IMG/VR virus record: IMGVR_UViG_2698536647_000007
Direction: 5' to 3' (one strand)
Origin: a virus
Taxonomy: Duplodnaviria > Heunggongvirae > Uroviricota > Caudoviricetes
DNA: 15,425 bases
Shown: positions 1 to 15,425 of the stretch, in pieces
Layout of the letters: every line of letters starts with the position of its first letter
How positions within the stretch are numbered: the stretch's first letter is position 1
Program-made: the position numbers and the translations under genes
The notes under the pieces: model-generated
What the model was told of the DNA's origin: nothing
Seen by the model: the letters and a program-made list of their open reading frames with translations, nothing else
The model's database searches: none

Positions 1-231
1 CAGCTGGCGTTTGAGACGTGCAATCTCGGTAGACATCTCCAGTTCACGTTCAGAAGACGTCTGCTGATTTTGCTGTTTACTGCGCCAGTTGTAGAGCTGT
101 GATTCATACAGGCTGAGTTCACGGGCTGCGGCAGTAACACCGATGCGTTCAGCAAGCTTCAGGGCTTCACTGCGAAATTCAGGCGAATGCTGTTTACGGG
201 GTTTTTTACTGGTTGATACTGTTTTTGTCAT
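1..231 (-). CDS. insE: IS3 transposase OrfA (InsE-like), N-terminal 77 aa, truncated by window edge
   Basis: My translation of the minus strand from ATG at 229-231 gives MTKTVSTSKKPRKQHSPEFRSEALKLAERIGVTAAARELSLYESQLYNWRSKQQNQQTSSERELEMSTEIARLKRQL, matching IS3 OrfA as I recall it. This ORF is not in the supplied track because it is incomplete. Confidence 0.8.
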   Translation of the reverse strand, partial: MTKTVSTSKKPRKQHSPEFRSEALKLAERIGVTAAARELSLYESQLYNWRSKQQNQQTSSERELEMSTEIARLKRQL

Positions 232-296
232 GTGAGTCACCTCTGACTGAGAGTTTACTCACTTAGCCGCGTGTCCACTATTGCTGGGTAAGATCA
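1..296 (-). mobile_element. IS3 insertion sequence, partial (terminal inverted repeat plus 5' part of orfA; rest lies beyond the window start)
   Basis: Reverse complement of 229-296 reads TGATCTTACCCAGCAATAGTGGACACGCGGCTAAGTGAGTAAACTCTCAGTCAGAGGTGACTCACATG, which I recognise as the IS3 left end running into the orfA start codon. Element end placed at 296. Confidence 0.85.
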
Positions 297-376
297 AGAT
301 GCTTTACGTCTTCCAAGCCCCCTTCCTTGCCGTAAATGGAAAGATACATCTAATTATAGAATTTATATGTTTTACC

Positions 377-952
377 CTACGGCAGTGCTGGCCATTCAAT
401 ATCCTGTGCAGTTGACGTATCAACACGGTTCAGCAACACCCGATACTTTTTCCAGGCTTCCAGCAATGAGGTTTCTTCCTCCGTTGCGATTTCCAGATCT
501 ACAGCATCCTGAAGTGGCGCAATATGCTCACTGGCTACCTGCATCAGGCTGTTTTTTGTTTCTTCCGCCTCTCGGATCCGGAACAGTTTTTCTGCTTCTG
601 CATCTTTCACCCAGGCTGTGCCGTTCCACTTCTGAAACTCCCCTTCCGGCGATAACCAGGTAACATTTTCCGGTAACGGACCGAGTTCAGAAATAAATAA
701 CGCGTCCCCTGACGCTACGTCATAAACCGTTTTACCCCGATGGTCTTCATCGAGATGCCACGATGCCTTATCACTGTTGAAAACAGCCACAAAGCCAGCA
801 GGAATATCTGGTGGTGCAATATCGGTACTGTTTGCTGGCAGACCTGTATGAGGCGGAATATATGCGTCACCTTCACCAATAAATTCATTAGTTCCGGCCA
901 GCAGATTATAAATTTTTATGGTCCGTGGTTGTTCACTCATTCTGAATGCCAT
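377..952 (-). CDS. tfaQ: Phage tail fibre assembly protein (Tfa chaperone), 191 aa
   Basis: ORF track 377..952(-), [24 protein letters not shown]..., recognised as the TfaQ/TfaR/TfaE family. It lies immediately after a tail-fibre tip ORF, the canonical fibre-chaperone order. Paralog assignment (Q vs R/E) rests on synteny with other Qin genes. Confidence 0.8.
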
Positions 953-1635
953 TATGCAAGCCTCACAATATAGTTAAATGCGATGTTTTTGACGGTGTTT
1001 TCCGCGTTACCAGCAGCGTTAACGGTGATGGTGTGTCCATGTGAACCAATCGCAACGGAGTGCGTATGAGCACCAATACCGACAGTATGCGCGTGTGCAC
1101 CTGCAGATGCTGCTGTGCCGGACAGTGAATGGCTATGATTACCATCTGTACTGGTATTCGCTAACCACCCCGTAGACATACCTACTGAGCCTTGTACACC
1201 CCAGGTATTTTGACCTGAGCTTGTATAACCATATTGATAAGTATCTTTAAAAACACTGGGGTTAAATCGACGGCCATCTCTATGGCTGTGATTACCAGCT
1301 GCATTCGTGCTGCCACTTAAACTATGGGTATGCGCCCCGGTGTTATTCGTGGATTTAGTGCCGTAATCAAACGACGATGTGGTTTTCGTCCCCAAATCCG
1401 TACTGGATGCGCTGGCGCTGTGGGTATGCGATTTAATGCCATCCTGTTCCTGAGACAATACGGCACGACCACTGGCGGGCTTGCCCTTAATCGTCCAGCC
1501 ACGCAAATCAGGGATCACGCCTGACGGATAAGCGGCAGCAAGTTTCGGGTAACCCATCGAAATGGTGCTATTAAGCATAGTTTTTACACGAACCTGCTCC
1601 TGGGAGGGGGCATCAGTGTATTGATCTTTATGCAT
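952..1635 (-). CDS. Side tail fibre C-terminal (receptor-binding tip) fragment, 227 aa, lacking the N-terminal shaft
   Basis: ORF track 952..1635(-). Six G-x-H-x-H motifs (GAHTHS, GNHSH, GNHSHS, GAHAHT, GAHTHS, GSHGHT), typical of metal-coordinating tail-fibre tips. ATG at 1635 preceded by GGAG 7 nt upstream. Far shorter than intact fibres, and about 295 bp of non-coding DNA lies upstream. Confidence 0.65.
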
Positions 1636-1846
1636 TTTGTCGCTCCATTCGTTTGCTCTTCACTTGCGGCTAAAAATATAACGTCAAATCACTCAGCATG
1701 AAAGAGTGAAAGTTTCAGCGCGTTTCCCTTACATAATCTGTCGTTTGTATTCTCTTCAGGCATACCGGAAAGACTAGGTATTGTCACACAACCAATACCA
1801 TCGACAATCGAGATTTATATCTATTCGGTAATGTTTAAATATAACA

Positions 1847-1868
1847 AAACCCCGTAAAAACGAGGTTT
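1847..1868 (-). terminator. Candidate intrinsic terminator downstream of gnsB (weak)
   Basis: Minus strand reads CCTCG-TTTTTA-CGGGG followed by TTTTGTT. Short stem with one G-U pair. Confidence 0.3.
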
Positions 1869-1930
1869 ATGGGTAATTTGTATTGTTGAATAGCATCTGA
1901 TGAGAAATTGATGCTAATACTATAAACATG

Positions 1931-2104
1931 CTAGATTAAATCAATCTTGATATCATAGCTTTCAAGACCAGTCATTTTTTCCCGTGCAGTAAACTGGATA
2001 CTGGTAACTTCTTTCCCGGTCTTTTTCTTAAGCTCAATGATTTTTTTTGTTATATATTCAGAAATATCTGCTTCTGTTTTTGTTTTTAACTCTTCAATGT
2101 TCAT
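1931..2104 (-). CDS. gnsB: GnsB-family small protein, 57 aa
   Basis: Hand translation of the minus strand gives M(M)NIEELKTKTEADISEYITKKIIELKKKTGKEVTSIQFTAREKMTGLESYDIKIDLI, recognised as GnsA/GnsB family. GAGGA lies directly upstream; an alternative ATG one codon earlier ends at 2107. Missing from the ORF track because it is under 60 aa. Confidence 0.8.
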   Translation of the reverse strand: MNIEELKTKTEADISEYITKKIIELKKKTGKEVTSIQFTAREKMTGLESYDIKIDLI

Positions 2105-2276
2105 CATTTCCTCTTTTAGTCTGTTATGACTGTCCTAGTACACAGTAGTGTCAATTATATGGAGCAAACGTATAAAAGATAAGATGAAACATCGCAATAA
2201 TCAACATACGACGGTCTAAATTTCACACAAACAGATAAAGATGATTATCATTTATTATCAATGCATTAGAATCAAA

Positions 2277-2507
2277 TCAATTCAAGAGTCTCATTGCTGC
2301 TTCCAGAATTTCTTCTGAAGTTACATGTCGATCCGCTGCTACATAAATGACTTTATGATCTCCGGTCAGAGATGGAAACCCTGCAGCCATTACAGTGAGG
2401 TGTGTTGTTTCGCCATTTGGATATTCACGCATGATGGTGTTAACTCCGGTCATCACTGGCACTACCATTGCTGGTTCAGAGTTAAAAAAAACTATTATTT
2501 TTTTCAT
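2277..2507 (-). CDS. Small prophage protein, 76 aa, in the position YnfN occupies between gnsB and cspI in Qin
   Basis: ORF track 2277..2546(-) begins at a GTG; the first ATG is at 2505-2507 (MKKIIVFFNSEPAMVVPV...). No strong SD at either start. Identity as YnfN is from synteny only. Confidence 0.5.
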   Translation of the reverse strand: MKKIIVFFNSEPAMVVPVMTGVNTIMREYPNGETTHLTVMAAGFPSLTGDHKVIYVAADRHVTSEEILEAAMRLLN

Positions 2508-2550
2508 AATGTTACCGTAATATGTGAGTATCCATCGACTAGACACTAAG

Positions 2551-2580
2551 CAAAAAAGCTCCCGAAGGAGCCTTCATTTT
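2551..2580 (-). terminator. Intrinsic terminator downstream of cspI
   Basis: Minus strand reads GGCTCC-TTCG-GGAGC followed by TTTTTT. Confidence 0.55.
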
Positions 2581-2778
2581 CACTTTCTTAAATCTAACGA
2601 CAGATGGCTAACATTTAAGTATTGTGAAATATTATCAAATGTAATCATCATTGATTTACAAAAGATACATTTTGCCCCGAAAGGATTTCTGTCAGAAACA
2701 TCAAAAGATGATGTTCTATACTGAGAACCATGGCAACACGGGCATCTAAAGTGAATATGGTTTGTAATATTTTCTACC

Positions 2779-2991
2779 TCAAAGTGCCACTACATGAACA
2801 GCTGCAGGGCCTTTAGGTCCGTTCTCAATACCAAATTCGACTTCCTGATTCTCAGTTAACGTTTTGAAATCGTTGCTCTGAATAGCTGAGAAATGCACAA
2901 ACACATCTTTGCTACCATCTTTCGGCGTGATGAAACCAAAACCTTTTTCAGGGTTAAACCATTTCACTAAACCAGTCATTTTGTTAGACAT
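2779..2991 (-). CDS. cspI: Cold-shock protein CspI, 70 aa
   Basis: [70 protein letters not shown], recognised as CspI. The track ORF starts one Met earlier (2994). Confidence 0.9.
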
Positions 2992-3327
2992 CATTATTAC
3001 CTTTTGAAGAAGTTAGCCCTTGGGCAGAATGGTCCGAAAAAAAATATCAGAGAGAAAAACCAACAAGGAAATCTCAAGAGGTACAAATAATAAAATTATA
3101 ACAATGACTGCTTCAGATAATTTTGTAACAAACCAGAACACCATTAACGCATGATTAACCAACCATAGCAAGGATTACTTTTGTAAAGAAAAACACACGG
3201 ATGAAACAATAGCTTTATTTATTAATAAAACGTGTCATTCTGTCTAATGACCTTTTATCTTACCCTTAAGATTTCAAGGATTTTGACTCATGGAAGAGTC
3301 CTTTTTATTTAAATTTCACATTCAGCG

Positions 3328-4378
<1,051 letters not shown>

Positions 4379-4382
<4 letters not shown>

Positions 4383-4690
4383 AGATATTTATGATGAGGA
4401 CGCTCGTGCTTATTGGCAGGATTTTCAATCTTAAAGGAGTACTGATGCTGCAGATAAGACTCAACTTTTTCTGACAATTTTTCTGCTACTTCCAGGAAGA
4501 CTTGCCGGACGCTCATTCTGGCTGCTGCCTCATAAAACTCCAGCGCAGCTCCTTCAACACGGTCCATGGCGACATCCAGGCTAAAAATTTCACCGTCAAA
4601 GCGTTCTTTGTCCTGTAAGGCTACAGTTACCGTAACTTTATTCTCAAAATTACGGACTCCTTTCACAACCAGTTCATAGTCTTGAGTCAT
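4379..4690 (-). CDS. ydfR: YdfR-like protein (DUF1327-like), 103 aa, between holin and endolysin
   Basis: ORF track 4379..4690(-), MTQDYELVVKGVRNFENKVTV... Its stop/start overlaps the endolysin start (ATGA). Family name recalled from memory. Confidence 0.7.
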
Positions 4691-4694
4691 TGGA

Positions 4695-4910
4695 TTACTC
4701 TCCTCTCGCAGCCTTACGCCTGTCTTCTTTAATCTTGAAATAAAGATTTGTCAGATACGTCAGCAGGCCAAAAACCAGGCTACCCAGCACACCGATTGCA
4801 GCCCACTGTGACGGAGTTACTTTATCGAGTAACTGCAATGCCCAGAAACCAGCATTACCCGCCGATGTGCCATAGGCAACACCTGTTGTTAACTTATCCA
4901 TTGATTTCAT
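4695..4910 (-). CDS. essQ: Class II holin (phage 21 S-like pinholin), 71 aa, with dual-start motif
   Basis: The track ORF (4695..4985) starts at a GTG; the likely start is ATG 4908-4910, giving [71 protein letters not shown]. The Met1-Lys-Ser-Met4 dual start is typical of holin/antiholin pairs. Two transmembrane segments. Confidence 0.85.
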
Positions 4911-5129
4911 ATCCTCACCCCGATGTACACGGATGGTGCAATATGTTTGAAAAGATCGGAGTCTACGGGGTAGTTTTGACAGCACACGTTGTTCTCAACG
5001 GCGCTAAAAAAACATACACATTAAAAATGTGGGTAATTATTTTGAAAGAAAGTCATATATAAAATAATAATACGAGAAATGTTTTCATATTTAGTGTACT
5101 GTATACGGCCATTTATACAGGAAAAGCCT

Positions 5130-5300
5130 ATGTCAGAACGTAAAGACTCAAAATCACGCCGTAATTATCTCGTTAAATGTTCCTGCCCAAACTGCACCCA
5201 AGAGTCAGAACACAGTTTTTCAAGAGTACAAAAAGGTGCCCTTTTGATCTGCCCTCATTGCAACAAAGTATTCCAGACAAATCTTAAAGCTGTAGCCTGA
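5130..5300 (+). CDS. Small zinc-ribbon protein (C-x2-C ... C-x2-C), 56 aa; possibly YdfK/YnaE-like
   Basis: The track ORF starts at 5079, but ATG 5130 has AGGAAA 5 nt upstream. Sequence MSERKDSKSRRNYLVKCSCPNCTQESEHSFSRVQKGALLICPHCNKVFQTNLKAVA has paired CxxC motifs. Family assignment is from memory and unverified. Confidence 0.55.
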   Translation: MSERKDSKSRRNYLVKCSCPNCTQESEHSFSRVQKGALLICPHCNKVFQTNLKAVA

Positions 5301-5354
5301 TTGATTTTATTAGTAACAAGTATTTTTTATATTTTAATAATATATTTAAAGCAG

Positions 5355-5385
5355 ATAATAAAAAACCCGCCTGAGCGGGTTTGAG
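5355..5385. terminator. Bidirectional intrinsic terminator between convergent zinc-ribbon ORF and cspB
   Basis: CCCGC-CTGA-GCGGG hairpin flanked by an A-run on one side and T-run on the other; the T6 tail is on the minus strand, so it is stronger for cspB. Confidence 0.55.
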
Positions 5386-5663
5386 ATTGTGGTGCTTTTT
5401 GTGGGAGTCATCCACTTACGCACTTTGTTTTGCCATGCCAGCAGTTAGCTTCTGCTGTAAAACTATTCATGCAGCAAACCTGCACTTCACCACAATGGTT
5501 AGCATACTTTTCCTGATTAAGATTTTGCCAAATATGCTGGCCATTGTTTCATGTATTGGACCTCCTTAATTTTTATTAAAGAAATCCAATATTCACTACT
5601 CTGTCCGTATCTCTACTCAGGCATCAGCCTTCTTCGTTATCGTATACAGACGAGCGATGAATT

Positions 5664-5879
5664 TTAATCAGTAATGATGACATTTGCTGCTGCAGGACCT
5701 TTAGCACCACTCTCTATAGAGAAGGTAACCTTTTGACCTTCAAATAAGGTTCGATAATTATCATTCTGAATCGCAGAAAAATGCACAAACACATCTTTAC
5801 TACCATCAACAGGAGAAATAAAGCCGAAACCTTTATCAGCGTTAAACCATTTTACTAAACCAGTCATTTTATTTGACAT
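5664..5879 (-). CDS. cspB: Cold-shock protein CspB, 71 aa
   Basis: [67 protein letters not shown]..., recognised as CspB. About 300 bp of divergent leader is shared with cspF. Confidence 0.9.
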
Positions 5880-6179
5880 TCTACATTCCTTAACTTGAGC
5901 CTTTCGGCATAAATGGTTTGCATAACAGAAACGACTTCGTACTTAATTGGAGAGACTCAAAGAAGGAATAAGTGAATAACACCTGAAATGAGAACTGCTT
6001 TAGTAAACTACTTCGTATATCGTCTGTTCTTCAAACCGACGCAATCATTAACGCATAGTTGAACATATGAAGCAATGTTTATTTTAGACATCCAGCCATC
6101 TTCAACCCCATCAAAAAACTATAGCTTTCTTCAGGAACGTGTGTATAGTGCGCCAAGTTATCAGTATTAAGGAATTTTT

Positions 6180-6392
6180 TTGTCCCGTAAAATGACAGGA
6201 ATTGTCAAAACCTTTGACGGCAAAAGCGGCAAGGGTCTTATCACCCCATCCGATGGTCGTATCGATGTCCAGCTTCATGTTTCAGCGCTCAATCTCCGCG
6301 ATGCAGAAGAAATTACCACCGGATTACGCGTGGAATTTTGCCGGATAAATGGTCTGCGTGGCCCTTCAGCTGCCAATGTTTACCTTTCATGA
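6180..6392 (+). CDS. cspF: Cold-shock-family protein CspF, 70 aa
   Basis: [70 protein letters not shown], recognised as CspF/CspH family; synteny with cspB favours cspF. Start codon at 6180 is TTG with TAAGGAA upstream. Confidence 0.8.
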
Positions 6393-6446
6393 GCTATATT
6401 AAAGCTTTAATTTCAGGCCCCATCGGATCACACATGGAGAGTTTTT

Positions 6447-6536
6447 ATGAATAACCCCGTCTGTCTTGATGACTGGTTGATTGGCTTTAAAAGCTTATGC
6501 TGTACTTTGGCCGTAATAGCTCTGCTAATAATATAA
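6447..6536 (+). CDS. Candidate small hydrophobic protein, 29 aa ([29 protein letters not shown])
   Basis: Found by hand: GGAGAG then 5 nt then ATG at 6447; stop TAA at 6534-6536. C-terminal 12 residues are hydrophobic. Not in the ORF track (below size cut-off). No homology evidence available. Confidence 0.3.
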
Positions 6537-6685
6537 TAAGCAGACTCATTGTGTTTAGGGACATTGTACTGGAAGAAAACATTTTAAACATCAGGCAAAT
6601 AACCAAGTCACCAGCTAAATAATAAGTTAACAGACATGAGTCCCGGGATGAGATTCAACATTACCATTGCCCCATTTAAAGCACA

Positions 6686-6712
6686 AAACCCGCTCATCAG
6701 CGGGTTTTCTAC
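6686..6712. terminator. Bidirectional intrinsic terminator; on the minus strand a candidate late terminator (tR') downstream of the candidate late promoter
   Basis: CCCGC-TCATCA-GCGGG hairpin with T-rich tracts on both strands (TTTTCTACTTTTTCT on plus; TTTTGTGCTTT on minus). Confidence 0.5.
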
Positions 6713-6753
6713 TTTTTCTTAACGTCGGGTATACAAAGCCCATCGTTGAAAAA

Positions 6754-6782
6754 ATTTTATCCATATTTTTTGAAAAATGCAA
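6754..6782 (-). promoter_or_regulatory. Candidate late promoter (PR'-like, sigma70) immediately downstream of the Q gene
   Basis: Minus strand reads TTGCAT, 17 nt spacer, TAAAAT, starting about 30 nt after the quuQ stop. The predicted transcript would run about 60 nt into the 6686-6712 hairpin, the arrangement expected for a Q-modified late transcript. Confidence 0.4.
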
Positions 6783-6813
6783 ACATCATGTCGCCATCTT
6801 CAGCAAAAATCAT

Positions 6814-7566
6814 TTATCTCGTCACCTTCCTCAATTGCGCTTCCGCGTATGCTTCTTCCTGCCAGCACTTTGTTACCAGTTTACCAATGACGTCCGCATA
6901 CCCCTTATACCACTGATAATCGGTCAGGTCTGGTACCAGCTTCTGGACATGACGTCGTGCCAGCGTGGTCGGTAAACGACTAAACCGGTTTCCATTACAA
7001 CGCCCACAAATCTTATATACCGGTACGCCATGAAACCGGGTTCTTTTTTCATCCAGAACAATCCCTTTACCCTTACACCCTCTGCACGCTGTGCTGGCTT
7101 CGCCCTTACCATGGCAATGCTGACATAGTTCCTTCACCCATTCTTCCTTGATTACAGATTCCCCGCGTCTGTAGTGTTTCACCACTTCGCGCAATACATT
7201 ATAAAATCCCGTACCTGAACAATGCTCACAGCGAGCCTTACTTGCCGCAGACCTGGAGTAATCAGCAAAGGCAAAACTCACGAGGTAAGGAATAATCTGT
7301 AACCGGATTTCTTCACTCAATTTGTTCAATGTCGGGTTATCCAGTGCCATCGCGTAATTTAGCAGGCCTTCAATCGCAAACTGAGGGTCCTGAACACCAA
7401 CTTTTGCCAGAAATAAGGCCAACCCAAGTGGTGCTTTCGACTGCACCATCCCCTGCGCTGCCATTACATCCGTAATTGTTAAACAACCGGTGCCTGTCGC
7501 TGGAGCGTCATCGCTCAATTTTGGAGATTTTGGGGAGTAATATTTTGGTAAGGCTTCAAGGTTCAT
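6814..7566 (-). CDS. quuQ: Late-gene antitermination protein Q homologue, 250 aa
   Basis: Track ORF 6814..7596(-); likely start ATG 7564-7566 (MNLEALPKYYSPKSPK...). Contains Cys/His clusters (CEHCSGTG, CQHCHGKGE, CRGCKGKG, CGRCNG) typical of Q-family zinc-binding proteins; recognised as QuuQ. Confidence 0.85.
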   Translation of the reverse strand: MNLEALPKYYSPKSPKLSDDAPATGTGCLTITDVMAAQGMVQSKAPLGLALFLAKVGVQDPQFAIEGLLNYAMALDNPTLNKLSEEIRLQIIPYLVSFAFADYSRSAASKARCEHCSGTGFYNVLREVVKHYRRGESVIKEEWVKELCQHCHGKGEASTACRGCKGKGIVLDEKRTRFHGVPVYKICGRCNGNRFSRLPTTLARRHVQKLVPDLTDYQWYKGYADVIGKLVTKCWQEEAYAEAQLRKVTR

Positions 7567-7579
7567 GCTCGTTCTCCAC

Positions 7580-8287
7580 TTACGCCAGTACGCCAATTGC
7601 CAGCGCGCGATCGATAAAACGAAATATCAGCTCCAGTTGGGAGCCATACTTCTCTTCAAATGCCACTGTATCCGTATGCAGCTCGTTGTGATGCTTTCTG
7701 CACAAAGGCAACACAAAGAGATCATGTGCTTTTGTTCCCATTCCGCCCTGCCCGTGACCAATCAGATGATGCGGATCGTCGGCTGGCATACCGCAGCAAG
7801 CACACGGCTGTGTCTTAACCCAACGTGTGTATTTCTCCTTAACCCAGCGGCGACGTTTAGGCAGCTTCATGAAAGATTCCGGAGACTCTGGATCAACGGT
7901 GATGCTTACCACCGTCTTTTCCTGTGGTAGTTTTTGTTGCTGGTGGGCGTAAGGCAACGGTGCAAGATTTTTTGTGCGTTGTTTCAATATGCTGGTGGCG
8001 GTCTGCTCTCCCGGTACGATGTCGCTTTCGCGGTACACCGAGCAGATTTTTTCCGCTGGTAATCCCAGCGAACGACGCGATACAGCCTCAGGTAGTGCAT
8101 CCACCACCTGATTGCAGACCGCCCACCAGGATAATTCAGCCAAAGATAATTCCCGCTCCTGCGTACCGCTTATTGCGTGACGGATGACGTCAATCACCCA
8201 TGCTGTCAGATTTTGTTGAGCAAGCAGCTCCAGTGATTCCGATGTCTGGTCACGCAGTTGGTTGTCGCAGTGCCAACACAACACCAT
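7580..8287 (-). CDS. HNH-like Cys/His motif protein (DUF968-like, YdfU-like), 235-aa frame; possibly the C-terminal part of a frameshifted gene
   Basis: ORF track 7580..8287(-). Motif CACCGMPADDPHHLIGHG...LCRKHHNELH. This frame stays open upstream to 8413 without a start codon and overlaps the 8206..8655 ORF. Confidence 0.65.
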   Translation of the reverse strand: MVLCWHCDNQLRDQTSESLELLAQQNLTAWVIDVIRHAISGTQERELSLAELSWWAVCNQVVDALPEAVSRRSLGLPAEKICSVYRESDIVPGEQTATSILKQRTKNLAPLPYAHQQQKLPQEKTVVSITVDPESPESFMKLPKRRRWVKEKYTRWVKTQPCACCGMPADDPHHLIGHGQGGMGTKAHDLFVLPLCRKHHNELHTDTVAFEEKYGSQLELIFRFIDRALAIGVLA

Positions 8288-8655
8288 TGCGCCGGTACCA
8301 TAACGGTGAATGACTGTTTCAGTGTGATGGTAGTCGAGACTAAGGGCTTTCTTAACCTCGTATCCGCGCCTGCGGTAGCCTCCATAATTGCAGGCACTAG
8401 CGCCGTGAACTTTTCACGCTTATCCCTGGTGTCAATAGCCTTCCAGCGTTCGAATATCTTCACTCGATTAACGCCAAGCGCTCGCTGATCAACCGCGCCA
8501 CCTTCATCTGTGACACGCTGAACATCGATGTTCGGGCGCTCTTTCAAAGACCAAAATGCTTCAGTGATTAATATCGTCGCCTGCTCCTGTGTCATTCCTG
8601 GTCGACATATCCAGGCATCCAGAGCCTCACGAGCCTGTTCAGGAGTGATTTTCAT
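8206..8655 (-). CDS. Hypothetical protein, 149-aa frame, directly downstream of dicC; possibly the N-terminal part of the same gene as 7580..8287
   Basis: ORF track 8206..8655(-), MKITPEQAREALDAW... ATG overlaps the 3' end of dicC by 17 nt. No recognisable motif. Confidence 0.45.
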   Translation of the reverse strand: MKITPEQAREALDAWICRPGMTQEQATILITEAFWSLKERPNIDVQRVTDEGGAVDQRALGVNRVKIFERWKAIDTRDKREKFTALVPAIMEATAGADTRLRKPLVSTTITLKQSFTVMVPAQWCCVGTATTNCVTRHRNHWSCLLNKI

Positions 8656-8869
8656 TGTTCAACCGCCCCGCCCGCTTCGTCTTACGATATTCGTCATAAA
8701 CTTTGGGATCATACTGAAGCTCCCCGCCAGATGCCTCCTGTAGACGCATCGCGCGACCTTCGGGAACTAAATCCCCTTTCCAGCTATAAAGCGAAGCCAA
8801 ACGAATACCAGCTGCTTGTGCAAGTTTTGTTTTTGAACCGAAATACAAAAGAGCGTCAGTTTTAAGCAT
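8639..8869 (-). CDS. dicC: DicC, Cro-like regulator, 76 aa
   Basis: MLKTDALLYFGSKTKLAQAAGIRLASLYSWKGDLVPEGRAMRLQEASGGELQYDPKVYDEYRKTKRAGRLNNENHS, recognised as DicC. AGGTG lies 6 nt upstream of the ATG. Divergent from dicA. Confidence 0.9.
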   Translation of the reverse strand: MLKTDALLYFGSKTKLAQAAGIRLASLYSWKGDLVPEGRAMRLQEASGGELQYDPKVYDEYRKTKRAGRLNNENHS

Positions 8870-8883
8870 TTAAAACACCTTGA

Positions 8884-8950
8884 TTGTTAGTCATAACTAA
8901 CAAAATAGATGTTAACAAAAACATAGTCAATACGATTTAGCATTAGCTAA
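8884..8950. promoter_or_regulatory. dicC/dicA divergent control region: two 14-bp operator palindromes plus a candidate dicC promoter
   Basis: Perfect palindromes TTAGTcataACTAA (8887-8900) and TTAGCattaGCTAA (8937-8950). On the minus strand TTGACT (8925-8930), 17 nt spacer, TATTTT (8902-8907) precedes the first operator and dicC. Confidence 0.6.
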
Positions 8951-8952
8951 TT

Positions 8953-9360
8953 ATGGATACAAAAAATTTAACTATCGGCGAACGCATTAGGTATCGTCGG
9001 AAAAACCTCAAACACACCCAAAGGTCTCTTGCTAAAGCCCTGAAAATCTCCCATGTGTCTGTTTCACAATGGGAACGGGATGATAGTGAACCTACAGGGA
9101 AGAACCTTTTTGCCCTCAGCAAAGTATTGCAATGCTCACCAACATGGATTCTATTTGGCGATGAAGACAAGCAATCTACAACACCTGTTGAGAAGCCAGT
9201 TGCCTTATCTCCCAAAGAACTAGAGCTCCTTGAGCTGTTTAATGCACTGCCAGAATCAGAACAGGATACCCAGCTCGCCGAAATGCGAGCTCGAGTAAAA
9301 AACTTCAATAAACTCTTTGAAGAATTACTAAAAGCCCGTCAGCGGACAAATAAAAGATAA
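8953..9360 (+). CDS. dicA: DicA, HTH (XRE-type) repressor of the dicB operon, 135 aa
   Basis: MDTKNLTIGERIRYRRKNLKHTQRSLAKALKISHVSVSQWERDD..., recognised as DicA with an N-terminal helix-turn-helix. Confidence 0.9.
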   Translation: MDTKNLTIGERIRYRRKNLKHTQRSLAKALKISHVSVSQWERDDSEPTGKNLFALSKVLQCSPTWILFGDEDKQSTTPVEKPVALSPKELELLELFNALPESEQDTQLAEMRARVKNFNKLFEELLKARQRTNKR

Positions 9361-9420
9361 CATCATCAATGAGTTATCTTTTACCACATTAATTATGTTA
9401 GCCATAACATACAAAATCAC

Positions 9421-9449
9421 TTGACCAATATGTTAGCCATAGCTAATCT
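9421..9449 (+). promoter_or_regulatory. Candidate dicB-operon promoter overlapped by a DicA-type operator
   Basis: TTGACC (9421-9426), 17 nt spacer, TAATCT (9444-9449). The perfect palindrome TTAGCcataGCTAA (9433-9446) sits in the spacer and -10; an imperfect copy lies at 9398-9410. Confidence 0.5.
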
Positions 9450-9526
9450 TGTTTACATCAACACACCGCACGGTGTTCTCAGCAAACAGTTCCGCTACCC
9501 CGGCGTTAAGGGGAAATGAGGTCAGC

Positions 9527-9679
9527 ATGGATACTATCGATCTTGGCAACAACGAGTCTCTGGTATACGGCGTGTTTCCAAACCAAGACGGCACGTTCAC
9601 GGCGATGACGTATACCAAAAGCAAAACGTTTAAAACCGAAGCTGGCGCGCGTCGCTGGTTAGCCAGAAATACTGACTGA
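9527..9679 (+). CDS. ydfA: YdfA-like small protein, 50 aa, first gene of the dicB operon
   Basis: The track ORF starts at 9449, but ATG 9527 has GAGGT upstream and gives MDTIDLGNNESLVYGVFPNQDGTFTAMTYTKSKTFKTEAGARRWLARNTD. Stop overlaps the next ATG. Confidence 0.75.
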   Translation: MDTIDLGNNESLVYGVFPNQDGTFTAMTYTKSKTFKTEAGARRWLARNTD

Positions 9680-9690
9680 TGAGGTTGACG

Positions 9691-10065
9691 ATGGAATTTA
9701 AAGATTTACCAATGCCATTCCAGGAAATGGCAGCGAATATAGTTCATTCTCAATTGGCGACTCTTGACCTGAGTACCGTAGAAAAAGAAACCATCGATAA
9801 TATATCCGGTAACGTGCGTCGTGCCTTTATCGGACTATACGAAGAGAAGCAACTCTCTGATAACCAGGATTTACATAAAAAAGACTTCCTGGAATTAATG
9901 GACATCATTGATAAGGGATTTGGCTTGTTAATGAAACAGAAAGGGATTCGAATGAACCCCCTTGAAAATTACTTCGCAACAAGAAGCATTAATTCCTGTG
10001 ATTTAAAGCATCCCGCCACAGACGGGAGTGTTATAGTTAGCCATGAGATTTCGATTAATCATTAA
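9691..10065 (+). CDS. YdfB/YdfC-like protein, single 124-aa frame
   Basis: Track ORF 9679..10065; the second ATG at 9691 has GAGG 6 nt upstream (MEFKDLPMPFQEMAANIVHSQLATLDLS...). I recall two short ORFs (ydfB, ydfC) annotated here in K-12; in this window the frame is continuous. Confidence 0.55.
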   Translation: MEFKDLPMPFQEMAANIVHSQLATLDLSTVEKETIDNISGNVRRAFIGLYEEKQLSDNQDLHKKDFLELMDIIDKGFGLLMKQKGIRMNPLENYFATRSINSCDLKHPATDGSVIVSHEISINH

Positions 10066-10276
10066 AATCAATAGCTATTTCAATAAGTGATGCCATCTCG
10101 TTGCATTTTGTTGAATTCATCTTACGTAATGAGTCACAAATATCTGATGGTTGTGATGCTGCTGGCAACTTAGCCGCAAGTAGCATAATTGCCGTTTTTA
10201 TAGCAGTGAGTTCATCCGCAAGTCCAGCAGGAGAAACATCATGGTTCAACTGGATATTTACATTTTTACTAGTCAT
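10055..10276 (-). CDS. Candidate small protein, 73 aa, antisense to the dicB operon, with a strong Shine-Dalgarno sequence
   Basis: ORF track 10055..10276(-). Minus strand reads caGGAGGgggaaATG, a GGAGG 5 nt from the start. Convergently overlaps the end of the YdfB/C-like ORF by 11 nt. No recognisable family. Confidence 0.4.
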   Translation of the reverse strand: MTSKNVNIQLNHDVSPAGLADELTAIKTAIMLLAAKLPAASQPSDICDSLRKMNSTKCNEMASLIEIAIDFND

Positions 10277-10612
10277 TTCCCCCTCCTGATGGGTTGGTAA
10301 TTAAGGAGTTCTCCACGGGTTAGGTGGAGTGCGTGCGCCGGACACGGGTGAGCATCCGGCAGCACCAGTTTACCACTGGTTAATTTTCCCTGAAAAGTCA
10401 GGGCATAACGCGAAAGCGCACGGCGAGGCTGTTAGTTCATAAATGGTCTGTCGTTAAATTTTCGTCGACCGTGCGCTTCCGGTTGTGGCAATCCGCGAAA
10501 TAGCGCGGCGGTAAGTATGGCGGGGTTATCCCTTCCCCGTTGAGGACACCGGGTTGTCAGGTTGACCATACGCTTAAGTGACAACCCCGCTGCAACGCCC
10601 TCTGTTATCAAT

Positions 10613-10670
10613 TTTCTGGTGACGTTTGGCGGTATCAGTTTTACTTCGTGACTGCTCTGCCGCCCTTTTT
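10613..10670 (+). ncRNA. dicF: DicF small RNA (antisense regulator of ftsZ and other mRNAs)
   Basis: TTTCTGGTGACGTTTGGCGGTATCAGTTTTACTTCGTGACTGCTCTGCCGCCCTTTTT matches the DicF sequence as I remember it, with a GGCGG...CCGCC stem and U-tail at the 3' end. It lies between the ydfB/C region and dicB. Exact 5' end is approximate. Confidence 0.8.
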
Positions 10671-10839
10671 AAAGTGAATTTTGTGATGCGGTGAATGCGG
10701 CTAAGCGCACGCGGAACAGTTAAAACCAAAAACAGTGTTATGGGTGGATTCTCTGCATCCGGCGTTAATTGTTAACTGGTTAACGTCACCTGGAGGCACC
10801 AGGCACCGCATCACAAAATTCATTGTTGAGGACGCGATA

Positions 10840-11028
10840 ATGGAAACGTTATTACCAAACGTCAATACGTCTGAAGGTTGTTTTGAAATTGGTGTCAGAA
10901 TCAGTAACCCTGCATTTACTGAAGATGCCATTAATAAGAGAAAACACGAACGGGAGTTATTAAATAAAATATGCATTCTTTCAATGCTGGCCCGTTTACG
11001 CCTGATGCAAAAAGGACGCTGGCAATGA
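10840..11028 (+). CDS. dicB: DicB cell-division inhibitor, 62 aa
   Basis: The track ORF (10735..11028) is longer, but ATG 10840 preceded by GAGGA gives METLLPNVNTSEGCFEIGVRISNPAFTEDAINKRKHERELLNKICILSMLARLRLMQKGRWQ, recognised as DicB. Confidence 0.9.
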   Translation: METLLPNVNTSEGCFEIGVRISNPAFTEDAINKRKHERELLNKICILSMLARLRLMQKGRWQ

Positions 11029-11228
11029 ATACAGCATTTGCACTCGTTCTGACAGTTTTTCTTAATACAGGCGAACCAGTCGATCTTGTTATTGGCATAC
11101 ATGACTCAATGAAAGAATGCATGGCTGCCGCAGCGGAACAAAAAATTCCCGGTAACTGCTATCCGGTCGATAAAGTTATTCACATGGACAATAACGAAAT
11201 CCCGGCAGGACTTAAAACAGCACCGTAA
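11025..11228 (+). CDS. ydfD: YdfD-like small membrane protein, 67 aa
   Basis: ATG overlaps the dicB stop (ATGA). MNTAFALVLTVFLNTGEPVDLVIGIHDSMKECMAAAAEQKIPGNCYPVDKVIHMDNNEIPAGLKTAP has a hydrophobic N-terminus. YdfD has been reported as a lysis-inducing protein. Confidence 0.75.
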   Translation: MNTAFALVLTVFLNTGEPVDLVIGIHDSMKECMAAAAEQKIPGNCYPVDKVIHMDNNEIPAGLKTAP

Positions 11229-11308
11229 TTAATATCCGGTTTCATTTTTATATGCCAGCAATGGCAGGGATTTGTTCACCCTTAAATCTGTAATGAGGTT
11301 AAAACAAA

Positions 11309-13789
11309 ATGAGTAAAGTCTTTATTTGCGCCGCCATTCCGGACGAACAGGCAATAAAGGAAGAAGGTGCAGTCGCTGTAGCCACTGCCATTGAAGCCGG
11401 CGACGAACGCCGCGCCCGTGCCAAATTTACCTGGCAATTCCTGGAGCAATATCCGGCTGCTCAGGACTGCGCTTATAAATTTCTTGTCTGCGAGGATAAA
11501 CCCGGCATGCCCCGCCCTGCCATCGACTCCTGGGATACCGAATATATGCTGGAAAACCGCTGGGATGAGGAAGGCGCTTCCTTTGTTCCGGTCGAACCAG
11601 AATCCGATCCGATGAACGTCAATTTTGACAAGCTGTCCCTTGAAGTACAGAACGCGGTCCTGGTTAAGTTCGGTACATGTGAAAACATCACCGTTGATAT
11701 GGTGATTAGTGCACAGGAATTGTTGCAGGAGGACATGGCAACATTCGACGGGCATATCGTTGAGGCACTGATGAAAATGCCTGAAGTTAACGTCATGTAT
11801 TCAGAACTAAAGCTGTTCGCCATCGGGTGGGTTAAACATAAATGTAAGCCGGGCGCAAAATGGCCTGAGATCCAGACAGAATTACGCACCTGGAAAAAAC
11901 GTCGCGAAGACGAACGCAAAGAAACCGGGAAATACACGTCTGTTGTTGATCTTGCCCGCGCCAGAGTCAACCGGCAGCACACTGAAAACTCAGCAGGAAA
12001 AATCAACCCCGCCACTACCGCCATTCGTCGCGAATACAAGCAGACATGGAAAACGCTGGATGAAGAACTGGCCTACGCTCTGTGGCCTGGCGATATTAAT
12101 GCCGGAAACATTGACGGCAGCATCCATCGCTGGGCAAAAAATGAAGTTATCGACAAAGATCGCGAAGACTGGAAGCGCATTTCCGCATCAATGCGCAAAC
12201 AACCCGATGCCGTTCGCTACGACCGTCAGACTATTTTTGGCCTTGTCCGTGAGCGTCCGATCGACATTCACAAAGATCCCGTGGCACTGAACAAATACAT
12301 CACTGAATACCTGGCGACAAAGGGCGTGTTTGAGGATGAAGAAACAGACCAGAACACTACTGATATTCTCCAGCCGTCAGCAGCACAAACTGATGCAGTG
12401 GAAACTGAAGTATCTGATACCCAAAAAAATGAAAGCACGCTGGAAACTGAACCATCTGTAGAGCGTGAGGGGCCGTTCTACTTCCTTTTCACCGATAAGG
12501 ATGGCGAAAAATATGGTCGTGCAAACAAACTTTCTGGTCTGAATAAGGCGCTGGCTGCAGGGGCTACTGAAATCACGAAAGAAGAATATCTTGCCCGCAA
12601 AAACGGCACATACTCAGGTTCACAACAAAATACTGGTGCATCTGACACGACCGCACAACCGGAGCCGGTAAAAGTTACCGCTGACGAAGTAAACAAAATT
12701 ATGCAGGCAGCCAATATCAGCCAGCCTGACGCCGATAAGTTGCTTGCTGCCTCTCGCGGAGAATTTGTTGCAGGGATTAGCGACCCGAATGATCCGAAAT
12801 GGGTGAAGGGGATTGAAACCCGCGATTCTGTAAACCAGAACCAGCAAGAATCGGAACAGAACGACCAAAAAGCGGAACAAAACAGCCCAAATGCGTTACA
12901 AAACGAGCCAGAAACGAAACAACCTGAGCCAGTAGCGCAACAGGAAGCGGAAAAAGTCTGCACCGCCTGCGGTCAGACCGGCGACGGCAACTGCCCTGAT
13001 TGTGGCGCGGTGATGGGCGACGCAACATACCAGGAAACATTCGATGAAGAGAATCAGGTTGAAGTTCAGGAAAATGATCCGAAGGAAATGGAAGGCGCTG
13101 AACATCCACACAAGGAGAATGCTGGCAGCGCTCAGGACCACGCCAGCGATAATGAAACTGGCGAGACGGCAGATCCCTTAATTGTGGTGAACGGTCATCA
13201 CGTTATCACATCCACCAGCAGAGTATGGTACCACCTGATGATCGACCTTGAAACAATGGGAACCAACACCAATGCGCCCATCGTGGTTATTGGTGCGGTT
13301 TTCTTCGACCCACAAACAGGGGAAATCGGGCCAGTATTTTATATCGTTATCAGTCTGACTGACGCAATGAATACAGGGGCTGTTCCTGACGGTGGAACCA
13401 TCGAATGGTGGCTGAAGCAGTCCAGTGAAGCCAGAGCTGCCATTTTAACAGACCAGGTAAAACTGAAGGATGCCCTTTCGCGGTTTCGGGAGTTCATCAA
13501 CGAATACTCAGATGAAAAATTCGTTCAGGTATGGGGTAATGGTGCAACTTTCGATAACGCAATTTTGCGCACCTCATACGAACGTCTGGACATCCCCTGC
13601 CCGTGGCGCTACTACAACGATCGCGATGTACGCACAATCGTTGAGCTGGGAAAAACAATCGACTTTGATGCCAGAACCGTTATTCCATTCGAAGGCGTGC
13701 GCCACAATGCACTGGATGACGCCCGTCACCAGGCAAAATACGTTACAGCTACGATACAAAAACTGATCCCGAGTCAGGCTGATTTTTAA
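11309..13789 (+). CDS. Large multidomain protein, 826 aa: N-terminal region of unknown function, acidic linker, C-x2-C-x7-C-x2-C zinc ribbon, C-terminal DEDDh-type 3'-5' exonuclease domain
   Basis: ORF track 11309..13789(+), GAGG 10 nt upstream. C-terminal motifs: MIDLETMG (D-x-E), [12 protein letters not shown] (Asp), HNALDDARH (H-x4-D). Zinc ribbon [16 protein letters not shown]. Occupies the K-12 ydfE slot, which I recall as a short IS2-truncated remnant. Confidence 0.85.
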
Positions 13790-13858
13790 TGTTCAACCAT
13801 CGCCGGTTGTGACTGGTATTCTGCAACCGGCGCTCATCTGAAGTAAGAGATAAAAGCG

Positions 13859-14110
13859 ATGAGCGAAGTAATCATGATTGTCTCTCCCGGTAAATGGGTA
13901 TCCGAAGAACAGCTAATTGCGCTGAAAGGAATAAAAAAGGGAACGCTAAAAAAAGCCAGGGAAAAATCGTTTATGGAAGGAAGGGAATATAAGCATGTAG
14001 CCCATGACGGTATGCCATGGGATAACAGCCCATGCTTTTACAACCTGGAAGAAATTGATCGCTGGATTGAACGTCAGGCATCAGCAAGACCAAGACGTCA
14101 TCTTACTTGA
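13859..14110 (+). CDS. Excisionase-like small protein (putative recombination directionality factor), 83 aa
   Basis: ORF track 13859..14110(+). Small basic protein immediately upstream of the integrase gene. Assignment is positional; no strong motif recognised. Confidence 0.5.
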   Translation: MSEVIMIVSPGKWVSEEQLIALKGIKKGTLKKAREKSFMEGREYKHVAHDGMPWDNSPCFYNLEEIDRWIERQASARPRRHLT

Positions 14111-14144
14111 CTAAAAACAATACTAACCAATGAGAGAAGCTAAA

Positions 14145-15425
14145 ATGAAATATCCGACAGGCGTGGAAAACCATGGAGGGAAATTACGTATCTGGTTTGT
14201 TTATAAAGGTGTAAGAGTCAGGGAAAATCTGGGGGTTCCTGACACGACAAAAAACAGGCGCATTGCAGGTGAGCTGCGCGCCTCTGTTTGTTATGCAATA
14301 AAAACCGGCGTTTTCGACTATGCAAAACAGTTTCCCTCCTCACACAATCTGGAAAAATTTGGTGAGGCCCGACAAGATTTAACCATAAAGGAACTGGCTG
14401 AAAAATTTCTGGCACTGAAAGAAACGGAAGTCGCAAAAACGTCACTCAACACGTACCGTGCCGTCATCAAAAATATTCTGAGCATAATCGGTGAAAAAAA
14501 TCTTGCCTCGTCGATTAATAAAGAAAAATTGCTGGCGGTACGTAAAGAGTTACTTACTGGATACCAGATCCCCAAAAGTAATTATATTGTTACGCAACCG
14601 GGGAGATCGGCTGTCACCGTAAATAATTACATGACAAATCTTTACGCCGTGTTCCAGTTTGGTGTTGATAACGGTTACCTGGCAGATAATCCGTTTAAGG
14701 GGATCTCGCCATTAAAGGAATCAAGAACCATTCCTGATCCTCTTTCACGGGAGGAATTTATCCGTCTTATCGACGCCTGCAGAAATCAGCAGGCCAAAAA
14801 TTTATGGTGTGTTTCTGTTTATACAGGCATTCGCCCTGGTGAACTGTGTGCGCTTGGGTGGGAGGACATAGATCTGAAAAATGGAACAATGATGATCAGG
14901 AGAAATTTAGCAAAAGATCGTTTTACGGTACCGAAAACACAGGCTGGTACCAATCGGGTAATTCACCTTATCAAGCCTGCAATCGACGCTCTCAGGAGTC
15001 AGATGACACTAACGAGGCTGAGCAAAGAACATATTATTGACGTTCACCTCAGAGAGTTCGGCAGAACAGAAAAACAAAAATGCACCTTTGTTTTTCAACC
15101 TGAAGTGTCAGCGAGAGTAAAAAATTATGGTGACCATTTTACCGTTGACTCAATAAGGCAGATGTGGGACGCAGCGATAAAGCGCGCTGGCCTCCGCCAC
15201 CGCAAATCATATCAGTCGAGACATACTTATGCCTGCTGGTCGCTGACAGCCGGTGCCAACCCGGCATTCATAGCAAACCAGATGGGACATGCAGATGCGC
15301 AAATGGTGTTTCAGGTATACGGGAAATGGATGTCTGAAAACAATAATGCACAGGTAGCTTTGTTAAATACACAGTTAAGCGAGTTTGCCCCAACCATGCC
15401 CCATAACGAAGCAATGAAAAATTAA
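14145..15425 (+). CDS. intQ: Tyrosine-type phage integrase, complete, 426 aa from the second ATG
   Basis: Track ORF 14130..15425; ATG 14145 has a better upstream purine tract. The C-terminus has the tyrosine-recombinase signature (RHTYACWSLTAGANPAFIANQMGHADAQMVFQVYGKW: the catalytic His/Arg region and Tyr). Stop codon is the last 3 nt of the window. Symbol is by synteny with Qin. Confidence 0.85.
   Translation: MKYPTGVENHGGKLRIWFVYKGVRVRENLGVPDTTKNRRIAGELRASVCYAIKTGVFDYAKQFPSSHNLEKFGEARQDLTIKELAEKFLALKETEVAKTSLNTYRAVIKNILSIIGEKNLASSINKEKLLAVRKELLTGYQIPKSNYIVTQPGRSAVTVNNYMTNLYAVFQFGVDNGYLADNPFKGISPLKESRTIPDPLSREEFIRLIDACRNQQAKNLWCVSVYTGIRPGELCALGWEDIDLKNGTMMIRRNLAKDRFTVPKTQAGTNRVIHLIKPAIDALRSQMTLTRLSKEHIIDVHLREFGRTEKQKCTFVFQPEVSARVKNYGDHFTVDSIRQMWDAAIKRAGLRHRKSYQSRHTYACWSLTAGANPAFIANQMGHADAQMVFQVYGKWMSENNNAQVALLNTQLSEFAPTMPHNEAMKN

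Follow-up and report, generated by a model that had tools for sequence, protein, structure and literature searches.

Results

A replacement cassette in the dicB operon of a Qin-like prophage

The window, i.e. the whole 15,425-nucleotide stretch of the Caudoviricetes record IMGVR_UViG_2698536647_000007 (IMG/VR) that was analysed, contains a Qin-like prophage region. Comparison by blastn with the Qin prophage of Escherichia coli K-12 (NC_000913) gave 96% identity over 8819-9669 (dicC-dicA-ydfA) and 90.5% identity over 10292-11330 (the spacer before dicF, then dicB and ydfD), with no homology for the intervening 9670-10291. This 622-bp interval, the GC content of which is 39% compared with 44.5% for the window as a whole, stands in place of ydfB-ydfC and contains two convergent ORFs, of 128 aa (plus strand, phrog_6937) and 73 aa (minus strand, phrog_7249) (Table 1). 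In K-12 Qin the interval from ydfA to the dicF spacer is filled by ydfB and ydfC, but these lie on the plus strand and lack sequence homology to the cassette, and the proteins encoded by the window ORFs are dissimilar in sequence to YdfB and YdfC. The description of the convergent neighbour as YdfB/C-like in the initial annotation must therefore be abandoned, since the 128-aa ORF is a phrog_6937 member in a segment without blastn homology to Qin. The 128-aa gene is itself mosaic; its N-terminal ~55 residues are conserved and its C-terminal part varies with the antisense ORF ("cargo") that it faces.

Table 1. Coordinates of the features at the locus, numbered along the window
Feature	Coordinates	Strand	Basis
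Replacement cassette in place of ydfB-ydfC	9670..10291	.	blastn vs Qin; 622 bp
Convergent operon gene, 128 aa (or 124 aa from MEFKDLP)	9679..10065	+	phrog_6937, 1e-78
Terminator-like hairpin, 10 pairs then CTGTTTCATT	9940..9963	-	consensus scan
73-aa protein-coding gene	10055..10276	-	ORF, dN/dS, phrog_7249, RefSeq CDS
Shine-Dalgarno (SD) AGGAGG	10282..10287	-	sequence; GGAGG 5 nt ahead of ATG
Predicted 84-nt 5' leader, three hairpins	10277..10360	-	RNAalifold consensus, MFE folds
HP3, CUCCU(U)/AGGAG(G)	anti-SD CTCCTT 10303-10308 with SD 10282-10287	-	RNAalifold
HP2, CUCCAC/GUGGAG	10324-10329 with 10311-10316	-	RNAalifold
HP1, GCCGGAUGC/GUGUCCGGC	10352-10360 with 10337-10345	-	very 5' end of leader
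Predicted sigma-70 promoter	10367..10396	-	spacing conservation, P22 match
DicF sRNA gene	10614..10665	+	Rfam RF00039, 75.2 bits
dicB	10840-11028	+	DicB translation

The 73-codon minus-strand frame opens with an ATG at 10274-10276, upstream of which the minus strand reads TCAGGAGGGGGAAATG. The initial annotation had reported this frame with its closely spaced GGAGG, its antisense orientation to the dicB operon and its 11-nt convergent overlap with the end of the plus-strand ORF; all of these hold, the overlap lying at 10055-10065 and both dicF and dicB lying on the plus strand. If the gene is expressed, convergent transcription with the dicB operon is geometrically unavoidable. The accompanying statement that in K-12 the region is annotated on the plus strand only is wrong or out of date as regards the minus-strand ORF, which RefSeq/PGAP already lists as WP_000202161.1, labelled a hypothetical protein wherever it is present. 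The gene is rare: of 5426 complete E. coli genomes, 88 carry it, always under the name 'hypothetical protein'. The frame has internal Met codons at M31, M53 and M61.

The terminator-like hairpin lies ~95 nt past the stop codon of the 73-aa ORF and might, with considerable uncertainty, mark the 3' end of an antisense mRNA; the number of terminator-like sites found in the consensus scan does not exceed that in shuffled sequences.

Conservation of the 73-aa reading frame

The length of the ORF alone is weak evidence for a gene, an ORF of at least 73 aa being found in 5% of shuffles of the surrounding 401 nt. What raises it above chance is that the frame, the SD and the start codon are kept in homologues with unrelated flanks. 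In homologues at 90%, 73% (L003, a Salmonella Muenchen prophage) and 63% (L005) identity, the frame is open and free of stops; other frames contain stops. In the ORF frame, dN/dS (Nei-Gojobori) is 0.09 relative to L003, with a dS of 1.7, and 0.18 relative to L005, dS being saturated for these 63-73% identical homologues. Third codon positions dominate the differences, which are distributed 15/5/34 over the three positions against L003 and 19/9/37 against L005. The plus-strand 62-aa ORF covering the same region (10101-10289) was considered and rejected as a real gene, as it is interrupted by three stops in each of L003 and L005.

The protein matches phrog_7249 with E=3e-45, residues 1-73 aligning with profile positions 1-73. 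An exhaustive profile search of 1.8 billion (1.8e9) representatives returned only 17 matches, ~12 of which are diverged clusters of 71-88 aa that have in common the motif S-x-x-G-L-x-x-E-L-x-A-[IL]-K-x-A-[IV]-x-L-[LI]-A-x-[KR]-[IL]-P, with the core ELxAIKxAIxLLAAKLP, and a C-terminal EL[AS]xLI helix. Family length is held at 71-75 aa down to ~30% identity. An AlphaFold (AF2) model made with a 16-sequence alignment (pLDDT 83, pTM 0.69) predicts helices at residues 16-35, 44-52 and 56-72; the protein is acidic (pI 4.8), with a maximum Kyte-Doolittle value of 1.33 in a 19-residue window and no predicted membrane span. Profile searches of Pfam, NCBIfam, PADLOC and the PDB with the 73-aa protein gave no match, fold and structure comparison gave no informative match, and a protein-pattern scan of genome contigs gave no confirmed relatives; neither the 128-aa partner nor three distant relatives match a PADLOC family. 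By these comparisons, the 73-aa ORF is a real, conserved small prophage gene.

Genomic placement of the family

The DNA contexts of ten further clusters were compared together with those of L003, L005 and Salmonella phage 118970_sal3. The family gene is opposite in strand to its neighbours in each of the ~13 independent contexts and, wherever a neighbour gene is called, the 3' ends of the two overlap by 4-119 nt. Most copies lie in an early-left operon, 2-4 genes downstream of a cI/S24-type repressor; in two lineages the gene has Q or RusA on one side and the holin/lysis genes on the other. A 31% identical member that uses a TTG start, P0019 (L045/L046), is encoded in a Qin-like operon, with ydfA-ydfB-ydfC-like genes preceding it and DicB following it, i.e. 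in the same slot as the window copy. The strict antisense placement of the family, as read from these contexts, and its occupation of the slot held by sieB in other phages (below) are new observations.

A conserved leader with covarying hairpins

Conservation between the window, L003 and L005 extends for ~88 nt upstream of the ATG, beyond which the sequences are unrelated. A leader of the window type also precedes P0027 (L042) and P0019 (L045), the proteins of which are only ~30% identical. The RNAalifold consensus predicts three hairpins, HP1 at the 5' terminus, HP2, and HP3, in which an anti-SD element pairs with the SD; MFE folds of single leaders recover all three for most of the independent lineages. 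Across 35 distinct leaders, 95.3% of cells are paired and five pairs are changed on both sides, a number reached by 0 of 500 shuffles (slid controls, 0-2). HP2 covaries at four of its six pairs, with the variants CCCAAC/GTTGGG (L003), CGTCACG/CGTGACG (L042) and CTCCAT/ATGGAG (L057), as well as the wobble variants CTCCAT/GTGGAG and CTCCGC/GTGGAG. HP3 is short (5-6 bp, with a 17-nt loop) and undergoes a UA to AU switch, CTCCT/AGGAG becoming CTCCAT/ATGGAG. That the HP1 3' arm does not vary is in part a search artefact, the leaders having been retrieved with the pattern ACCYGTGTCCGGCGCAC.

The SD is conserved as GGAGGG in five protein lineages and before at least eight different types of cargo ORF. 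The concern that it might be coincidental, raised because the same bases resemble an anti-SD tract on the other strand, is thus refuted, the SD being part of a conserved leader in which it pairs with a covarying anti-SD. Both strands of the leader fold about equally well, so that neither structure nor folding energy alone assigns the strand. A search of Rfam gave no match at 10277-10400 even at E values of up to 10, the only matches being to DicF, at the position of its gene. An upstream ORF or N-terminal extension within the leader (MLTRVRRT...) was rejected, its ATG being ATT or GAA in 8 of the 35 variants and its stop being gained or lost through a single loop base. Taken together, the alignments demonstrate a leader that is conserved, modular and structured with covariation, and that is predicted to pair with the SD.

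A predicted promoter at the edge of the conserved block

A sigma-70 promoter is predicted immediately ahead of the leader, comprising a -35 element TTTTCA (10391-10396), an 18-nt spacer and an extended -10 element TGgTAAACT (10367-10375), with the G at 10360 as predicted transcript start. A TAnnnT hexamer is present exactly 6 nt ahead of the first conserved base in five unrelated flank classes (TAAACT in E. coli, TGaTAAAAT in L005, TACTAT in L042, TATTTT in L057 and TGaTAACAT in L063), and it is this spacing that places the start at ~10360. The predicted promoter matches the consensus at 8 of 12 positions and was not flagged by a consensus scan. The record of phage P22 annotates the sieB promoter, an RNA start site, sieB and esc, and the P22 sieB sequence has the -10 element TAAACT followed, after 6 nt, by the mapped start. 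The -10 element and 6-nt spacing of the window are the same as those of this annotated promoter; the alignment of the flanks is weak, and homology of the window promoter flank to p_sieB beyond the -10 element was rejected as unconvincing.

Distribution of the leader and its interchangeable cargo

Pattern scans located the leader in genomes of Edwardsiella, Pluralibacter, E. albertii, Shigella and E. coli and in more than 119 viral contigs. Among the parsed instances, the leader with its SD also precedes at least eight other types of ORF. Four of these match PHROGs of unknown function (phrog_2605, 10348, 18692 and 4753), the 91-aa type, the 96-aa type and a 30-32-aa Pro-rich peptide have no PHROG match, and none of the other cargo types matches Pfam. 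The two cargos compared with the 73-aa family by hhalign, of 91 and 92 aa, are unrelated to it. An attempt to assign function by association with the other cargo ORFs was abandoned, every cargo being itself of unknown function.

Of the 168 instances parsed, 91 have neither an SD nor an ORF behind the leader; the majority are K-12-like, with the leader running straight into the ydfC 3' end in antisense, and a few are truncated copies or chance matches. The right-hand junction of the cassette lies between the leader and the SD, and in K-12-like copies the leader diverges exactly after ...TTACCAACC; K-12 Qin carries such a cargo-less form, in which all that is left of the antisense cassette is the leader with its predicted promoter, joined to the ydfC 3' end. 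The promoter-plus-leader segment is present in 3068 of 5426 complete E. coli genomes. Leader-plus-cargo units also occur without dicF. A widespread leader that is absent from Rfam, and that in K-12 lies unannotated between ydfC and dicF, is, on these sequence matches, a further new observation.

Comparison with sieB/sas and other known systems

The closest parallel in arrangement is sieB (superinfection exclusion B), known from lambda, P22 and Rac. The lambda gene, 34482-35036(+), is antisense in the pL operon and tail-to-tail with N, and sieB of lambda and P22 resembles the 73-aa gene in being antisense in a repressor-controlled early-left operon, tail-to-tail with the preceding operon gene. 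In P22, the sas antisense RNA switches sieB translation (Ranade & Poteete 1993, as summarised in PMC12197685 and PMC7067206). The sas RNA sequence given in PMC13397905 maps to L188 2137-2263(-), and so covers the sieB start codon, leader and promoter and ends in the GTGCCTGTCTTTTAACCACRTCAGGCTCGGTGG block. Alignment places this block upstream of lambda sieB, P22 sieB, L006, L043 and L049, and in L058 it lies directly upstream of a window-type leader; in the window there is no match to it at up to three mismatches. A covariance model of the leader gave weak matches upstream of L049, L047 and lambda sieB. Since the sas 3' block precedes L006, L043 and L049, distant members of the 73-aa family occupy bona fide sieB/sas cassettes in place of sieB. 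By analogy, the window copy may be subject to sas-like control: as for sieB and sas, the operon transcript would be antisense to the translation start of the gene, and P22 sieB shares with the window prediction the order of -10 element, 6-nt spacer and start. The proteins are nevertheless different, SieB having 184 codons in lambda and 192 in P22, whereas the product here has 73 residues, is acidic and has no predicted membrane span, and Pfam, NCBIfam and PHROG gave no link between it and SieB. P22 sieB also differs in having a 31-nt leader, as opposed to the 84-nt three-hairpin leader of the window, which lacks the sas block.

Phage morons are accessory genes that are expressed autonomously, from a promoter of their own, within a late or early operon; lambda bor, for example, is antisense to the late operon. 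The 73-aa gene resembles morons in being small, lower in GC than its surroundings, provided with its own (here predicted) promoter and not tied to a neighbour, and in its location at mosaic junctions and exchange between unrelated phages. It differs in that a structured leader with its SD is kept while the ORF is swapped (at least eight cargo types); to our knowledge, retention of a leader while the ORF behind it is exchanged has not been described for morons. The anti-SD:SD helix with compensatory change and the 5'-terminal stem-loop are also reminiscent of 5' UTRs that mask the SD, such as RNA thermometers and the hok and tisB leaders, but the leader has no known cognate sRNA, temperature dependence or Rfam match, and, unlike type I toxin mRNAs, it precedes an ORF whose hydropathy and pI are not those of a short hydrophobic toxin.

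Discussion

The combined results indicate that the 73-aa ORF is probably a real, autonomously expressed small prophage gene, which lies in antisense within the early-left (dicB) operon that DicA represses in a Qin-like prophage, and has a position and orientation like those of sieB. The activity of the promoter, the timing of expression, the antisense control and the function of the protein are aspects that we infer. In the mechanism that we propose, a weak sigma-70 promoter (TTTTCA, 18 nt, TGgTAAACT) would start an mRNA at ~10360, the 84-nt leader of which would fold into a 5'-terminal stem-loop, a covarying stem-loop and a helix between the anti-SD (CUCCUU) and the SD; because of this last helix (HP3), the level of translation may be set or tuned by the leader. 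The minus-strand mRNA would converge on the preceding gene of the operon and enter its 3' end, and could accumulate while the DicA-repressed operon is silent, i.e. in lysogeny. On derepression, colliding polymerases and an operon transcript fully complementary to its mRNA would shut off the 73-aa gene, in the manner in which sas opposes sieB in P22, and the operon would reciprocally be damped by collision and RNA pairing. The start of the predicted mRNA lies ~250 nt upstream of dicF and transcription would proceed in the direction away from that gene, so that the mRNA would never overlap dicF, and any effect on DicF or DicB would be exerted only on read-through, by collision or RNA pairing upstream of dicF. 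The product is likely a soluble, acidic three-helix protein, which would most likely act by binding another protein. Our best guess for its role, ranked first on the basis of the slot that the gene occupies, is a lysogen-expressed accessory function in phage exclusion or host modulation.

A more speculative extension concerns the leader itself. The ~84-nt leader with its promoter may constitute a hitherto undescribed cis-regulatory RNA module, portable among temperate phages of enterobacteria, which couples the translation of interchangeable accessory genes to the repression state of the opposed operon via sas-like pairing, the cargo-less majority, including the K-12 Qin copy, still firing as an antisense brake on leaky dicF/dicB. 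We put this forward tentatively, as a possibility that falls well short of being likely.

As a model of toxic genes in cryptic prophages, the dicBF operon has been studied extensively; its control has been described as layered yet incomplete (PMC10448788), and two papers on the operon (PMC5069750, PMC10448788) consider the plus strand only. The present analysis places a conserved predicted promoter and leader, in antisense, directly upstream of dicF in over half of complete E. coli genomes, including that of K-12. In some strains, the module would drive a conserved small protein from the slot that holds sieB in other lambdoid phages. The analysis also yields about eight uncharacterised cargo proteins, which are plausibly lysogen-expressed, and a candidate RNA motif without an Rfam match. 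Should expression fail to be confirmed, what remains is a cleaned-up annotation, that is, a real gene which is not YdfB/C-like and is catalogued as hypothetical.

Several alternatives to an expressed protein-coding gene merit consideration. The RNA might be the main product, with the promoter and leader acting to brake dicB-operon read-through into the toxic dicF-dicB genes and the ORFs being interchangeable passengers. The segment is found in far more complete E. coli genomes than is the 73-aa ORF (3068 versus 88 of 5426), more than half of the parsed leaders (91 of 168, mostly K-12-like) have no SD or ORF behind them, and the leader is common to at least eight cargo types, as would be anticipated on this basis. 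The protein is, however, under strong purifying selection across deep divergence, and a conserved SD with a covarying anti-SD makes sense for translation only. Moreover, cargo-less copies such as L149, L175, L060 and L085 have HP2 mismatches and truncations, as expected for remnants, and leader-plus-cargo units also occur where dicF is absent. We consequently consider it unlikely that the RNA is the principal product.

It is less probable still that the hairpins belong to the plus strand, as processing or termination signals of the ydfABC-dicF-dicB precursor which the minus-strand ORF merely abuts. Ahead of dicF there is a long untranslated spacer that RNase III and RNase E process (PMC5069750, PMC10448788), and the segment does fall within it; its complement folds as stably as the ORF strand, and a terminator-like site is present at 10364-10380(+). 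Yet the leader, SD, ATG and ORF have the same order and orientation in Salmonella, Edwardsiella, Pluralibacter and metagenomic phages without DicF, and the conserved block begins 6 nt past a -10-like hexamer in unrelated flanks. The strand is further indicated by the wobble forms of HP2, CTCCAT/GTGGAG and CTCCGC/GTGGAG, and by two invariant G.U pairs in HP1, all of which form on the ORF strand only.

The tail-to-tail overlap of the 73-aa and 128-aa genes, together with the change in the C-terminal part of the partner when the cargo changes, could be taken to mean that the two form a single two-gene module, e.g. a toxin-antitoxin-like or sensor-effector pair. However, the unrelated 91-aa cargo has a partner with the same C terminus, the 73-aa family has unrelated partners in L003 (57 aa), L044, L047, L049, L051 and L055, and there are no PADLOC or Pfam matches, making such a module very improbable. 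The 73-aa gene is tied neither to its mosaic 128-aa partner nor to DicF/DicB.

That the 73-aa ORF arose by chance or through faulty annotation is hardly credible, despite the frequency of ORFs of this length in shuffled sequence and the existence of spurious database calls in the region (the 138-aa gp050 and P0009-P0014), given a dN/dS far below 1 with dS saturated, a length of 71-75 aa held down to ~30% identity, a conserved SD and start codon and a confident AF2 model. The 138-aa gp050 of phage 118970_sal3 is an over-called family member: its N-terminal half, rich in Cys, Arg and His, is translated from non-coding DNA, and the real protein of 74 aa begins at M65.

Known and possible antisense elements in related prophages

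The 3' block of the sas RNA, the antisense RNA of sieB in phage P22, has a near-identical counterpart upstream of sieB in lambda (see table), which, at the level of sequence, suggests that a sas-like RNA would be present in lambda too. The sequence of this sas-type block is compatible with an H-type pseudoknot (GCCUG..CCAC..CAGGC..GUGG). Some Qin-like prophages, including L081, L072, L078, L087 and others, carry both the block and the window-type leader, i.e. the predicted 84-nt leader with hairpins HP1-HP3, on the same strand and several hundred nucleotides apart; the cargo ORF behind the leader is present in some of these prophages and absent in others. In L081 the block (5645-5669) overlaps the called 5' end of a ydfC-like ORF. 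A single early-left operon may hold two antisense elements.

The loci L057, L066 (Edwardsiella) and L058 have the leader followed by a proline-rich peptide of 30-32 residues (MRINQFGGTERPRPDGQVTYRPTPAPKPKK); the arm pair CTCCAT/ATGGAG occurs twice in these leaders, in HP2 and again in HP3, so that the arms could pair in more than one way. In L058, whose record bears the name Chryseobacterium sp. 18061, and in L064, from a Collinsella MAG, the leader lies within enterobacterial prophage sequence, the L064 copy being K-12-like, with the promoter-leader stretch shown (~150 nt) near-identical to common E. coli copies; both assemblies are likely contaminated or mis-binned.

The promoter region and the spacer before dicF

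The surroundings of the -10 box of the predicted antisense promoter (window 10364-10380) are unlike those in other E. coli copies. ACCAGTGGTAAACTGGT forms a perfect hairpin enclosing the TAAACT box and, on the plus strand, the same positions give a terminator-like stem, then TTAATTTT.

From the antisense promoter to dicF runs a spacer rich in GC and hairpins (10400-10613, plus strand). It is kept in Salmonella phages and may be a structured portion of the dicF precursor; its minus-strand translations make up many spurious database 'proteins' (P0009-P0014, e.g. ...SLRRMVNLTTRCP...; window ORF 10432-10611).

Gp050 of Salmonella phage 118970_sal3 (L006 3788-4204; phrog_36251), annotated with 138 residues, is over-called: its N-terminal half is translated upstream non-coding region, sas-type block included, and membership of the family of the 73-aa protein is limited to the C-terminal 74 residues, from M65. 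In P0006 and P0007 (E. coli / E. marmotae), unrelated N-terminal sequence is joined to the last 24 residues of the 73-aa protein, and these fused calls point to probable deletion derivatives of the gene cassette in some genomes.

Other features of the window

Given the two full-length cspA thermoregulator matches, two predicted cold-shock-type genes, long 5' UTRs included, are carried by the prophage. The N-terminal portion of the 826-aa ORF, as judged by eye, resembles RecE (exonuclease VIII), and the counterpart of this ORF in L001 bears the RefSeq name 'exonuclease'.

Coordinates of the sas-type blocks in lambda and P22 and of further features of the window
Feature	Position	Strand	Remarks
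sas-type block	L186 1404-1428 = lambda 34403-34427		Upstream of sieB; nearly identical to P22 sas 3' end
sas-type block	L188 2160-2184 (P22)		3' end of sas RNA
Rfam family IS009, RF02111	window 411-609	-	Full-length match, 227 bits
cspA thermoregulator RF01766	window 2733-3149	-	Full-length match, 110 bits
cspA thermoregulator RF01766	window 5648-6040	-	Full-length match, 159 bits
826-aa ORF	window 11309-13789	+	Downstream of dicB and DUF1482 gene

Follow-up and report, generated by a model that had tools for sequence, protein, structure and literature searches.

Few bacterial small RNAs were described before DicF, whose locus lies in both Escherichia coli K-12 and phage P1. The 15,425-nucleotide stretch of Caudoviricetes DNA analysed here (the window) carries, immediately upstream of DicF, a segment (10277-10612; positions are those of the window) for which the initial annotation had proposed two roles: a structured platform for the processing of the DicF precursor, or a separate structured RNA. 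Which parts of this segment are maintained by selection on RNA structure, and what might they do? The most conserved RNA element at the DicF locus is a folded domain ahead of DicF, and not DicF itself. This domain, module C, is without an Rfam family and falls by position within what in E. coli K-12 is called the 190-nt 'DicF precursor'; roughly three in four complete E. coli genomes contain a match to the segment.

Composition and modular make-up of the segment

The segment is as GC-rich as had been noticed, with 54.5% G+C against a window mean of 44.5% and 38.6% and 43.2% in its flanks. This places it at the 99.8th percentile, 0.2% of the 336-nt windows of this DNA being richer. Both strands fold more stably than their dinucleotide shuffles, with z = -3.1 on the plus strand and z = -4.05 on the minus strand. 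The three inverted repeats that had been singled out are all present: CCCTGA/TCAGGG (10388-10403), AAGCGCACGG/CCGTGCGCTT (10414-23 and 10469-78) and GGTTGTCA/TGACAACC (10552-59 and 10579-86), the last with a true extent of 9 bp (10551-59/10579-87). Comparison with homologues resolves the segment and its surroundings into the following features.

10277-10291, minus strand: start region of a minus-strand 73-aa ORF (10055-10276), with AGGAGG (reverse complement of 10283-10288) 6 nt before the ATG
10292-10362, no strand assigned: module A1, two small hairpins, CTCCAC/GTGGAG (10311-16/10324-29) and GCCGGA/TCCGGC (10337-42/10355-60)
10363-10403, no strand assigned: variable stretch with ACCAGT/ACTGGT (10364-80) and CCCTGA-AAAG-TCAGGG (10388-10403)
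10404-10487, plus strand: module B, a long irregular hairpin with a variable distal part, comprising AAGCGCACGG/CCGTGCGCTT (10414-23/10469-78) and the base CATAAC/GTTGTG (10404-09/10482-87)
10482-10596, plus strand: module C, a four-way-junction RNA domain of 115 nt (alignments A2 and A3; model R1)
10597-10613, plus strand: A/U-rich single-stranded spacer (…CTCTGTTATCAAT) with the RNase E site for the 5' end of 53-nt DicF
10614-10670, plus strand: DicF sRNA and its intrinsic terminator (RF00039, 75.2 bits; GGCGG 10628-32 … GCCGCC 10659-64, T-run)
10674-10823, plus strand: long-range duplex GTGAATTTTGTGATGCGGTG/CACCGCATCACAAAATTCAT in the DicF-dicB interval, read from the sequence

The segment is a mosaic of modules, each separately mobile between phages, and it is transcribed and non-coding, an untranslated RNA spacer within the early-left (dicB) operon of the phage. 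The ORF list bears out the earlier statement that the segment contains no plus-strand ORF of at least 60 aa, since the only plus-strand ORFs that overlap it are the last 13 nt of a 62-aa ORF (10101-10289) and one ORF of 37 aa; the minus strand has a 59-aa ORF at 10432-10611. Between homologues there are indels whose lengths are not divisible by three (modules A and B together span 207-211 nt, the P2b region of module C 23-31 nt), and because these break the frame, the overlapping ORFs are not conserved. A coding remnant was rejected on these grounds. The broader proposal of a decayed coding sequence or a chance GC-rich island, devoid of function at the RNA level, could draw on modules A1 and A2, which are conserved without covariation. 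It is nevertheless hardly credible, given the frame-breaking indels, the presence of the segment in 4,116 of 5,426 complete E. coli genomes and in distant phages, and the compensatory changes in modules B and C, whose pair counts contradict it for 10404-10596. E. coli genomes often carry several copies of the segment, including those in Shiga-toxin phages. The K-12 copy is 91% identical to the window across 10292-10612.

The 5' third shows no evidence of selected RNA structure, and module A (10292-10403, of which A1 is 10292-10362) is conserved in sequence only. The CTCCAC/GTGGAG hairpin of A1 is paired in 97% of alignment cells without a single compensatory change. GCCGGA/TCCGGC is invariant, the same hairpin having served as search pattern. 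ACCAGT/ACTGGT is peculiar to the variant of the window, with 25% of cells paired elsewhere, and CCCTGA/TCAGGG, paired in 87% of cells, lacks compensatory changes and is disrupted in K-12-type copies (…TCAGACC). Instead of belonging to the DicF precursor, this third (10277-10403) might conceivably serve the minus strand, as promoter or 5' UTR of the 73-aa gene, a suggestion that we hold with considerable doubt. The gene matches phrog_7249 at 3e-45 and has a strong Shine-Dalgarno sequence and ATG at 10276-10288. In non-K-12 types A1 always adjoins a minus-strand small ORF (in the window and at loci L002, L003, L150 and L151), and it moves independently of the rest of the segment, DicF included: in phage phi367 it precedes a PAPS-reductase gene, with no DicF. 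Against this, a scan of the minus strand of 10277-10612 found no sigma-70-like promoter, and K-12-type copies, which lack the 73-aa ORF and whose homology to the window begins at 10292, retain 10292-10403 without any minus-strand ORF.

A pseudoknotted RNA domain and its hairpin neighbour

The helices of module C are all on the plus strand.

10482-89/10589-96, plus strand: P0, 8 bp
10493-97/10504-08, plus strand: P1
10510-12/10548-50, plus strand: P2a
10515-10520, plus strand: 5' strand of the pseudoknot, GTATGG, whose partner CCATAC lies at 10566-71 in the P3 loop
10521-25/10535-39, plus strand: P2b, a variable hairpin with a pyrimidine-rich loop
10551-59/10579-87, plus strand: P3, with an invariant 19-nt loop (10560-78)

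Module C is a compact four-way junction locked by a 6-bp pseudoknot, and it is deeply conserved. Its pairs are formed in 95-98% of cells, as against 31-56% in slid controls, and 11-13 pairs have changed on both sides, a number reached by 0 of 500 shuffles; the count of 13, with 98% of cells paired as against 31-52% in the slid controls, was made over 34 diverse copies, taken from prophages of Escherichia, Salmonella, Citrobacter, Erwinia and Izhakiella and from P1/P7. The pseudoknot is paired in 99.5% of cells. It occurs as GCATGG/CCATGC in P1-type copies and again in one E. coli-type copy (L314), with GTGTGG and CCATGC as wobble variants. P2b is maintained with at least 8 different stem sequences, and the sequences of the loops and junctions are invariant. 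G·U pairs make up about 8.5% of cells, which identifies the plus strand as the RNA strand, and the minimum-free-energy fold of the 193-nt RNA contains every helix of the covariation model. The idea of a separate structured RNA is thus supported for 10482-10596 by strong covariation. Rfam 15 has no family over modules B or C, whether the window was searched at gathering thresholds, 10000-10900 at E<=10 or six divergent loci at E<=0.01. ARAGORN finds no tRNA or tmRNA gene in 10200-10750, and the C4 and isrK models have no match in 10000-10900 at E<=10, while both are found in the positive control, locus L124.

Module B (10404-10487) is likewise under structural selection. Its 18 counted pairs are formed in 99.4% of cells, three of them have changed on both sides (GCGCACAG/CTGTGCGC; GCGCATTCC/GGAATGCGC), and the stem appears in minimum-free-energy folds. 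It is a near-continuous duplex of about 20 bp under selection, of the type cut by RNase III. The stems of modules B and C both carry compensatory changes across homologues, and of the three repeats noticed at the outset GGTTGTCA/TGACAACC covaries strongly, the 10-bp AAGCGCACGG/CCGTGCGCTT has compensatory changes, and CCCTGA/TCAGGG has none. CA(C/T)AAC, at the foot of module B, is an alternative partner for the 5' strand of P0, in a pairing that leaves the terminator untouched. In the window at equilibrium P0 wins over this pairing, and P0 and the module B stem coexist. A naive best-helix search could not set the pairing of GTTGTGG with an upstream CACAAC apart from shuffled controls, which gave equally long helices, and this pairing stands as an observation only. 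In the 3' arm of module B, UGCUCUCUUC could be read as boxA-like, but it sits within a helix and is diverged in the window, and the reading was set aside.

The original source for the 190-nt DicF species is reportedly Faubladier, in 1990. In K-12 the 5' end of this RNA depends on RNase III, and RNase E produces 53-nt DicF (PMC10448788). By arithmetic, 190 nt counted back from the terminator lead to about 10477-10481, at the junction between the 3' arm of module B and module C. RNase III may thus cut in the module B stem to make the 5' end of the 190-nt RNA, a position that comes from this arithmetic, and the RNA would consist of module C, a short spacer and DicF. The claim of a processing platform holds for part of the segment, as published for RNase III and RNase E on the K-12 copy (PMC10448788); 10277-10403 shows no evidence of selected RNA structure. 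RNase E makes the 5' end of 53-nt DicF (PMC5069750, PMC10448788) at a site 17 nt past P0. The spacer between P0 and the terminator measures 9-60 nt among lineages and is variable in sequence. DicF itself matches its Rfam model at 10614-10665, with a terminator hairpin of -15.9 kcal/mol; the same model (RF00039) has no match within 10277-10612 even at E<=10. A 72-nt DicF is a product of RNase III (PMC5069750), and the GTGAATTTTGTGATGCGGTG/CACCGCATCACAAAATTCAT duplex is probably the site at which it is made, judging from the sequence. A match to STnc100 at this duplex is sub-threshold (38.7 bits for a gathering score of 47).

Module C is far more conserved than DicF, and the notion that the structure exists to make DicF is unsupported: module C also occurs without DicF and beside unrelated terminator hairpins (cdtI, Salmonella, Erwinia and P1 types), two lineages (L261 and L279) have module C with no adjacent sRNA-like terminator, and the DicF-like RNA of phage phiSTEC1589 persists without module C.

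Genomic setting and possible functions

Many temperate phages carry module C, P1 and Qin (a prophage of E. coli K-12) among them, always on the sense strand of a repressor-controlled early operon. It begins about 35 nt past the start of the C1-controlled Pban in P1/P7, lies just downstream of cI/dicA and ahead of kil/rec/exo in cdtI, 2H10, Stx2c, Salmonella F1055 and pPE4, and is separated from its promoter by more than 1 kb, with three or four genes between, in K-12-type prophages. An intrinsic terminator follows 9-60 nt past P0 in about 27 of 30 sequence clusters (lineages). The interior sequence of this terminator varies widely, and in the cdtI, Salmonella, Erwinia and P1 types module C adjoins unrelated terminator hairpins. 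At L261 and L279 it lies in a non-coding region of about 1 kb, the next terminator being 240-320 nt off. Each locus gave one match, with no second copy of the putR kind in the right operon. T-arm-like hairpins lie near the copies of some relatives, and P1 has tRNA genes in the module C operon. Loop sequences stay invariant even between phages with no neighbouring protein gene in common, which argues for a host partner or for self-contained chemistry.

No N-like protein was found among the early-left ORFs of the window. For 130 upstream ORFs from 29 lineages, no N-like family, phrog_271 included, was among the top 25 PHROG families listed, each matched by at least 3 ORFs; one N family served as positive control in this search (the N of L150, 1.7e-21). 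The N-carrying phage phiSTEC1589 has kept the flanks and a DicF-like RNA and precisely lacks module C, with only a GTTGT-GAATA-ACAAC hairpin in its place.

The reading that we prefer, with a rough probability of 0.3, is that module C is a cis-acting leader element that sets terminator read-through, comparable to put with an unrelated fold. Its target would be either the polymerase as it transcribes or the nascent terminator nearly always found downstream, and it would set the amount of read-through into kil/dicB and the recombination genes. It would serve phages that have no N-type antiterminator, as put RNAs do in HK022 and HK639, and DicF-type sRNAs would be the product of those transcripts that terminate. 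The covariation-supported fold is consistent with this proposal, as are the sense-strand position in repressor-controlled early operons, the terminator close behind P0 in most clusters, the loops invariant across phages with no common neighbouring protein gene, the negative search for an N-like protein among the early-left ORFs of the window and the lack of module C in the N-carrying phiSTEC1589. Several points weigh against it. The anticorrelation with N rests on one phage type lacking module C, there is no homology to put and the fold differs, and the terminator is distant at L261 and L279. Lambdoid phages can do without their early-left genes, so there is no a priori need for antitermination. 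Moreover, a put-like element needs no immediate terminator, and the tight terminator link is therefore no less compatible with an attenuator or an sRNA unit. The K-12 data point both ways: a Plac-driven operon gives DicB toxicity, yet DicF is undetectable on Northern blots, an isolated dicF gene on a plasmid giving abundant DicF (PMC5069750), which suits read-through; conversely, a terminated 1,146-nt ydfABC-dicF transcript is visible and the read-through form only with RNase E inactivated, and the 190-nt RNA builds up in stationary phase as a discrete species (PMC10448788). Such a stable free RNA is contrary to what a polymerase-bound antiterminator predicts.

That same stability suits an early phage non-coding RNA that acts in trans, with module C as its conserved body. 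The domain and the terminator hairpin would together make up a single RNA, in K-12 the 190-nt species and in P1 an RNA of about 210 nt from Pban; binding or sequestration of a host factor, or the shielding of the attached base-pairing tail, would fall to the domain, and DicF would be a lineage-specific 3' derivative. We hold this, too, with considerable doubt: the domain and terminator do co-occur, with a tail of varying sequence, in about 27 of 30 lineages, a conserved host partner is suggested by the invariance of the loops, and in P1 the promoter, domain and terminator make a compact gene-like unit, but the domain is always embedded in the sense strand of an early operon and never free-standing, L261 and L279 lack a nearby terminator, and the stability of the 190-nt RNA may merely reflect its compact fold. 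The dependence of two 5' ends in K-12 on RNase III and RNase E (PMC5069750, PMC10448788) would be explained if modules B and C were punctuation for processing and stability, the hairpin recruiting RNase III and the cloverleaf-like domain positioning the RNase E cut and capping the flanking RNA ends. The RNase E site in a single-stranded A/U-rich spacer so close to P0, the closing stem of 7-8 bp with three arms and a loop-loop contact, and the T-arm-like hairpins and tRNA genes mentioned above would fit as well. This is unlikely, however, because plain processing signals need no invariant 19-nt loop and pseudoknot kept from Erwinia prophages to P1; DicF-like RNA without the domain and the domain without DicF-like RNA both exist, and neither ARAGORN nor the C4 model of Rfam has a match here. 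Least probable among these functions is a sensor, a riboswitch or factor-binding aptamer that would make termination depend on a metabolite, tRNA, protein or small-RNA signal. The domain has the size of an aptamer, a pseudoknot and invariant unpaired nucleotides, a terminator lies at most 60 nt downstream in most lineages, and the 5' strand of P0 has an alternative partner at the module B base, CA(C/T)AAC. Nevertheless, the domain has no conserved antiterminator overlapping it, the length and sequence of the spacer vary, the equilibrium fold keeps both P0 and the module B stem, and no Rfam riboswitch matches. An attenuator chain from module C to the terminator by a 3:4 pairing, CCGCCA/UGGCGG, is not supported by the variation in the cdtI, Salmonella and Erwinia types, where it is not kept.

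If module C governs read-through into dicB/kil and the recombination genes, this would explain early-left expression in N-less temperate phages, and a new fold would be added to the very few known among RNAs with a direct action on RNA polymerase. Were it to act in trans, the '190-nt precursor' would be a functional RNA in its own right.

Comparison with known RNA systems

The 190-nt long DicF (Faubladier 1990; Ragunathan 2023) is among the systems closest to module C, which by position is its 5' 115-137 nt and which RNase E parts from 53-nt DicF in K-12. The Rfam model of DicF spans 52 nt only, and in the DicF papers compared the extra 137 nt are merely precursor (a 'long untranslated region'), although earlier DicF papers may differ. 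The fold, the pseudoknot, the conservation beyond DicF and the occurrence in P1 and in phages without DicF are absent from the papers compared; earlier ones may describe the fold. Module B, for its part, resembles the RNase III hairpin of the lambda pL (N) leader and other early RNase III sites of phages in being a long irregular early-left duplex whose cleavage by RNase III, putative for module B, sets a new 5' end. It differs in its unrelated sequence, its hypervariable distal part and the T-arm-like hairpins of some lineages, and there is no N gene after it.

C4/CI immunity RNAs are tRNA-like antisense RNAs processed by RNase P. Those of P1, P7 and P4 (RF01695) are, like module C, small structured RNAs cut from early leader transcripts of phages, P1 and P7 among them, and share its cloverleaf-like topology with a closing stem. 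In contrast, module C has no match to the C4 model (a true C4 is found in L124), its loops differ, and it lies in operon ban and not in immI. Its topology is also that of the tRNA cloverleaf (P0 of 8 bp, arms P1, P2 and P3, and a pseudoknot that joins the P1/P2 junction and the P3 loop), a resemblance of topology only. With riboswitch and attenuator leaders it has in common a conserved, pseudoknotted domain supported by covariation, invariant unpaired bases and a terminator shortly downstream. It differs from them in having no terminator/antiterminator pairing that overlaps the domain, a spacer that is variable (9-60 nt) and no Rfam match.

The put RNAs, which are cis-acting processive antiterminators, occur in lambdoid phages without N protein, and suppress pausing and termination by binding the beta-prime zinc-binding domain of RNA polymerase. 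The put RNA has two stem-loops that are arranged as a V and include a triplex (PMC9378689). At about 70 nt it differs in fold from module C, with its four-way junction and loop pseudoknot, and homology between them was rejected: with filters off, R1 has no match at HK022 putL (L130, about 2750-2820, minus strand) or putR (about 3950-4020, plus strand), nor at the annotated putL-like RNA of HK639 (34187-34312), and the short common strings GCGCGGCGG and ACCAU(G/A)CG were judged not significant. The likeness is one of position. The put RNAs of HK022 and HK639 and module C are nascent sense-strand RNAs downstream of a repressor-controlled early promoter and upstream of intrinsic terminators, as seen for module C behind Pban in P1/P7, at the lambdoid loci past cI/dicA and in the terminators of about 27 of 30 clusters. 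In HK639 there is a single putL-like element of 126 nt, in the left operon, and both its size and its single-copy pattern resemble those of module C. We tentatively suggest that module C may be a second, structurally unrelated class of cis-acting RNA that reprograms host transcription, a processive antiterminator in N-less lambdoid phages and in P1; otherwise, it could be a new aptamer or self-cleaving ribozyme.

Composition and modular make-up of the segment

The window is an E. coli lambdoid prophage of the Qin/Sp type, in which the segment studied here (10277-10612) fills the gap from a 73-aa ORF to the small RNA DicF. The initial annotation had described it as GC-rich, dense in inverted repeats and free of plus-strand ORFs of 60 aa or more, and this observation is confirmed: its G+C content is 54.5%, vs a window mean of 44.5% and 38.6% and 43.2% in the flanks (99.8th percentile among all 336-nt windows of this prophage); all the listed repeats were found in place, with several further ones; and it contains no plus-strand ORF of at least 60 aa. 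It folds better than its dinucleotide shuffles on both strands (z = -3.1 on the plus strand, z = -4.05 on the minus strand). Among the homologues compared there is no conserved ORF on either strand, because their indels are not multiples of three.

Features of the window
411-609, 2733-3149 and 5648-6040, all minus strand: matches to Rfam IS009 (226.7 bits) and to two cspA-type thermoregulator leaders (110 and 159 bits)
8639-8869, minus strand: dicC
8953-9360, plus strand: dicA
9527-9679: ydfA-like gene
9679-10065, plus strand: 128-aa ORF (phrog_6937)
10055-10276, minus strand: 73-aa ORF (phrog_7249)
10614-10665: DicF (RF00039, 75.2 bits)
10840-11028: dicB, then a ydfD-like gene
from 11309: exonuclease gene

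The IS009 and cspA-type matches fit the cold-shock gene cluster that Qin-like prophages carry. The 73-aa ORF, preceded by a strong Shine-Dalgarno, converges on the 128-aa ORF (overlap of 11 nt), and compared with K-12 the pair is inserted into the dicB operon; no promoter of the 73-aa gene was detectable within 500 nt, nor any minus-strand promoter in the segment.

Matches to the segment occur in 4,116 of 5,426 complete E. coli genomes, with as many as 8 per genome and identities of mostly 80-95%; the K-12 copy, which is unannotated, lies between ydfC and dicF. The left edge of the homology varies across 121 viral contigs anchored on DicF (10261, 10277, 10292, 10314, 10332, 10343, 10366, 10393), which shows the segment to be a chain of modules, here called A (10292-10403), B (10404-10487, a long hairpin) and C (10482-10596). 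In the phage collection, segment query positions 206-328 recur without an E. coli-type DicF in cdtI, 2H10, Ayreon, Stx2c phages and Salmonella F1055, and positions 217-313 in phages P1, P7, SJ46 and RCS47; positions 1-98 recur in vB_EcoP_phi367, ahead of a PAPS-reductase gene (L151, 2001-2097). Copies of P1 or E. coli type, nearly identical to enterobacterial ones, also occur in MAGs labelled Bacillota, Veillonella parvula and Collinsella (L139, L140, L145); these are most likely bin contamination, not true hosts.

Modules A and B were tested on 20 aligned variants of 10277-10487. The 10-bp hairpin of module B and its base are 99.4% paired, with three double-changed pairs, and the distal part is hypervariable. 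In module A, CTCCAC/GTGGAG is conserved with no covariation, and the annotated repeat CCCTGA/TCAGGG is disrupted in K-12-type copies. The ACCAGT/ACTGGT hairpin is confined to the window's variant, and GCCGGA/TCCGGC served as a search pattern, so that its conservation is uninformative. Across homologues, the stems of modules B and C covary, whereas CTCCAC/GTGGAG and CCCTGA/TCAGGG show no compensation. Module A1 (10292-10362) consists of two hairpins with CACGGGTNAG in both loops and travels apart from DicF. It adjoins minus-strand small ORFs wherever these are present, likewise in phi367, and the 5' end of the segment holds the Shine-Dalgarno of the 73-aa ORF.

Fold and covariation of module C

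It is firmly supported that the segment is a non-coding RNA on the DicF strand, that a long hairpin and a pseudoknotted four-way junction, both under selection, lie within its 3' 200 nt, and that module C is a widespread uncatalogued RNA domain, better conserved than DicF and separable from it. Eight distant copies of module C have an almost invariant core on either side of a variable hairpin. A scan of one-genome-per-species contigs with the invariant loop and two scans of viral contigs together yielded 121 distinct cores, which form 29 clusters at <95% identity and come from Escherichia, Shigella, Citrobacter, Trabulsiella, Salmonella, Erwinia tracheiphila, Izhakiella and P1-like elements. 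The structure was derived by RNAalifold and inspection.

Elements of module C (plus strand)
10482-89 / 10589-96: P0, closing stem
10493-97 / 10504-08: P1, hairpin
10510-12 / 10548-50: P2a, short stem enclosing P2b
10515-20 / 10566-71: pseudoknot GTATGG / CCATAC, with the second strand in the P3 loop
10521-25 / 10535-39: P2b, variable hairpin
10551-59 / 10579-87: P3, hairpin with an invariant 19-nt loop

In a MAFFT alignment (n = 21), 95.3% of cells are paired vs 34-56% with partners slid by 1-3 columns, and 11 pairs have double-sided changes vs 0-4 in the slid controls, a count matched by none of 500 shuffles. The model-based alignment (n = 34), which leans towards the model, gives 98.3% vs 31-52%, with 13 double-changed pairs. 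Helix P3 reads GGGTAACCA/TGGTTACCC in Izhakiella, GAGCTACCA/TGGTAGCTC in locus L261 and GGATCACCA/TGGTGATCC in L279; helix P1 reads CCGCA/TGCGG in L272; and the pseudoknot variant GCATGG/CCATGC is found in phage P1-type copies and, separately, in one of E. coli type (L314). P2b forms a hairpin in 33 of the 34 sequences; its stems are diverse, and its loop is rich in pyrimidines and ends in YCCUU. G·U pairs account for about 8.5% of paired cells; on the opposite strand they would read A·C, and the RNA strand is therefore that of DicF. The minimum-free-energy fold of the 193-nt RNA 10478-10670 recovers every helix.

Each locus yields a single hit with the covariance model of module C (R1). Module C falls outside every Rfam 15 family, both in the window and in six divergent loci, and ARAGORN predicts no tRNA. 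Processing events of the DicF precursor are already known. Neither Rfam 15 nor the accessible literature describes the fold, its conservation across the family or its independence from DicF, though the older literature may contain an earlier description.

Module B and the processing of DicF

In K-12, Ragunathan et al. 2023 detected DicF species of 190 and 53 nt, confirming Faubladier 1990; the 190-nt species is lost without RNase III, it accumulates and the 53-nt form vanishes upon RNase E inactivation, and both rise in stationary phase (PMC10448788). Counting 190 nt back from the terminator leads to ~10477-10481, the boundary of the module B 3' arm and P0, which is an estimate since the exact 5' nucleotide is published in figure form only. 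Such an end would make module B the RNase III substrate and the 190-nt RNA the sum of module C, a 17-nt spacer and DicF. Both halves of the earlier proposal, a separate structured RNA or a processing platform, find backing for part of the segment: covariation supports the fold of module C, and literature plus arithmetic support the module B hairpin as RNase III site and module C as the body of the 190-nt RNA. When the whole operon was driven by Plac, DicB toxicity was seen and DicF was undetected, and dicF alone on a plasmid gave abundant DicF (PMC5069750).

The P0 5' strand (GTTGTGG) can alternatively pair with CA(C/T)AAC at the base of module B. This upstream helix reaches 16 bp in the Salmonella, Erwinia and cdtI types (CACAACGATGAGAGCA/TGCTCTCTTCGTTGTG), and in L261 both partners follow a change in the middle strand. 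One may speculate that, once RNase III had cut module B, the P0 5' strand would be released and P0 could close, so that cleavage would trigger folding; the equilibrium fold of the window has the module B stem and P0 together, and a statistical test of the alternative pairing was uninformative.

A long-range duplex, GTGAATTTTGTGATGCGGTG/CACCGCATCACAAAATTCAT (10674-10693 / 10804-10823; 19 complementary bases out of 20), encloses the spacer between DicF and dicB. Since DicF position 72 lies within it, RNase III probably cuts this duplex to give the 72-nt DicF. It overlaps a sub-threshold Rfam STnc100 match (38.7 bits vs a gathering score of 47), and similar matches occur in L126 and L150.

Genomic setting and possible function of module C

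In ~27 of 30 clusters module C is followed, within 9-60 nt, by an intrinsic terminator whose base is GGCGG/CCGCC and whose interior varies. In phages P1 and P7, module C starts ~35 nt after the C1-controlled Pban start, and the terminator GCCCATCTTCGGGTGGGC-T6 follows 14 nt 3' of it, before tRNA genes and ban. In cdtI, 2H10, Stx2c, F1055 and pPE4, it sits in the leader directly downstream of the repressor gene, ahead of kil, recombination and exonuclease genes. The exceptions are L261 and L279, with terminators 240-320 nt off and module C in a ~1-kb ORF-less stretch (L261 4541-5546, L279 ~4700-5400), bounded by a promoter-like site and by a strong terminator (L261 5511-5542). There, a long CAACAGG…CCGTTGTT hairpin directly follows module C, and the stretch may be a much larger non-coding RNA. 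In vB_Apl-pPE4 (L126 ~2600-2800), the spacer and terminator that follow module C (CCCCGCCACAACAACCCATGTTGATTACCTTTTGGCGGGTATCC…CCCGCCCTTTTT) form a unit present as a tandem duplicate; this phage is recorded from Actinobacillus, and both its DNA and its gene content (ydaT, kil, exonuclease VIII, DicA) resemble those of an E. coli Rac-type prophage.

Leaders of Salmonella, Erwinia and Izhakiella type carry T-arm-like hairpins (CTGGTTCGATTCCAG, GCGGGTTCAATTCCTGCC, then ACC) within the distal part of the module B hairpin (L125 ~2390-2480, L148 ~4440-4520, L149 ~2280-2360, and L272 upstream of module C, where CCGGGTTCAAATCCCGGCACCA is also found), and a post-terminator hairpin with an anticodon-loop-like GGGCTCATAACCC. 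These pieces are tRNA-like fragments within the early-left leader. In non-E. coli types the module B 3' arm reads UGCUCUCUUC or UGCUCUUUCC, resembling the boxA consensus UGCUCUUUAACAA. The string lies inside a helix, just 5' of P0 in L124, L125, L148 and L149 (e.g., AGTGCTCTCTTCGTTGTGG), reappears in similar form in the post-terminator hairpin and has diverged in the window (10471-10489, UGCGCUUCC).

The Stx1c phage phiSTEC1589 (and L213) encodes an N-like protein (phrog_271, 1.7e-21), N being the phage antiterminator. It has modules A and B at 79% identity, a DicF-like RNA at 35.6 bits and, at the site of module C, only GGTTGTG-AATA-ACAAC, i.e., P0 with a small loop cap. No N-like family is prominent in the matches listed for 130 upstream ORFs of 29 module C lineages, where repressor families are matched repeatedly, by up to 15 of these ORFs.

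Position, strand, terminator linkage, invariant loops (which imply a host partner) and this N-related pattern lead us to rank first, at a probability of only about 0.3, that module C would act in cis on elongation and termination at the adjacent terminator. The main arguments against this cis-acting role are that put-like action needs no nearby terminator, that the 190-nt RNA exists free and is stable, that the transcript seen in wild-type K-12 is the terminated one, and that the early-left genes are dispensable. Almost as plausible, and still doubtful, is that the 190-nt unit acts in trans or as a scaffold. A role in processing and stability seems rather unlikely, and an attenuator sensing a ligand or factor is the least probable of the four.

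The cis-acting role invites comparison with put, the cis-acting antiterminator RNAs of HK022 and HK639. Model R1 matches neither HK022 putL/putR nor the annotated HK639 putL-like RNA. Besides that single putL-like RNA, HK639 has an annotated 'M3-like RNA' in its right operon, behind the cII-like gene (L340 37910-37969). Module C would share with put a logic, not an ancestry.

Follow-up and report, generated by a model that had tools for sequence, protein, structure and literature searches.

The inverted repeat between DicF and dicB closes a conserved pseudoknotted RNA related to STnc100/PasD and is a probable RNase III processing site

DicF and dicB are textbook prophage cell-division inhibitors, and a perfect inverted repeat separates them in the 15,425-nt stretch of viral DNA analysed here (Caudoviricetes, IMG/VR record IMGVR_UViG_2698536647_000007; hereafter the window, meaning this whole stretch). 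We found that the arms of the repeat form the closing helix, P1, of a conserved, five-helix, pseudoknotted RNA encoded on the plus strand. The 110 nt that they enclose are no mere spacer and constitute a conserved RNA domain of the STnc100/PasD superfamily, a point overlooked in an earlier note on this DNA. Our preferred reading, to which we assign a probability of about three in four, is that P1 is the RNase III site of a type B (intra-operonic) STnc100/PasD RNA, at which a staggered cut would release a long DicF, a core RNA and a dicB mRNA. The evidence indicates that the repeat between DicF and dicB is real and functional, and only partly new.

The earlier note had described an 18-bp repeat, and a repeat search recovered it with one further base on each arm (19 nt per arm, 100% complementary, with a spacer of 110 nt; Table 1). 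At the RNA level, the minimum free energy (MFE) fold extends the pairing through G10674·U10823 and A10673-U10824 to 21 uninterrupted pairs, and the arms folded alone reach -33.3 kcal/mol. This is the longest perfect inverted repeat of the whole window; among 200 shuffles of the window the longest perfect repeat was 15 bp (spacer of at most 300 nt), and the analytic expectation for a repeat of at least 19 bp is 1.7e-5. Further, the 261 nt from 10600 to 10860 fold at -93.9 kcal/mol, corresponding to a z-score of -5.5 against dinucleotide shuffles. DicF is the upstream neighbour of the element, as supported by an Rfam RF00039 match at 10614-10665 (75.2 bits), and dicB is its downstream neighbour; the window itself is a Qin-type E. 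coli prophage. The layout proposed earlier, in which the helix begins shortly after the DicF terminator and ends shortly before the dicB Shine-Dalgarno (SD) sequence, holds, with its details corrected: the T-run ends at 10670, the SD occupies 10828-10832, the start codon lies at 10840, and P1 stops 4 nt upstream of the SD.

Table 1. Coordinates of the repeat, the helices of the RNA, the putative cleavage positions and the neighbouring genes in the window
Feature	Position	Strand	Sequence, basis or remark
DicF sRNA, 53-nt form	10613-10665	+	coordinates carried over from the K-12 dicF annotation
DicF terminator T-run	10666-10670	+	right after the terminator stem
5' repeat arm	10675-10693	+	TGAATTTTGTGATGCGGTG
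3' repeat arm	10804-10822	+	CACCGCATCACAAAATTCA
P1, 5' arm	10673-10693	+	outer part 10673-10684, inner part 10685-10693
P1, 3' arm	10804-10824	+	perfect repeat and MFE fold
P2 hairpin, GCGGC-UAAGC-GC(A)CGC	10697-10712	+	bulged A10709, UNNGC pentaloop; invariant in type B
P3	10713-10715 with 10758-10760	+	encloses the pseudoknot 5' strand and the variable insert 10724-10757
Pseudoknot 5' strand, CAGUUAA	10717-10723	+	one base after P3; pairs with 10772-10778
P4 hairpin	10761-10768/10780-10787	+	loop UUGUUAACUGG holds the pseudoknot 3' strand
Pseudoknot 3' strand, UUAACUG	10772-10778	+	in the P4 loop
P5 hairpin, CCUGG-AGGCA-CCAGG	10789-10793/10799-10803	+	within the most conserved motif, UCACCNGGAGGCACCNGGCACC
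Putative RNase III cut, 5' arm	10683-10685	+	3' end of the 72-nt DicF as given in citing papers; position of the bulge or internal loop of homologues
In vivo RNA 3' end and putative RNase III cut, 3' arm	10814-10816	+	Term-seq, MG1655 1649584
dicB SD, GAGGA	10828-10832	+	
dicB CDS, 62 aa, ATG at 10840	10840-11028	+	ORF frame; dicB annotation in homologous genomes

Helices were predicted by RNAalifold from an alignment of 16 distinct close homologues (A1), and a second alignment of 93 distinct superfamily members (A2) was obtained by aligning sequences to a covariance model built from A1. Paired cells made up 95.6% of A1, compared with 29-41% when the partners were slid, and compensatory double changes were present in 15 of the 43 pairs, compared with 3-6 after sliding; the observed values were never reached in 500 shuffles. 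The corresponding figures for A2 were 94.1% of cells paired and double changes in 30 of the 36 pairs, again with no match among 500 shuffles. For P1, compensatory changes were identified in both its outer and inner parts (A1). P2 is exchanged in other subtypes for CCCCC/GGGG and CCUUUC/GAAAGG versions, with double changes at four of its five pairs and C:G to G:C exchanges between types at three positions. In P3, A1 columns 45:102 are AU in eight sequences and CG in six, and columns 44:103 are GC in 13 and AU in three, while the insert at 10724-10757 is different or replaced altogether in the Rac, phage P1, Klebsiella and E. albertii copies. Double changes affect five of the eight P4 pairs in A1 and all eight in A2, and the P5 pair 135:145 is UA in ten sequences and GC in six (A1). 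The nested palindromes to which the earlier note had drawn attention turn out to be real, covarying helices, with CGTTAA/TTAACG corresponding to P4 and CCTGG/CCAGG to P5.

Within type B the pseudoknot strands are invariant apart from one U·G. Across the superfamily the partners co-vary, with pairs such as CCAGUC/GACUGG, AUCAGC/GCUGAU, CUGGUG/CACCGG, GCUAGG/UCUAGC and GCCAGGUC/GACCUGGC, and with GGUUAU/AUAACC in the phage P1 copy. Over 62 distinct combinations, cognate pseudoknot duplexes had a mean of -8.7 kcal/mol versus -4.45 +/- 0.28 kcal/mol when permuted, and none of 10,000 permutations reached the observed mean; this pairing was absent from the model used for aligning the sequences. Two transitions distinguish the K-12 copy from that of the window, and they convert a C-G pair to U·G and a G-C pair to G·U. 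These transitions, the frequency of G·U pairs among homologues, and the scores of the A1 covariance model (166 bits on the plus strand versus 29 on the minus strand) identify the plus strand as the functional one and RNA as the level at which selection acts. A search of the window with the covariance model, with filters off, returned no second copy.

At gathering thresholds, Rfam reported no family at the block. In E-value mode, 10677-10817 aligned to model positions 21-154 of RF02076 (STnc100) at 38.7 bits, below the gathering cut-off of 47 bits and with an E-value of about 2e-7 to 3.7e-7; the sole homologue reaching the cut-off was a copy from Pseudescherichia (L011, 47.8 bits). The window copy matches the STnc100 consensus structure, comprising a closing helix and four internal helices, in its cmscan alignment, and RNAalifold and the pair counts independently recovered these helices with covariation; it also possesses the STnc100 blocks GGUGAAU and UCACCGGGAGGCACCCGGCACC. 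A model built from the window's own subtype detects canonical STnc100 copies at 38-77 bits, and a query with the 3' block recovered both subtypes among viral contigs. STnc100 is a prophage sRNA family that has lately been tied to PasD1 and PasD2 of EPEC (bioRxiv 10.64898/2026.05.13.724894) and whose function is unproven (PMC12370729). Pas sRNAs have been described as terminator-ended, and PasD as an Hfq-bound, base-pairing sRNA with a terminator (Zhu/Shabalina/Storz preprint). The window copy is like STnc100 and the PasD1 and PasD2 of EPEC/EHEC prophages in its P1-P5 topology, in the GGUGAAU and UCACCNGGAGGCACCNGGCACC motifs, and in being prophage-borne. In contrast to canonical STnc100, its P2 is flipped (GCGGC..GC.CGC versus CCCCC..GG.GGG) and its P1 comprises 21 bp versus about 8; unlike STnc100/PasD, it lacks a promoter, a terminator and an Hfq-type 3' end of its own. 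Its genomic setting also differs: it fills the spacer from an sRNA terminator to an ORF in an early-left operon, whereas canonical STnc100 lies in the late region near Q, stx and an esterase gene. As judged from these sequence comparisons, the window RNA represents a subtype (type B) of the prophage STnc100/PasD superfamily that is divergent and lies within an operon. The Rfam STnc100 model misses this whole subtype, and the pseudoknot is unannotated as far as the STnc100 consensus line printed by cmscan shows; nor was the word "pseudoknot" found in the Zhu/Shabalina/Storz preprint on Pas and STnc100 RNAs.

Scanning viral contigs with the shared 3' motif retrieved more than 119 of them, and architectures were sorted over 108 distinct elements. 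Type B elements, defined by a P2 of the form GCGGC..GC.CGC, have a P1 of mostly 20-22 bp (about 15-24 bp overall) with a free energy of -27 to -35 kcal/mol in most copies; the length of 20-22 bp is maintained in about 45 type B homologues despite differing arm sequences. About three-quarters of type B copies are preceded by an intrinsic terminator ending 19 nt before GGUG; this upstream terminator was undetected in the type B copies of phage P1/P7 type, in those of Raoultella, Enterobacter and Pseudescherichia, and in some from Klebsiella. In the 130 nt downstream, no terminator was present in any type B copy, that of the window included. Type A corresponds to canonical STnc100, with a P2 of CCCCC..GG.GGG or CCUUUC..GAAAGG and a weak P1 of -7 to -20 kcal/mol. 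No upstream terminator was detected among type A elements (L072 and L127 have one and carry a different P2, and hence are not type A), and a terminator lies 36-86 nt downstream in roughly half of them. Several type A copies also show, by eye, a σ70-like consensus such as TTGACA-N17-TAAATT just upstream of their ~8-bp P1, and some are organized in tandem arrays with a period of ~253 nt. Superfamily-wide, pairing was present in 77.7% of cells in the outer part of P1 versus 96.6% in the inner part, confirming that just one subtype has the long helix.

What is conserved in P1 of type B is its length and not its sequence. The RNase III valley fits about 22 bp (PMC6212723), and the window P1, at 21 bp without mismatch, falls in the double-stranded range of ~20-22 bp. 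P1 is a continuous helix of 21 bp in copies of the Qin type and also in Raoultella, where the outer-arm sequence is unrelated. Copies of the Rac type have 20 bp and a bulge, those of Pseudescherichia and phage 75/02 have 9 + 10 bp around a small internal loop, the Citrobacter copy has 12 + 8 bp, and an Enterobacter copy (L024), with entirely different outer arms, has 10 + 6 bp. By genus, P1 spans 20-24 bp in E. coli/Shigella, Raoultella, Citrobacter and Pseudescherichia, and 15-20 bp in Klebsiella and Enterobacter. Irregularities, where present, are located where the outer part of the helix meets the inner part, at A1 columns 13-14 (window 10683-10684), which are unpaired in the consensus.

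Two RNA ends from the literature bear on this position. Papers citing Faubladier et al. describe a 72-nt, RNase III-dependent DicF (PMC5069750; PMC9438474), the 3' end of which would fall at ~10684 (10613 + 71), the centre of the 5' arm; the figure of 72 nt is taken from these secondary sources and could be off by 1-2 nt. On the 3' arm, Term-seq (Adams et al. 2021, PMC7815308) identified a stable 3' end at MG1655 position 1649584, 25 nt before the dicB ATG, with 1035 and 753 reads in two growth conditions (supplementary files 1 and 3); by its Rho score of 0.95 ("No") and its intrinsic-terminator score of 1.2 against a threshold of 3, it is neither Rho-dependent nor the product of an intrinsic terminator. 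The flank printed for this end (GCATCACA up to the end and AAATTCATTG beyond it) places it at A10815 of the window. The leaders of rnc, pnp and adhE carry RNase III sites. Since 3' ends in these three leaders are listed in the same Term-seq table (PMC7815308), Term-seq may capture ends generated by RNase III. A 2-nt 3' overhang opposite 10815 predicts a cut in the 5' arm at 10683/10684, 1 nt off the position derived from the 72-nt DicF, in a comparison that joins ends from different studies and takes ~10684 as a length estimate. As the two ends lie within 1 nt of a 2-nt stagger, they are compatible with one staggered cut in the middle of P1, and we infer that both arose from a single RNase III event.

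The Term-seq data list no 3' end at 1649452-1649453, nor any at the DicF terminator or between kilS and kilR in Rac, and neither of two global RNase III studies (PMC6212723, PMC5371410) mentions the P1 site in its main text. Repression of the operon may explain the absence of the site from these global maps. In a 2023 Vanderpool/Masse preprint, the one role described for RNase III is to generate the 5' end of a DicF precursor of 190 nt, and no transcript into dicB was detected. This 5' end lies at ~10476 in the window, in a separate long hairpin, and neither conflicts with nor confirms a second site downstream.

The proposal in the earlier note that the repeat is a substrate of RNase III is supported by the 21-bp helix, the 72-nt DicF and the end at 10815, and largely restates published work: RNase III processing was essentially already known, and its recovery here is largely a rediscovery of a 1990 result. 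As represented in the citing sources, the work of Faubladier, Cam and Bouche (1990) gives the end of the 72-nt DicF, and not the helix, the partner cut, the excised RNA or the family. What appears to be new is that the RNA closed by the repeat is conserved, pseudoknotted and part of the STnc100/PasD superfamily; that an intra-operonic subtype is defined by a helix of ~15-24 bp (mostly 20-22) between an sRNA terminator and an ORF; and that the 72-nt DicF of 1990 and the orphan Term-seq end of 2021, which an RNase III helix at P1 would reconcile, may represent the two sides of a single cut. What the excised RNA of ~130 nt is likewise appears to have gone undescribed. RNase III signals occur in polycistronic phage transcripts, including the early R sites of T7, the N leader of lambda, and sib. 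Like these, P1 is a helix of about two turns in an untranslated phage-operon spacer, where it would split an upstream RNA from a downstream cistron, and its homologues are often irregular at the scissile position. Unlike them, P1 closes a 110-nt conserved pseudoknotted domain instead of a simple hairpin loop, such that the excised piece would resemble the free-standing sRNA gene found elsewhere. Release of an sRNA from a longer transcript by RNase III, and not by RNase E, has also been described for CJnc190 of Campylobacter (PMC8687705) and for ManS of Salmonella (PMC11745405), which are unrelated to the window RNA in sequence and fold.

Under the preferred reading, P1 of type B, extended to some two helical turns (20-22 bp), would serve as an RNase III processing site. 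Transcription of the dicBF operon that passes the DicF terminator would produce the element RNA on the plus strand, and RNase III would cleave both arms in a staggered fashion midway along P1, at ~10683-10685 and 10814-10816. The expected products would be a long (~72-nt) DicF, an excised core of ~130 nt (~10684/5 to 10814/5) retaining a 9-bp P1, and a dicB mRNA whose short leader (~24-25 nt) would be unstructured and carry a 5' monophosphate. This offers a concrete model for how read-through of the DicF terminator could lead to a translatable dicB message. Because the 9-bp P1 would resemble the ~8-bp P1 of type A, just upstream of which several elements have a promoter-like sequence, we regard the core, and not just the cut, as the point of the arrangement, and the excised core as the probable functional product. 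Copies of the phage P1 type possess the core with a helix P1 of merely 7-9 bp and no terminator nearby, so that RNase III excision cannot be the sole route of maturation. Cleavage may also alter the translation or stability of dicB. It is plausible that translation of dicB is affected, given that the helix stops 4 nt short of the SD and would thus adjoin a 30S footprint, but homologues differ in how far the start codon lies from the helix. An action of P1 on the DicF terminator was excluded, because the 5' arm is transcribed past the point of termination.

A possible, if rather doubtful, alternative is that the element is mainly a cis-acting leader setting the expression of dicB (or of kilR, in Rac prophages), with the excised RNA as a by-product. 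Such a leader could mask or insulate the ribosome-binding region, block 5'-end-dependent scanning by RNase E, or compact the 175-nt untranslated spacer against Rho. This would be consistent with the sense orientation to the downstream ORF seen in all copies examined, with a start codon that, in the majority of type B copies, follows the beginning of the 3' arm by 36-51 nt, and with the end of the helix so near the dicB SD; expression of kilR is also known to need read-through under limiting NusG. However, the ORFs downstream of type B elements (dicB, kilR or others) are mutually unrelated, the spacing to the start codon extends up to 70 nt in some copies, and P1 never overlaps the SD. Further, the core is also found in free-standing genes with their own terminator, several of them with promoter-like sequence, which is hard to explain if it served just a downstream ORF, and the invariant junction nucleotides and covarying pseudoknot exceed the needs of a passive structure.

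An extension of our preferred reading, an RNase III-excised core RNA, is more speculative still than the cis-acting leader: the core might represent a large, unrecognised class of pseudoknotted, five-helix phage RNAs that bind a specific protein or small molecule. STnc100/PasD would then be just the terminator-bearing form of this class, and the invariant junctions and covarying tertiary pairing would signify that its core binds a host or phage protein, or a small molecule, beyond the base-pairing of an sRNA. Phages would deliver the core either as a free-standing gene, sometimes in tandem, or through RNase III excision out of early operons, near cell-division inhibitors.

That the element is instead a riboswitch-like domain, sensing a ligand or protein and controlling the downstream gene, is improbable. 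Its multi-helix, pseudoknotted architecture and its invariant junctions (GGUGAAU and UCACCNGGAGGCACCNGGCACC) show the conservation typical of specific binders. Contrary to what this would require, no expression platform is visible, P1 overlapping neither a terminator nor an SD; the downstream genes are functionally unrelated and lie at variable distances from the element, and many copies end at a terminator with no gene beyond it. A riboswitch or attenuator leader was rejected for want of an expression platform, and P1 as a terminator or attenuator in its own right was rejected given that no U-run follows the helix and that the Term-seq intrinsic-terminator score is 1.2.

The distribution of the block bears on a further alternative, raised in the earlier note, in which a small MITE-like mobile element was inserted between dicF and dicB and the arms are its terminal inverted repeats. 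BLAST identified the block in 4,642 of the 5,426 complete E. coli genomes surveyed, at a median of two places per genome and up to nine. Copies of ~81% identity occur in Rac-type prophages, where they separate sieB from kilR, and in Shigella phage 75/02, upstream of Kil. For the P1-like phages P7 and D6 and related phage-plasmids, identity over the inner part is 82-86%, and the copies sit within the ban operon, controlled by C1, with tRNA genes on one side and terB/tciA on the other. More distant copies were found in Klebsiella phages, and scanning one genome per species for a motif yielded further copies, from Pseudescherichia, Klebsiella, Raoultella, Enterobacter and Citrobacter. Although the copy numbers, the occurrence on plasmids and phages, and a perfect 19-bp terminal repeat around 110 bp would suit a mobile element, we consider insertion of a MITE highly improbable. 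A 78-nt synthetic empty-site junction had no match in the 5,426 complete E. coli genomes, such that a site precisely lacking the block, the comparison that the earlier note had called for, was not found among them. No target-site duplication is present (the flanks read AAAG on the left and TTGT on the right), and the copies examined are confined to operons of prophages, phages or phage-plasmids, co-oriented and syntenic, with most of those of type B following a DicF-like terminator. Moreover, the arms are the least conserved part, changing through compensatory and G·U substitutions around a conserved interior, which is the reverse of the pattern of a MITE: in the copies from Raoultella, Klebsiella, Enterobacter, Citrobacter and Pseudescherichia the arms are partly divergent in sequence, or wholly so in the case of the outer arm, and the P1, P7 and D6 phage copies keep the core without long arms. 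Just as improbable is a coding role, in which a 97-aa ORF in frame with dicB (10735-11028, from a GTG at 10735 through the dicB ATG) would extend DicB at its N-terminus, given that homologues show indels and wholesale replacement of the insert at 10724-10757, that substitutions are pairwise compensatory and not codon-like, that the element precedes unrelated ORFs, and that annotated DicB is the 62-aa product.

K-12 holds two unannotated copies of the element, in Qin and Rac, which appears to be a new observation. In the best-studied bacterium, dicB and kilR, the latter being the Rac gene behind Rho/NusG- and OxyS-linked growth arrest, are thus both preceded by one unannotated structured RNA of ~150 nt. 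If P1 is read as an RNase III site, the dicBF and kilS-kilR operons are each predicted to yield a third product, so far unstudied, that is linked to the STnc100/PasD family found near Shiga toxin genes. The Rac copy in K-12 lies between the terminator of KilS, an sRNA described previously (PMC8175672), and the kilR start codon, in an order (KilS terminator, element, kilR) that mirrors that of DicF, the block and dicB.

A second copy of the element, the five-helix pseudoknotted RNA located between DicF and dicB, was identified in the Rac prophage of E. coli K-12 MG1655 (L032; chromosome ~1418250-1418402, minus strand), where it is unannotated and separates the terminator of KilS (b4833), an sRNA, from the start codon of kilR, matching the order DicF, element, dicB. 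A related layout was found in the ban operon of phage P1, in which an annotated 'dicF-like region' lies 5' of an element copy whose interior has been replaced, with a matching pseudoknot pair (GGUUAU/AUAACC) still kept. The pairing of dicF-like sequence and element therefore predates the split between Qin and phage P1.

Other organizations of the locus were also identified (see table). On E. coli and Shigella chromosomes, a third arrangement places a DicF/KilS-like sequence with its terminator 3' of the element rather than 5'; here the element combines a type B P2 (the subtype of the window) with a 9-bp helix P1, and its pseudoknot differs (AAGGUU/AACCUU). In prophages of Shigella flexneri and Citrobacter braakii, a ~280-aa ORF follows the element, with Rfam matches to isrK and C4 antisense RNA within the next 300 nt; this layout is similar to that of a P1 immI-like or Gifsy-type module. 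Truncated copies were also observed: in one E. coli strain only the 3' half of the element (from ~window 10757) is left 5' of dicB, where a recombination junction lies, and a Raoultella terrigena copy has lost P5 and the 3' arm.

Members of the wider STnc100/PasD superfamily also occur in multiple copies. In viral contigs, three or four elements of type A (STnc100-like) follow one another head-to-tail with a period of ~253 nt, most units having their own terminator 3' of the element, the exception being the last unit in each of L054, L073 and L125. The D6/P1-like phage-plasmid pF8704-2_2 possesses three superfamily members inside 3.5 kb; tRNA genes and the genes for an SPFH-domain protein and a Tad2 anti-Thoeris protein are scattered among them.

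Coordinates of RNA features in the window and in homologous loci
Feature	Record	Positions	Strand	Basis
IS009 RNA and two cspA-type thermoregulator leaders	window	411-609, 2733-3149, 5648-6040	all (-)	Rfam, above gathering scores
Third arrangement	L010	1435-1581
Third arrangement	L028	625-770
Third arrangement	L029, L031
Locus with element before ~280-aa ORF	L013	3007-3424
Locus with element before ~280-aa ORF	L030	5208-5623
Truncated copy	L004	2990-3075
Truncated copy	L021	~7010-7150
Phage P1 locus	L008	1212-1313 and 2486-2634
Type A tandem array, viral contig	L054	360-1000
Type A tandem array, viral contig	L073	1712-2349
Type A tandem array, viral contig	L125	4367-5470
Superfamily members, pF8704-2_2	L003	1339-1463, 2986-3135, 4643-4782

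Upstream of DicF, the window contains an irregular long hairpin (10402-10488, -35.8 kcal/mol); its 9-mer AAGCGCACG (10414-10422) recurs at 10703-10711, in P2 of the element. The RNase III cut reported to generate the 5' end of a 190-nt DicF precursor (~10476; 2023 Vanderpool/Masse preprint) falls within the 3' strand of this hairpin. Published K-12 Term-seq data (Adams et al. 2021; PMC7815308) include a strong orphan 3' end at 1649368/1649369 (window ~10599-10600; ~5,400-5,600 reads), 13 nt 5' of the DicF 5' end; it probably marks the upstream fragment left when RNase E cuts to generate DicF. The K-12 lists of the same study contain no end at the DicF terminator.

Elsewhere in the window, Rfam searches identified an IS009 RNA, scoring 226.7 bits, and two thermoregulator leaders of the cspA type, scoring 110 and 159 bits; these hits fit the cold-shock gene cluster that a Qin-type prophage carries. 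Among database matches, the E. coli-type block was also found in two records, one under the name Aeromonas phage AP1, at 98.8% identity, and one under the name Actinobacillus phage vB_Apl-pPE4, at 87%; these matches, unexpected for such hosts, may reflect chimeric or contaminated assemblies.

What the first reader, a model, noticed from the sequence alone, without database searches (positions are those of the whole stretch)
11309..13789. Intact 826-aa multidomain nuclease gene in the exo/RecE slot next to xis-int
The C-terminal ~190 aa carry the full DEDDh 3'-5' exonuclease signature (D-x-E in MIDLETMG, Asp in [12 protein letters not shown]-x4-D in HNALDDARH). Upstream are a C-x2-C-x7-C-x2-C zinc ribbon, a Gln/Glu/Asn-rich acidic linker and a ~330-aa N-terminal region with no motif I recognise. 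The gene is the last cistron of the DicA-repressed operon, directly before xis and int, where lambda carries exo and Rac carries recE. Those are 5'-3' exonucleases, so this would be the opposite polarity in the same position. The K-12 counterpart (ydfE) is, as I recall, an IS2-truncated fragment, so the full-length protein is probably little characterised.
Basis: partly seen in the sequence, partly recalled or inferred. Interest (0 to 1): 0.7.

Follow-up and report, generated by a model that had tools for sequence, protein, structure and literature searches.

The report
RecE-like scaffold carrying a 3'-5' exonuclease
This intact prophage gene encodes a relative of the RecE recombination nuclease whose usual 5'-3' cutting domain has been replaced by a 3'-5' DnaQ/DexA-type exonuclease; it is very common in E. 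coli, already annotated as an exonuclease, and its role has not been tested.

Summary
Window 11309-13789 (+) is an intact 826-aa ORF. It is the last gene of the dicA-ydfA-DicF-dicB-ydfD early operon and lies directly before xis and int. Residues 641-826 are a DEDDh exonuclease (Pfam Rv2179c-like, E=6e-68; D646, E648, D749, H799, D804). This domain is 36% identical to E. coli EcD and 26% to T4 DexA, both shown experimentally to be 3'-5' DNA exonucleases.

New here: residues 279-626, including the zinc ribbon and acidic linker, are homologous to RecE. The homology stops exactly where the RecE nuclease domain begins, so this is a head swap. The same scaffold also carries PD-(D/E)XK heads (followed by RecT) or a Rad52-like annealase head. 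The DEDDh head also exists alone in the same slot in phage LLS.

Folded domains are under purifying selection. DEDDh versions never have an annealase partner. The N-terminal folds match nothing solved.

Full-length copies occur in 3504 of 5426 complete E. coli genomes and in viable phages (mEp460, Tritos, Evi). Databases label them "exonuclease", often wrongly "exonuclease VIII". The role is untested; I favour DNA-end processing during lytic growth. Verdict: a new variant of a known kind, of moderate interest.

The parts
11309..13789 (+). Complete ORF, 826 aa plus stop: multidomain exonuclease, the full-length YdfE family
   Evidence: ORF list and translation. phrog_2082 'exonuclease' matches end to end. 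It is 98.8% identical in DNA to the gene for WP_000048567.1 'exonuclease' in E. coli UMNF18.
11309..11959 (+). N-terminal module N1 (residues 1-217; Pfam YdfE_N in newer Pfam): an alpha/beta subdomain (1-100) plus a helical subdomain (105-206)
12026..12343 (+). Helical module N2 (residues 240-345; YdfE_C, the RecE middle region)
   Evidence: NCBIfam RecE model NF007259 aligns residues 219-626 to profile positions 243-603. BLASTP to K-12-type RecE starts at residue 279. pLDDT 85-93. dN/dS 0.12-0.19.
12464..12613 (+). Small beta-hairpin/helix module C (residues 386-435)
   Evidence: AlphaFold pLDDT 92-95 for residues 390-431. The module recurs in proteins with other heads. dN/dS 0.05-0.11.
12728..13186 (+). 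Block shared with RecE (residues 474-626): conserved linear motif, Gln/Glu-rich linker, zinc ribbon and acidic linker, ending in ADPLIV
   Evidence: 74% identical to Rac-SA53 RecE residues 471-614. Aligned to K-12-type RecE up to residue 592, where the RecE nuclease domain begins. The only solved part of RecE is the C-terminal nuclease domain, 3h4r.
12740..12802 (+). Short linear motif [21 protein letters not shown] (residues 478-498) inside a presumably disordered linker (not modelled)
   Evidence: The pattern RG[ED][FYC][VI]..[ILMV][SG]D..D[PE].W occurs in 13 of 65 long representatives, with DEDDh, PD-(D/E)XK, Rad52-like and unassigned heads.
12959..13003 (+). C-x2-C-x7-C-x2-C zinc-ribbon-like motif (C551, C554, C562, C565)
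   Evidence: Present in the sequence. Conserved in 120 of 120 close homologues and in both E. coli RecE types, but in only 1 of 65 distant representatives. Pfam zinc-ribbon models score below threshold.
13229..13786 (+). DEDDh 3'-5' exonuclease head (residues 641-826); catalytic D646, E648, D749, H799, D804
   Evidence: PF16473, E=6e-68. T4 DexA structure 8kel_A, E=7.5e-9. 36% identical to EcD with E=2e-34, 60% to LLS gp34, 26% to DexA. D646, H799 and D804 are invariant in 12 diverse homologues. dN/dS 0.17-0.18 against mEp460 and Tritos; 0.65 against Evi, where dS is only 0.04.
8953..9360 (+). DicA-like repressor, at the start of the same-strand gene series that ends in this gene
   Evidence: 135 aa with HTH_3 and Phage_CI_repr hits. 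Same layout as K-12 dicA.
10614..10665 (+). DicF sRNA, upstream in the same-strand gene series
   Evidence: Rfam RF00039, 75.2 bits against a gathering score of 48.
10840..11228 (+). dicB (10840-11028) and ydfD/DUF1482 (11025-11228), immediately upstream
   Evidence: Pfam DicB E=3.5e-37 and DUF1482 E=1.3e-22. Coordinates were transferred from the UMNF18 annotation.
13859..15425 (+). Excisionase (13859-14110) and intact 431-aa tyrosine integrase (14130-15425), immediately downstream
   Evidence: Pfam DUF1233 putative excisionase E=1.6e-31; Arm-DNA-bind_2 plus Phage_integrase.

Best explanation
The gene encodes a phage early-operon DNA exonuclease built by a domain ('head') swap on the RecE scaffold.

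Shown here:
- The protein has the modules YdfE_N (1-217), a helical RecE-middle module (240-345), a small beta-hairpin module (386-435), a conserved linear motif, a zinc ribbon and an acidic linker (474-640).
- Residues 279-626 of this scaffold are homologous to RecE.
- At the residue where RecE's PD-(D/E)XK 5'-3' nuclease would begin, the protein instead carries a complete DEDDh (DexA/EcD/Rv2179c-type) domain.
- The same scaffold occurs with PD-(D/E)XK heads and with a Rad52-like annealase head, in the same slot before xis-int.
- The DEDDh head also exists as a free-standing gene in that slot.

Inferred:
- The gene is transcribed with dicB and ydfD when the DicA/CI-type repressor is lifted.
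- The head removes nucleotides from DNA 3' ends by two-metal DEDDh catalysis (D646, E648, D749, H799, D804).
- The scaffold, perhaps through its conserved [10 protein letters not shown] motif, delivers whichever head it carries to a common target: DNA ends or a host replication or recombination protein.
- DEDDh versions never have an annealase or an anti-RecBCD partner, and the phages that carry them are Chi-rich. The enzyme therefore most likely trims or processes phage DNA ends during lytic growth that depends on host RecBCD and RecA, rather than running a Red/RecET-type pathway of its own.
For: Identity of the head:
- Pfam PF16473, E=6e-68, covers the whole model.
- The PDB sequence search finds only the 227-aa 'Exodeoxyribonuclease' of 8kel/8ken, which I take to be T4 DexA.
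- The head is 36% identical to EcD across the whole domain (E=2e-34), with all five catalytic residues aligned.
- EcD and DexA were shown biochemically to be 3'-5' DNA exonucleases (PMC12153337).

Head swap:
- RecE homology covers residues 279-626 and ends at ADPLIV/ADPVIV, RecE residue 592.
- Module mapping of 65 long representatives shows all N-terminus/head combinations.
- The third head folds like human RAD52 (5jrb_K, E=3.8e-7, probability 1.0).

Slot and partners:
- DEDDh versions are always the last gene before xis/int with no annealase.
- The one PD-(D/E)XK version whose neighbourhood was read is followed by a RecT-like gene, as is Rac recE.
- A Rad52-like version is flanked by Gam and Sipho_Gp157.
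- LLS gp34 is a free-standing head, 60% identical, directly before xis-int.

Functional constraint:
- dN/dS is 0.05-0.19 in folded modules and 0.6-1.7 in the linkers.
- The gene is present in isolated phages mEp460, Evi, Tritos and HannyBb.

Literature:
- Tritos-type lambdoid phages are listed as 'nuclease only', with no SAP, SSB or anti-RecBCD and 7-21 top-strand Chi sites (PMC12315714).
Against: - No biochemical or genetic test exists for this protein. Polarity, DNA versus RNA preference and biological role all rest on homology.
- The Pfam family is named after an RNA exonuclease.
- 3'-5' ssDNA exonucleases usually depress homologous recombination in E. coli, as noted in PMC12315714.
- The authors of that paper argue that DnaQ-type genes near int are not recombination-module members, because they often coexist with canonical modules.
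- The function of the scaffold is unknown. Its predicted folds have no informative structural neighbour.
- Co-transcription with dicB was not tested. A weak terminator-like hairpin lies at 11253-11266.
Confidence: 0.55

Rival explanations
1. It is an inter-phage defence nuclease of the EcD/'HREX' type. When expressed from the prophage, the DexA-like head degrades the modified (5hmC) DNA of invading T-even phages and spares unmodified host DNA.
For: - The head is 36% identical to EcD, which degrades T4 DNA in vitro and protects E. coli from T4 when plasmid-borne.
- The gene is kept intact and under purifying selection even in defective Qin-like prophages such as this window.
- It is present in most E. 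coli genomes.
- EcD itself turns out to lie in a prophage early region.
Against: - The two residues reported to recognise 5hmC are not conserved. DexA W152 aligns with Y769, a column that varies Y/V/W/R in the fused family. DexA D169 (E in EcD) aligns with K782.
- The Asp lost in EcD (DexA D90, tetramer contact) is retained as D721.
- The gene sits at the end of the repressor-controlled early operon, not among lysogen-expressed genes.
- It holds the same slot in viable phages.
- Its scaffold is shared with recombination proteins.
Confidence: 0.15
2. It is a nucleotide-scavenging nuclease. Like T4 DexA in host-DNA breakdown, it converts DNA fragments or oligonucleotides to mononucleotides for phage replication after induction.
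For: - It is homologous to DexA, whose established roles include host-DNA scavenging (abstract of PMC12153337).
- In phage LLS the free-standing homologue lies three genes from a putative deoxyribonucleoside 5'-monophosphate phosphatase.
Against: - From general knowledge, lambdoid temperate phages are not known to degrade the host chromosome.
- A simple scavenger would not need a 640-residue RecE-type scaffold that is under purifying selection.
- No endonuclease partner is seen in the operon.
Confidence: 0.1
3. It is a 3'-5' exoribonuclease like the family's namesake Rv2179c, acting on RNA. It might, for example, trim the DicF-containing operon transcript or host RNAs.
For: - Pfam and RefSeq name the domain '3'-5' exoribonuclease'.
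- There is a weak hit to oligoribonuclease.
- The gene lies on the same strand, about 650 bases downstream of the DicF sRNA.
Against: - The closest experimentally characterised relatives, EcD at 36% and DexA at 26%, act on DNA (PMC12153337).
- The scaffold is shared only with DNA-recombination proteins: RecE and Rad52-like annealases.
- The free-standing form occurs in phages without DicF, such as LLS.
Confidence: 0.1
4. It is a decaying remnant in a defective prophage with no current function.
For: - The window resembles the defective Qin prophage. Replication genes and most structural genes are missing.
- In K-12 the gene is destroyed by IS2 with no known phenotype.
Against: - The reading frame is intact at the full 826 aa.
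- All catalytic residues are present.
- dN/dS is 0.05-0.19 in the folded modules.
- The gene is full length in 3504 of 5426 complete genomes and in viable phages.
Confidence: 0.03

Closest known systems
RecE (exodeoxyribonuclease VIII) of the Rac prophage
   Same: - It holds the same position in the early-left operon, a few genes before xis-int.
- The middle region is homologous (window 279-626 against RecE 294-592, 40% identity).
- A block is 74% identical; it contains the [10 protein letters not shown] motif, the CxxC-x7-CxxC zinc ribbon and the acidic linker.
   Different: - The window protein has no PD-(D/E)XK nuclease domain; a DEDDh domain takes its place.
- The N-terminus is YdfE_N, not PF06630 Exonuc_VIII.
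- No recT gene follows.
- It scores 276 bits against the 1269-bit cut-off of the RecE equivalog model.
- Predicted polarity is 3'-5' instead of 5'-3'.
E. coli EcD ('HREX' exonuclease, GenBank HAK9828821.1; Kang et al., NAR 2025, PMC12153337)
   Same: - Same DEDDh/DexA-like domain, 36% identical over the whole domain.
- All catalytic residues align, and EcD starts at the equivalent of M644, MID(T/L)ET.
- Both are prophage-borne.
   Different: - EcD is a free-standing protein of about 190 aa in a different prophage type.
- The window protein has Y769 and K782 where DexA has the 5hmC-recognition residues W152 and D169 (W and E in EcD).
- It keeps Asp (D721) where EcD has A78.
T4 DexA (exonuclease A; PDB 8KEL/8KEN)
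   Same: It is the only solved structure found by sequence (E=7.5e-9). It has the same family and catalytic motifs and is a 3'-5' DNA exonuclease.
   Different: - Identity is only 26%.
- DexA has extra loops and a temperature-dependent dimer/tetramer switch.
- It comes from a virulent phage and stands alone, with no scaffold (PMC12153337).
Phage LLS gp34 'DnaQ-like exonuclease' and the Tritos-type 'nuclease-only' module (Genome Res 2025, PMC12315714)
   Same: - LLS gp34 is 60% identical to the head and lies directly before xis-int.
- Tritos gene TRITO_27 is the same full-length gene, 85.9% identical in DNA, in the same dicB-ydfD-exo-xis-int layout.
   Different: - LLS gp34 has no scaffold (190 aa).
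- The text of the paper that was held does not describe the RecE-scaffold/DEDDh fusion or the Rad52-like sister architecture. Its supplementary tables could not be read.
Mycobacterium tuberculosis Rv2179c (namesake of Pfam PF16473)
   Same: Same Pfam family and DEDDh signature.
   Different: It is a small free-standing bacterial protein which its Pfam family labels a 3'-5' exoribonuclease, not a DNA exonuclease. It did not appear in the PDB sequence search at E<=1.

Membership tests
DEDDh (DnaQ-like) 3'-5' exonuclease superfamily | Exo I motif D-x-E | tested here: met
   D646 and E648 lie in MIDLETMG. D646 is invariant in 12 diverse homologues, and both residues align with the DexA and EcD motif.
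DEDDh (DnaQ-like) 3'-5' exonuclease superfamily | Exo II aspartate | tested here: met
   D749 lies in [11 protein letters not shown] and is an invariant column in the window/LLS/EcD/DexA alignment. One distant homologue, P0222, has Ala there.
DEDDh (DnaQ-like) 3'-5' exonuclease superfamily | Exo III motif H-x4-D (the 'h' subtype) | tested here: met
   H799 and D804 lie in HNALDDARH. Both are invariant in all alignments.
DEDDh (DnaQ-like) 3'-5' exonuclease superfamily | RNase H-like alpha/beta fold of the domain | not tested
The fold is inferred from the full-length HMM match and the sequence match to solved DexA.
DEDDh (DnaQ-like) 3'-5' exonuclease superfamily | Metal-dependent 3'-5' exonuclease activity | not testable with these tools
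   Needs purified protein. Activity is shown only for the homologues EcD and DexA (PMC12153337).
Pfam PF16473 Rv2179c-like / DexA family | HMM score above the gathering cut-off, with full domain coverage | tested here: met
   228.5 bits against a cut-off of 27. Residues 642-814 cover profile positions 2-175 of 177.
RecE / exodeoxyribonuclease VIII (NCBIfam NF007259 equivalog) | Whole-protein score above the equivalog cut-off | tested here: not met
   276 bits against 1269. Only profile positions 243-603 of 877 are matched.
RecE / exodeoxyribonuclease VIII (NCBIfam NF007259 equivalog) | C-terminal PD-(D/E)XK 5'-3' nuclease domain (as in PDB 3H4R) | tested here: not met
   There is no PF12684/DUF3799 hit. 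Alignment to K-12-type RecE ends at RecE residue 592. The PDB search finds only the DexA-like exodeoxyribonuclease 8kel/8ken, not 3h4r.
RecE / exodeoxyribonuclease VIII (NCBIfam NF007259 equivalog) | N-terminal PF06630 Exonuc_VIII domain | tested here: not met
   No hit in the window protein. The domain is present in Rac-SA53 RecE.
RecE / exodeoxyribonuclease VIII (NCBIfam NF007259 equivalog) | Middle region, zinc ribbon and acidic linker homologous to RecE | tested here: met
   40% identity over 279-626 and 74% over 474-624.
RecE / exodeoxyribonuclease VIII (NCBIfam NF007259 equivalog) | Adjacent recT (annealase) partner gene | tested here: not met
   The next genes are xis and int. The same holds in mEp460, Tritos, 689R5 and loci L011-L014.
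HREX / EcD-type modification-dependent defence exonuclease | 5hmC-recognition residues (DexA W152 and D169, or an acidic equivalent) | tested here: not met
   Alignment A5 gives Y769 and K782 at these columns, where EcD has W and E.
HREX / EcD-type modification-dependent defence exonuclease | Loss of the tetramer-forming Asp (DexA D90, EcD A78) | tested here: not met
   D721 is retained.
HREX / EcD-type modification-dependent defence exonuclease | Protection against T4-like phages | not testable with these tools
   Needs plaque and growth assays.
Pfam YdfE_N (PF27430) and YdfE_C (PF27432) | Match to the family HMMs | tested here: inconclusive
   The local Pfam copy lacks these models. Both families are precomputed for all 120 closest homologues (92-98% identical), and their names are given.
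Zinc ribbon | Four Cys in a CxxC-spacer-CxxC arrangement, conserved among homologues | tested here: inconclusive
   The pattern is present and conserved in 120 of 120 close homologues and in RecE. It is absent from all but 1 of 65 distant representatives, and the Pfam zinc-ribbon models score below threshold (E 0.09-0.8). Metal binding was not tested.

The most novel reading that the evidence does not exclude
The long, functionally unexplained N-terminal two-thirds of RecE may belong to a general 'delivery scaffold' of enterobacterial lambdoid phages. This scaffold takes interchangeable DNA-end effector heads: a 5'-3' PD-(D/E)XK exonuclease, a 3'-5' DEDDh exonuclease, a Rad52-like annealase, and at least one further unassigned head. 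It would dock them, perhaps through the conserved [10 protein letters not shown] linear motif, onto a common host or DNA target. On this reading the DEDDh version is a true recombination or replication-end factor of opposite polarity. It would let Chi-rich lambdoid phages that lack Gam and an annealase work with host RecBCD and RecA instead of blocking them.
Probability: 0.3. Interest if true: 0.7.

Novelty: new variant of a known kind. Interest (0 to 1): 0.5.

Why it matters
Full-length copies of this gene sit in about two-thirds of complete E. coli genomes and in several culturable lambdoid phages. Nobody has tested what it does, and many phage records mislabel it 'exonuclease VIII'.

Recognising it as a RecE scaffold with a head of opposite polarity gives three things.

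1. A corrected annotation.
2. A natural experiment on what the RecE N-terminal region is for. That question has been open since, as I recall, full-length RecE was found to promote linear-linear recombination that the nuclease domain alone does not.
3. A concrete candidate for how lambdoid phages that lack a recombination module and depend on RecBCD and Chi handle their DNA ends.

The sister architecture, the same scaffold with a Rad52-like annealase, is currently called 'exonuclease' in PHROGs. It may correspond to the 'RecE-2, no nuclease domain, role unknown' proteins of a 2025 survey.

Tried and rejected
- The PADLOC defence-system models gave only a generic Cas-associated DEDDh hit at E=2.7e-5, with no system assignment.
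- The Rad52-like head could not be shown by sequence methods: Pfam and a PDB profile search found nothing. It needed a structure prediction followed by Foldseek.
- Literature searches for ydfE+Qin+exonuclease and for RecE+DEDDh+prophage returned nothing. One search was wasted because 'full-length RecE' also matched 'receptor'. The 16 papers that mention ydfE are incidental, judged from their titles and abstracts.
- The first full-length homologue search was saturated by near-identical E. coli clusters and gave no diversity. The representative search with residues 1-380 was the useful one.
The second found only 7 Escherichia/Shigella loci, so the taxonomic range is poorly sampled.
- I considered that EcD might be a mis-called fragment of this 826-aa protein, because its first residues (MIDTET) match M644-T649. 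I rejected this. EcD is a separate 193-aa gene in a different prophage and is only 36% identical.
- I considered a pseudogene or relic. I rejected this on intactness, dN/dS and presence in viable phages.
Full report
**1. The observation**

The ORF at 11309-13789 (+) is real. It starts with ATG, encodes 826 codons and has no internal stop.
- MIDLETMG at residues 644-651
- [11 protein letters not shown] at 743-753
- HNALDDARH at 799-807
- [15 protein letters not shown] at 551-565

The window is a Qin-like lambdoid prophage segment. On the minus strand it carries a tail-fibre assembly gene, a lysis cassette, a Q antiterminator, a DUF968 gene and a P22-Cro-like gene (the dicC position). On the plus strand it carries, in order:
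- a DicA-like repressor (8953-9360)
- DUF1391/ydfA
- DicF RNA (10614-10665; Rfam, 75 bits)
- dicB (10840-11028)
- DUF1482/ydfD (11025-11228)
- the 826-aa gene
- an excisionase (13859-14110)
- an intact 431-aa integrase (14130-15425)

In a K-12 derivative the homologous gene is annotated 'exonuclease, incomplete, missing C-terminus'. It is 768 nt long and is followed by an IS2 fragment and a truncated integrase.

**2. The C-terminal head**

Pfam PF16473 (Rv2179c-like 3'-5' exoribonuclease domain) matches residues 642-814 over essentially the whole model (E=6e-68, 228 bits against a cut-off of 27). The only solved structure reachable by sequence is the 227-aa 'Exodeoxyribonuclease' of 8kel_A/8ken_B (E=7.5e-9). 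This is T4 DexA, described in Kang et al., NAR 2025 (PMC12153337).

That paper also characterises EcD, an E. coli homologue. EcD is a 3'-5' DNA exonuclease that degrades 5hmC-containing T4 DNA, and it protects cells from T4 when plasmid-borne. I recovered the EcD gene from its published primer sequence. It is a 193-aa free-standing gene in a different prophage, and it has Ala at position 78 as the paper describes.

Identities to the window head:
- EcD: 36% across the entire domain (E=2e-34)
- T4-type DexA: 26%
- gp34 of phage LLS: 60%

All five catalytic residues (D646, E648, D749, H799, D804) align. D646, H799 and D804 are invariant among 12 diverse homologues, while one distant member (P0222) looks degenerate.

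The two residues reported to recognise 5hmC are not conserved. DexA W152 aligns with Y769. DexA D169, which is E in EcD, aligns with K782. The Asp that EcD has lost (DexA D90) is retained as D721.

**3. The rest of the protein is a RecE scaffold**

The NCBIfam RecE model aligns residues 219-626 to its positions 243-603. The score of 276 bits is far below the 1269-bit equivalog cut-off. BLASTP against Rac-SA53 RecE gives 74% identity over residues 474-624. Against K-12-type RecE it gives 40% identity over 279-626 matched to RecE 294-592.

The homology ends at ADPLIV (window) and ADPVIV (RecE). The only solved part of RecE, the C-terminal nuclease domain 3h4r, lies downstream of this point. The two proteins differ by a clean exchange of the nuclease head at a domain boundary.

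The zinc-ribbon pattern is conserved in 120 of 120 close homologues and in both E. coli RecE types. It is found in only 1 of 65 distant representatives, so it is a lineage-specific element.

**4. Anatomy and constraint**

An AlphaFold model of residues 1-450 (35-sequence alignment, mean pLDDT 81) shows:
- a confident alpha/beta subdomain (1-100)
- a helical subdomain (105-206)
- a second helical domain (247-340)
- a small beta-hairpin/helix domain (390-431)
- disordered linkers between them

Pairwise dN/dS against the homologues in Evi, mEp460 and Tritos is 0.05-0.19 in the N-terminal folded modules. For the head it is 0.17-0.18 against mEp460 and Tritos, and 0.65 against Evi, where dS is only 0.04. 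It is 0.6-1.7 in the two linkers tested, 346-385 and 573-640.

The head has dS about 1.05 against mEp460 and Tritos, and the N-terminal modules have dS 0.25-0.58. The gene is therefore an intragenic mosaic of alleles.

**5. A combinatorial family**

A full HMMER scan of 1.84 billion representatives with residues 1-380 found only 174 clusters. I mapped modules onto the 65 long members. The findings were:
- Two alternative N-termini occur: YdfE_N or the RecE PF06630 domain.
- The middle module is shared.
- Every N-terminus/head combination tested exists. YdfE_N with DEDDh is this gene. YdfE_N with PD-(D/E)XK is seen in P0128, P0210 and P0231. RecE_N with DEDDh is seen in P0131, P0222, P0243 and P0258. 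RecE_N with PD-(D/E)XK is RecE itself.
- At least 19 further members share a third head with an invariant KKSL and near-invariant flanks (consensus KKSLTDAxKKALSxLGFSADV). This head had no Pfam or PDB sequence hit.
- A model of this third head (pLDDT 87) matches human RAD52 as its only significant PDB hits: 5jrb_K at E=3.8e-7 and probability 1.0, and 8rjw_D at E=1.8e-6. It is a Rad52-like annealase.
- A further group, including P0127 and P0202, has a different unassigned C-terminus.
- A short linear motif, LAA.RGE[FY]V.GISDP.DPKW, recurs in 13 of 65 members across all head classes.

**6. Slot and partners**

- DEDDh versions are the last gene before xis/int in every case inspected, with no annealase nearby. 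The cases are this window, mEp460, Tritos, vB_EcoS-689R5 and loci L011-L014.
- The one PD-(D/E)XK version inspected is followed by a RecT-like gene, as is Rac recE-recT.
- Rad52-like versions are followed by Sipho_Gp157. In one case a Gam-like gene precedes them.
- In phage LLS a free-standing DEDDh gene (gp34, 190 aa) lies directly before xis-int.

Zheng et al. (Genome Res 2025, PMC12315714) list 'Tritos' as the prototype of four lambdoid phages whose recombination module is 'nuclease only'. These phages have no SAP, no SSB and no anti-RecBCD function, and they carry 7-21 top-strand Chi sites. The paper also notes DnaQ-like nucleases in or near Rec modules. It mentions 'RecE-2' proteins that lack a nuclease domain and have an unknown role. 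The main text does not describe the scaffold/head logic set out here, and its supplementary tables were not available to me.

The window itself has 4 Chi octamers against 0.34 expected from shuffles. By my own estimate that is roughly the density of the E. coli chromosome.

**7. How it most likely works**

Shown: the gene is an intact, constrained, modular protein with a complete DEDDh active site on a RecE-type scaffold. It sits in the recombination slot of the repressor-controlled early operon.

Inferred:
- On derepression it is made together with DicB and YdfD.
- The head removes nucleotides from DNA 3' ends.
- The scaffold brings it to the same unknown target as the RecE nuclease and the Rad52-like annealase.
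- Because it lacks an annealase and an anti-RecBCD partner, and because its phages are Chi-rich, it most likely processes phage DNA ends in a life cycle that depends on host RecBCD and RecA.

I give this reading a confidence of 0.55. Identity and architecture alone would rate about 0.9, and the specific biological role about 0.4.

The rivals are as follows.
- EcD-like anti-T-even defence, 0.15. It is weakened by the missing 5hmC-recognition residues and by the gene's position in a repressed early operon.
- DexA-like nucleotide scavenging, 0.10.
- An RNA exonuclease role, 0.10.
- A functionless relic, 0.03.

**8. Known or new?**

The gene family is very common. Of 5426 complete E. coli genomes, 4800 have a match and 3504 have a near-full-length copy. 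RefSeq annotates it 'exonuclease' or '3'-5' exonuclease'. Several phage records call it 'exodeoxyribonuclease VIII', which the membership test contradicts.

No functional study of YdfE or of the full-length protein was found. The domain families, the slot and the existence of DnaQ-like nucleases in lambdoid early operons are all known. The RecE-scaffold head swap, the sister architecture with a Rad52-like annealase and the shared linear motif appear not to have been described.

I therefore rate it a new variant of a known kind, with interest 0.5.

Noticed in passing
L008:6001-8088 (P0209) and L016:5001-7337 (P0132); not in the window: At least 19 proteins with the same YdfE_N/RecE-type scaffold end in a domain of about 270 aa that models like human RAD52 (Foldseek 5jrb_K, E=3.8e-7). 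PHROGs calls these families (phrog_2489, phrog_7838) 'exonuclease'. They may be the 'RecE-2, no nuclease domain' proteins of PMC12315714.
   Followed up: yes
P0127, P0202, P0220, P0223, P0239, P0257, P0262 (representative proteins; not in the window): Another group on the same scaffold ends in a different conserved C-terminus (…YRQQLTIAALQGLCANP…). P0127 had no Pfam hit; the others were not scanned. Its function is unknown.
   Followed up: no
window 12740-12802 (residues 478-498): The short linear motif LAA.RGE[FY]V.GISDP.DPKW sits in a presumably disordered linker (not modelled). It is conserved in 13 of 65 distant family members whatever head they carry, and also in RecE. It looks like a docking peptide for an unknown partner.
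   Followed up: partly
L017:4992-5564 (phage LLS gp34): Phage LLS has been described as having no recombination module. It carries a free-standing 190-aa DEDDh exonuclease, 60% identical to the window head, directly upstream of xis-int and three genes from a putative dNMP phosphatase.
   Followed up: partly
L009:3989-4570: The published 'bacterial' defence exonuclease EcD is itself encoded in a prophage early region, next to an integrase, HTH regulators, a ParE-like toxin and a Dam methylase.
   Followed up: partly
window 3957-3964 (-), 7939-7946 (+), 7991-7998 (+), 13212-13219 (-): There are four Chi octamers (GCTGGTGG) against 0.34 expected from shuffles, and none of 200 shuffles reached four. 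One lies inside the exonuclease gene on the opposite strand. The density is roughly that of the E. coli chromosome.
   Followed up: partly
window 13229-13786 compared with 11309-12613: The gene is an intragenic mosaic. The head has dS about 1.05 against mEp460 and Tritos but 0.04 against Evi. The N-terminal modules have dS 0.25-0.58 against those same two phages.
   Followed up: partly
window 7580-8287 (-): The DUF968 protein (235 aa; K-12 YdfU is the counterpart, as I recall) has weak hits to HNH nuclease and to the P1 Ref-type RecA-dependent nuclease family. It could be a second DNA-transaction gene in the prophage.
   Followed up: no
window 10701-11102 (-): A 133-aa ORF lies antisense to dicB and has no Pfam hit. 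An ORF in the same position is annotated as a hypothetical protein in E. coli UMNF18 and is called in loci L011 and L012 (156 aa).
   Followed up: no
window 411-609 (-), 2733-3149 (-), 5648-6040 (-): Rfam hits to IS009 RNA inside the tail-fibre assembly gene, and to two cspA-type thermoregulator leaders next to cold-shock-like genes, as in Qin.
   Followed up: no
phage records LR597641, LR597642, OV696610, PV340562, ON470583: The product is labelled 'exodeoxyribonuclease VIII' or 'ds DNA exonuclease' in several phage genomes. The protein lacks the RecE nuclease domain and fails the RecE equivalog model, so the label is a propagated misannotation.
   Followed up: yes
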